This document shows, in pieces, positions 1 to 64,000 of a stretch of DNA of 64,000 bases. This stretch comes from Camelus dromedarius (lineage: Eukaryota): NCBI RefSeq assembly GCF_036321535.1, contig NC_087459.1, forward strand, positions 22,196,001-22,260,000, read 5' to 3'. Every line of letters starts with the position of its first letter. Within the stretch, counting starts at the first letter, position 1. Both the position numbers and the translations under genes were made by a program. The notes below the pieces were generated by a model. The model ran no database searches, was not told where the DNA came from, and saw nothing but the letters and a program-made list of their open reading frames with translations.

Positions 1-89
1 GGAGAAATTTTAAAATACTTTTTAAGTGTGTAAGGCCTGTTTTACACACTATAGCTCAAAGTCCAAATGCCCATAAAAGGAAAAAAAGG

Positions 90-510
90 ATATATCTGAC
101 CACATGAAAAAAATTTTTAATGTTTAATTCGGAAAAGGCATAAATACAAAATACAAACAACACTGGGGCAAATTGCAACACAGAAAACATAAAGAGCTCC
201 TACAAATCCACATGAAACCAAATAGGAAAACAGAAGACACGAATAGACAGTTCACAGAAAAAGAACTACAAATGGTTTTTACATGTAAGATATATGCTCG
301 AGGGGGAAGGTATATGCACAAGGTCCTGGATTCAATTCCCAGTACCTCCACTGAAATAAACTAATAAACAAATATGTAATTACCTCCCTCCAAAAAACTA
401 AAAATAAAATTTTTAAAAAAATTTTAAAGATATATGTTCAACTTCATTCTCAATAAACAAAACTTTAAGATACATTTTTCACCTATAAATTTGGCAAAGA
501 TAGAAACAAA
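90..510 (+). mobile_element. Old L1 (L1M-type) fragment, interrupted by a SINE
   Basis: A-rich L1 ORF2/3' motifs such as gaatagacagttcacagaaaaagaactacaaatgg; subfamily not determined. Confidence 0.55.
302..426 (+). mobile_element. tRNA-Ala-derived camelid-type SINE (vic-1-like), internally deleted
   Basis: ggggaaggtata..aggtcctggattcaattcccagtacctcca plus tail; 13-bp TSD aagatatatgctc (287-299) / aagatatatgttc (427-439). Confidence 0.85.
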
Positions 511-843
511 ACATTACACATTTTCAGGATATCCTTTCTTTATATATATATAATAATAAAAATAAGACACTGGACATACTTCATATATTTTATATTTTAT
601 ACTCTCATGTGTATATTTCTGCATTCCCCTTTTACGGATACATAAATTGTGGGGGCTGCAAAAATGAAAATATTCTGAATGTTTTAACATAGTCAATGTT
701 AATGTTTTAATGTATATCCTCTGCCCTTTTTTGTATAGATGCATGTGGAATGGTTACAAAAATGAGATTATATTCATGTTATTTTAAACAAGTTTTCCTC
801 CCTTATTTAGGTCATTAAACATGATTTCACCACCTTTTTATCC

Positions 844-927
844 TTTTTTTAATGGAGGTACTGGGGATTGAACCCAGGCCCTCATGCATGCTAAACATGT
901 ACTCTACCACTGAGCTACACCCTCCCC
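844..927 (-). mobile_element. tRNA-Ala-derived SINE (vic-1-like)
   Basis: Reverse complement reads ggggagggtgtagctcagtggtagagtacatgtttagcatgcatgagggcctgggttcaatccccagtacctcca plus A tail. Confidence 0.9.
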
Positions 928-1509
928 TCAGTGCTTTCATCACCTTCTGCATGGACTTTTCAACACCCTCCTTTCTGTCTCCTTTCCCTATTCTCAGTCT
1001 TCTTCCTTAGTTCATCCTCCACTCCACCTGAAGCTACCTTCATCTCTAGTTTTTTGGGTTTTCACTGCTGGCAGGCTTAGGCTCAGATTTCTTAACTAGC
1101 AAACCAGGACACAACAGTTGTAATAAGCTACTTCTCCAGACTTGTCTTTTTCCCTCTATCCTATGCATTCACCTTTCTCTGGGCACGCCAGGCCCTTCCA
1201 CTATCACTCGCTGTTTGATATCATTCTCCTAAGCCCTCTTCTCTTACAAAGTATCCATGTATCTTTCAAAACTCACCTGCTCCAAGAAACCTTCCCTGAT
1301 GCTCAGAGTTAGTACCTTTGTGCTCACAGTACTTCATTCATTTCTTAAAGATCCTACATCTTGGTCATTTAACCTGTTTACAAGTTTATCTCCGTAACTA
1401 GGCTATGTATTTCTTGAGGATTAAGGATCTCCAGAACTAATCACACATCTCCCTCGTCTGTATAACTCAAACTTAAATAGATGCTTTTGTGGTTTTCAAA
1501 TACACAAGA

Positions 1510-1960
1510 TCACTTTAGTGCATTATATACCAGGATATTCACTGCAGTCTGAGTAACAGAAGATTGGGAACAACCTAAATGTCAACCAGTAGGTGGCTGG
1601 TTACTTATGTCATCCTTATAAAGAATACATGCAGTTATTAATAAGAATGAGGAAGCCCTATTTGTACTGGTATGTTCCTATCTCCAAGATACTTAAAGTG
1701 TAACACACCCAATACTGTGTATATGAATTGCCATTTTGTGTGAGGGAAAATTTTTATATTTGTGCACATATTCATTTATAAATTCAGAAAGCATCTGGGG
1801 AATTCAGAGTACCTAAAGGTAACACCATGTATCTAAAGATGCATGTCAGAAGGAAGTTGACTAGAGGAAGAAGGTAGACTTACTTTTCACCGTATGCCCT
1901 CTGGCACCTTTTGAATTCTGAACAACTTTGGTTATTAACTACAAGAATAAAACACAAAAC
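1510..1960 (+). mobile_element. Old L1 3' region fragment
   Basis: Motifs gggaacaacctaaatgtc..agtagg and aagaatgaggaagc typical of L1M 3' ends. Confidence 0.55.
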
Positions 1961-2349
1961 GTTTGAGAAGACTTGCTATCTAGGTGGGGGGCATCTTTAG
2001 AAATAAAGCAGCCCTCTCAAAGGCTGGACACCACTGCTCAATCAAGTTAGTTTTCAAACCTGCCTTGAGAACCTGAGGCCTCAGCACTGCGTCCTGAGTC
2101 TGAAGAGTGGACTGACTCTTGCTTCTCCTCAGCTGCCATCGCACCAATCCTGTAGCTTTCTAAAGGCATCTAGCACTTTCCACCTTGTATTACGTCTCTT
2201 CGCCTTCCGTAAGCCTAAAACACCTAGGACACTGGGGTGGGGGGGAGGTCCTTATCAGATTCACTCTGGGCCCCCACAGCTTCTAGAACACCCTCAGGCA
2301 CACAGTACACAAGAAAAGTCTGGTGATCGGGATAAAAGCAAGGGGAGAA

Positions 2350-3330
2350 AGGAGCAAACGTCGCGAGCGGGGGACAGGGGAGGCCCACCCTACACCCTGC
2401 GGCCGGAGACCTCCGGGAAAGAGCAGCCGCCTCTCCAGTCACGCCCAGACGTGCGCGGCCGACAGGCCTTGCCTTGCGCACAGCGACCCGCACCGCCTAC
2501 GTCCTCAGGTCGGAGGTCCGCAAAGCTGGGCCCGGGCCGGCGGCAACACCAGAGCCCAGCGAGCCCTGTTCGCTGGGAGCCACGCTCCTACCGAGCGCCA
2601 TGGCGCCGCGGCGGGGACGGGTGGGGCGGGGCTACGTGCGGCCGCGACCCAATGAGCGGCGTCGGCCGACCCACGGCCCAATGGCGGCGGCACGTGGGCA
2701 CGCTGGGGGCGGGCCCGGCGCGCCGGACTGTTCGAGAAGATCCGGATAGCGCCTCCCGGCCATGCTCTGAACCGACTCTCGGCTTTCAGCACGCCGGGTC
2801 CCCACATCTTCCTCTGCTGGGGCAGCTATGGCAGCCGTGAAGACCCTGAACCCCAAGGCCGAGGTGGCCCGAGCCCAGGCGGCGTTGGCGGTCAACATCA
2901 GCGCGGCCCGGGGGCTGCAGGACGTGCTGAGGACCAACTTGGGGCCTAAGGGCACCATGAAGATGTAAGGCGGGGTCGGCGGGGAGGGCCGGGCGGGCAC
3001 CGCGCACCTCGCGCGGTCTCGGGCCTGGTGCTGGGGATCGCGGTTTTGAGCCCGTCGTCTCTGGGTATCTGAGCTCGCCACTGCGGCCCTTCTTCCCCGC
3101 ATTCTCCCGAGTAATTCCTATTTTCCGCCCTAGCCATTTTCTCTTGTGGTAGATGCCGTCTCCGCGGAGAACAAAGCTTCCCGCATGCGCGCCGCTCTCC
3201 CCGCGCTCTGGGGCTTAAGCGACCTGAGTTCTCGGCAGTCTTTCCCAGGCGGGAGGGGGTGGACACTGCACCGTTCCTGTTACCGGGAGCAGAGACCCTG
3301 TCCCAATGCCCCAGCTTCTTAGGATCTGGA
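2350..3330. promoter_or_regulatory. CpG island / CCT6A promoter, probably bidirectional with PSPH
   Basis: CpG-dense. CCAAT at 2649-2653 and 2678-2682, E-box CACGTG 2691-2696, GC box 2708-2713, heat-shock-element-like TTCgaGAAgaTCC 2731-2743. The PSPH link is synteny-based; no PSPH coding exon is in the window. Confidence 0.8.
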
Positions 3331-6300
3331 TAAAGCCCGATTTTTATGGGATTCTTGGTCACCATTGAAAAAGTTACACTGTGCTTTGTTTCTGCCCATT
3401 GAACAGGCTTGTTTCTGGTGCTGGAGACATCAAGCTTACTAAAGATGGAAATGTACTGCTTCACGAAATGGTGAGAGGTTGCTATACTAGGTCAAAAATG
3501 TTCTGGTTTTCCGTAGTACATGTGACTTGTAGAGAGATTTTTAATGTTCGTTTTCAAGGTAGGAGAAGATCATTTGCTCTCAACAGGTAGTTCTCCAGAC
3601 AATGGAAGTAGAAGAGGAATATAATCAGTAATGTTATTGACAATACAACACAGTGAGGAGCCCTGGAGTCCGATATACTTACTTTTGAATCTCTATTTTT
3701 GTCATTTAAGGCCTTGATTAAAGGATTGTAATTATTAAAATAAATTCTAATAAAATCTGAAAAACTAAAGAGAAATTGACATCATCAGATAGGCAAAATG
3801 CAACAGAATAGTTATACTTATTTCCTTTAAAACTGGAGTTCTCTGTTATATTTCATCTCTCCACCACCGACTAGAGGGGAAATAAAAGTCTTTACCATTT
3901 TTAAAGTCCCAGTGACTAAGAATACGAGGTTACTGAGAGGAGCAGTCGTTTTTCTCATCTCTGAGTTCCCAAAACCTAACAGTTCAAATCCAAGAAAAGG
4001 AAATGACTTCTCTGTGTTTTGAGTTTTAAGTTCAGGGTTTTGATGGCACTGTACCATGTTAACATCCCAGGTGTTTGTAAATACCTTCAGTAAGGACTAG
4101 CTAACCTAGAACGTGTGTTTTTTGTTTGTTGGCTAAGTAGTGGCCAGTGCTAGCAGAGAGCATTTGGAGTCATAGTTTAAACTTGCTATGTCGTAAAAGT
4201 CATACCTACATGGCTTTTCTATTTTACCTAATTTAATGAGATAATCTGTGAAATGATTGGCTTAGATTCTTAAACTATCAGTGTCCCCAAAGACATAAAA
4301 ACCAAAAGCAGTGCAAGAGCCATGATTGGATCCTTTGTAATTAAGAATCTGTGAGTTGCAGGCATGAATATCGTGCTTTTCCAAAACCTTTCCTTACAGT
4401 GATGTAGCATCCACTGATGATTTTTGCTAAAAGGGCTATTTTTAAAAAATTCTGAGGCTGCTGGGCTTTCATTTATTCTCAGAAGAATCCTGGATTTGTC
4501 ATAAAGAGACATGCATGGATTTGAAATTGTTGCTCTTACTTGTTAGCTCTGTCACCTTGAGTAAGCCTTAACTAAGCCTCAAATTTATATTTAGAAATGG
4601 TTTGATCATCATAAACTGTTAATACAAAATAGCTAATGGTGAATTTTTCATCAGCATAATATGTAGCTGCACACTTGGGCATTTTGTGCAAGTAGATTAG
4701 CCCTTTACACATTTTAAGGTATATTTGGACTGTTTTAATTTAACTTGTTTAAGGATTTTTTTCTTCTACTTTCAGCAAATTCAGCACCCAACAGCCTCCT
4801 TAATAGCCAAAGTAGCAACAGCCCAGGATGACATAACTGGTGATGGTACCACTTCCAATGTCCTAATCATTGGAGAGCTCCTGAAACAGGCGGATCTCTA
4901 CATTTCTGAAGTATACATGATTCTTGTGTTTCTGTGATATTTTACTGTGGATAGGAAATGATCTGAGTTTTATTTATTCACAATGATGTGTTACTAGTAG
5001 CAGAGGCCATACAGTAGAATATCAAGGGGCTTAAATCTGAGGACTAGAGTCTATATCCTAATCTGACACAAATTTGTTATGATCCTAGAAAAGTTAAAGA
5101 ATTTTTCTTGGCCTAAAAGCTGGTTGTTTTTTTTTTTTTAAATCAAGTTGCATTATATATATGATTTTTATCTATAACATGGATTAATAATTGAGATTTA
5201 GAAATGGAATATTCAGGATTGGCATATTTAAAAGGAAAAGGCCAACAAAAAATTTTAAATAAGAGTTCTACAACTTCTTTAGCACTCAGTAGTTCCAAGG
5301 TTAAAGCAGACCTCAGTGACTACTAGCATGTTGTCAGGAAGAATTTCCTGGGAGGAGAGAGAAAGCAGATGCTTAGTCTGTTTATTTTTTGTTAGATGAT
5401 GAGAATTAATTTCAGGTTATCTATAGAAAAGATACAGTCCTGCTGACTGCATATTGATACGACATGGTTTTGAGTTTTGGGCATTATTCCTTTTGGTTTG
5501 CACAATGAACACCCAAGTGTGCTTTATAGTGCCCTTGGCTTTGACTCTGTGCTAGAGCAATGTCTGTTCTTTTCCTCTGCATTGAAAGGACTATTAATCC
5601 TTTTAAATGTATTCAGAAAGTCAGAACATTATGTTAATTGCGTTAAAGGGTGTGAATGATCCAAAATATCTCTTTGTAAACTTGCTTTATTATGAGCTAT
5701 AATTGCATCTAGCTGAAGATCTCCAGTGTCAGTAGTGGTTTTGTAATTGTGTGTTTATTATAGGGTCTTCATCCCAGAATAATCACAGAAGGATTTGAAG
5801 CTGCAAAGGAGAAGGCACTTCAGTTTTTGGAACAAGTCAAAGTAAGCAAAGAGATGGACAGGGAAACACTTATAGACGTGGCCAGAACGTCTCTACGCAC
5901 TAAAGTTCATGCTGAACTTGCTGATGTCTTAACAGAGGTATGTGTTTAATCTGTTATGTGTCTGGTACAGTACACCTATACAGAATACCCCTGGCAGCTG
6001 GACGCATCGGTACTCTAGTTTCAATTACAGGGTGCTATCTACAGTCTTTAACAGTATCATGCTGTGAAATAAGTAGGTTCATTTTTGTGGCAGTGATAAC
6101 CTGATCCGTATTCCCAAAGAAAGTAAAGTGAGAAAGTCATAATAGTATGCCTGGCCAGGTTATAAAGGTATAATCCAAGCTTTCAGTAAACAGGGTTTAT
6201 AAAATGGAGGTTTCATTATTAAAAAGCTTCCTGTCACTGATATTTTTAATACAATAGTAGGGATGTCATTGATTCTTTAGGTAATTACAAATTGAGATTT

Positions 6301-9300
6301 TGTAAATGACTTCAGCCCTTCATACATAATGCATTCTGTAAGTGCATAGAAATAGGCTTGGATCAATTCACAGATTTTTAAAGTCAAGAAACTGCTTTGA
6401 ATTTCTCTGAAGAATAAGGTGTCTCAGTTTCGGCAAATCAAATTCATTTAATGGTTACACTTCTATTGCAGGCTGTAGTGGACTCCATTTTGACCATTAA
6501 AAAACAAGATGAACCTATTGACCTCTTCATGATTGAGATCATGGAGATGAAACATAAATCTGAAACTGACACAAGGTAGGTGGTAGAATGCTAGGAAATA
6601 CTTAAGAAGTGTGTTTACAAACCGGAAGGAGTTTATACAATTCATATCTTTTGCCTGATTTTTTTGTCTTTGAATTAATGTATATTGCCAAGATGAGTAT
6701 TTAATTTACTCGGTGTTTCCTCTTGAAATGAAGTTAATGGTATGTATTTATAGTCAGAATGCTTCTGAAAAGTCAGCTACATCAGGTGAAAAAGAATGTG
6801 AAAATGAATATATGTATGTTCCTGTATAACTGAAGCTTTATGCTGTACACCAGAAATTGACACAACTAACTATACTTAAATAAAAGATACATATATAGAT
6901 TTTAACAAAGAAGAAAAAAGTCAACTATATCAGTCATTTGGCATTTATTGAACTGTTGGATACAAAACCCATGGGAGACTTTGGGGAATTTTTAAAAATT
7001 ATTTCAAAGATCTAGTTTGAAGACATTTTTTAAAGGCAGTGATCACAGTTTGATAGCCTACCAGTTGAGACTATTTCTCCGCAGAATTTTCTGTGCAGGA
7101 AAGAGTTGTTACTTTCATTTGAATGGCTTATTTTTGTCGTATTCCGGAATACTGCTTTTTCACAGTTGGACCTTACCTAGATATTACCTAAAAGTCCTCT
7201 TCAGATAACTCAAGAAATAAAGCTGATTGTGTGAAAATTACCAATACAGTCTCAAGTCACTGATTTGATTTTGTTAGCGTATGTTATATAGCCCATCTGA
7301 AATCAATAAGAATATAATTTTTATGTTTTAACAGCTTAATCAGAGGTCTTGTTTTGGACCATGGGGCACGGCATCCTGATATGAAAAAGAGAGTAGAAGA
7401 TGCATACATCCTCACATGCAACGTGTCATTGGAATATGAAAAGACGTGAGTTTATAGCCCTTTAAGAATGGGACAGAGAGGTGGAGGAGCTTGGTGTTTG
7501 GGGCAAGTCACTTTTTTGTGAGACTTAGTTCCCCCACTGTAAGGACAACAGGGCCTCAAACTGGGTTTTGAGGAAACATACCAGGAGTGGGATTGGAGCT
7601 CAGTGACTGTTAAATCTTGAGACTAACATAGTTTCTAAGACTGCTGGCTTATCTTCTACTCAGAAATTAAACATTTCCTCCTCTTTCTGTAAATTTTTTT
7701 TTTTTAGAGAAGTGAATTCTGGCTTTTTTTACAAGAGTGCAGAAGAGAGAGAGAAACTAGTAAAAGCTGAAAGAAAATTCATTGAAGACAGAGTTAAAAA
7801 AATAATAGAACTGAAAAAGAAAGTCTGTGGTGATTCAGATAAAGGATTTGTTGTTATTAATCAAAAGGTGAGATATTTTGCTTTATAAGCTAGTCTATTT
7901 TAAAGGTGAAATACATTGAAACTAATTTTTTGTTGTTGTTCCAGGGAATTGATCCCTTTTCCTTAGATGCTCTTGCAAAAGAAGGCATAGTAGCTCTGCG
8001 CAGAGCTAAAAGGAGAAATATGGAAAGGTAGGGACAGCAGATTATCTGGCATGAATTTTACTTATTTTGCAAGTTAACTAGGATTATTCCTTTTTTGGCC
8101 CTACTTATTTTTGTGTTTTTATTGCAATAAAATATACATAGTATAAAATTGATCATTTTACTAGTGTTTTAAAGCGTACAGTTCAGTTGCATTAAGTTAC
8201 ACACACGTTGTGCAACAATCATTATCCATTTTCAGAACTTTTTCTATCATCACAGACTGAAAGCCTGTACTCATTAAATAATAACTATACACACCCCCTC
8301 TGGTAAATACTATTCTACTTTTTGTCTAGGAATTTGGTACCTCGTGTAAGGGAATCATGCAGTATTTGTCTTTTTGTGTCTGGCTTATTTCGCTTAGCCT
8401 AATCTTTTCAGAATTTATTATGTTGTAGCATCAGGCTCATTTCTTTTTAAGGATGAATAAATAATCCAGTGTATGGATACATACCACATTTTGATCCATT
8501 TATCTGTCAATGAACATTTATTTGGGTTTCTACCTTTTGATTACTATGAGTAGTGCTGTGAATGTTGGTATATACTTGTTTTATTTTTAAATTATGACCT
8601 GTACTGTATATATTTTTCCATATCAAGAGACAGCACCAAAGGTTTTGGAGAATACTTTTTCCCAAAGAGCTCACCATGATGAAGAGTTATTGTCCATCTT
8701 TAGATTTCATATTAGGTATATTTGCTGCCTTGGGGAGAGTGATTTAAATGGAGAGTTGGGAGGAAAGACCAGTTTTCAGCTGGTGGCAAATGGAAAGGTT
8801 TTAGCTAAAATACATTTTAGAGTATGTTTTGAGTATGTAATTCTGAAAAAGATTGCTTTCTAAAAATTATTGTTCTTCTCTTTAAACGTAACTAATAAAA
8901 TTACTTCTGCATCTCCCTTACACTTGAATATTTCAGGCTGACTCTTGCTTGTGGTGGAGTAGCCCTAAATTCTCTTGATGGCCTAAGTCCTGATTGTTTG
9001 GGATATGCAGGACTTGTCTATGAGTATACACTGGTGAGTGTATTTTCTTTCCAAAGATAATACTACTTTCTGGTTCATGAATTCTTCACTAGTTAAAACT
9101 TCCTTAAAACTCAGGAAGAGATTTTTCCTTGGTTTACTTATGTTTTGATGGTTTATTGTAGTAATGATAACCCATTGAAAGGAAAATAACATTTGTTTTA
9201 TCTGACTTTTTAAAAGAAATAATTTGCCTTAACATGGTCAGTGCTGTTCCCTGTTAATACGCTACTTATTCCTCCATAAGCCCCTTCTCTCTGTTCATTC

Positions 9301-12013
9301 TTTATACAGCCATATCCTGTTTTTTAAAATACTGTCTCTTCATACAGGGAGAAGAGAAGTTCACCTTTATCGAGAAATGTAACAATCCTCGCTCTGTCAC
9401 ATTATTGATCAAAGGACCAAATAAGCACACACTCACTCAAATCAAAGATGCAATAAGAGATGGCTTGAGGGCTGTTAAAAATGCTATTGATGATGGTAAG
9501 ATCCCCACTGTATTTAAATTACATTCTTTTCGCTAGTCTAAAAGGCATGGCTGAATACTGTGTTCTTTTTGTCAGTAGTTTACACAGCCAGACACCATGC
9601 GAAAGTAAAGTTTTCCCTTTGTAATGGCTATTGATGGTATGCTAAGTTTTTTCATAGCATGCTGTTACTAAAAGAGGATACAAATAAATGAACTAGTAAG
9701 AACTTGTAGGAGCTTCTATATGCTAGTTAAATCATTCTATTTGATAACGTTTGTATTGCTTTCAAATGCAGTGTTAAAACTGCTGTGGTTATACTGAATT
9801 CTCAGATTAATGATTTTCCTATGTGTGTTTTAATTTATGTATTTTCTTATAATTGATTGTACAGTATTACTGTCTTTGTAGTTTAGCATCTCTCTCTCCC
9901 CCCACCCAACAGGCTGTGTAGTTCCAGGTGCTGGTGCAGTGGAAGTGGCAATGGCAGAAGCCCTGATTAAATACAAGCCCAGTGTAAAGGGCAGGGCCCA
10001 GCTTGGAGTTCAAGCATTTGCTGATGCATTGCTCATTATTCCTAAGGTGTGAATGCTTTAACAGTTTCCTGAACTACACCAAAATGATTCAGCTGATGAA
10101 AGCTTTTTGATAATATGGTTTTTTTTTGTAATACGGATTTTGAATAAGTAGGTTTGATAGTTTTCACCCTAAGACTAGAACAGGTATCTCTCATTTAAAT
10201 GTTTTTGGTTCCTCTGGAGGGAAGGGTTGACTATCTGAACTTTCAGATGGCAGGAGGTAACTATTTTAAGAGGGTTTGCAGTATGCAGGTTATACTCGAG
10301 TACAAGCTTGCTTTTTGTTACTTGTTTTAAAGTAAGATTAATATTGTGATATTCTGTTGTTTGCTCAGTTAGGGGTACAGTTTATGACCAGAGTATTGTT
10401 GGGCTTGGGGTGGATTAGTGAGTTGGTTAGTAATGTATATCTAGTCATTCTCTAAGTTTTTTTAAAAAAAAAATTAGAAATGCTGTTCATTTATTATAGA
10501 TTTCACTCTGAATTCTTAGGTCCTATCTTTTAAAGGGTTACATTTGTTTCCTTTAGGTTCTTGCTCAGAACTCTGGTTTTGACCTTCAGGAGACACTAGT
10601 TAAAGTTCAAGCAGAGCATTCAGAATCAGGTCAACTTGTGGGTGTGGATTTGAACACAGGTAAGAAGATGTGACTATTTGTAGGATTATTTGTAGGGAAG
10701 AACTAGATGCTATAGGGGAGTTAAGGGCAGAAAGGATAAAAAATGGGACAAAAGAATCTTGGAGTTGCTTTGCAGTTTGACACCTTCATCAGGGATCTCT
10801 GGGTTCTAAAACAAGATATGAAAATGTAATGACTAAAATATGATACAAAAGTGTAATGACTTAAAAAATGTAATGACTAGATATAGTAATTAAGGTATTC
10901 TAGTATACATTTGAAAATTTTTGAAGAGTACAGGTTTTGTGTTTCTGAGTTGTGGCAGGTGATTCAGGTTCATATATTGGGCTTGCTTAGTTCTCTTTTT
11001 TGTCAGAAACTTTGATTAAAAAGGTATATTTAACGACTATATTCACAGGTGGAAAGGGCTGAGGATAGCAAATAATGCTGGAAGAGGGAACTAAATCTAA
11101 TTAAATGATTAAAGCCCTGATCTTAGGCCAGTGTAGTACAAATACACAGGTACAAACTGGAAGAGAGGTAACAGATACACCCACGCAGTATAGGTAAGAC
11201 CTGCTGTTGTCAACAGCATCATTTAGATTCAATTTAATATAGAAGGTTTCTGAAATGAGGGAAATAAGCCCATTTTGCCAGATTATAGTTCAAGTGCTAT
11301 ACTTTAATATCGACAGGAATGTGTCCAGATAGATAAACAGAGGTATTCAAATATTTGGTAACCAAGTAGAGCATTCCTGTCATTGGAAGTATTCTAAGTA
11401 GAGATCAGCCACTCATCAAAGCTGATGGGCACAGGAGTCATGGTTTGGAATACAGTACTGGGCTAACGGAGGAACTTTGGTTTCTCATGGTTAATACTGG
11501 AGGAAATAAGTAGTGATGAGTAAAGCAGCACAAAATAATTTTAGACAGTATTCTGATCTTATGACCTGCTCGACCTGCTCTGTGTGATTTTGAGAATACT
11601 CGGTTACTTTTCAGGTGAGCCACTGGTGGCAGCAGAAGTAGGCATATGGGATAACTATTGTGTAAAGAAACAGCTTCTTCACTCCTGGTAAGTTTGGGAA
11701 AGCCAAAACTATAAACTAACCTTTAGGGAATCATTATACTCTTAATTTGGTATGTTTTATTTAGTCACTTTTCTCTCCATAAGAAAATGTAATTCGTCAA
11801 AAGTAGAGCAACTAAGCTTCTGTGTATGGAGGGGAAAGGCAAATTTAACTGGTTGTAATTTGCACAGTCTAGTTGGAGTTTGAATTGAATTAGGGTTCGT
11901 AACTCAAACCTGAGCCATCTGATTTTTTCCCCCCTTTCAGCACTGTGATTGCCACCAACATTCTCCTGGTTGATGAGATCATGAGAGCTGGAATGTCTTC
12001 TCTAAAAGGTTGA
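2828..12013 (+). CDS. CCT6A: T-complex protein 1 subunit zeta (CCT6A), 14 coding exons, 531 aa
   Basis: Exons 2828-2964, 3407-3470, 4776-4910, 5764-5937, 6472-6575, 7335-7445, 7708-7867, 7945-8027, 8937-9033, 9348-9495, 9913-10046, 10557-10659, 11615-11687, 11941-12013. Total 1596 nt, all [50 protein letters not shown]...[13 protein letters not shown]. Confidence 0.98.
5498..5631 (+). ncRNA. SNORA22: H/ACA snoRNA, SNORA22 family (CCT6A intron 3)
   Basis: ttgcacaatgaacacccaagtgtgctttatagtgcccttggctttgactctgtgct matches recalled SNORA22; H box AGAGCA 5554-5559; ACA 5626-5628 followed by 3 nt. CCT6A is the known host. Confidence 0.9.
8116..8575 (-). mobile_element. L1 (L1MB-like) 3' fragment in CCT6A intron 8
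   Basis: ttttattgcaataaaatatacatag..cgtacagttcagttgcattaagt..cttatttcgcttagc, the typical reverse L1MB 3' end. Confidence 0.75.
9545..9685 (+). ncRNA. SNORA15: H/ACA snoRNA, SNORA15 family (CCT6A intron 10)
   Basis: gcatggctgaatactgtgtt..cagtagtttacacagccagacaccatgc matches recalled SNORA15; H box AAAGTA 9602-9607; ACA 9680-9682 followed by AAT. Confidence 0.9.
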
Positions 12014-12323
12014 ATTGAAGCTTCCTTTGTATCATCTGAATCATGAAGACTGCAGAGTGATCTTAAGAATACAGCTATGGAATTTTTGTCCAAACTTAAA
12101 ATGATTTTCAAAGGAGTTTTCTTTTCCCATATGAAAAAGGAAGAGAACACTGGCACCTATTCAAACTCTGAAGTTCTTAAATTATAATTACAGTATTTTT
12201 TAAATTGCCCTGCATTGTACACACAATGCAGCATGCCATGTTTATTCAATGAACAGGATGTGTTGCTTTAGCCTCAGTGATAGAAAATTTCATGTTAGAT
12301 AAGCATATGTTATCTACCTTGTT

Positions 12324-12329
12324 ATTAAA
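12324..12329 (+). terminator. Candidate proximal poly(A) signal (ATTAAA) of CCT6A
   Basis: ATTAAA about 310 nt after the stop, followed by U-rich sequence; a canonical AATAAA also occurs at 12937-12942. Confidence 0.55.
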
Positions 12330-13039
12330 TATTCCTTGAAAAAAAATTTTAATGGTTGAATAATTTCTTCTGATGGGTGTATTTTATCTCCAATAGCTCC
12401 CTATTGTTAAGCATTTAAGTGTTAAATATTTAAGCTAATATAATTTTATGCTAATTCACTTAAGTAATTTAAGATCTTGAAAGCCTCCCTTTTTCCTTAG
12501 TATAAATTTCTATGAGTAAAATTATTTGATCAATTTTACTTTCCATGCTTTTGAAATAGCTTTGCTAAATTGTTTCCCAGGACTGTTAAGTTGTAGTGAA
12601 TAGAGAGATGGGTGAACTAGAAGTAAGGAAGCTGAAAGGAGCTGTACGTGTGAAGTGGCAAAATAGGAAGGGCAGAGGTAGAAACATGGCTGAGGGCTAA
12701 GTGAGAAGAGGTTTTCAGGCAGACTGGTTTCACATCTTGGAACCTTGGTTTATGCTTAAATATCCATCCCAAACTTACCAGTGTCATCTTTTTCTCACCC
12801 AAATTACTGTTCTCCCCTCCATGTTTCCACAAAATTAGTTTTATACAGTTGGCATATCTCTAAAGTCCGTGAAAATGAGGTTCTGTGTTGCTAAGCTTTG
12901 TATTTTGAGGACTTGGCACGTCTACAATGAGTGTGCAATAAATGCTAAGTTGAAACCTTTCCTGTGATCTTGCGGTGGGACTCCGGGGCACAAAGGGAAT
13001 CTGAATATAAAAGGGAAGGGAATCAATCAGTCCGAAAGG

Positions 13040-13540
13040 CAGGGCCTCTCGACACTAACCCTGAGAAAACTGCACTTAATTACGCGGCCCCGCAGCCCGT
13101 CGAACTCCGGCCGCAGCGCCATCCCAGCTCCTGAAGTAACGTCCTTGGGTTGACTTCCTAAACGAGGACGCTTGGGAACAGTGCGGCGCGCGCGGGAGGT
13201 GTGGTCGCCGGCGTGATGCGTGCTTGGCGCATGCGCAGCAGAGCCGCACCGTGGGGCGTACCCTCCTTGTGATGCTCCCGGGTCTCGCGTTCTCTGCATG
13301 GGTTCCGCGTTGCCGCCGTTGACTCTGCTGTCGCTTCTCTCCGGCCCGTGGCTCGAGCTAGGTCAGTGTGCTGCCCTTCCCGACTTCCCCTGGCGTCGTT
13401 TGTCCCAGGAGGCGTCAGGAAAGTGGTAGGGCGTTCCGCCCTGGTGGAGCGAGACCATGGCCCCTCCGCTCGCTTCCTCCAAGAGTCTGGAGCGGCCGAG
13501 GGGCCTTTTCCCAGAGGCGGCCAACTTGGCCAGGTCGTTA
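13040..13540. promoter_or_regulatory. CpG island / SUMF2 promoter
   Basis: CpG-rich; perfect NRF1-type palindrome GCGCATGCGC at 13227-13236, just upstream of the ATG at 13298. Confidence 0.75.
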
Positions 13541-16500
13541 ACAGCTCAGATCGTATCTCACTTCTTTTTTTACTTTTAACTAATTACTTTGGAATAGTTT
13601 GAACATAAAAAAGTAAAAGAGGAGAATATAACGAGCGTCTCCCCCCACGTACCCCTTGCCCAACTTTAACGGTTGCCAGTTTATGGCTTTAATCTTAATT
13701 CTTTGGGATCCATCCCACTTTCCCCTTCCCCAGGGAAATAAATTTTGAAGTGAATCGGCATTCAATTTTACTTATAAATATTCATCTTGAATAGCCAAAA
13801 AGACAAGTCATACACACAAAAACACCATATCACTTTCCCACCTAAAAAATTAACTGCTTCTTGATATCATTAAGCATCCAGTTAGTATTCAAATTCACCT
13901 ACATCCAGTTAGTATTCAAATTATACTTTACTTGCTGGATTAGTGTCAAAATAAAGTTCATATACAAACAGTTGTATATTGTTTCTTAACTCCCTTTTAA
14001 CATGAGAATTCTGTGCTTGCTCTTTTTTTTTTTTTTTCTTTCTTTTTTTTCACCCCTTGAAGTGGATGAAAACATCAGTATGAGTGTGTCAGGATGAGAA
14101 CAAGAAGGCCAAAGATAGGACCCTGAGGAACATGAAAAGATGTGGGCTCTGCCTTTAGGGAATTTATGGTACTTAGACGTCCTTAGGTAGAAACATACCA
14201 GAAAGTAGTACATCAAGCCTGAGAAGTGTGGCTCTTGGAAATAGCACTGACCTGGAAGTTAAGAGACTTGGGTCTAGTCCTGTCCCCTGTTAACTAGCTC
14301 TTTAAGTCAGTTTCCGTTTTGGATCTTGGGTTCCTTGTGTCAAATGTGAGGGTTGAATTAAGGATGCTTTTAATTCTGTGATTTTCAGAAGTATTCAAAT
14401 AGCAAGTATGAAGGATTTCATTCAGTTATTTGGTGGTAATTATTGTACACTTGTGCTAGGTGCCAGGGATACACTGGCAAAATAGATGTCATCTTTTTCT
14501 CTCTGGAGCATATGATGTAATGGTGAAAATCAATAAGAACTGGTTAGAGTTCAGCAAGTAGAGAGGAAAGGGCAGGGAAATAGCATGAGCAGAAGTATGA
14601 AAGAAAGAAAGACAGATGATAGATGTATTTCAGAGTATAGTGTCTAGATTTGTCTTGTTGTGACAAAGCTTTGTGTAGAAGAATAGAGAGGTAAGGAAAG
14701 AAAAGCATTTGTTGAAAACCTACCATGTGCTAAACATTACATACATGTTATTTTAATACAGCCATGACCATGAGATAGTTAGATGTTATCCCCGTTTTAC
14801 AGATGAAGAAATTGAAATCCAGACTAATTTGCCCAAGATCACCCAGCAAATTAAGTGGCAGAACAAGAATTTAAAGCCAAATTTTTAAAGCCTCTGTTTG
14901 TTTTTCATTATACCATTATGAGTCTTACATATGATCCAAATACTGCCACTAGTTTTATGTACATTCATGTAGTACTGACAACTCTCTTTTTCCTCTGCAG
15001 GGAATGGGCAGACAGCTAGCATGGTCCAGCTCCCAGGTGGGAGATTCCAGATGGGAACAAATTCACCAGATGGCAGAGATGGTGAAGGACCTGTCCGGGA
15101 AGTGGCAGTAAAACCTTTTGCCATTGATGTGTTTCCTGTCACCAACAAAGATTTCAGGTACATCAAATGTTCTTCCAGGAAGAGTAAAGGCTATTCTAAT
15201 CTTCATAATAGGAATTAGCTTGTTCAGTATCACATATCATCATTGCAGTGGTGTTATTCACATTTTTAAGATGAAGAATCTGAATTCCTCACTCTCTGCT
15301 AGTGGCAGATCTCCTGACTCTTGAACCAGTGTGTTGCCCACACTAGGCATAGCACTGAGAAATGTGGGCAGAAGTCAAAAATACTCAACAGAAGCCTCTT
15401 CAGCAGGGAAGAAGGAACTGGGAAAAGGATCCTACTAGCTGAGAGTCTCTTAAATACCCCTTATATTTACTTAGGGAAATGGCATTGTTTTAGGAGTCAA
15501 GCATTTTGTTTCCAGTTCAATCTAAGAAGCCATCCTGAGCTGCCTCAGTTTCCCCAGGGTGATATGCTTTGGGTCGGCTAAAGTAGAAAGTGATCCAGAG
15601 CATATCTGTAACTCACCTTCAGATGGTAGTGGGGTTGTATATAGAGAGGAGGGGAGAAGGAAGAGGAGTGGATGGGAAGACAATAAAGCAAATGTGGGAA
15701 ATGACTTAACTATTACATTCGTGTACTTAAAACTTTTCAAGATGAAAGGTTGTGAGGGGAAAACTGATTCAGGAGACACAGGCAGAAATAAGCATAATGA
15801 TTGTCAGTATACTCCTCAGGTCCTTTGACTCATTTGACTCCACCTCTAGGGACTTGTCTTAAAGAATTAATGGGGGGAGGATATAGCTCAGCTGTAGAGT
15901 ACATGCTTAGCATGCATGAGGTCCTGGATTTGATCCCCAGTACCTCCATTTAAAAAAAAAAAAAAGATTAAAAAAAAAAGAAAGAAGTAAGGTTGTCCAA
16001 AAACATTTAGCTAAAAAGATGACATTGTAAGCAAATATTAAAAATGTAAGGATTACTTAAACATACTGTATCAATATAACAATATTTAGCAGCCCTTAAA
16101 AACTCCATTGTCAAAAAGAGATAGGAAGTGTTACATGAAGAAAGTAGGTTATAAGATACTAAATAAGGTACCATCTCATTTTTTTAAACTATGTGTATAG
16201 AACGTATATGCATTTAAAGAGAACTGGAAGATGCAACATTGCATTTGTTGATGAATTTCGCTCATGTTTTTGTGACTTCCAAATGAAAATGATTACAGGA
16301 AGCACCATAGTAAAGCTATTTAAAAATCCTTGGTTTGGGAGAGGGAGAATATGGACAGCTGTATCTTAGTATGATACTGGATGATGATTTTAATTTTATT
16401 CTTTTTACCTACTTCTATTTTCTCAGTTTTCTACAATACAGGGTGCATTGCTTATATAGTCTTTAAAAATATTTTTAAACAGGAGAGTTATTAAAATTGA

Positions 16501-19500
16501 AGGAGAAATCACTTCTGATCAAGCTTGTACCATATCATGGTAACCAGAAATAGGTAGATGGATTCTTTTATATTTCAAATTATGACCTGTTACATTATAG
16601 AAATATGTCACCTCTAGTAAGCCCCATAAACTTTGCTTAGAACTCACAATCTGTCTTTGGCTCTCTAGTAAGGGTATGAGACTGTTCAGATGATCTGAAG
16701 TTGGTAAATAGCTATTGCTACCAAATCTGATCTCCTCCTCCATTCTCAATGCCCCTTTGATGGTGGAACAATGTCTTCTCATGTCAGAGGGCTGGCACAG
16801 AGAGGGTACTCTTAGCCCAATGAAAACATCTGCCTTACCCTAGAAATCTGCTTGCTGAAATTTTCTAAGCCATACCAAACTATATGAAAATCCATTCTAA
16901 AATCTTAGCAAGCCATTTTTATTTGACTCAGTTTCCTTCATCTGTTAGAGATAGTAATGCTTGTTCTGCCTCCCTCCCATGATTGTTGTGAGATTAGGTA
17001 TGTGATGAAGACCTTTCAGAAGAGAAATCATTCCCTACCCTTAAATCTTCTCACCAGCTTTATTCATTATCTCCAAAAATTGGAGATAATCCAGATGACC
17101 TGCAGCTGGTGAATAGATAAACAAAATATGGTCTATCCATATAATGAACCCAGCAATAACAAGGGACAGACTGTCAATACTGGCAGCAGCATGGATGGAT
17201 CTCGGAAGCATGCTAAGTGAAAGAAACCAAACCCCAAAATCGAATGATTCAATTTGTGCGAATTTTTATTCTGGGAAAGACAAAGCTATAGAGACAAAAA
17301 AAACAAAAAAACAAAAAACAACCAGATCATTGGTTGCAGAGGCATAGGGAAATTTTGGGAGATGGCTGATGGAACTCCTCTGTATCTTGATTGTGATCGT
17401 GACTACGTCAAAACTCACAAAACTATACACCAAAAAGAGTGAATTCTGCTGTTTGTGAATTGCATACACAGCAACAGATTTTAAAAGGAAATCTCCTGCT
17501 CAGGCTTTCAGGTTAATTCCTTGTAATTCAGAAAAATTCTGTAATGTGTGACTAATAGGATAAGCATATATGAGGTTTTCTGGAGCAGGAGAGGGAGAGG
17601 GTAGAGCACAGAGCCATATCAGCTGAACCATGTGAAATGTCTCTTTCCCAGGGAGTTTGTCAGGGAGAAAAAGTACCGGACGGAGGCTGAGATGTTTGGG
17701 TGGAGCTTTGTCTTTGAGGACCTTGTCTCCGATGAGCTTAGAAACAAAGCAATCCACCAAATGCAGGTGAGAGAACCTGGGTTTGCAGCTGAGAGCATGA
17801 GAGTGGGATCTGGACAGAGAATCTCGTGGGATATGGGGTCAGCTGGGCCACAGTAGAGAATCAAACCTGAGATCTGGAGGCTGGGAGGAAGCAAGAGAGG
17901 ACCACCCCCCAAAAAAAAGTCAGATGAACACACACTCCCAGGAAGTTAACCCTGTGCTGGTTTCTGCAAAGAGAGACACTGTAAAGATCTAGGTAACATG
18001 CTTGATTCAGGATATGTGCTGCTCCCAGAACCAGCAACAACCAAACATCTTGACAAGCCTCCCTCTAATACGGGTGGTAAGATGTCACAACTTAAAGATT
18101 CCAGATACAGCCTCACTTGGACCACCTTAGTCTCACCCTGAAGTCTCCGCTCTGCGGCCCATGTGTCAGTCAGGAAGTCTCCCTTGCTGGGTCAGAACAT
18201 CTTGTAGTCATGTTCCTTTCTTTTTTTTTTTTTAAATTGTATTATTTAATTATTTTATTTTGGTGGAGGGGTTGGAGGGGAGGTAATTAGGTTTATTTAT
18301 TTTTAGAGGAACTACTGGGGATTAAACCCATGACCTCGTGCACACTAAGCATGCACCCTACAACGTGAGCTGTACCCTCCCCCAACCTTTTTTTTAATTG
18401 CATGCTCCTTTTTTTTATAGTCTGTTCTCTGGTGGCTTCCAGTGGAAAGGGCGTTCTGGAGGCAGGTAGGGTTTCTCTATCTTGTTTTCTACCCCTGTTG
18501 ACTCTTATTCTGGAGGCCTGGCTTCTCTAGACCTCTTGCCCTCTTAGGAATACAGAGTTTAAAAGGATGACAGAGAGATTTCAGGGAAGCGGCCAAGCAA
18601 CTCTGTTTTCTCTGCAGTAGTCCTTTTAGCCCTTGCCCATCCCATTTCTCCCTTTAATCTCATGTTTAGTCTCTTTCTGACTGTGGACCTCTGCTCACTC
18701 ACCAGGCTCTTTCTTCCCACGTCCTTGCTCCATCTAGTGGTAAAAGCTGAGCTCAGGTGCCCTAAGCCTAGCCTTCCTCAGGGAACTTCTGTGGGTTCCC
18801 TGAAGCTTGTCTCACTTCATCCTGGCTATCAGCCTGCAGGTCCTGGCTCTGGCATCCGAGAGAGACTGGAGCTCCCAGTGGTACACGTGAGCTGGAATGA
18901 TGCGCGTGCCTACTGTGCTTGGCGGGGGAAACGGCTGCCCACTGAGGAGGAGTGGGAGTTCGCTGCCCGAGGGGGCTTGAAGGGTATAGAGATGCCAAGG
19001 CGATTTCCCTTTATTCTTTCTCCCCGTCCTGCTTTTGCATGGGGGTGGGAAGGGCCCGTGCTCCCTAGAGCAGTGCTTCTTACACTGTGTAAGAGTGTTT
19101 CTTTTTTTTTTAATTGAAGTATAGTTGACTTACAATAAATCAGTGTTAACTTTTTTTGGTTTAATGGATGTACTGGGGATTGAACCGAGGACCTTGTGCA
19201 TGCTAAGCATGAGCTCTACCACTGAGCTTGTGGTTGTTATCTCTAATCCATCTTAGACCAGAACTTCCATAAAGTAAAAATTAATAACTGGAAAATGGAA
19301 ACGAAGGGACATAGTTTTTTTAATTGCTGGAGATTCCACAGACATGTTGTGCTTCAATAAATATAATCAGAAGAACACAGCATAGGGAAAAAGAAAAGAA
19401 TTACTTATACTGTATACCTTTTCCATAGCTGTACAGGGATTAATATAATAAATTGCTGTTTGCTTGTAACTGTTATGTTGCAATCCTAACTAAACAGAAA

Positions 19501-22500
19501 GTTAGAATGAAATAGCAATTCCCCATATTCATCACCTCTGCACACTCACTGAACGAACACGGGCTGTACGTAGTCAGAGTTATTAATGTGATAAACGAGG
19601 TTGCTTGTTCATTTATCCAACCTAAGTCACATTAACAAGTTTCTCAGTGCTTACTCTCAGTTTCTGTACTTACCTCAGCATAAGCTGGGAACGAATAGTT
19701 TACAGAGTGGCATTGGTCAGAGCCACACCTAGAACTGTAGTGTCCTGGAGCAAATCAGGCCAGGGGCTCCGAATGCAATAGCAGTGGGAGGGAGGGGCGT
19801 GGCAAATAAAAGTGAGTAATTTACTCTTCACATCACATCCTAACTTCCTTTCGGTTCCCTCACTCTTTCTGTCTTTCCCTTCTTCCCCACCCCCTCTCCC
19901 CTCCCTCCTCTGCTCTTCCCTTGCTCTCTTGGCAGGTCAGGTTTACCCCTGGGGTAACCAGTTCCAGCCAAACCGCACCAACCTGTGGCAGGTAAGACAC
20001 ACGTCCCTCGCTCCTGTTGTCTCTAAGAGCATTGATTGAGACCTTCTGTAGCCTAGACATTGTGTTTGACAGTGGGATTCAGGAGGCTTCATGTTCCAGT
20101 GGAATGGAAAACTGGCACGGGGTAAAGCAGAGACGGTACTGTGGTGCTTCATAGTGAAGACACGCGGCCGTGCTTGGGAGTGCATCACTGCCAGGAGAGC
20201 AGGGAGGGACGTCACAGACAAGATGCCACTTGAGCTGATTAAGCCAGAGCTTGCCACGTGAAAAGTGGAGGAGCGGGTATTCCACGGAGGAAACAACATG
20301 AGTGTGGGCGCCGGGTTTGGAAAGGGTGCTGTGTGTTTGGTGGCATGACAGATTCAGAGATGCTAGCACACAGGGAAACGGGAGGTGCAGGAGATAAAGT
20401 AGGTGGTGGGTTGGAGGCAAATTATGAAGGAACAGGGGTGCCGTGATGTGGTTTTAGGTTTTATCTTCCAGGCAGTGGGGAACTGACAGAGGTTTTTAAA
20501 CAGGGGAGTTAGGACATCCTTTTGATTGGGGGCGGGGTGCTGGTTGTGGCAGATTTGCGCCGGACCAGGTGAGCAGAGCTGCAGTGGTGGCAGGAGGTCT
20601 CTGAACTTGAGGCTGTGCCCAGGGGACTGGGAACACTTGAATGAAGTGGAAGTGGAAATGAAGAGGAAACCAAGTGGGAGGGGCCTGCCTGAGAAGAGAG
20701 ACGGGGTGTGATACTTAGCCAAATGGGGAGGGGAAGACAGTTGGGTTCAAGCATGGATCTAGGCTTAGGCAATAGCGTGATGTTGCAACCATTATCCGGA
20801 ATAGATAACATGCATGTTGGGGGAACCGGTCAGTTTAGGATCCACCTAGCTTAAGATGCCTTTGGGTCATTTATGTGCTCAGAAGTTGAAAACATGATTC
20901 TGGAGCTTAGGACAGAGGTCTGGGTCAGAGCAAGTGGCTTGGGAGTCAACAGCATTACCTTAGGCAAGAAGGCTGTCCCTGGGAGGCTCTGCAGTGTGAG
21001 GGGAGCACAGCACCTGGGCTCTAGGACGAAGCCTTGGAAGGGTCCTGAGCGGTAGACTGACCTTTTAGATGCTCTTGGGACCAGAGCTTTTCGAAAAGCC
21101 AGATCTGACTTATTCACTGTGTGATCTTTGATAAAGGAACTGTTTTGAGCCTCCCTTGCTAGCTTATTAAAGGGAGAAAATACTTGCCTCACAACCTCGT
21201 AAGGATTAAAAGAGATCGGCGTGGCAGCCCTAGCGCGTAGTAGGTGACGAGTAAGTTACCGCCCCTTCATCTTCCCTTCTGTAAGAGCGGAGGCAGCTGA
21301 ACTCCAATCTTAATGAAAACAGAATGAACTGAACAAATCGCATGGGCAAATACAGGTTCCTTTCTCCAGAATGTTGGTGATAATGAGCAGGGGGTGAGGG
21401 AGGTGGACTCAGGAGGTGGAGGGGGGAGAGTGAAGCCTGCTGGTGGTAGAAGGAACAGAGATGCACAAGCAAGCACAGGATGGGCAGCAGTGGTCCCTGA
21501 GAAGGCAGGCCGGGGCCAGGACACAGAGGGGAAGCGGAGCCTTTCTTCCCAGGGCACGTGGGGTTGGAGGCAGATGGGAGAAAGTCTCCAGAGTGGAGAA
21601 GGTGGGGCTTGTGTGGACACAGGGGAAGCCACTCACTTCCTAGTCCAGCCAGGACTAGGTGGAGGACGTGAGGCAGCCGGTTTGCAAACTCAAGATGGGA
21701 ACCTCAGTCCCTGCCCTGTGCCCTCCCCTACCCCAGGTGATACAGCAAGATGGCCTTGGTTTTCCTCTGGGCAGGTAGGAAGACCTGCCTTGGGACGGGA
21801 TGGCAAATCTTTCAGCCTAAATTCCTCCCCCCTCAGGGAACATTCCCCAAGGGCGACAAGGCTGAGGATGGCTTCCATGGAGTCTCCCCGGTGAATGCTT
21901 TCCCCCCACAGAACGACTATGGTAAGACTGCTCATCGGGTGGCTGTCACCATTTACATTGGTTGGCGGGGTTGTTCTGCCTGATGGGTGAGGTGAGGCAG
22001 AGAGGCACCACAGGGGGGCCTTCCCTCCGCAGGGCCATGGATGGCCAGGCGGGGCGGGTGTGGTGCTTCCCCCACCCGGGACTGGCCCGCTGCTGTGCTG
22101 CAGGGCTCTACGACCTCGTGGGCAACGTGTGGGAGTGGACGGCCTCCCCATACCGGGCCGCCGGCCAGGACATGCGTGTCCTCCGCGGGGCGTCCTGGAT
22201 CGACACAGCCGATGGCTCCGCCAATCACCGGGCCCGCGTCACCACCAGGTGAGGGTCTTGGCAGCTGGGGGCCCAGGGTCCAGGTCCTGGTCTCCCAGAG
22301 CACAGGGGGCGCCACCCCCGCACCTCTCCCTCTACCGGGAGTTGTGGGTACTGCAGAGAAAGCAAAGAGCCCAAGACAGCTGGCGCCTTCTCCTGCCAGC
22401 TCGGCACCACGAGAGACTTTGTGTCCAGCATCTTAAATCATCTGGGCTTCTCCTCTTGACCTCGTAACCAGGCATGCAGGGGTAGGGAAGTGGAAGGGGC

Positions 22501-23478
22501 ACATTAGTAGGTCATCGCCAGGGGTCATGGAAATACTGATGCTTCCAGCGCATGGACACATGAAAAATCATTTTCTACAATCGTTTTGTTTCACAGTCAA
22601 GCAAAAATAGGCTCAGGGAGGTCCTGAGACCTGCTTATTTCAATGCAGGTGGTTAGTGGTGGCACCTGAATGGTAGGTCCCTGGCTCCCGAGTCCGTTTC
22701 TAGAACTTTCTACTTCGTTTATCTGTAGATTTATTTTGGTTACTCTTCCTGCAACTCCTCCTACTCCTGGGTTCTGTAAGGACTGTAAAGGCCACCATTC
22801 CTGCGGCCTCAGGATGTCAGGTTTGCAGGCGTTTCTCTGACACGTTGAGGCCTCTGGATTTTCCCTACCTTTTTCTTTAGAACAAAGTAGTGGGGAAAGT
22901 ACTGGCCTGGGAATCAGGAAACTGGGTTTGCCTTGGGCAAAACATTTAAATCTTTCTGGTCTCTGATTCTGTGTCTGTGAAATGGTGAACAAATCCTGCC
23001 TTCCAGAGCAGTAAGGAAAATGGCAAATGAAGGAAGAGACATGAACGTTCTTTGAAAAGTGTGAAGTACTGATTGGTGCTGCGATATTCTCACCTCTTGC
23101 CGACAGTTTTTTTGGGCTGAGTTATTCTAAACTACTGACAGTCGAAGTTCTTAGTCGCTGCCTTTCCTGCCTTCCAGCATGGTCTCTTAGGACCCTCCTC
23201 ACTTCCTCCACCCTGTCCCAAGGCCCTGTCTTACCTCTTTCCCCCAGGAATTGCTCACACTTGGGACCTGCCCTCCCCAGGCCTCAGGCACCCCAGACCA
23301 GCAGGCCCTGGGAGGTTGAGCAGGAAGGTTGGGTACAGCCCCAGGCCCCTTTCTCAACAAGCGTTCCTCCTCTCTCCTCTTCCCTGGTCGCAGGATGGGC
23401 AACACCCCAGATTCAGCCTCAGACAACCTCGGCTTCCGCTGTGCTTCCAGTGCAGGCCGACTGCCTGGGGAGCTGTGA
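13298..23478 (+). CDS. SUMF2: Inactive C-alpha-formylglycine-generating enzyme 2 (SUMF2/pFGE), 9 coding exons, 300 aa
   Basis: Exons 13298-13361, 15001-15157, 17652-17766, 18421-18465, 18833-18983, 19936-19991, 21837-21921, 22104-22248, 23394-23478; total 903 nt. Signal-peptide-like [22 protein letters not shown]; FGE-fold motifs [15 protein letters not shown] and [12 protein letters not shown]; [19 protein letters not shown] lacks the SUMF1 catalytic cysteines; ends in the PGEL ER-retention signal. Confidence 0.96.
14705..14885 (-). mobile_element. MIR SINE
   Basis: ccccgttttacagatgaagaaattgaa..tttgcccaagatcacccagc..taagtggcaga, the MIR core in reverse. Confidence 0.75.
15872..15980 (+). 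mobile_element. tRNA-Ala-derived SINE (vic-1-like)
   Basis: ggggggaggatatagctcagctgtagagtacatgcttagcatgcatgaggtcctgg..cccagtacctcca plus A tail; TSD-like aaagaattaa / aaagaagtaa. Confidence 0.9.
17056..17465 (+). mobile_element. L1 (L1MB/MC-like) 3' fragment
   Basis: gtgaatagataaacaaaatatggtctatccat..gcagcatggatggatctcggaagcatgctaagtgaaagaaacc. Confidence 0.75.
18217..18383 (-). mobile_element. tRNA-Ala-derived SINE (long-tail variant)
   Basis: aggtaattaggtttatttatttttagagg..tactggggattaaacccatgacctcgtgcacactaagcatgcac..gagctgtaccctcccc. Confidence 0.9.
19151..19228 (-). mobile_element. tRNA-Ala-derived SINE, truncated, next to a 35-bp cetartiodactyl-type L1 3' tip
   Basis: tactggggattgaaccgaggaccttgtgcatgctaagcatgagctctaccactgagct; the adjacent ttttttaattgaagtatagttgacttacaat (about 19101-19135) is an L1 terminus. 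Confidence 0.8.
20080..21060 (-). mobile_element. L2 LINE fragments in SUMF2 intron 6
   Basis: Purine-rich reverse L2 motifs such as cagtggggaactgacagaggtttttaaacagggg and agttgaaaacatgattctggagcttaggacagaggtctggg; boundaries approximate. Confidence 0.6.
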
Positions 23479-24612
23479 GCAGCCGTGCAGACGAGAGAGT
23501 TCCCCCGTGGTCCCCCTGTCACTCCCTGGCCACACTGCGAACACAGCCAGACTCCAAGCTCTTTGACTTCAGCCTCAGGGACGACCTCCTTCCCTGTCCC
23601 CATCCTCTACGCCAGGCCCCTCCGCCAGGGCAGGAGAGAACTCTGACCTCTGCAGAGGGGTGCTGCTGTCTCTTGGAGAAGGGGCGTAACTTGTGATTGT
23701 GGCTAGGAGCGCGATGTTTCTCTTGGAGGTCAAATATTAACCTCATAGGGACCAAATACTCAAGCAGTTAGGGTAGAGGACTCTGAAAGGCAGTTTGTTA
23801 AACATTTTTAAGTCTGTTCCCTTCCCCTTTCTCGGGGTCTGACCCAGGGATCTGACACTGTTTTCTCATGGCAGAATCTCCCCAGGTCTCCTTGCTTTCC
23901 CAGCGAGCTGCTGTAGAAGGAAGATGATTTCCTTCATTTGCCTCATTTGTGGGGTTTCCAACCTCCAAGGGAACCTAATTTCCACTGCCTGAATGTAAAA
24001 TGCAGTCACCTGGGCTCTTAGAAGCACAATGTCAGTCTTAGAGGGGTCTAGGGGAAGGAATGATTTACCAGACGAAACGGCACCACAGGAGTCATGCAGT
24101 AAATAATACTCCAGAAAGACGAGTAGCAGAAGCTTCCCCTTCTATTGTCGTTATGTCAGGGCTGCCATACACCTCTGAAAGCATGTCCCCAGAGAAGAAC
24201 CTGCTCCCGTGGTGTCCCTGGACGTTGTGAGGTCAGTAAAGTCTCCTGTGATTTGTACCTCAGACTGTTCTCTGTCTTTCGTCCTCACTCTGGGACCCTA
24301 AGGGAAGTGCATCCAAGTGTCGCAAGGAGAAGCTGAGATGGCGATGCGACTGGGATGTGGAGAGGCAGGCGGGCTCCTGGTTCTGGACCACATTTGGTCC
24401 CCCACTTCCCCACTCCGTGGGGCTGGCTCCAACTGCACTTACCACTGTGTGATGCCCCTGAGAGGGGACAGTGGCCCCGGTTCCAGGGGTGCTGGCCAGG
24501 GCCCAGTGCCTGCTCTGGACGGAGGCCTGCCCACACTCACTCCTTTGACTTACGTTTCTGTGGCTCCCTTCCCCACCTGACCCCCGCCCCACCTCCCCTG
24601 CCTGCCAGCCCC

Positions 24613-27600
24613 TCAGTAGTCCTCCTCAGCCAGGGAGAGGAGCACGGCCTTGGGTGTGTTCTCGAAGAGGGCAGCTCTGTTCTGCTGCTGCCCCTTCTTC
24701 ACCCAGTGGCCGTAAATTCGGAAAGCATAGGCATCGATGAGTCGCCGCAGGGGCCGGAGGGCATAGGGGTCCCGGATGACGATCTCCCGGGTCACGGGCT
24801 TCACGCGGCGGTACTGGTAGTAGATCCGCACTGAGGCCAGCACCGTGAGAGCGATCACCTGCGGAGGCCGGGACTGTGGACCTGGGCCTGGCCCCCGCAG
24901 GCCTGTCTCCTTCCCTTCCAGTGCAGGAGGCCCTGAGCCTCTTTGCTGGGAAGCCTTGTGTGGCTTCTGCTGGGCCCAAGCGCTGCCTGGATCCCTGTTC
25001 CCACCCCACCAGCAAGCACAGGGCTTTAGGCTGTCGGAGCTGATCTGTCTTCCCTGGAGCCAGAAGTTGAGGTGGAGCCATCACAGGGCTGGGCAGGAGG
25101 GGAAGGGCGGGTGCTCTGGAAACCCTGGGGGTGTGAAGAGTCCCCAGGAAGGGCCCTTGGACCTCAGGAGCCTGCAGCGCCCGCCCCAGGGCCCTGAGTG
25201 GGAGGTGAGCCTCAGTACCTTGAACTTCCCCCGGGGGCTGAAGTGCCGCACTTCCTCCACCACGTACTGCTGGAAGAAAGGGTGCGCCAAGGCTTCTTCT
25301 GCCGAACAGCGGCCCTGTGGGCTCACCACCAGGAAGCGGGAGACCTGAGACAGCAAGGGGGAGCGGAAAACGTCAAGGCGGGTCTCCCCTGGCAGGTGCC
25401 TCCATCCTGTGACGCAGTGCACCCGCCTCTCCCCAGCCTGGACCTTCCCCCGACCTGAGCCCGGGAGCCGGCAGGCTGGGCCTCTCACCAAGTCCTTCAC
25501 AGTGTCAGAGTAGTCATCCCACTCTGGGGAGCCAAACTGGTAGTTGCCACTCATAATCATCCGCAGCATCAGCATCTGCTTGCGGTGCCAGAAGGGCGGG
25601 GAGCCGGCCAGCAAGGTGTACATGATGACCCCCGTGCTCCACCTGGCACCGGGTGGGCAGGAAGAAAGGCAGGAGCCAGCTGTAGCTCCTACTGCTTCCT
25701 CACCTCCCCAGCCAGGTGCTCCCGGCCATGGGGGTGTCCCTGTCCCCAGGGGTCACCTCCTTCCCCCAGCGCACTCACATGTCCACCTCTTTCCCGTAGC
25801 CTGGGTGGTCATCATTCATGGAGCACTCAATGATCTCAGGGGCCAGGTAACTGGGGGTCCCACACACCTCTGCAGGAACAGTTTCCATCAGGACAGGTCA
25901 GCAGGGGGCACTCGGAAGAGGAAGGCCCAAAGAAACAATGGAGACAGAACTGAAATGGTGCCTGGGCTGGGACTCTCTGAACACTGGCCAGCTTCAGGGC
26001 CAAGGTGCTGGCTCAAGTGGCCACCTACTTGGGGCCCATTGGTTGCCTAGTTACATCTAGCCATCCTGCCTTGGCATGCAGGTGGTGGGAACCTGGCCCA
26101 CCCCAGTCCTGGGAAGAGACACCCGGCCCTGAAATGGTAGGATTTTTATTCTGGGGGAGAACCCAGGCAATCTCTGTTTCAGGGACAGCTGATGAGAGCG
26201 CCTGAGCACCTGACGTCGGCTAAGGCCATGTTACCAGACCTCGCAGCTTCTCTCCCGGCTCCAGCTGGCAGGAAAAGCCGAAGTCTGTGAGCTTGATGTT
26301 CATGTTGTCATCCAAGAGGATGTTCTCAGGCTTCAGATCCCGATGCACGATGTTGAGTTTGTGCAAGGAGCAGATCACCTCCAGCAGGGCTCTCATGATC
26401 TTTCTGGGGTGGGAGGGCACATGTTAACTCTCATCTCCTCCTCTGCAGGGTCCGGTGACAGGCAGGGAGACCAAAGCCCACATACCAGCCAGACTGCAAG
26501 TGAGGGAGGACTCAAGACAGGCTGGGACTATCTAAGCTGAGTCAAGGAGGGAGGGAGACCACCAAAGCCAGCAGCTGACACAGCCCACCCAGACAAGTGC
26601 ACGCTGGGCCTCCTCCAAGACCTGGGGGCCTGTAGCACCAGGACCGGGCAGGGAGTGGGGAGAGGAGCAAATGGACCCTCACCTGGTTTCCTTCTCACTC
26701 AGGGTGACCTTCTCAGTGAGGTAATCAAAGAGCTCCCCTCTCTTCATCCTGTGGGGGCAGAGGGATTTTAGCTGGAGGCGTCCCAAGACTACCCCCTCAC
26801 CCTGCCCCCAGAGAACTGCTTCCCCCTCTAACGCCTCCAAAGGCAGAATGGGCTGCCCTCCGTGAAGGACCAAGATCTGCGGGGAGGGGCTAGGGGAGTA
26901 GGTGGAGACATCATCTGGGAAGACTGGAAGAGAAGGGAGGCAGGAGGGGTGCGATGGCACCAGTGTGAGGGTCCCCCATCCTTGGGAGTGACAGCATGGA
27001 CTGCGATCTATCAGGGCCAAAATCGGGTGGGAGGGGAAAGAGGGACCCTGAGCCGCTGGCCTAAGGCCCCAGACCCAGGCCGGAAGCACGGGAGTCTCCT
27101 GATTTTCCCCAGGAACAAACAGCAGTAGCAGTGCGAGCGGTGGAGGAGCAGTTTGGCCCATTCGGATTCCTCAGGGTTAAGAATTGCAGTTCAATCATCT
27201 CACTTCTTGGGATGATCTAGAAAGAGGTCTCTGCTACAATAGCCTAGTTATACTCTAGAGGGCAACTCAGGGCAGCATTAAAAATAGCTTCCTGAAGCAA
27301 CTTCTTCAAAGGTTAGAGACATCTGAGCTGCAGGACAGTGCCGCTGAGCGGAGCTGGGACAGCTGCAGCTGGGCAAGTCTGGAGGGGTCCCGGGAGAGTC
27401 TCCCTTAGTTAAATAGGAAAGGTGCGTCCTTCCCACTCCTGCCTGCCTTCCGCCCATCCCCAGGGAAAGCAGGGCACAAGGGATTTTGGCCAGTGGCAGA
27501 GAGGGGCACCAAAACCCTTGAGCTTAGTTGGTGGGGCAGGGAGGGGAGTTCTGTTTGAGGAGCAACCTAGAAATTACAGAAGTGAGCCTTGTTTCATACA

Positions 27601-30600
27601 CGCTCAGTACTATGTTCCTAAAAGGCAGTGTCCAGTTTTCATCGCTTTAATTCCATTTCAAAGACACGAGGATCAAGTAACAGTGGTGCTATTTCTCTTT
27701 TGTGGCCTTTTAGACTTCTGTTGCCCTAAAATTCCATTTTACCGGGAGCCCATTTTCCACCTGGTCTTTCTTGAAAAGTTTTTTTTTTCCCCCTACTTTA
27801 AACAGTTTCTAAATAAAATTCTGTATTTCAAGAGAAAACAAAAAGACACTAGGAGAACTCACTAATAGCAGGAGCAGCAAAAAGATTTACCAGTAAACAC
27901 AAGGACTGTGCAAGGCCCATCAGCAAAGCAGGCCCCTGCCTTCCCGGAGCCGGCAGTTTAATTGTCAACACACACCAAGTTAAACTGTGTCTTCAAGAAA
28001 AACCATCACTGCACATGTTCAGTATGGCTACAAAATGAAGTGTTGCAACAATTCGAAATCTGCTTGCATAAGTTTCTCGAGAAAATCTAGTCCCTAAATT
28101 AGGAGTTATGTGTGGAGAAATCAAGACAGCTCTACAATGATGATTTGATGCTTTGTGCGACAGAGATGTATGTTCTTCAGTGAAGACTTGGTGGAGCTGG
28201 GGAGTCTCCTTCCTTGGGAACCTTTTCCAATAAGACTGGTAGTAAGTTTGAGTGCACTGTTCACAGAGCATTTTGTGTTGTTCAAACTCCATGCTTGGAG
28301 CCTGGTGAGACAGGCAGTATCATCTTTACTTCCAGGAGAAAACAGAGGCTCTCAGAGCTAAATGGCCCACTGGTCCCCAGGGAAGTGGACCCTGGGACAA
28401 GGAGCTCATCTCAATAGCCATGCTGATGCATAAGCAGAGGGACAGTGACATTGATGATGATGATGCTAGTCTTGGAACCACACCCCAAATACAGTCTCCA
28501 CCACCTGCTTCTCTCCCCTGGTGGGTCTCTTGCCCTCATACTGCTGGCTTCCTCCTTTCCACTCTTGCCTCCTTACAGTCAGCAGGATCCTTTATAAAAG
28601 TAAATCAGATCACATCACCCTCCTGCTCTCGGCCCTCCACAGTTCTTCCATGGCGAAAATGCTGGCTTGCTCTGCTCTTTGGGACTGACTGCCCTTGTAT
28701 CCTGCCGTTGTCACAAGCTTGCTCCACTCCCCCACCCTGACTTCCTCTCCAAGCCTCAGACATGTCAAGCTCATCCAGCAGGGCCCTTGCTCTGGCTCCT
28801 CCCTCTGCTAGAAGGCTGCTTCCCCAGGTCTTGGCTCAGATCCCCATCTCCCTTCATCCAGGTCTCTGCCAAGGTCACCTCCTGGAGAGCATCCTCTGTC
28901 TACTCCCAAGGGAGCCCCGCTGCCTCCAACCCCTGCTCAGCTTTATGAATACGTGCATGTGCTTAACTCGGTGTGTATTTTATGACTTGATTGCTTTCTG
29001 TTCCCTCCCTGTGAAAATTCTTACATGAAGTCAGCAACCTAATCTGTCTTGTTCATGGCTATATGTTCAACGTCTGGAATAAGTATTGAATGATCACCAC
29101 TGTCATCATCAGTGTAGTTAATAATTATTAGCATTAAAAGAATTATTAGCATTTACACTGTGCCAGTCACTATGCTATTACTATTCCTATAACACTGACG
29201 AGAAACTGATTCTTAAACCATCCAGCCCATAAGTGGTGTACCTGGGATTCAAAAGCTGGCAGCCTGACCCCAGGAGCTGATTCTCCTAAAACATCTGTGG
29301 TCTTGTTTGGCATTCAGCGTGTAGGGGGCTGGCTGCTGGTTTCCAGGAAGCCCTGGTGGGGGAGCACAACAGATAGGCCCAGGGTGTGGCTGGCTGGCTC
29401 CAGGGCTGGGTACTTACAGATCAAACACCAAGAAGAAGAAAGTGTTGGTCTCATAAGTGTCCTTCAGCTGTACTGAAATGGAAATGGCTAGCTCGTCTCA
29501 GGCGGCAGAGGAGCCCGGGCAGGGGCAGTGGAGGCTCAAGGGCAAGGGGATTAAAGTTGCTGGGGGCTGGCTCAGAAGCTGGAGGGGATATCAGGGTGAT
29601 GTTGAAAGGAGGCCCTCCAGGGGAGGGGGCAGCCCAGGGGCTTCACGTTCCCACCCCCCACCCAGCCCCAGCCCTGCCTGCAACCCCTTCTGTCTGGCTG
29701 GAGGAGGAGGCTTAGACAGAGCTGAATCCCAGGAGCAGTGAGAGTGGAGCTGGGAACCTCAAGCCTCAGGGCACTGGGCTGGCTGGGCCTCGGGGTGCGG
29801 GAGACCCTCTGGATGGTTCTGGCTAGCTGCACGGGGAGGCCAGTCTCCCGACTAGGGCTATCAGAGCAGAATTGTGGCACAGCACCCCTCCACGGCTTGG
29901 GGGCCATCACTCACTGATGTTGGGGTGTCCTGAGACCTTGCGCAGGATGTCCACCTCCTTCAGCGTGGCCTCCCGCAGCTCCCGCACCTCCTCGGAGCTG
30001 AAGCTGCCCCCGCCGGTGATGTCGATGATCTTCACCGCATACTCCTGGCACGTGGGCTTGTGGATGCAGCGCCTGACGACACTGCTAACTCCCCTAGGGG
30101 TGCAGAGGACAGATAGTCCTGGGGGCCCCTCACCCCAGGGGGAGGCCTGGGTTCAGGCTACAGGAGAGATGTCCTGCCTTGTCCCCCAACTTCCTGTGAG
30201 CTTTCAGGGATGGTGGGATGTGAGAGCAGCACAGAGTGGGCGATTTGCCTGGAGCTGATGAGGAAGAAGCCTGCTTTCAGGCCTCCCGACTCCTAGCCCA
30301 GTGTTCTTCCCCAGCCCGTAGGAAGAGGCCATACCCTCTCAGGGCCATAAACTTCCCTCAGACTCCTGATCCCCAGCCCTGGCCCAAAGCTGGGTTGGGA
30401 TGTGTTGTCAGCAGCACTGGGGGAGCTCTTTGCTAGGAGCGGTCTCTGATCTGGGCACTCTTGCACCCGCCTCCTCCGTCCTGGTTCAGGAAGGCAGGAC
30501 TCCAAAATGAGGCTCCCTCCAGGTGGACAGTGCTTTGTGGATGGAAACAGGGTCAGTGCTCAGGGTCAAGCAGAGACTTCTCCAGCCCACAGAGCTGGCT

Positions 30601-30725
30601 GGAGCCTGGGACAGCACTTCGTGGGGAAGGTCTGGGCCTTACCTGCCCAGGATCTCCTTGGGCTCATAGTTCTCATAGAAGCTCTGTGCGGAATGGAAGT
30701 CCGGCAGTGCCTTGTCCTGGGTCAT
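24613..30725 (-). CDS. PHKG1: Phosphorylase b kinase gamma catalytic chain, muscle isoform (PHKG1), 9 coding exons, 387 aa
   Basis: Minus-strand exons 30725-30643, 30093-29915, 29472-29418, 26748-26683, 26403-26240, 25869-25779, 25642-25489, 25344-25219, 24858-24613; total 1164 nt. [57 protein letters not shown], and C-terminal calmodulin-binding region ..LLSLAEEDY*. Confidence 0.98.
28600..29090 (+). mobile_element. L2 LINE 3' fragment in PHKG1 intron
   Basis: aaatcagatcacatcaccctcctgctc..tctgccaaggtcacctcct..atctgtcttgttcatggc..tattgaatga. Confidence 0.7.
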
Positions 30726-32858
30726 GCTCAGCTCCTTAGGGGTGACTCCCAGGGGGCCTAAAAAGGGAACACAAAGAACTCATCAGCCTTCTTGACTTAG
30801 GGGATGTGCTCTTCCAGGGCTGTAACCATCTCTCCCTCATCTTTGTTATTTCCTGGCATAGGGCTGACCTCTTGTGAATGTTCAAAGCAAATGTTTGTGA
30901 ACAGACAAAAAAACTTTGAAAAGAGCCCAAGAGCCCAGCTTGCTTCTCCCCACTGGCTGTGAGCTCTCGTCACCCCAGATGACTGTGTGGCTCCCTACGT
31001 GTTCTCGTTGTAAGCTTTTGCTTCCCCTGTAGGAGCAGCAGATGGTCAGCCAGGCCCAAGCCGAGGCTTGAGGCAGGAATCAGGCCATCGGGCTCCAAGA
31101 TTAGCTTTGACAAGGCCAGCACACCCTTGATTTTAGAAAGAACCACTGAAAAACTCTGCAAAGGACAGATTAAAGTGCTGTTTCTTTTCCTCTTTGAGGA
31201 GACGAGGCTAGTCCTGCTTTTCCTCTGCCTGCTCTCAGCACTTGTGGAAAAGGTGACAAGCTTCATGTTTCATCTTCAAATGTGCCACTCCCATTGCCTC
31301 TCCTTATCTCCCCAGTTGTAACTGTCCTCCCTGGAAAACATCGTCCTTCCGGGACAGGCTTGCTGTGCTTCCCACAGCTGCTAACTCACCCGTTCTGCCC
31401 TTAACCAGGACTTTCATAATCTCCCTCCCTCCCTTCCTTCTTGCATCCTTCCTTCCCACCTTTCAACCTCCCTTTTCTTTCTTTCATACTCTGGGAAGTA
31501 CTATGTCAGGTGCTCTGAGGGGTGCAGAGCTTGATGGGTGAGTCCTGGTCCCAGCCTCTGGTACCATTTGTCAGTGTGTGCTGTCATCTCCTCCGACTGT
31601 GATCACCTCTAGGACCTTCCAACCATCCCTCCCCACTGTGCCCACTGCAGGTGTGTCGCAGGGTCTGCTCAGTAGATGTAAGTCAATAGCTGGAAGCATC
31701 CCTGTGGTCCAGGTTCCTGCCGGCAGGGTGGTCCTGTCCTCAGAATGCCCCATGTCCTACCTAAAGCTGGCCAGTGAGCCCTGAGTGGTCCTGCTACAGC
31801 GTGGGGCAGTACAGAGCCAGGACACTCAGGCCTAGACCCAGAGGAGCTGAGCTGGCTGGCTTTGTTTCAGGGACACAGAGGCCACCAGGTACTGAACTCC
31901 TACCTCCACAGAGGACTTGAGGAATGGAGAAAATCAGGTACCGACAGGAAGAGGGGCAGATAGAAAACAGGCACAAGCTGCCACTCAGCAGGGCCAGAGC
32001 TGCGTCTGGTCCCACGTCCACTGCTCTTTCTGGGTTCAAGAAGGCCTGGGCTGTCAAAGGGGCCAATTTGCTGACCCGTCAGGCAGAAGCCCTGGCTGCC
32101 TTGGGACAGGCCGGCTGTTCCAGGAAGCTGGTGTCCCCACCGCTGGGTGCCTGGTTACCAGAGGCAGGACTAGAATAACAACGGTCTCCTCTGCCAGCAG
32201 CAGGCGCCTGAGCTCTCACAGGCTGCCTCCGCCCGCAGCAACCCCGGCTGAGCCCAGGAGTGTGTATTCCCCACAAAAACAAGCCCATTTCATGGCAAGT
32301 CCTTTTAAGTTCCCCAGCTGGGTATCTGTGCCCCTCCACCTCCCAAAGCTGGGTAGCAAACGGTCTCTCCCTTCCCCCAGCCCTCCGTGCACAGAGGGTG
32401 TGTCTACAACCACCCCAGGATGCCGTCCCAGCTTGAGGCCCCACCATGCCCTGGCACCACCAGCTTTGCTGAGTTCCAGCGGCACTCACGTCTCCTGGGC
32501 TGGGCGGTGGTTTGTCTTGTCTCATCCCCTTGCTCTGGGCCTAACTTGGGGCCAACATCATGCCCCCACCTGCATTCCCCATGCCTTTCCCAGGACTCCT
32601 TTGGAAAGGGTCCCCAGACGGGAGTAGGTAGCCTAGGCCTTTTTGGAACATAACATCCCTCCCCCAAACTCAGAGTCAGAAAACAGTCACAGGGACCTGC
32701 TTTCTGTAGACAAGTGAACTGGAGGGTTAATGCTGCCACTCTTCTGGGCCCATCTGCCTTCAGAAGCGGGGAGAAGTGGGTCTAATGAATTTGGGGGGTT
32801 CTGACTTCTCTACCCGTCTCTCCCTCTCCCCACCTGCTGCCTGGCTTTTGTCACTCAC

Positions 32859-33310
32859 TGGTCCAACTACTCACCACTGTGTCCTCACAGGCCCTTGAGT
32901 GAATGTGACAGGAATCCCAAAGGTCCCGGAGCCCCCTGGGGAGAGGGGACAACAGACGACTGAAGTGTGACCCGAACAGACACTTGTGGCCAGAGTAGAC
33001 TATCTTGCTGCTTTCCCTTTGGGCTTTGCTGCTTGATGACGGAAGGCTGCGGTGCCAAAAATAAAACACAACTGCAAACCTGGGATGTGGGCCAAGGCTC
33101 CGTAGGACAGGGCACAGGCTGACCCCTGGTGGAGGGTGAAGGAAGCTCTGCTGGCCTGGGGGCCGGCAGGGCAGTGCGAGGTGGCCAGGCTTCCCCCGGG
33201 AGCTCGCTCAGCCTCCAGGCCTGGAGATGCAACCAGCTGGCTTCTTCAGGAGCCATCTCTGTGTATGCTGGGCGCAGAGCCCCAGAGAATGTCTCAGCGC
33301 ACCTGTGTGC
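32859..33310 (-). promoter_or_regulatory. Probable PHKG1 non-coding exon 1 and muscle-type promoter
   Basis: Strong minus-strand donor cca|gtgagt at 32859/32858, which would join the acceptor at 30757. MEF2-like CCAAAAATAA 33055-33064; E-boxes at 32981, 33234 and 33300. TSS not determinable. Confidence 0.5.
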
Positions 33311-35213
33311 TACCTCCAGTCCTGGCTGCCACGGGGACCCAGCAGGGTAGGGCTTATGTGGCTGGCCTACAAAATGCAGCCCCTCCAAGACTCCATCTCT
33401 GATCTGCCTCCATGATTTTCTCCATAACCAATTTTGTTTTCAGCCTGCAGTTTCTAATGAGACTTCCATGGCCTCTAACCATGTGCAGCTTTGGGTTCTT
33501 CGGGTGAGGGTCCTCATCAGTGTAATTCTAGCTTAAGAGGCTGACAGAATTGGAAATCACGTATGCAACATGCTGGCACACACTGGACACTTACTTATGG
33601 CTCACCCTCATTCTAAAGCTACCTTTTCTTCAAACCCCTAATTCTAATATTACCTACTGTGCTTTGCACACATGCTGAGCCCATAAACACTCATTTAATT
33701 CATATTTTATAAAGCATTTCACACTTTCACTTCTACCAGGAAAACTCTGGTATTAAGCCAATTTTAGAGAATGTGATTTGCTTAAGGTCACCAAGTAGGT
33801 GAGCAGGAGGGCCTAGGTGAACCTGACGTGGGCCCATGTGCTCTTTCCATCATACCATGTTCACTCTGGGGAAGTACTTTGAACTGCTATATAGAATGAA
33901 GCTATAAACTCTGCCTCTATCCATAAAGGCTTCCAGCTTACTTATATGCAACATCTGATTCCAAGGATGAAAACACTGCAGTCTCCTTTTCTTTACTGTC
34001 AGTAAGTTTTTTTTTTTTTTTCTTTTCTGATTCTAAGCTGTAGACTCTTGCCAGTTTTACATTCACAGTGCATGACAAACCTCCCTGTAACTTTAAGGCA
34101 AACAGGCATTACACCTACTGGACTATTCCCTGTGCCCTTCTGTGTAGCCATGGCTCCCAACAGGGAGAGGCCAGATCAGTCACTTTTGCATTTTGTCAGT
34201 GGTTCATTGTCCTTTCATTCATTGATTCATCAATATTTGGGTACCCACCATACACCATCACACCTTGGACATAAGGGGCATTAGTACTATGAACTCAGAC
34301 GTCCTGAGCCTCTAGGAAAATGGGCAAAGAGCCCACTGATGAGCCCAGGAGGAATATGCTGGAGGACGAGCCAGTAGTGAACTGTCTGTGGTCATTTAGG
34401 TCCTTGAGAAAAGGCAGACTTGGCCCCTTTTCTGGAACTGAATGATTAGGTACAGTGTGGGGCACTCTAAGAACCCAGGTGAGGACAGGAGGTGAATAAT
34501 CCAGTCATTCAAAAGCATTTCACTCACCTAGTGGTAACAGAGGTCTCCAAAACAGAGGGGGGAAAAAAATCACATAATCTCCAAAAGGTACATTTGAAAG
34601 CAGGAAAATTGCAGAGCATAATGTACACATGCACCCCAAGTTGAGTCCAACTCCTTAAGACAACATGGAGCAGGCAACTCCAGCCAGCTTGAGTCTTTCC
34701 AGAAGAAGCTACAATGATTTAAGGAAAACATCTGCAGTTTTATGAAAAGAATGATTTTTCATCTCCAACCAATTCACTGGATATTCTAGCCTAACACTGA
34801 CATGTAGTGCTGACCTGGCCACAGGGAACCCACACCAGGAAGGGGTCTACTCCCACTGTTCCTTCATCACTCACCAGATTGGAACAGTTAGTATTTTAGA
34901 GTTCCTGTTACTGCTCAGTTCACTCAACATTGGCTCCAAAGGCCTGCAGCACCTGAAACCTTTTTAACGAGCAGCGTGTTTGCCAGGGAACTCTTCCCTA
35001 CAGAACTGATTCTCCATGAAAGCCCCTCAGGAAGCTCTGCCAGATTCTTAGGGGGCTGCGACTTCAATATCCAAAGACTACAAACTAGATAAACTTATAG
35101 ACATGTTGAGGCAACCGTGTTCTTCTGTAAAATGCCTTATGTTCACAATGTGTGTGCCATTTGTGATTTATAAACTTATTCTTATGAGTCACCCCCATTT
35201 TGAAAGAAAATCA

Positions 35214-35219
35214 TTTATT
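35214..35219 (-). terminator. CHCHD2 poly(A) signal AATAAA
   Basis: tttatt on the + strand, about 275 nt downstream of the CHCHD2 stop. Confidence 0.75.
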
Positions 35220-35493
35220 CTAATTAATTAACAAACAGTAACATCAGAAAAACACGTTTAAGAGGCCAAACACCTGCCAGCCCCAAACTCAATGTCATCT
35301 CAGTGAACTTCTGTTTAGGAAGGACACCCTCTTCCAACTGCAATTCTGAAGCAAAAAAAGCTACTAATGATAGAGGAGAGGTTTAACTAGTGGTTTCACA
35401 CTTTCGTATCTCTTCATTATCAATTAGATTTCTATGCTAAATCAACTTGGTCATGAGAGATGATTTTTCATGTCTTCAATTGCAACTTCTTGA

Positions 35494-37660
35494 TTAAGCT
35501 AATCCTGCAAACAGAAGAGGTATGTTAGTTAGAAGAGCACTAGCTATATATTTTCAACAAAACGTAAGTCCTCCAAATTATGAAAGGAGGGATGAAGCCC
35601 AAAATTATTAGTTTCTTTCATAAGCTATTTAGGCATCCTGCAACCAACAAAACTTCAACTCTACACTTGCCACAACTGAGAAAAGACATACATGCTTCCA
35701 GGGGTGGAGTCCTGAAGCAGAAATATATTCACTTTGGTACTAGATGTAGCTTCATCAAAGACTTCAGATAAACTTGTCCATGTAATCTCCTAATTCCACA
35801 GTTCAACCACCTGAAAGGATTAACTTCTCCCCTATTTCCTACCTAAATGAAGGTGGGAAAATGAAAATAGGCGTTTTTAATAGGTGGTGAATTCTCAGGT
35901 TGATACGAGGAACTCACATAAAACAAGCTGACTGCCAACATTCCAGAGAGCCTAAAGCTCAAGGTCCCACTGAGGGATTTAATAAACCTGTCTCTCTCAG
36001 ATGAGGTGTCTAGAATGATAATGCTGTCAATCCTTATGCTCGTTCCAGGACCGTGGTGAAATCAAATGTAATTTTATAGTCATAGCACTAAGGCTATGAA
36101 TCATTCACATGCAATAACCATAGTAAGACTGCAGGAAAAAAAAATCTTGGTGCACACAGTAACCTATACTTGTTTCAGGAAGAATCAGATTCAGAACACA
36201 ACTGGCAAAAGCCTAAGATAATGAGTAGAAACCTCTACACTAGCTCCTTGTTAGAGGAGTTAATTACTTTTAGATTAATTTAAACAAAATCTCCTCTAAC
36301 TTGTCAGTTTAATTTATTAAACGCAGACCCCCTAAGTTTCACAGGGGCCAGGGGTACCATTCAGTGAATTACGCAGATACAAATTCAATCCTGGATTGAT
36401 TTATCACCTACCATTCGCCAGTCTGCACTGTTTCAGCACCTCACTGAAACCCTCACAAAGCTTAAGGTCACCCTGGTTCTGGGCACATTCCAAAAACTGT
36501 TTCATCTCATAGAAGCACGGACCAGACTGCTGCTGCGGTGTCAGCTGGGTTCCCTGAGGCTCCTGCAAAGGCATAACATTCAGGACTGGTAAGAAAGGAA
36601 ATCAGACTTTTCCCCAACAAAGAGCAAGAGCCACTGTCTTTGAAGTTACCTGGGGAAACAGAACTAGAACTAGATGCAAACTACAGCTGCCATCTAAGAA
36701 CATGGAACATGAAAAAATTTAAGACGTTGATCGCCTCACCCAAATCTGGGTGACACTTTCCTTTATCCAATTATGCAGGTTTTTTACAAGTAATTTGTAA
36801 CAGTTTTCATTTGTAATACAAGTATTCAATAGTAACAACATAAAAGTACATATGCAGATAAAAATTATTTTCTTTTGAATAAAATTATATAATACTATGT
36901 TACTTTCTTACAATGTTTGCTGAAACAATTTATATAAAGCTGTAGTGTTTTGAGACAACTAGGACAATATGTTTCTGTCTTTTTTACATTTTTCCTAACT
37001 TCTTGTCGTTCCAAAGTTTGACTGCTTTTCTGACAACAAAGGACGCACATTCTTCTGACTGTTTTGCCTCGAGGATTTTTTCTAATTTGTAAACTGTGAT
37101 CTATCGGTTCTACTAATTGGATCACATATCACTCTGCAGCTAAGAAGTATCAAAGTAACGCCACAGACTATTCTGTTACTCAAATTTATTCTGTGCAGAA
37201 TAATGACATTCCAAGAAGTAATAAAACTGTAAAAAGGTTGAAAATTGAAAATAAGAAATTGTTGTTTAAAAAAATCCCAATTATACTGGAAAAACAAACA
37301 GATTAATTATAAGCACTTATACTGTCAGTGCATCACACTGTGGTAAAGTGCGAATTTGGGCCCCACAGGAAATACACCCAATCCACAATGGGTGATCAAA
37401 GTGTTAAAGGCAGAAAGAGCTTTAGCAAAAATTCTACTTGTAATCAGAAAGATTCAAGAACAAAAATGCAAATACAGTGAAACGGTTATTTGGGCATCTA
37501 AAGACCAGTGGTTCAGTGAAGTTTCATGGAGGAAAAAATGGGACTAATAGAAAAATAGATGGATGAGCGTTTCAAGTACACCAGAAATAGAGTATACACC
37601 CATGCTCATTAGAGGAGAAAAATTACTGCCAAATGTGGCTTTGGGGGTGGGGGGTAGGTT

Positions 37661-37716
<56 letters not shown>

Positions 37717-39712
37717 TGTTTAAAAATGGAGATACTGGGGATTTAACCCAGGGCCTCATGCATGCTAAGCATGCACTCTACCACTGAGCTATAACCTCCC
37801 CACTCAAACATGGCTTTTGATAAACCATTCTCCACATGTGGATTCTAAAATTACAGTTCCTACACGTAAACAATTTGCAAATAACTAGGTTTTCTCATAA
37901 AATACACCACCGAAGGGAATGCTGCCCCAAATCTTACCTGGTAAGTGATGTCAGGCCTTGAAGGCTCAGCATTACTCCCTCCACTGAAGCCCCCAGTGAT
38001 GGCATGACCTAGAGTGTGGCCGACAGCAGAACCCACAGCCACGCCAGCTGCAGTGGTTGCCATCTGGGCCATTAGACCTGGCTGCCGGGGTGCAGCAGCA
38101 GGGGAGCCAACAGCAGATGGTGGAGCCACTGCTGGTGGCTGAGCTGCTGGCGCTGGCCTGGGTGCAGCTCTCATTGGAGGTGCCCGGCTACAAAAGAAAT
38201 GAGCAAAAAGTGTGAGTTCCCACTTCCAACCAGGTTTGGAGATTGCCAACCTAAAAAAAAAACCAATGAAACAAAAAACCCCTTGCATGTTAAAAATTAA
38301 CCTCAGAATTTTCATTTTAAATCATTAAACACATATTCCACATACATATAAGAAAACTTAACAGAACGCTACATACATATAAGAAAACTTAACAGAACGC
38401 TACATACATATAAGAAAACTTAACAGACCGCAATTCCTTGAACTATTTACATCATTTTCTTTTAACCTTCTGTTAAGGTTGTAATTACCAAATATAAACC
38501 CTTTTCCCCTGCTTTTTGCAACCATTTCCACGTATTCACATAGTCTATAGTATCTTTAAAGAACACAGTTATTTCAATACTTCATAAAAATTAAAATAAC
38601 TGTTAATGAGACAAAAACCTCTTGCTTTCATGAAGCTGACATTTTATTGAGGGATCAAATAAATGTTAAGGAAAAAAAAAACTGGTGGGTGGGAATAGTT
38701 CAGTGGTAGAGCACAGGCTTAGATGCACCAGGTCCTGGGATCAATTCCAAGCACCTCTATTTAAAAAAAAAACAAAAACACAAAAAACTTTCACATAGAT
38801 TAAACTCCCTCTGTCCATTTTTAGATTGCTTCCTTGGGTGCTCTTCCCCCAAATAAGGCTAGGTTCAAAAGTTCACCTCCTATCAGGTGGTATCTGGCAC
38901 AACTTTACAAAAATGTGGTTTCCCCTCCTTTGGCTAGCAGCATCTTTCCATAAGTGAATTCCTTCCCTACACGCCTAGCATACTGTTTGAACACAATTCA
39001 CCATAGTCCAGAGAAGCAACGTGGTTCTGTGCTAAACGTCCTGAGTCTGTAACCGGAAAACTCGGGTCTGAGACTGGTTTCCCTACTTACTGGTTGCATG
39101 ACCTTGGACAAGTCACTTATCACGAGTCTCCTGTTTCTCTATTTCTGTAAAGCACGAATAACATCTACCTCTGAGGTTATCACTGGCAATACATTTTACA
39201 AATATTTTATGAACCAGAAAACGTCATATATAGGTGAGGCCTTGGCGGTACTGGGCCGAGTCCTTGGAACGCTCACTGCTCATGGAAGGTGCTCAAAGAT
39301 TATTTACTGAATTGAAATGCGATGATTTTCCCGATTATACCACCTTTATTTTTTTTTTCTATTTTTGACGTTTCAGCCGGATTAGTTACAAATATTCACT
39401 CTTTCTAGCACTGGCCTGTTTTTACTTAAAATGAGCTGTAAAATATTTTAGTAATTCATGGACATTCGAAATTAGAACGTTTTGCCACCAACAGGAAAAC
39501 TAGCCAAACCCCTACAACCAGCTTGAGGCGGCCAGAGGCGGGCCCACGCCGCCCCGGCCTTCGGACTCCCCCACCCGCCGACAACCGGCCGCGCCGTGGC
39601 CCAACGCGGCCTCCCTCTGTGTCACGGCGCCGGCAGGGCCCCAAGGCCCGCGGTGGCCTCACCTGGCCGGAGGGGCCACACGGGAAGTGCGACTTCTGCT
39701 TCCACGAGGCAT
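35494..39712 (-). CDS. CHCHD2: Coiled-coil-helix-coiled-coil-helix domain protein 2 (CHCHD2/MNRR1), 4 coding exons, 153 aa
   Basis: Minus-strand exons 39712-39663, 38187-37938, 36562-36412, 35504-35494; total 462 nt. [46 protein letters not shown]..; twin CX9C motif [22 protein letters not shown]; ends RLANGLA*. Confidence 0.98.
36723..37403 (-). mobile_element. Internally deleted piggyBac DNA transposon (681 bp) in CHCHD2 intron 2
   Basis: TTAA at 36719-36722 and 37404-37407. 13-bp TIRs gacgttgatcgcc (36723-36735) and cactttgatcacc (reverse complement of 37391-37403), 10/13 identical. Subterminal palindromes at both ends. Frame 37125-36895 encodes [27 protein letters not shown], a piggyBac transposase Cys-rich C-terminus. 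Confidence 0.85.
37643..37801 (-). mobile_element. tRNA-Ala-derived SINE with expanded (TTTA)n tail
   Basis: gatactggggatttaacccagggcctcatgcatgctaagcatgcactctaccactgagctataacctcccc; about 14 TTTA units at 37659-37715. Confidence 0.9.
38340..38431. repeat. 31-bp tandem repeat, 3 copies (CHCHD2 intron 1)
   Basis: acatacatataagaaaacttaacagaacgct at 38340-38370 and 38371-38401 (identical) and 38402-38431 (near-identical). Confidence 0.95.
38687..38787 (+). mobile_element. tRNA-Ala-derived SINE (diverged)
   Basis: gggtgggaatagttcagtggtagagcacaggcttagatgcaccaggtcctgggatcaattccaagcacctcta plus A tail. Confidence 0.85.
39060..39310 (+). mobile_element. MIR SINE
   Basis: ctacttactggttgcatgaccttggacaagtcactta..gtgctcaaagattatttactgaattgaaatg. 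Confidence 0.7.
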
Positions 39713-40090
39713 CGCAACTGCGCGGCGAATACGCGAGAAGAGCGAGATTCGGAGAAGATGCTGGCGTTTTCTGCAAGGAATAAGAGCGGAAGTTGGGAGG
39801 CGGGGCTGACCTCACCGTGCAGCCAATCAGCGCACAGGCAGAGGCCTTCCGTGCGCCTACGTCTCCGACGGACTGAAGGTCACTGGAAGAGCAAGACGTC
39901 ACGGCGGCGCCTTGTCGTACGCGTTTGACGTCAGGAGCTCGGTTCCAGGGCTATTTATGAAGCCGGAAGTGACCGTGTATGTCCCGCAAACATTGTCCTC
40001 GGATCATGGTACGAGTCAGAGCCGCTAGCTGTTTGCTTCCTAGGGCATAAGGACCGTCGCTGCTACCTTCAAACGTTTGCGTTATTAACA
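39480..40090. promoter_or_regulatory. CpG island / CHCHD2 promoter
   Basis: CpG-dense; CCAAT 39823-39827, CRE palindrome TGACGTCA 39926-39933, ETS/GABP-type CGGAAGT at 39787-39793 and CCGGAAGT at 39963-39970. Confidence 0.8.
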
Positions 40091-41922
40091 TGGTAGGTCA
40101 GCTCCAACTTTGAGAGGGAGTCAGACCTCTGGCATAAATGCCGCTGGACCTTGGGCAAGTTGCTTAACCTTCCTCACTATTAACTTACTTATTTGGGTAA
40201 ATATTTTTTGAGGTCCAGTGTGGGCCCGTAATAAGAACTGAAATGAAGAAAACAGAAAACTTTAGGGATCGACCGAGTTGAGTTGGTTCTACTTGTATTT
40301 TGTCTGTGGATCCAGAGGTTATATTCAGACAGTAATAACGCCTTACGTTTATTTATTTCATACATTTTCAAGCCCCTTTCACATATATTCTAGAATTTGT
40401 GCCCCTACTTGGGATGGTGTTAACGAATACTGATAAATAAGCTGTTCTGTATGATCTACAGGTGCTAGCTAGTTTCTGGAGATAGAGCAGGAAATGAAAC
40501 AAGACTACCTCGTGAAGTTTAAATTCAGGGAGGGGAGACACAAAACACCTACGTAAATTAGGTGGTCTTGATATGAAGCAAAAGCAGGGTAAGGGAGATT
40601 GGGAGTTAGAGGTTGGAGAAGCAGTATTTGAACGGAGTCCTTGAGGAAGCAAGCCTCATGTTTATTGAGGCAGAGAGAACAGCAATTGCTGAGGCCCCAA
40701 GGATCTGTGCTTTCGTGATACTTGGTGTGAAATGCTTTTAACAGTACTTGTACAATAGCACAAGTTAACTAGTGGCATTTCATGAGAATTTTAATGGGAA
40801 AGTCCTTGGGGTTAGGTTGGGATTTAATGGAGGAGAGAAAGCAAAGGTAGAACCTCCATTTCTGCTTGGCAGAAATGTCCCCCTTCCGCCAGAGGTAGCA
40901 GAGTTTAACACAGCCTTTCCAGCAACAGCAAAATGTTTGTGGAACTGAAGGGTAAATAATGCAAAAACCTTTTGTGAAAAACAAAGTTTTATTTTCACAA
41001 AACTTCTTAAAGCTTTACAAATGATAAGCCTTTGTATTTGCCTTTGGATAATTCATAAAAAGGGACAGAGAAAGGAACCTTATTATAAAGGACATTCTGG
41101 CACAAGAAGAACTTAGAATGAGCAGAGCTTTGCACAAACAGGCATCTAGACCAGAACAAAGACAATTTTAATCATACTTGGATAAATCATTAATTCCTAA
41201 ATTGAGGAGAGAATAATAGATGTTTGTACAAGGTTATGTTGTGATAGTAAAAGATTACAAACATTAATTCCTGTCAGTAAAATACATTTTTTTAAATGGC
41301 ACATTCACACAATATGCAGCTATAAAAAGGAAAGATTCTTTTCTGTGTGTTGATATGAAATGGTTTCCAAGATAAACTGGAATAGCAAGGAGCTGAAGTA
41401 TAGAGTGCTATTATTTGTGTGAAATGGAGAGAAAAGACTACATTGGACACGCATAATGTATCTTTATCTGATAACATGGAGTGCCTTCAGGCAGTAGGAC
41501 TGGGTGACTGTGGCATAGGGGTGGGACTTTGATAACATTTTGTTTTTAAATTTTTAAACAGTTAATATAGTACCTCTATTCAAAAAGCAAGAACATGTAA
41601 AAAGTTAATTAAAACTAATAGCAAAAAAGTTGGGAATTGAAAAGAAGATTCTGCTACATAGCAATTGTAGTTTGGTGGCATAGGTGTGCTTAAGTTCACA
41701 CTTAAGTAAAATTTATATAACAACTTCTCATGCCACAGTGATTTCAGTCATTCTCTACAAATTCCATAACGGTGATCAAAATTTGAACAAAGAACTGTTG
41801 GAGGCATTGTTACAGATATTTGATACAGACATTTGGGTGAATGGACTCTTGATGATTGCAGTAAAAATTCTACTGAAATTAGGTGGTAGATGTGAGAAGT
41901 TTTAAAATTGTGCAAACTCTGT

Positions 41923-42003
41923 TCGAGAAGTTCCATGTCTAAGAATTTAAGAAAGACATGAATCGAGAAGTTCCACGTCTTAAGAATTTAAGAAAGACAT
42001 GAA
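41923..42003. repeat. 40/41-bp tandem duplication
   Basis: tcgagaagttccatgtctaagaatttaagaaagacatgaa (41923-41962) followed by tcgagaagttccacgtcttaagaatttaagaaagacatgaa (41963-42003). Confidence 0.95.
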
Positions 42004-43309
42004 GGTGGAGAGAGATTAGCCATAAGGATGTTGATTTAACAAAATGCACAAAATAGGGAAAACCTGAAATAATCAGTGTCCTGCAATATAGAATTAGTTA
42101 AATAAGTTATAATACGTACATATGGTGGAATGCTTTGCAGCCATGTAAAATGTTATGAAAGAATATCTGACATGAGAAGTACCTTCACAGAATATTAAGT
42201 GAAAGAGCAGGTTATGAAATAGTGTACATAGTATGTTTATATTTGAGAAAATTCATATATATTTTAAAGACTGAAATTATATACATCCAAGTATCCAAGA
42301 TATTATCCATTGGATAGTGATTTCTTCCTTGCTTCCTTGTTTTTTTGTATGTATTCTCCAATTTGTCTACAATGAACACACAATAATTAAACCTACCATG
42401 GTCGTTTAAAATATGTCCTCAGATCTCTTGACACTCCATTCAAAAAGTGAAGCCTAAATCCTCTCCAGCCTAATCAGAGACTCTGAGTTGTAACCACCTA
42501 GTCAAGCCACTCCCAGTTTCTTAATTTTTACACAGCACATAATTCCTACAGTGACCATATTTAAATTTTAAAAGCTCTAATCTAGTTAGAACCCTTTACA
42601 GTGTTGCTTTAAAATAGCTTGTGTCTCTCTGGGTATGCTGTACTTTATAGGAGGAATTGTGTAGGAACTGAGATGTTTAAGACATTAACGTCCATATACC
42701 ATATACTATGTTTTCTTTTCTTTTTCTTTTCCTTTTTTTTTTTTTTTTGATAACTAAGATGAATATAGTGCCTTGCACATAGCAGACCAAAAAAGGGGGT
42801 GAATTTAACTGTTCATCTAAAGGTACAAAATACCATATAAACAAGTAGTTAAGTGGTGTTTATATGAAGTTCTAAAGGATTTTAAAGGAATGAACATTCA
42901 ATGTGGGATGAAGGCTTCAGGGAGAAAGTGGCACTTAAATATAAGTGGAATTAGTTTCATAAAAATTAAAATTATAAAGGGCACACTAAGTAGGCCAGCA
43001 CAGATTCAAATGAAGAAGCAGAACTGAATATGGTGACGACAGAGGATATTAGACCTGTGTCAAGAACCAGAATGTGTTTTTGGAAGTTATGGGAAACAAA
43101 TTTAAGAAAATCCAATAGGTGATTTTCAGCACAATATGAGGAATCTAAGCTTTTTAATCCTACAAGGTTAGAGCAGTCATTGAGGATTTTTATATGATGA
43201 AAATGGTCTTCAGGAAGATTAATCTGGGCATGTCTGAGACACAGCAGACTAGGAGTAAAGAAAAAAATCCTGAAGGCTAAGACAGTGGCAAGGGGGACAT
43301 TATTACTAA

Positions 43310-43830
43310 TTATTTGAGTATTATCTGCCAGAACTAAGAGCTTTACATGCATTATTTCATTTATGCTTCACAAGAACTCTTGAAGTAGGTACTATATCAT
43401 CATTATTTTATAGGTAAGGAAACAGATGCTTAGAGTTTAAGTAACTTGCACAAGTCCATGTAGGAGTTTAACTCCAAAACCGGGACTCCTACCATACCAC
43501 ACTGCCTGAATGTTAAGAGACATTTAAAAAGAATTAATGAAGTGAGTGAAAGAATTTAAGACTTGTGACTTGAGAGGAAGGAGAGCTGGGATTGTGTTCT
43601 GTAAACTTAAAAGTAATTACCATTTATTGAGCACTGATCATGTGCCAAGACCTTAACTGTCAGAGGTTTATATATTTTATCTATAATCCACTTTGGCAAG
43701 GTCATCCAGTATTATTCCCATTTTTTTACAAATGAGAAACCTGAAGCTTGGTGGAACTTCAAAGTAGTTACCACTCAGAAGTTTGCTGAATGCCAGACTG
43801 ATAAACAGAGCTAGGATTAAAATTCAGGTT
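43310..43830 (-). mobile_element. Two adjacent MIR SINEs
   Basis: gctttacatgcattatttcattta..taaggaaacagatgcttagagtttaagtaacttgcacaag (about 43310-43500) and catttattgagcactgatcatgtgccaag..acaaatgagaaacctgaagc (about 43615-43830). Confidence 0.7.
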
Positions 43831-44942
43831 GCTCCTTCCAGGACACTGCCCTTCTCTCCTAACCACGGGCTCACCACTGGGCACAGAGGCCTGACTGCAG
43901 ACTGAAGACAAAGAAAAGGGACCCTGCTGTACTCTGCATACTTTAAAAACTGTATCTCTAGTCCTCGGGCATGGAGTTTGTGGGTGGTTGTGAACCACAA
44001 GGATGTTCACAGTTGGGGGAAACTTTGATGCGGGAAAGAGTAAATGCTTTTAGGTATGCTTGCTCTAACTAGCTGAGTGACTTTTAGAAAGTTACTTGAA
44101 TTCTCTGTGCCTCAGAATCCCCTCTGTAAAATGTAGATAGCATTCATTTCAAAGGATTGTTGTGGGGTCAGTAGTGCACAAAGCCTGGTAATTGTTTAAT
44201 ATGTATTATTACAATTTAAAATACTCCTGGCAAGCAAATAGTAAAGCTGCACAGGAGTATGACACTTGGGTTGAAAACTGGTTCAGATTCCTATCTTTGT
44301 TCTGTCCCTATTCACCTTTGTGACTTTATACACAAGAACTCGAATATTTATGGAATTGAAATGAGTTACCGCAGCAACTGAAAGAAAAAAAAAAAAAACC
44401 CAGAGTTAAAATGCCATTCTTGCTGCTCTCTTTTAATTAAAAACCCTAAAAAGGCTTACCCACTTGGATGTTACTTAATTAACAATCAGTAAGGAAAAGA
44501 TACTGAAGAAGTAAACTTAAGCGATGTTGAAAAGAAGTTCTGTTGAGCAACATGGACTCTCTGCCCCTTAGGACCACAGTTACAGCTGGAGTCAGAAAAT
44601 ACTTTTTATCAAGTCCTTCGGGTATCCTGTAGAAAATCAGACAAAAAAATCTATTATTCTCTTTAGTGCGTGCATAAACACTGGAAGCAAATCTCTCACT
44701 TGTATTTTTAAAGAGGTGTTTTCTGCGTTTCCTGGCCCCTTTTACCCAATTACAAAATTCCCAAAGGTGGAGTTTTACACCATTCAAACTGAAGCCAGGA
44801 GATAAGCTGGGGGTTTTGGAGGCCCAGATCTGACTCGCTAGGCGGGGCAGCCTCAGAAGGGGGCGACTGTGCCCGGGTCGAGTCGCAGGGGGCAGTCGAG
44901 TCCCTTGGGTCCTGGCCGGTGGCTGCCCGCACGCACCGGCGC

Positions 44943-45239
44943 TCAGGCGAGACGGGTGCGCGGCCGAGGCTGCAGCTGGCGCTGGCGACGCTTCCGCTGG
45001 CCATTGAGGAGCTTCTGTGCGATCTTGCGCTCGTGGCCGCCGCGCACCGGCCAGTTGGTGCGCAGTTCCCGCTCACGCCGGGTCCGGCCCTTGCTGCGCC
45101 CGGCACCGCAGGCCGGGAAGTCACGCAGGTAGTAGTAATCTGGACAGTCATAGAGCTCCTCCTCCAAGCCCACCGGCGGCCACGCCTCGGGTGGAGACGG
45201 CCGGGCCTGAGCCTGGACGCTGGGAATGGCCGGCTCCAT
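44943..45239 (-). CDS. NUPR2: Nuclear protein 2 (NUPR2/NUPR1L, p8 family), single coding exon, 98 aa
   Basis: EEELYDCPDYYYLRDFPACGAGRSKGRTRRERELRTNWPVRGGHERKIAQKLLNGQRKRRQRQLQPR is the p8/NUPR signature; expected syntenic position after CHCHD2. Confidence 0.95.
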   Translation of the reverse strand: MEPAIPSVQAQARPSPPEAWPPVGLEEELYDCPDYYYLRDFPACGAGRSKGRTRRERELRTNWPVRGGHERKIAQKLLNGQRKRRQRQLQPRPRTRLA

Positions 45240-45470
45240 CGCTCTGGACCCCGTGGGCGCCCGCCCACCCGCGCGCGCGCTCTTCTGGAGGACCCCGCCC
45301 TGCCCTTCGATTGGCTCCGAGTGAGGGGGCGGGGCCTTGGCCTGACGTCACAGAGCAGAGCCAGTGCCCTGCACGGGGCTTCTGGGCTTCGCGCACGGGA
45401 ACAGTGATCTCTTCCCCCGCCCGGACCTGTGCGCTGCCGGCGCGAGTAGGGTATTTGGCAAAATCGGTCC
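45240..45470 (-). promoter_or_regulatory. NUPR2 proximal promoter (CpG island)
   Basis: CCAAT (attgg 45310-45314), GC box 45326-45334 and CRE TGACGTCA 45343-45350 within about 110 nt of the ATG. Confidence 0.7.
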
Positions 45471-47514
45471 GAACACTTATTTATGTTTGTCAAAAGTGGG
45501 ACATTATCCAAATATGAACCATGAGGAGGGGGGCTGTGCATTCCCCCGGAGGACTTTTATCAGCAATAAACGTTTTGATAGGCATAGTAAGTGTTCAACA
45601 ATGATGTAAAGTGAAAAATTAGCTTTTGAAGTAGTATCTCTGGTATCCCAGTAATATATTTTAACACACTAGCCTGAAAAGCATCAGAATGCTAAAAGCA
45701 TTTCTGGCTGGTAGGGACATACGTTAGTTCTTTTTCCTTTCCACAGCCCACATGTTTGATAAGGAGTACCTTATTAAGCAAGTGATGAACAAGGAAAAGT
45801 CACTGCCTGATGCAAGGCCCGGAACGGAGCGCAGTTTCGGATTATCCGCGGGTGCTTAAGTCCCTGGGTCTGGGAGCGCTAAGCGTGGTAACCTGATGCG
45901 CCGGCAGTTTTGGGTGAGGGCTGAGAGTCGGGAGCGCCCGAGCGGGGGAACCAGCGCGACACCGTCCGGCGTCCCATCCGCCTGTCCGGCTGCGCCCTGC
46001 TTCGCAGGCGTAGGGGGAAGGATGCGCCTCTAGAGCAGCGGAGGCGAGAGGAATCAGGCCCGGTGGCCCGCCGCTCAGAATAGGCCAGGTCTACCTCCCG
46101 CCTGCACCGCGGAGCCAGAGTCATTAACACCTGGCGGCACCCGAGGCTCTGCGGTGACTCCCAGGTCTAATTACCTAATTACTGTCTCCCTAAACGCTGC
46201 TCTCAGGGAGTTATTGCGAAGAATGCCTTTGTTTTGGTTTGGTTTAACTAGCACAGATAATTATCTTCCCACAAAAATTGCAGCTTCCCCCCTTGGGGAT
46301 TTTCTTTTTAATACATCGAAAATAATTCTCTACTTAAAAAAAAAAAAGCCTTCTCAGATATTTGATCTGGCCGAGTCTCTGTCTGTGACGAGGTTGCCAA
46401 TTTGAGTTTTTTTCTGCATTTTGAAGTCATATCCCTGGTGGGGCGTGGCCTACATACCACGCTCTGAGGGCAATTTTGGTAGTTCCCTAAATGAACAGGT
46501 CCCAGGAGAGTGTTTTTAATAAAACACCTAGGGGATTTTCTCTTCCACCCATGTGTCTTACATTTGCTACTGGGAGAGAAACTAATATTTATTCCTGTAC
46601 CACTCTTCCCACACATTATCTCGTTTAAAAAAACCTCTTTAGAAACTTATGAAAATACACACATTTTCAGAAGTGAAATTAGAACAAAGAACTCCCATAT
46701 CCTATCACACGGATTCAACAATGACCAAGATTCCTGTCACATCTGTTGTATCCCTGTTTTCCTCCGCTGCAGACCTTAGTCATTTCACCCCTCTCTATCT
46801 CAATATACAGCTCTAAAAAACTAGACTTATTTCTTACATAACCTCAACGCCATTTTCACACTGGAAAAATCAAGTTGGCCCTGTTAATATCTAATACTCA
46901 GTCCAGAATCAAATTTCTCTGATTGTCTAAAAGACATTAGCATACATACAACGCAGAATAGGTACAAAATCTGCAGTGAACTTGGCTTGTATGGTATTAA
47001 AGTCTCTTATAAGGATCTCCTGCCCTTTTTATTTTTCCCTGACATTACTTGTTGGAAAAAAAATGGGTCAGTCGTCCTGTAAAATGCCTCACTTTGTGGC
47101 TTTGTCTGCTTCTTTGTGGTGTAGTTTAACTTGTTCCTCTCTCTCTCTCTCATATCTTGTAAACTGAGGTTGCTTCTAGAGGCTGGTTTATACTCCGATT
47201 CACTTTCCTAGGAAGTGATGTGTGTTGGCTTCACACCAGGAGACCCACAATAGCTCATTGTCCCAATTTTTGTGATCTGTGGGCTCAGGTGGTGACAGCC
47301 TGTCCCTGCAATTGTAAAGTTCCACATTGAACTTTCATCTGATAGTTTCATCCGTAGTTCATTGCTTTATTTGTTGTTATGTTCACTTGCTATTATTTCA
47401 TTAGGGGCTGGGAAATGATAATTTTCTAATTCAATCATTTTTCACATTTATTAGCTAGAGTTCTTTCCCTCATGAACTAAGACAATTTGGTTACCCTGAT
47501 TTACATTTTTTCTT

Positions 47515-47850
47515 ACAGTTTTATTGAGATATAGTTGACATAAAGCACTGTTCAAGTTTAAGGTGCAGGTGATAATGATTTGATGTACATACATAATGAA
47601 ATAATGACCACAGAAAGTTTAGTGAATATCCATCATTTCATATAGATACAAAATTAAATAGAAAAAAATTTTTTTCCTTGTAATGAGAACTCTTAGGATT
47701 TGCTCTCTTAACTTTTGTATATAACATACAGCAGTGTTAATTATATTTATCATGGTGTATGTTGTATCCCTAGTACTTATTTGTCTTATAACTAGAAGTT
47801 TGTATCTTTTGACTACCTTCATTCCATTCCCCTCCCCAGCATACCACTCT
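47515..47850 (-). mobile_element. L1 (L1MA-like) 3' end
   Basis: ttttattgagatatagttgacata..gtaatgagaactcttaggatttgctctctta..cttataactagaagtttgtatcttttgac. Confidence 0.85.
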
Positions 47851-48048
47851 CCCACACATTACCACTAGACCTGTCCTACGAGAAATGCTCCAGGGACTCC
47901 TTCAGGTTGGAAGAAAAGGATGCTACATAGTAACTTGAAACCTTATGAAGACATCAAGATCCTTGTTAAAGGTAAATACCTTGGCAAATATATAAAAACC
48001 AGTATTGTTACAATTTTTGTTTGTAACCCCAGTTTTAATTTTTCACAG

Positions 48049-48182
48049 NNNNNNNNNNNNNNNNNNNNNNNNNNNNNNNNNNNNNNNNNNNNNNNNNNNN
48101 NNNNNNNNNNNNNNNNNNNNNNNNNNNNNNNNNNNNNNNNNNNNNNNNNNNNNNNNNNNNNNNNNNNNNNNNNNNNNNNNNN
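48049..48182. other. Assembly gap (134 N)
   Basis: Run of N. Confidence 1.
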
Positions 48183-48405
48183 GTTTTGGGTAAACTGGAT
48201 ATCCATATGTGAAAGGATGGACCTTTACCTTATATCTTATACAAAAATTAACTCAAAGTGAATTAAAGACATAAACATAAAACCTAACTCTATACAATTC
48301 TTAGAAGCAACATGGTGGAAAAGCTTCATGGCGTTGGATTTGGCAATCACTTCTTGGATATGACACCAAAAGCACAGGCAACAAAAGAAAAAGTAGATAA
48401 AGTGG
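48183..48405 (+). mobile_element. L1 ORF2 3' fragment between two gaps
   Basis: aactggatatccatatgtgaaagg..caaaaattaactcaaagtgaattaaagac..gatatgacaccaaaagcacaggcaacaaaagaaaaagtagataa. Confidence 0.85.
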
Positions 48406-48581
48406 NNNNNNNNNNNNNNNNNNNNNNNNNNNNNNNNNNNNNNNNNNNNNNNNNNNNNNNNNNNNNNNNNNNNNNNNNNNNNNNNNNNNNNNNNNNNNNN
48501 NNNNNNNNNNNNNNNNNNNNNNNNNNNNNNNNNNNNNNNNNNNNNNNNNNNNNNNNNNNNNNNNNNNNNNNNNNNNNNNNN
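48406..48581. other. Assembly gap (176 N)
   Basis: Run of N. Confidence 1.
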
Positions 48582-48689
48582 AATGGACAGTGGACTTGAG
48601 TATACATTTCTCCATTCCAAACCCTCCCTGCCATGTTGATTTCTACCCTTCTGTGGTATTCCAGCAGCTGTGATAAACAGGAGGAGGTC

Positions 48690-49414
48690 TGTGCCAGTTA
48701 CCAATTTATTCCCTCTTGGCTCCAATTTCACCCTTCATTGCTTGTTATGCAAAAGTGGAGCTGGACCATTTAATCTTTGTCTCCAGAGGGCTCTGGAGAG
48801 TAATTAGAGGAGGAAGGGATCTTCCTTCTCATTCCGATGTACCCTTTTAGCAGGCTCCTGCAGCGTGCCTGGGTTCCTCAGTGCCCAGCTCCTGCAGTGC
48901 AGATGGCTTCTCTAGCACCAGGGTTCTGCAGCTCAGGTAGCTCCTCCAGAGCCCACTCTGGCGGTGACAGTGACCAGCGGCATCCAGCAGCCAGTAGTTT
49001 CCCTCTGAAACACCCCCAACCCTTGGTTTGCTTTGTGGCAGGGTGCCTCCATTGGGACACCTCTCCATGAATGACTTTTCTTGCACCCTAGAAAGTAGGT
49101 TTCTGGCCAGTTCTGGAGGGCAAATTTCCAGCAACTACCATTGGTATAGCACCAGGTGACTTATTTGCCCAATTACCAATGGCCACATTCTCTCCAGTAA
49201 GGTCTGAATCTCAGCCCTGGTGCTCTACCTCAGCCTTGCAGGTGATGCATGCACTGTATCCGCTGATCTTATATTCTTTAGAATTCTCTTTACTTTTTAC
49301 TAGCCAGTCCCTTTTTATTCAAATCCCGTTATGGTTAATAATTCTCGATATTAAAATTTAGCTGTTCAAATTACTGTGTGGCTTCCATCTCCCAATTTGA
49401 CCCTGACTGGTTCA
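48690..49414 (+). mobile_element. Solo LTR, ERVL class (MER74-like), 725 bp
   Basis: TG..CA ends (tgtgccagttacc..ccctgactggttca); 5-bp TSD aggtc (48685-48689) / gggtc (49415-49419); 3' end resembles recalled MER74/MER73 consensus. Confidence 0.7.
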
Positions 49415-49629
49415 GGGTCCCAGCCTAACTCAATAAGGAAGAAAGACACCCAGCCTCTCACCATCAGTCAGTATGGCGTGCTAACCCAGCAGTGGGACAG
49501 AGTGCTGGGAGCAGTGGGTAAGAAGGTACCTGGAGGGCCCATGAAGATTGAGAGAATTAAGCCAAAAGGATGAGTAGGGGACCGGGGCACTCCAAATTCA
49601 TCATCAACGCCTCCTCTTGTCTTTCTCCC

Positions 49630-50870
49630 CACCCTCACTAAATCGCCAAGTTATGTCAGCTCTACCCCTCAAGACTGGTCCATGCTTCCCCCCACCCGCC
49701 CCCACTGCCACTCCTCAGGCCAGGCCATCATCATCTCTGGCTAATTTATTATGAGGGCCCTCTAATTGTCCTCTTTCCCTCCAGGCTTGCTCACTTCAGC
49801 CTGTTCTCCACAGTGAAGCCGTGGGGATTCTTCTAAAAGGCAAATTTGAGTCAAAATGGTCCTTGATTAAAAACTGTTGTTGGTGGCTGCCTCTTGCCCT
49901 GAGGACAAAACCTGAACTCCTCATTTGACCACAAGGCTTGGAAAGATCTGGCCTCTGCTCACCTCCCCAGTCTTATCTTTTGCCACTCCTCCCTACAAGA
50001 TCCTTACTTTCCAGCCACATGGAAGGCCAGTTTCCTTAGGGACCTTTATAAGTACTGTTCCCTCTTCCTGGAAACCTTCTCTCTAGCTCCCCCCTCACCC
50101 TTTCACTCTCATCTTTGCTTCCTTAGCTCATCTTTAGCCTCAGCTAAGACATCTACTCCTCTGAGAAGCCTTCCCAAACCCGTCTCTCTCCTGATCTGCC
50201 AAGGCACCTCTCATGTCAAGTTCAGTCAAAATCCTGTACTTTTCTCGTAATGCTTAACACAGTCTGATCACTGTCTGTTAACATGTATGTCTCCTCACTA
50301 CTGTGAGATAAAATGGCAAGACAAAGAAAAATGTAAACATAAATCTTTTCTGTCCTTTGGCCTCCTCTCTCCCCTCTCCCCTCCACTGTGCACGGTGCAC
50401 CTGCAGTTATGCATCAATCCGACCTCCCCATCAGAGGAAATACCTGCTTGGCCATAAAGAGCAACATTCCCCAGCACCAACAAGACAAGTCCTTAAAAGA
50501 TAACATTCCTTCTCGGTCTTGTAAGGGTTCACGGTGACCCACCCCTTGCCCTTGCAGATCTGGGTTGTGTAAACTCCCAAGAATATGTCACTTAATGCAC
50601 AGCCTGCTGTCTCAAAAAACTTGTATAAGTGTGCTTTGGCTTCTAACAGAGCAGGACAGTTCTTAGAGCTCTCTGAGAGGCCGTTCCTGGGTTATCATCC
50701 TTAATTTGGCCCAAATAAAACTTCCCACTTCTTTCTTGGATCAGTTGATTAATTTTGCTGACACTACACTATAAGCTCCATGAGGACTGAAACTCTTATT
50801 CACCATTGTTTCCTCAGCACCTGTTATAGTGCCTGGTACATATTATGTGCTGAATAAATGTGGAGGGGGG
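49630..50870 (+). mobile_element. L2 LINE 3' region, interrupted by a solo LTR
   Basis: ccatcatcatctctgg..agcctgttctccacagtgaagcc..; terminal actataagctccatgaggac..tagtgcctggtacatattatgtgctgaataaatg. Confidence 0.75.
50302..50763 (+). mobile_element. Solo LTR, ERV1 class, 462 bp
   Basis: TG..CA ends; perfect 4-bp TSD ctac (50298-50301 / 50764-50767); TATA-like TATAAG 50624-50629; AATAAA 50714-50719. Confidence 0.85.
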
Positions 50871-51723
50871 GAAATGAACAAGCAAATCTTGCTCATTTGG
50901 GAGAATACGTGACAGTATGTCATGTAAACAGAGTGTAGGGACGTGGGTAGAAGTGGCTGGACCTGAAGGGCAGGCAGGCTGTTGGCGGCCAGGCTGGGAA
51001 GAGCCCTGTAATTCATACTAAACAATTTGTGCTATAAAATGTAGATCAAACACCCCACATTGGCTGCTGGTGATTGAACTGGACTTCCTGTTCCTACATT
51101 TGGTTTGTCCAGCACAGTTTTAAGAACCTTCAGATGTGAATGCCTTTCAGTTTGCCACATTACCCACCAGTCTCCACATTACATGGGCCTCCTTTCCCCA
51201 CTGAAGCTGACTGCCTACCTCACTATCTGGTTTTGCTTCTTTTGCAGATGGGGGGAGATAATTTAAGGAGAGAGGGAATTTGAAGAGAGGGATTTAAGCT
51301 ATGAGTTCTAGAAAGAGAGGTCCACTCTTGGTGGCAAGTGTACGTTTGAGAATTCCTTGGGAGAAGTGAATTTATTTCATTGCTCCCTTGGGAGCAAAGG
51401 GAGACTCAGAAAATCAGAGGGATTGAGCACAATTTGAACAGCTTGTATCTTCAGACTGGTGAGTTGGCCAGTGTTGGGCTGGGTGTCCACCCTCTCCTGT
51501 TTGCTTTCTGAAACACAGACTGCCCTGATGAAATTTGAAGTCAGAGCTGCGGTAGATGAACCTTGACTCAGCAGCCTGCCATATTGCAAATGTATATTAC
51601 ACTACATATGGCCTGCATATTACAAAATGTAGGGGAAAGCTGGAATATAGCATTTCCTGGGGGAAATGAAATACACACACACACAGACTCACACAGTGTC
51701 CCATAGAGACAGTGGGATGGTGG

Positions 51724-52256
51724 TGTTACCTGAAAACTGGGTTTGCCTCTTGGATGTCCAGCCAAAAGTCACAGCCAAGCCAAAGAGTTGGAGAAGGAAG
51801 GATCTATTACTTGCAGCAAGTAAGGAGAACACCGGGTTCTTTCCCAAAGCAGTGTCTCCCTGAACAGTAAAATTGGGGAATTTTTAAGCTAAGGGTACAT
51901 GCATATTCATGAAGGGGCTTGGACAGAGTCCAAGCTTTAGTTGATTGATGTCACGAGGGTCAGAACAGGTCAACATCATCATCCCTTAGGTTATAGTTGA
52001 TCTAGTGGTTGAGCACCTAGGGGACTTAAATTCTGCAAAACAGCTCAAGAAAATGCTTCAGGCTAGTCTTTACCATTGAAACAGAACTGGGAGTCTTTAC
52101 AACTGATTTGTTATCTTTGCTATTGTTACTAATTCTGCTTGGTAACATTTTGTTCTTTTGTTCCCTTAAGATCATTAATTGGTGAGACCTGTTCAAGGGC
52201 AAGCCAGGTTTAGATCCCAAAATGGCTGAGGCCAGAAATGGCTTCTCTTAAGTCAA
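51724..52256 (-). mobile_element. Solo LTR, probably ERV1 class
   Basis: Starts tgttacc on +; typical reverse LTR motifs ttattacttgcagcaagtaaggagaacaccgg and caaaatggc..gcttctcttaagtca. No clean TSD; right end approximate. Confidence 0.6.
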
Positions 52257-52766
52257 GAGAAGGGACTCCCTACACTATCTGCTTATAGTGCTTTGTAGGA
52301 GGGGCTGTACCTCAGTGAGGTCTCCGACATACAGTATGTGGCCTACAATACTATAGATTCAGAAACTAACTTTTCATGTTTCCAACATAGATCAGGGTCT
52401 TAGGGAAAGATTCTTTTCAACAGAATTCCTTGGTTTTTAAGTTAGGAGGTCCATTTCTTACAAAGGGGGCATAACCCCAGTAGTATCCTCAAAATTCAGG
52501 TCTACTCTCCAAGGACTCCCTTCCCAATGCAGAGGTTCTTGGAAAACTAAGCTGTTGTTCAGAAAGAGGCCATGAACAAGCTTGATGATCTCTGTCCCAC
52601 AAAAGAACACGCCTCTTCAATGACCAGAAGACCCTCTCTGCTCATCAAGGCTAGAGAGACTGCGATGAGTTTTTAACACTTTAATTCCCCTTTTACAAAA
52701 CCCCACCTAGGCCCAAGGTTCCCTTAAGAACAAGTTACAGAAATCTGTGCTTTCATGGCCATTCTT

Positions 52767-52883
52767 TTTTTTTTTTTTAACTAAAAAAAAATTTTTTTTT
52801 CCCTTAATGGATGCACTGGGGATTGAACCCAGGACCTTGTGTTTGCCAAGCACATGCTCTGCCACTGAGCTATACCCACAGAC
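52767..52883 (-). mobile_element. tRNA-Ala-derived SINE with 14-bp TSD
   Basis: cactggggattgaacccaggaccttgtgtttgccaagcacatgctctgccactgagctatacc; perfect TSD tcatggccattctt at 52753-52766 and 52884-52897. Confidence 0.92.
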
Positions 52884-53425
52884 TCATGGCCATTCTTAAC
52901 ATTTGTGATCCTTGCCAGGCAAAAGCTCAATGATATCCTATCAAATTGGATGAATCATATTTTCCCAGTAGCTGGGCTGGAGAAAAATGATGGATAGTCA
53001 GCAGCCAAAGCCCAGGCACACCAACCTCAACACCTGTACCTACAGGCCACCCTTCTCCGTGAGCAGCTCTGAGGTGAGGCTTTTGCTTTGTAAATACCAA
53101 CTAGCAATAGTTCATAACAGTAAGTGAAGTAGTAATTACTTCATGAACAAACTCTCTGTCCCCAATTCCATCACACATTGGATTGGATAATCGTTTTCAT
53201 GCATATTTCCATATGCCGCGACTCTCACCATATCTTCAAGTGAGCAGAACAGTTCCACTAAGATAAAAGGAGTTGATCCTTTCAAATGGGCTTTCAAAAA
53301 CTGCCTGTGGGCAGTGTTGGTGGAATATGAGTTCTGATAATCATGAACAAACAGAGCCTTGAATTTTATTGATTTCATTTTGTAATACTTGCTGATTTTG
53401 CACTAATTTGGGGGTAATGGTAATT

Positions 53426-53812
53426 AAAAAAATAGACTTTATTTTTACAGTAGTTTTAGGGTCACAGAAAAATTGATCAGAAAGCACAGAGAGTTCCCAC
53501 ATAGCCCCTTCTCCCACTGTTTCCCTGCATTGACATCTTGAAATAGTGTGGTACATTTGTTATAATGGATGAGCTGTATTGACACATTATTATTAATTAA
53601 AGTCCAGTGGTTTATATTAGGGGTCATTTTTTGGGGAGTACATTCTATCTATTTTGTTTTATTTTGTTTTTACATTCTGTGTATTTTGACAAATATATAA
53701 TGACATATGTTGTTCACTACTGTATCATAGAGAATATTTTCATTGCCCCCAAAATTCCCTCTATTCCACCAATTTGTCCTTCTTTTCCTCCCCCACAACC
53801 TCTGGCAAAACT
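53426..53812 (-). mobile_element. L1 3' end fragment
   Basis: aatagactttatttttacagtagttttagggtcacagaaaaattgatcagaaagcacagagagttccc..gtggtacatttgttataatggatgag. Confidence 0.8.
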
Positions 53813-53956
53813 GTAAAATCTTCCTAGAAGATACCATAAGTGAAAAAACGTAGGTGACCTTGGACTTGACCGTGACTTTTTAGTTGCAACACCAAAAACA
53901 TGATTCATGAAAGAAAAAATTGATAAATTGGACTTCATTAAAATTAAAAACTTATG

Positions 53957-54416
53957 TGTTGGGGGACAAGGCGGGTCGGTGTTGGGGGTAGTAAAAGAAT
54001 TTACCAAAGGCAAAGGAGAAGAATAGAAAAGGAGTTTATTAGGGTGCTGCTGTAGACAGCAGCAGGTCACACAGACGAGAGGTACCTGTGTGAGCACTGA
54101 GGGTCGGTTGTTGGAGTCTTTATAAGGTAGGGTCACAAGATGCCTGATTGGCTTGTGCACAACTCTCTGACTGGTTGTAGGTGAAATAAGAAAGTTAGGC
54201 TCTGTGAAGGCGGTTGGGTTTATGACTCTGATAACGTGGGCTGAAACTAGCCAGCCTGAGCTATTGTGAGATTAGGCATTACCTAGGGCTATTAGTTTGT
54301 TAGGGCAAATATGCACAGTAAAGAATGTACTTTATCTGTTAAGACATCTCAGGCAGACATCTGAGAGCCCAGGAATGGGGGTCATTGGTCTTTGAAGAAT
54401 GCCAGTTGGCCCCACA
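53957..54416 (-). mobile_element. Solo LTR, 460 bp, inserted in L1
   Basis: TG..CA ends; perfect 5-bp TSD ttatg (53952-53956 / 54417-54421). On the minus strand CCAAT (54147-54151), TATAAA (54119-54124) and AATAAA (54035-54040) lie in U3-R order. Confidence 0.85.
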
Positions 54417-54525
54417 TTATGCTCTATGAAAGACAGTGCCACAGACTTGGAGAAAATCTTTGCAAAACACATATTTGATAAAGGACTGGTATTGAAAAAA
54501 TATAAAGAACTCTTTTAAGCTCATC

Positions 54526-54663
54526 NNNNNNNNNNNNNNNNNNNNNNNNNNNNNNNNNNNNNNNNNNNNNNNNNNNNNNNNNNNNNNNNNNNNNNNNNNN
54601 NNNNNNNNNNNNNNNNNNNNNNNNNNNNNNNNNNNNNNNNNNNNNNNNNNNNNNNNNNNNNNN
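54526..54663. other. Assembly gap (138 N)
   Basis: Run of N within L1. Confidence 1.
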
Positions 54664-54829
54664 CACAATAAGATATCACCACATCCCTACTAGAATGGCT
54701 GAATTTCAAAACACTGACAGCACCAAATGTTGGTAAGGATGTGGAGCAACAGGAACTCTCATTCATTGCTGGTGGGAATATAAAATGGTGGTTATTTTGG
54801 CAGTTAGTATGGCAGTTTCTTATAAAACT

Positions 54830-56380
54830 AATTGTAATTTTTAAATTAGAAATCAAATGTATATCTTGTTTGAGGTAAATAGTACCACAAGCAGATTTTC
54901 TCTAAGAACAAAACAAAGCTTTTAAAAGCAAGTAACAGTGGAAGACAAAGTTTCTGGTATAGACAAGTAGTACAAAATAATGATGCATGATACTTGGATA
55001 ATAAACTCATTTTGCAATAGTACACCTTTAGGTATATATTATAGATTCTCCATAGTTCAGGCAGAATTCAAACTCTGCATTTCAGCAACAGGCTGACCGT
55101 CCCTAAAGAAAACTATTTTTAAAACAGGCATAACCTTGGTGTTCTTTTATTTGACCAACTCCATCGAAGTTTAGATGTGTTGAAAGACTTAGGTCAGTGG
55201 TTTTCAAAATGTGAGCATGGGGGACCCATGAGGTAAAAACTATTTTAACAACAATATGAAAGACATCATCTACCTCTCATTCTCTCATTAGTGTAGAGTA
55301 GAATTTTCCAGAGGCTACACAAAGTGTGATACAACAGGTTGAATGCTGATATGAGAATCTAGTCTCTTGTTAAGCCAGACATTAAAGAGATATGCAAAAA
55401 TGTAAAATGCGTCCACTTTTTTCACTAGTTTTTTTTGTTTGTTTTGGAAAATATAATTATTTTTAAATATTTATGTCAACATATAATGGTTATGTTATTT
55501 TGTAATGAACAAATTAAATATTTAAAAATTCTGTTTTAATTTCTAATACAGTACATTTTAATATATGTAATTCATATCAATAAAAAGTCTTAGAGATCTT
55601 AGAGATCTTCAATAAAATGTTAAGGGATGCTGACCCCCCAAAATTTGAAAACCAATAATTTAGTAAGCCATGTGCAACTTGCTACTTGATGCACTTTTAA
55701 AAATAAGGTATAGAACAGTGATAGTGAGATAAGGAAGAAAAATGTAAAGGAACACGTCCTCATGACTTTTCATGCATATTCTTTTGACAGCAAGAAGCAC
55801 TTTTCACAAGGAGAAAAAAGGCAAATAAATAATTTTGTATAAGAACTTTAACATACTCTGTACAATGTTCTCACGTTGTTGACATTTATACAAATTCTTC
55901 AGAGTTTACTTGACTATTATTACCAGTATCTGCTTCTCTGCTTATTTCATCAACCTCCTCGTGTGTTAACTTTTCTCCAAAGTGTTTAATCATGTGATGT
56001 AATTATGTTGCACAAACATAGCCAGTGTCATCTTTATTAAACACAAGAAATGTTTCTCTAATTTCCTCTTTACTCTCTGTCTGTGTGTCTTTCATTTTTC
56101 TCGCCATTATTGTCAGTAAGTCCAGGAAGCTAATTGTACTATTTTCATCACCATTTGCTTCATTAATTTATTCTGAAACTTTGCTTCTGTGGAATTTTGC
56201 CCAAGAGACCTCATCACAGTTTCCAATCTTTTGATGTTCATCACTGTCCTTATCAAAGAGTAGAAAGCTTCTTTGAAGTCTGCAAGTTGTATTCCCATCA
56301 GCTGGTCAACCATGCTGCCAGTGCTACTTGTCGTCAAAGGACAATCACACATTCAGCTCATTAGCTCCACTCGGACTCTC
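54830..56380 (-). pseudogene. Processed calmodulin pseudogene (CALM2-derived), full-length mRNA copy, frameshifted
   Basis: Intronless CDS remnant 56313-55871 (MVDQL..FKEAF..TVMRSLGQNSTEA..) with several frameshifts. 5'UTR gagtggagc..gcagcATG and 3'UTR (ttgtacagagtatgttaaa.., cacatctaaacttcgatggagttggtcaaa, ..aattacaatt) match recalled CALM2 mRNA. Interrupted at 55195-55657. Confidence 0.88.
55195..55657. mobile_element. hAT-Charlie (Charlie1-like) non-autonomous DNA transposon inside the CALM2 retrocopy
   Basis: TIRs cagtggttttcaaa (55195-55208) / tttgaaaaccaata (55644-55657); internal gatatgagaatctagtctcttgttaagccagacattaaagagatatgcaaaaatgtaaaa; degenerate 8-bp TSD acttaggt / atttagta. Confidence 0.8.
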
Positions 56381-56419
56381 TGAAATGCTATTTCTTATTA
56401 ATGTTTATATATTATACAT

Positions 56420-57000
56420 ATTTTAAGGTAAAATTTACATGCAGTAATATGTAAAAAGCTTATATGTGTATGCCCTGTGTTATGACAAATTCATTGGTTT
56501 CTTTGAACACTGCATTGGTAACCACACCAAGGAGAAAGAAAAGTCATTCCTGACAGTCAGGAACTGGCTTTCCCTATCAGGCTTTGGTATTCTCTTGTTT
56601 TTTATTGTTGAGTACACGTCTGCTGTGTAAAGATACCATGCTTGGTTTATCCATTCACCTATAGATGGCCATTAAATTTTCCCTATTTTTAGCTATTAAG
56701 AATGAAGATGGTATGAATAAAAAGGCTTTGTACATATATATTTTTTGGACATATATTTTCATCACTCTTGTAGAAAAGAGCTAGGAGTGAAATTGCTGGG
56801 TCGTGTGGTAGGTGACATTTAGCTTTATGAGAAACTGCCATATTTTCCAAAGTGTTTTTGCCATTTTACATTTTACAACAATGTGTGAATGTTTCAGTCA
56901 CTCCACTTCCTTGCCAACAAGTGGTAGGCCTTGTCATTGTTTGAAATGTTGGCCATTGTAGTAGGTAGGAAACGGTACCTCCTGGGTTTAATTTGAATTT
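56420..57000 (-). mobile_element. Old L1 3' fragment
   Basis: aaggtaaaatttacatgcagta..tttatccattcacctatagatgg..ctaggagtgaaattgctgggtcg..aactgccatattttccaaagtg. Confidence 0.75.
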
Positions 57001-57569
57001 CCTTTTCAGAAAACATCATCCATCATATTAAATTAATGCTGTTCATTTGAATTTTACCGTTTTTTAAAACATATTTTATATTTCCAATACTGGCACAATT
57101 ATATTTAATTTTAAATTTTGCTTTAGTTTTATACTTGTACAAAGAGCTGTAAGAACAAGGCAATTATATCTACTTTTTTGTTTGTACATATTTAAGGTTA
57201 AAATTTGGGGTCATAATTTTTCCCTTTACAAGATGTAAGTTCATTGCTCCCTATCTGCTTCCAAATCCATCTCTTTGGCACCACACTCTTTCCCAGACAC
57301 CTTCTAGTTTTATCCAGGCAGATGCCATGTATCTCCAGGACAAGAGCTCCCCAGCTGGACTCATTCTGTGCACCCCAAAAGTGATCCCTTTTTTCTCATC
57401 AAGACCACCAGCTCTCTCCCCACCCATGTCAAACCAGTCCTCACAAACCTTATTGAGTCTACCTTCTAAGAATCTCTGGATGCTATCTCTTCAATTCCAC
57501 TGTTACCATCTGGGCTATGGCAACTGGAATTGTTGAGTCCAGAATGTGACAATTATTAAAATTTTAGTA

Positions 57570-57780
57570 CAATTGACCCTCCAGTAACATGGGTTTGAAT
57601 TCTGAAAGTCCACTTATAGGTGAACTTTTTTCAATAAATACATACAGTACTACACAATCAGCAGTTGGTTAAATCCAGATGTGGAACCATGGAGGGCCAA
57701 GGGCTGACTATAAAGCTATTAGAGGATTTTCCATTGGGCAGGTATGTGCCCCAACCCCAGTGTTGTTTAAGGGTCAACTG
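57570..57780. mobile_element. TcMar-Tigger MITE (MER8/Tigger2-like), 211 bp
   Basis: TIRs caattgaccct / agggtcaactg with TA on both sides (57568-57569, 57781-57782). Confidence 0.85.
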
Positions 57781-57902
57781 TAAGTAGAAATTGTTCTCTT
57801 CCTGTTTCTCTCCTTCCTTCCTTTCTTCTTTGTCTCCCCATCCAATCCATTATCCACGCTGCCCCCAAAGTTCTCTCTCCAAACAGCAGATTTGGTTGTT
57901 AC

Positions 57903-57986
57903 TCCAAAGCTATAAGATAATAAATTTGTGTTGTTTCAAGCCACTAAGTTTATGATAATTTGTTACAGCAGCAATTGGAAATTAAT
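57903..57986 (+). mobile_element. MaLR (MLT1) LTR 3' end
   Basis: ctataagataataaatttgtgttgtttcaagccactaagtttatgataatttgttacagcagcaattggaaattaata. Confidence 0.8.
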
Positions 57987-58600
57987 AGTGAGGATAGCCA
58001 CAAACAGCAATATTAAATAGAATGGTTAGGGTTGGCCTCATTAAAGTAAAAATTAAGCAAAGGCTCAAAGAAAGTGAAGGAGCTGGCCAAGGCTCTACCT
58101 GGGGGAAGAGCACTTCAGGTAGAAGGAACAGAATGAAGGCCCTAAGAGGAAGCTGTCTGGTGCGTCTGAGGCTCAGGAAGGAGGCCAGTGGAGCAGAGAG
58201 AGTGAGGGAGAGATAAGTGGGGGAAGAGGCCAGAGAGTTGACAGGCTGGGATCCATGCAGGTCATGTGAGCCCTTGGGTGTCATTGCCAGGACTTTGGCT
58301 TTTACTCTGCCTGAGATGGAAATCAGGAGAGGGTTCAGAGCAGTGAGGTGACGTGATCTGTCTCTTGATATAGAGTGATGCTCTGGCTGCTCCGAGTTGA
58401 GAAGAGACTCCAGGGAGATTTGGGTAGAAGCAGGGAGACCAAGCTGTGGCAACATCTGGGTGGGAGACGATAGTGGTTCTGACCAGGGTCGTAGTAGTGA
58501 TATGAACAGTCAGATCCGGAATACATTTTGAAGACCATCAACAAGATTTCCTGACAGACTAGATAGAGGGTGTGAGGAAAGATAGAGATCAAGGCTGAGT
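57987..58600 (-). mobile_element. L2 LINE fragment
   Basis: ggttagggttggcctcattaaag..gggaagagcacttcaggtagaaggaacag..ggactttggcttttactctg..gatggtagtggttctgaccaggg-type motifs. Confidence 0.75.
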
Positions 58601-59408
58601 TTTATTCTTGTGGGATTCTTAAATGATTTTAAAAATTAATCCTGCCTGTCCCAGTCCTCCCAAGTATGGAAAGCTATTAAAGAAATCTCAAGTCAGACCA
58701 GTCCCTCTTTGGCTATGCAGCCCTTGTAATACCCCAGCCATGTGATCAGGTTTGTGTTACTAAGGATTAGGAGACCCCTGCACAGTTGTTCTCTGTCTAT
58801 TGTGTTTTTTTTTTCATCTATTAATCAAATTTACTCTATCATTCTTGATAGTCTTGTATACATGTGGTTTGGGAATTCTTTGAATAGCTTATAACATCTT
58901 ATTGGTTCCCTCATTAATTAATTTTTCCCCCTAATCAGTTTTGATAAAGGAGGAAATAAAATTATGTGGTTTGCATGCTTTATCCAAGACTGGAGTCATA
59001 TTGGCTAAATCAAATCAATGCTTGAGTAAATGTGAAATTAGAGCTTCTTTAGCATGGATCATTCTGGGAGTCATTATCAAAGAAGATGCCATTAAAAAAA
59101 TAGTCTTTTATAAACAGCTGCTATCATTTCAGACCACTTGCTGTTTAGGTACTTTGACTTTTTATTTTTTTCATGAGAAGGCACATAAAGTAGATTATTG
59201 GCATTTGCAATGGATTTAACATTCATAATTTGACTCAGTATGACTGCCCTCCAGAGCTGTAATTTTACTAGTGAAGTTTCAGGAGCCACTGAGCTGGTGA
59301 CTGAGCCTAACCAGCCCCCGACATCACATCTCAGTGTCCTTTTGTTCTTCTCTACACCTCTTCAAACTTGGTCACTCTCATGAAGTGACAAAAACTTGCT
59401 TTGCTTTG

Positions 59409-60125
59409 TTAATAATAGCTTTATTGAGATGTAATTCACACATCATCCAATTTGCTTATTTAAGGTGTACAGTTCAGTGGTTTTTAGAATATTCAGAGTT
59501 GTGCATTCATCTCCACAATTTTAGGATGTTTTCATCACCCTGTAAAGAAACTCACACCCCTTAGCCATTGCCTCCTATTCCCTCCCTTCCTCTGTGCCCT
59601 GACTTAGGCAACCACTAACCTACTTTCTGTCTGTATGTGGATTTGCCTCATCTGGACATTTAAAAAAAATGAAATTGTGTAATATGCAGTCTTTTGCAAT
59701 TGTCTTTTTTCACTTAGCNNNNNNNNNNNNNNNNNNNNNNNNNNNNNNNNNNNNNNNNNNNNNNNNNNNNNNNNNNNNNNNNNNNNNNNNNNNNNNNNNN
59801 NNNNNNNNNNNNNNNNNNNNNNNNNNNNNNNNNNNNNNNNNNNNNNNNNNNNNNNNNNNNNNNNNNNNNNNNNNNNNNNNNNNNNNNNNNNNNNNNNNNN
59901 NNNNNNNNNNNNNNNNNNNNNNNNNNNNNNNNNNNNNNNNNNNNNNNNNNNNNNNNCTGTATACTTAACCTTTGGAAGAACTGCCAGACTGTTTTTCTAG
60001 GGCGGCTGTTCCATTTTGTTTCCACCAGCAATGTGTGAGGGTTGCAATTCCTCCACATCCTTGCCAACATTTGTTATTATCTATCTTGCTTATTATGGTA
60101 ATCCTAGTGGGTGTGAAGTGATAAG
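59409..60125 (-). mobile_element. L1 (L1MB-like) 3' region with internal gap
   Basis: taatagctttattgagatgtaattcacacatcat..aggcaaccactaacctactttctgtctgtatg..ccaccagcaatgtgtgagggttgcaattcctccacatccttgccaaca. Confidence 0.85.
59719..59956. other. Assembly gap (238 N)
   Basis: Run of N within L1. Confidence 1.
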
Positions 60126-60603
60126 ACATTTCTTACTGAAAAAGTCAATGCTAAATCTGGTGACTGAAGTTAAGGAAAAGCTAAGAGGCATCCAATTGTC
60201 TTCAGCCAGAAGCCCATTTTATAATTGACTTTTGAGTCCTGTATGTGTAGGAATCATTAAGAGTCTGAGGGGCAACTTAAATTTTTCAACTGAACTTTAC
60301 ACTGAAGTGATATTTGAGAAGTTGGGAATTTGGGAAGTTCTCTCGACTAGACCTGTGAATGTTGTTATGTTAGCATACCAAATTTGCCTTGTCACCAAAA
60401 CAGTATTCTAAAAAGCTTACCAATTAATTACCACCTTGCTTCAGTGGCGGGGTAATCTCTGAGCTAGCTGTTCATTTGTGCCTTAGTCTCACCGCACAGG
60501 AGACTCAAAATGAAGGTAAGATTTTTATGCTCTTTGCTCCCCATCCAAGAAGCCTCCATGTTCTGAATATGGACTCCCCATCCTAAGGTGGTTCCTGATG
60601 GCT

Positions 60604-60786
60604 TTTTAAAATTTTTCCTTAAAATTTATTATTGTATTATGTAATTTTTTTTCTTTTTTTACTTTGGGGAGGAAGTAATTAGGTTCATTTATTTTTAGAG
60701 GAGGTACTAGGGATTGAACCCGGGACCTCGTGCATGCTAAGCATGTTCTCTACCACATGCTAAGCATGCTCACTGCCTCCCTCCTC
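60604..60786 (-). mobile_element. tRNA-Ala-derived SINE with internal duplication
   Basis: gtaattaggttcatttatttttagaggaggtactagggattgaacccgggacctcgtg, then catgctaagcatg twice. Confidence 0.88.
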
Positions 60787-60830
60787 CTTATGGCTTTTAT
60801 GTTGCAAAGCTGGGGAAAAGGGAGTGTGGG

Positions 60831-61005
60831 TGGAGCTGCCAGATAAAATACAGGATCCCCAGTTAAATTTATATTTCAGATAAGTGACTAACATTTTTTT
60901 ATATAAAAATGTACTTATAATTCCCTCCAAATTATTTGTTGCTTATCTGACATACAGATTTAGCTGGACATCCTGTGTCTATATTTGTTCAGTTTGACAG
61001 TCCTA
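60831..61005. mobile_element. MER53-like palindromic DNA-transposon MITE
   Basis: tggagctgccagataaaatacaggatccccagttaaattt..ttatctgacatacagatttagctggacatcctgtgtctatatttg..tttgacagtccta; the two halves are inverted copies. Confidence 0.75.
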
Positions 61006-62056
61006 AGTAGTGGGGACCCTGCTCCCTTCCTACCCTTAAGGATTTTGTTTAGGGGAGTACAGATCTGTTCACAGGTGCTGTACTGAGGATGGAGGAAGTG
61101 AAACTGGCAAACTTGAGAGGTAGGATACTGGAGGTGGTCACTGGTGTTAGAGTCAGTGAGGGTACTGGAGCTGTCTTCTACTGCCTCATGGCTCCTGAGA
61201 AAGCCCACCCACCCACGGAGCTGGCAGTGGGGGTGGGAATGGTGGAAACTGAACACAAGAGTATGGTGGCTGGGGAGCCACGCTGCCCAAATCCTGCCAA
61301 ATCATCCTGGATTACTGTCAGACCCAAAGAGGGCACGACAGGGGCAAATGGGGTTTATCTGATGCATTTAAAGTGCATAGGTCAGTGACTGGCACAAAGC
61401 AAATGCCCTTTAAGTGGTAGCTGCTGTTTTGGACAGATAGAGTAATATGATGTTTCTTGAATTTCCATAGCACACATCAAAATTATACTCACTGTACTTC
61501 TATCAAAGAAGTTTATTTAGGGCTCTTCTTTTCAGAATGTCCAAAGATTTTACTCTCTAAGACCACATCTACCACGGCATCGGGCATGGTGTTCACAAAA
61601 TTCCCATAGCACCAATTTCACTGACCAAAATTTAGAAAAATACATACTATATGAGCACCATGGGATATCACAGTAGTGTCCCAAGATGATTTCAGCCCAC
61701 ATTTTTAAAGCATTGTTTGGTACAATATTTTAGGACAACTGAGATATTTGGAGAGTCCCTTGGAGATTTGCAATAAATGAATGTGACCCGGATCTCTCAG
61801 ATTATTCAGTCTAATCACTAAGTGATTAATAATTCAAGTCTTTTTTATACCTCTAGGTATATGGGTGATTTTGAGTGTAACGAGTGGAGACCGAGTGCTT
61901 TTTCTTTGCCACAAATGAGCCTGCCGGACCGATGACCTGGAGAAGGCCATTTAACCTCTTTGAGCTACATTTTCTCATTTGGGCTCAAAGTTAATGTCAC
62001 TAAGGTTCTTTCCAATGTAGAGAGAACGGTATTTCCTATCCAAAGACCTGGATTTT

Positions 62057-62170
62057 AGGGGTAGGGTATAGCTCAGTGGTAGAGTGCCTGTTTAGCATGG
62101 GTTCAATCCCCAGTACCTCCATTGAAATAAATAAATCTAATTACCTCCTTCCCCCGCCAAAAATAAAAAC
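62057..62170 (+). mobile_element. tRNA-Ala-derived SINE, internally deleted
   Basis: ggggtagggtatagctcagtggtagagtgcctgtttagcatg|ggttcaatccccagtacctcca plus taaatctaattacctcc tail. Confidence 0.88.
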
Positions 62171-62177
62171 AAAGACT

Positions 62178-62345
62178 GGATTTTAATCCTGACTTTGCCA
62201 TTTATTAGCTGCATGATCTTGGACAAATTACAAAACATCTTTGAACCTCTTACTTCTCACCTGTAAAATGGGGATAATAATACTTTGCAAGTTGTTCCAG
62301 GGATCAAATAAACTGATACATGGGATAATACTTTCTAATAAACCA
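62178..62345 (+). mobile_element. MIR SINE
   Basis: ctgactttgccatttattagctgcatgatcttggacaaatta..ttctcacctgtaaaatggggataataatac. Confidence 0.8.
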
Positions 62346-64000
62346 TAAAGTAATACACTAATGCAGAGGTATTAATTTTTATTTTTAAGAGTAGCTGATC
62401 ATAAAGGAAAATAAAATGAAGCATAGTTTTGATTTGTGTTTTTGGTTTCTTCAGGATTCACAAGATTGTAAATGTGCTTACTGGACCTTTATAGCAACAA
62501 ATTGAAATACAGTATTACTGATTTGTAGTATGTATACCGGAGCACTCTGGGAAGTCTTGGCCATGGTGAGGAGAGCCCATCAACTCTGATATGGAGGAGC
62601 AGGGAGCCAGCACCAGGGAGCAGCTGGGTTATTGATATCCAGCAGGACACAAAACACAGCACATCAGGTGGCCGTGAAATACTTTGATTTGGGGGACCTA
62701 AGAAAGTCATACTTCTCATGGGCGACTATCCCTAAAGATTCGAATCATATGCAGCCATTTTGATGGACTGTCTAGTGTGGGGAGAAGGGAGAGATAATTT
62801 TAGGTAAAAAGAAGAATCTGCTTAACCCTTCCATGACCTGAATCATTTAGGCATACGCACTGAAATGATGTTGAAAGTCCCAACACAACGGATTGACATT
62901 CTTGATAATGCCTTTTCTTCCAGGGAGAGTGTCTAGACTGCTCCAAGGAATCAGGATTCTTTAGAAGTTGCAGTGGGGTTAGGGGGTGCTGGGGCATGTT
63001 CCTATGGGTCATCAGACTTTGGGTGTTTGTGTTGGGTGTGGTGATGTAATATTGTATCTGTTTGGGATATACGATGATGAGTTAATTCATTGACTAATTA
63101 ATTCAGCCTTTAGTGGAAGCCTGCTCTGTACTAGGCTTTGTGCCAGGAGCTGGAAACACACAGTCAAGTAGAACTGGTCTTGACCTCAATAAGTTCACAG
63201 TGTGGTGGAGGAGAAATGATATAAAAACAAATGCTGTACTTACAAGGTGTTACCTGAATAGATCTGGATCCTGCCACTTTCGTTGACTTTTTCGGAGCCC
63301 CAGTTTTCTCATCTGAGAAATGGGGGGAATAACATCTTCCTTTCAGTATGCACACAGTTGTCCACACAAGTCCTGGCTCCTGATATATCCTTGCGCCCCT
63401 CCCCTCCACAGAGAATGGCTTGGTGATGGCAGAAGGCATGCCCTCTCTCTGAGGGACCATTCTATATGGCCCTTTCACGTTGCAAGGAAGAGATGACCAA
63501 CTTGAAGACTTGGAGACTTCTTGTAAGGAATTCTAGTCTCCACCCAGCTACTCTGTTGTTCTCAGGGTTTTTATTTCTCTCTCTGCTTTCCATCATCAGC
63601 CTTTCTTTGGGTTTTGACTGGATCCATTAGTCGCCATCCAATATGGAAGACTACAGTTGGGAAGACTCAGTTGGATTGGGGAGGACCCAGCATTCAATGT
63701 AAAAGACCCACCTACAGGTTCAGGCTCTGGCCCAGTGAGGTCTGTCTAGGGTAGCCAGACTGATATTTTTCAAAGCCTGAAATGAATCAACCCTGCTATT
63801 TTTCAAAAAGTGCGATAGAGGAGGATGGAAATGGCTTGTAAGCATCTGACTGTAAGAAGTGGAGCTGAGAATGGGTCAGTTTGTTGATTTGGGGACACTC
63901 ACAGTAGCTGCCAGGAATTGTTCACATACAACGTACTTTACACAATTCCCTCATTTTGCTCTCACAGCATCCCAGGGAGGGTGAGAATTACTGCACTTAA

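Follow-up and report, generated by a model that had tools for sequence, protein, structure and literature searches.

PiggyBac transposases bind the terminal inverted repeats (TIRs) and subterminal repeats of their elements, excise them via hairpin intermediates and integrate them at TTAA tetranucleotides, which are duplicated upon insertion. To our knowledge, mammals outside bats, tenrecs and a few primates are taken to have little or no lineage-specific DNA transposon activity. Looper, which comprises ancient eutherian piggyBac fossils, is the sole family of this superfamily that is expected in a camel from human-centred catalogues (PMC5753468). The primate families MER75 and MER85, tied to PGBD4 and PGBD3, are lineage-specific, internally deleted elements with TTAA targets, TIRs of the 13-bp class and subterminal inverted repeats (PMC12324416, PMC2268245); subterminal inverted repeats have been described for piggyBac-like elements (PMC12324416). 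The families piggyBat/piggyBac1_ML of Myotis and piggyBac1_Mm/npiggy1_Mm of mouse lemur are each confined to a single mammalian lineage, outside which the orthologous sites are empty, a distribution that is explained by horizontal transfer (PMC2997546, PMC10162687), and a large survey found few horizontal-transfer events outside bats (PMC10162687). CAC termini have been reported for bee elements (PMC10140906). Surveys of hymenopteran piggyBac elements give other TIR logos (CACTA/TACCG; CCCTTT) and mention neither a terminus of the type described below nor a mammalian relative (PMC10140906, PMC13416829). Camelid genomes are credited with four piggyBac MITE families each, without detail (PMC8605555); the literature on piggyBac in camelids yielded nothing beyond this count, and a literature text search for the TIR string returned only unrelated primers.

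The element described here lies in a window of 64,000 nucleotides of the Camelus dromedarius genome, to which all positions refer. Reading of the sequence from 36500 to 37650 delimits a 681-bp element that occupies 36719–37407 including the flanking TTAA on both sides. The low-coordinate TTAA (36719–36722), on the 3′ side in element orientation, adjoins the 3′ TIR (36723–36735, minus strand), which reads GACGTTGATCGCC on the plus strand and GGCGATCAACGTC on the minus strand. Next to it is the 3′ subterminal palindrome tcaccca-aatc-tgggtga (36736–36753), with 7-bp arms and a 4-nt spacer, that is probably part of the transposase-binding end. An AT-rich 3′ untranslated region (36754–36894, minus strand) with weak DNA similarity to that of the bee-type element L003 (see below) separates the palindrome from a 76-codon open frame (36895–37125, minus strand). 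The 5′ internal region (37126–37374, minus strand) has no detectable protein similarity and comprises the 5′ untranslated region and the junction of the catalytic-domain deletion; it holds the conserved motif GGGGCCCAAAT (37354–37364, minus strand), which reads ATTTGGGCCCC on the plus strand. The 5′ subterminal palindrome caccca-atccacaa-tgggtg (37375–37394) has 6-bp arms and an 8-nt spacer, and its right arm overlaps the inner four bases of the 5′ TIR (37391–37403, minus strand), the plus strand of which is GGTGATCAAAGTG and its reverse complement, on the minus strand, CACTTTGATCACC. The high-coordinate TTAA (37404–37407) completes the element. Both TTAA copies are established by direct reading and by orthologous sites that are empty and carry a single TTAA. 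The 5′ end thus has the form TTAA-CACTTTGATCACC...TTTCCTGTGGGGCCCAAATTCGCAC, and the 3′ end GTCACCCAGATTTGGGTGA-GGCGATCAACGTC-TTAA.

The two 13-bp arms are complementary at 10 of 13 positions, or at 15 of 18 when TTAA and one further base are counted, and correspond to pair I2 of the repeat finder (18 nt, 83% complementary, 655 nt apart). PiggyBac TIRs, of about 13 bp, start with CCC/CCY or CAC; here the 5′ TIR begins with CAC and the 3′ TIR, read inward, with GAC, one change from CAC. When the window was searched for TTAA followed by the TIR pattern with up to three mismatches, four places were found where 0.29 would be expected. The element itself accounts for two of them with its ends, and the other two are three-mismatch matches without a partner end. 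No second copy is present in the 64-kb window, and a single copy is documented. The TTAA flanks, the 13-bp TIRs and both subterminal palindromes listed in the first-pass annotation of this DNA are all found in place. Elsewhere, the window contains a tRNA-derived SINE after a T/A-rich run (52785–52895), unrelated to the element, and four runs of N (48049–48182, 48406–48581, 54526–54663 and 59719–59956) that total 686 bases.

The element is located within intron 2 of CHCHD2, where it had first been placed, 157 bp upstream of the exon 3 acceptor, and the transposase remnant and the gene are on the same strand. CHCHD2 was searched exon by exon, with the open frame of exon 3 (36407–36601) as query. 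Retrocopy alignments put this exon outside the element, at approximately 36411–36562 on the minus strand, with its acceptor downstream, in gene orientation, of the 3′ TTAA. The exon encodes the twin CX9C motif (minus strand, 36425–36517), preceded by a 3′ splice acceptor, and its peptide is identical to Camelus CHCHD2 XP_010970691.2 at 52 of 52 residues (100%). The last CHCHD2 exon extends from 35505 downward according to the same type of alignment. One AATAAA, at 37190, lies on the sense strand common to the element and CHCHD2. An effect on CHCHD2 splicing is conceivable for a sense-oriented insert at this distance from the acceptor, and no effect is indicated here. Exon capture from the element was considered and rejected: the extra residues of the predicted Camelus CHCHD2 isoforms X1 and X2 are N-terminal, and none is element-derived.

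The 76-codon frame is the only sizeable one in the element. An exhaustive HMMER search with this frame against 1.84 billion representatives returned 25 matches at E ≤ 1e-3, six of them at E ≤ 1e-10, with a best E value of 3.8e-16 and 54–56% identity over 69 residues. All 25 matches sit at the C-terminus of piggyBac-type proteins, the domains of which include PF13843, the catalytic core of piggyBac, and PF13842, its zinc ribbon. A feature search of the ESM Atlas led likewise to clusters with PF13842. The frame is thus a genuine transposase C-terminal fragment, as had been supposed from the sequence, and corresponds to a remnant of the cysteine-rich domain. In the alignment, the cysteine pattern CxxC...CxxC...CF is kept in the camel remnant, with Y at the position of the fifth cysteine. 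The Pfam scan of the 76-residue product matched no piggyBac family, and neither a sequence search of the PDB nor a word-index protein search gave a candidate.

A tblastn comparison of all matched proteins with the element limits the similarity to 36913–37119, and detects no protein similarity in the 284 bases between the 5′ end of the element and the remnant. The DDE_Tnp_1_7 catalytic core is absent from the camel copy, for which tblastn finds no more than the C-terminal domain and Pfam no piggyBac family, as is to be expected of an internally deleted derivative. The catalytic domain has been lost, and the copy is therefore internally deleted and non-autonomous, unable to move by itself. The element combines a TTAA duplication, 13-bp TIRs of the CAC type, subterminal inverted repeats at both ends and a C-terminal cysteine-rich domain of the zf-Tnp_2 type, all of them traits of the piggyBac superfamily. 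Its assignment to this superfamily, made in the first-pass annotation, is supported by the same features, the duplication being attested by empty sites.

Relatives of the remnant with a named source are bees (Eufriesea, Melipona, Megachile, Bombus and Heterotrigona) and wasps (Ampulex, Mischocyttarus and Odynerus). Anopheles is a more distant named relative, and the remaining named matches all belong to aculeate Hymenoptera. No mammalian protein, PGBD and bat piggyBac proteins included, is among the 25 matches at E ≤ 1e-3; the labels 'PGBD3-like' and 'PGBD4-like' that occur among them are attached to Megachile and Anopheles proteins. To judge from its remnant, the camel element is not a PGBD3/4-type primate family. 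MER75 and MER85 nevertheless offer a parallel from a different order. The camel element has in common with them its lineage-specificity, internal deletion, TTAA target, TIR class and subterminal inverted repeats, but these families are restricted to primates, the camel remnant does not match mammalian PGBD3 or PGBD4, and no domesticated or autonomous partner is known for the camel element. The closest relatives are hymenopteran, which may in part reflect database content, because protein databases hold few mammalian transposon fossils. Identity of the C-terminal domain to bee elements is moderate, about 50–56% on 69 residues. In a maximum-likelihood tree of this domain (22 rows, 74 columns), the camel sequence is placed on a long branch and groups with the rows from bees and a single vespid wasp, with support of 85/87. 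The placement within the bee clade is suggestive, not strong.

The termini of the hymenopteran elements were compared with those of the camel copy. The bee-type contig L003, which like L004 has a CpG observed/expected ratio above 1, as in bee genomes, contains an 859-bp TTAA-flanked element that starts with TTAA-CACGTTGGTCGCT...TTTCCCACGGGGCCCAAATGCGAC and ends with GTCACCCATATTTGGGTAAC...GGCGATCAACGTG-TTAA. The same element is present in L004: L003:717–1583 and L004:1–773 are 100% identical over the common 773 bp, the L004 contig beginning inside the element. The two contigs derive from two different ENA assemblies and may thus represent one locus sampled twice. The L003 element keeps part of the C-terminus of the catalytic domain. 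The element L001 of Eufriesea mexicana ends with GTCACCCATATCTGAGTGACGT-GGCGTTCAACGTT-TTAA, and its terminus reads AACGTTGAACGCC inward. A third relative, L002:4004–4791 (ENA ERZ27284637 k141_177245), is TTAA-flanked, approximately 770 bp long and of the form TTAA-CACGTTGAATGCC...GGCAGTCAACGTG-TTAA. The contig that bears it is 123 kb long and has 29% GC and a CpG observed/expected ratio of 1.18, so that its host is probably an insect; the protein cluster of L002 comprises 10 members, which come from contigs of comparable length.

The 3′ terminus GGCGATCAACGTG of L003/L004, read inward, is CACGTTGATCGCC letter for letter. This is precisely the ancestral TIR that had been deduced from the two diverged camel ends alone. 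The camel 3′ TIR is identical to GGCGATCAACGTG at 12 of 13 positions and to the Eufriesea terminus GGCGTTCAACGTT at 11 of 13; the 5′ TIR matches CACGTTGATCGCC at 11 of 13 and the L003 5′ terminus CACGTTGGTCGCT at 9 of 13. The similarity continues inward. The motif GTCACCCA.ATTTGGGT of the camel 3′ palindrome adjoins the terminus in both L003 and L001, and the 5′ 60 nt or so of the camel element align with the L003 5′ end, including TTTCC...GGGGCCCAAAT. Over the coding remnant, DNA identity of the camel copy to L001 and L003 is 65%, and that between L003 and L001 is 68%. The aculeate elements thus resemble the camel element in their TTAA target, their CAC-type 13-bp TIRs with nearly identical termini (CACGTTGATCGCC in L003/L004, AACGTTGAACGCC in Eufriesea L001 and CACGTTGAATGCC at the L002 5′ end), their subterminal motifs (GTCACCCA.ATTTGGGT and GGGGCCCAAAT) and the occurrence of short, internally deleted derivatives (L003, L002). 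They differ in that the host of the camel copy is a mammal, the copy itself is CpG-depleted and broken, and its deletion breakpoints are unlike those of L003. On these sequence comparisons, the camel element appears to belong to a piggyBac lineage with CACGTTGA...GCC termini, the other known members of which are in bees and wasps.

The flanking intron has a CpG observed/expected ratio of 0.23–0.26 and the L003 element one of 1.14; the camel element, at 0.46, falls between them. This intermediate value fits a once CpG-rich sequence that is decaying in a methylated genome. Relative to the inferred ancestral TIR CACGTTGATCGCC, three of the 26 TIR positions have changed, and the reading frame is interrupted ahead of its final 76 codons. 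Such decay, with CpG lost in part, fits an old insertion, tens of millions of years in age, that is still short of the background state; the numbers of changes are too low to yield a date.

Orthologous loci were found via the exon 3 open frame and then with a longer CHCHD2 protein; named cluster members were chosen and their genomic loci compared. The comparison suggested in the first-pass annotation, an alignment of CHCHD2 intron 2 in search of an empty site with a single TTAA, gave a consistent answer in pig, humpback whale, three felids and the laurasiatherian Logan contig L007. In L007, the exon 3 peptide of which is that of ursid (bear) and star-nosed mole CHCHD2, the two camel flanks meet directly, with a single TTAA between them (gctttctgcctTTAAaatttttcac). 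The intron-bearing CHCHD2 of humpback whale (L014) has an empty site that reads ccttctgcctTTAAtttttttcac, and that of pig (L012) reads tttctatctTTAAatgtattcatgttcc. The site is likewise empty in the three felid assemblies (L016–L018). In the six-row alignment of these loci (A3), TTAA is the sole invariant block, and the boundaries of the element match to the base the gap in four other mammals. Intronless CHCHD2 retrocopies (goat L009, narwhal L011, pig L013 and humpback whale L015) and the cetacean-type contigs L005 and L006, in which a SINE covers the site, were left out as uninformative.

Further features of these loci were recorded along the way. Three PRE-1 SINEs are inserted around the empty TTAA site in pig (L012:3600–4640). 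A CHR-2-type SINE with tandem repeats is found in cetacean contigs (L014:3743–4169, L005:1–410 and L006:60–250) in the same intron, approximately 50 bp upstream of the exon 3 acceptor, equivalent to window position ~36614. The four retrocopies are annotated or called as protein-coding, and the goat model spans 14.7 kb yet holds a processed copy.

Camelids are the first-branching living cetartiodactyls. With the site unoccupied in all the other mammals compared, the insertion therefore arose on the camelid branch, no earlier than its divergence from pigs, ruminants and whales. The insertion is supported as camelid-lineage-specific by four independent kinds of empty orthologous site, Suina and Cetacea among them, in agreement with the earlier suggestion of lineage specificity; precise excision or lineage sorting could mimic this pattern in principle, at the cost of at least three independent fixed excisions. 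An insertion common to boreoeutherians, which would have marked the element as an ordinary fossil, is at variance with the empty site in every informative mammal compared. The event is thus younger than the divergence of camelids from the pig and whale lineages and older than that of the two organisms in which the element is present.

These empty sites bear directly on the view that the copy is an ancient eutherian fossil of the Looper family, inserted before the boreoeutherian radiation and lost by precise excision or sorting in all other lineages examined. Looper is the background family expected in any eutherian, with 531 human copies of which none is intact (PMC4625184), the first-pass annotation saw some resemblance of the camel ends to Looper without a clear match, and piggyBac excision restores a single TTAA, so that an excised site and one never occupied look alike. 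At least three independent, fixed and precise excisions would nevertheless be needed to empty the site in pig, humpback whale, felids and L007; furthermore, the CpG ratio of the element is still about twice that of its flanks, and none of the 25 protein matches is mammalian. We therefore regard this view as very improbable. Both Looper and the camel element belong to the piggyBac superfamily, but Looper consists of ancient insertions common to eutherian orders and the camel site is empty in four other lineages. By the evidence of these orthologous sites, the camel insertion stands outside an ancient, eutherian-wide burst of the kind expected of Looper.

The same alignment disposes of the proposal that the structure is a chance association of TTAA with a short inverted repeat in an AT-rich intron, or an assembly chimera that incorporates insect DNA. 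In AT-rich DNA, TTAA is common, and short imperfect inverted repeats are numerous in this region (31 pairs), yet the element ends exactly, to the base, where the gap in four other mammals does, and the protein homology reaches E 3.8e-16. The structure is more than chance, since the empty sites show the two camel flanks adjacent and sharing one TTAA. A chimera is contradicted by sequencing reads, as 20 runs from 10 studies and two organisms contain 0.93–0.97 of the sampled words of 36200–37900, and by the CpG depletion, which indicates long residence in a vertebrate genome. Given its presence in these runs, the element is not an assembly artefact and is widespread in these animals. Read presence, protein homology and the empty-site alignment together already refute both forms of this proposal, the probability of which is negligible.

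We consider it probable, with good confidence, that the element is a dead, internally deleted piggyBac-like transposon of the bee/wasp-type lineage that was mobilised in trans into CHCHD2 intron 2 in the camelid lineage and then decayed. An autonomous copy would have supplied the piggyBac transposase in trans. The enzyme would have recognised the 13-bp terminal repeats and the subterminal palindromes and cut the element from its donor site. Insertion at a TTAA of CHCHD2 intron 2, with the duplication and the exact boundaries that are seen today, would have followed in the camelid germline, no earlier than the time at which camelids parted from the lineages of pig and whale. Decay has followed insertion, and the copy is presumed to be now inert and with no present function.

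How the family reached this germline is a separate matter, given that the empty sites date the insertion alone and not the arrival of the family. The insertion could derive from a long-established mammalian piggyBac lineage, inherited vertically and still active only in the camelid stem, with no horizontal transfer. It is considered rare, however, for an active DNA transposon to be maintained by vertical descent over long periods in mammals (PMC10162687), which counts against this origin. No mammalian PGBD or bat piggyBac protein is matched at E ≤ 1e-3, and the ends and the C-terminal domain match bee and wasp elements. MER75 and MER85 were active late in primates, a precedent in its favour (PMC2268245), and on balance we consider vertical persistence unlikely. 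Horizontal transfer is plausible, agrees with the affinity to Hymenoptera, and is in our view the most likely way in which the family entered the germline of camelids. In kind, the element then parallels the Myotis and mouse lemur families, each likewise confined to one lineage of mammals. Those families are young, with many near-identical copies and intact transposases, whereas the camel genome has so far provided one old, decayed copy with an affinity to Hymenoptera.

A fuller scenario of transfer is advanced tentatively, and we lean somewhat against it in its entirety: a bee/wasp-type piggyBac with CACGTTGATCGCC termini would have been transferred horizontally to the germline of stem camelids, in a hitherto undescribed event, and given rise to a family specific to Tylopoda, the first lineage-specific piggyBac invasion documented in Cetartiodactyla, of which the CHCHD2 copy would be a fixed relic. 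A piggyBac of the camelid lineage that is allied to hymenopteran elements would bring one more order onto the short list of mammals with lineage-specific DNA transposon activity, and would provide a new case for how insect-type transposons reach mammalian germlines. It would also serve as a datable insertion marker for Tylopoda.
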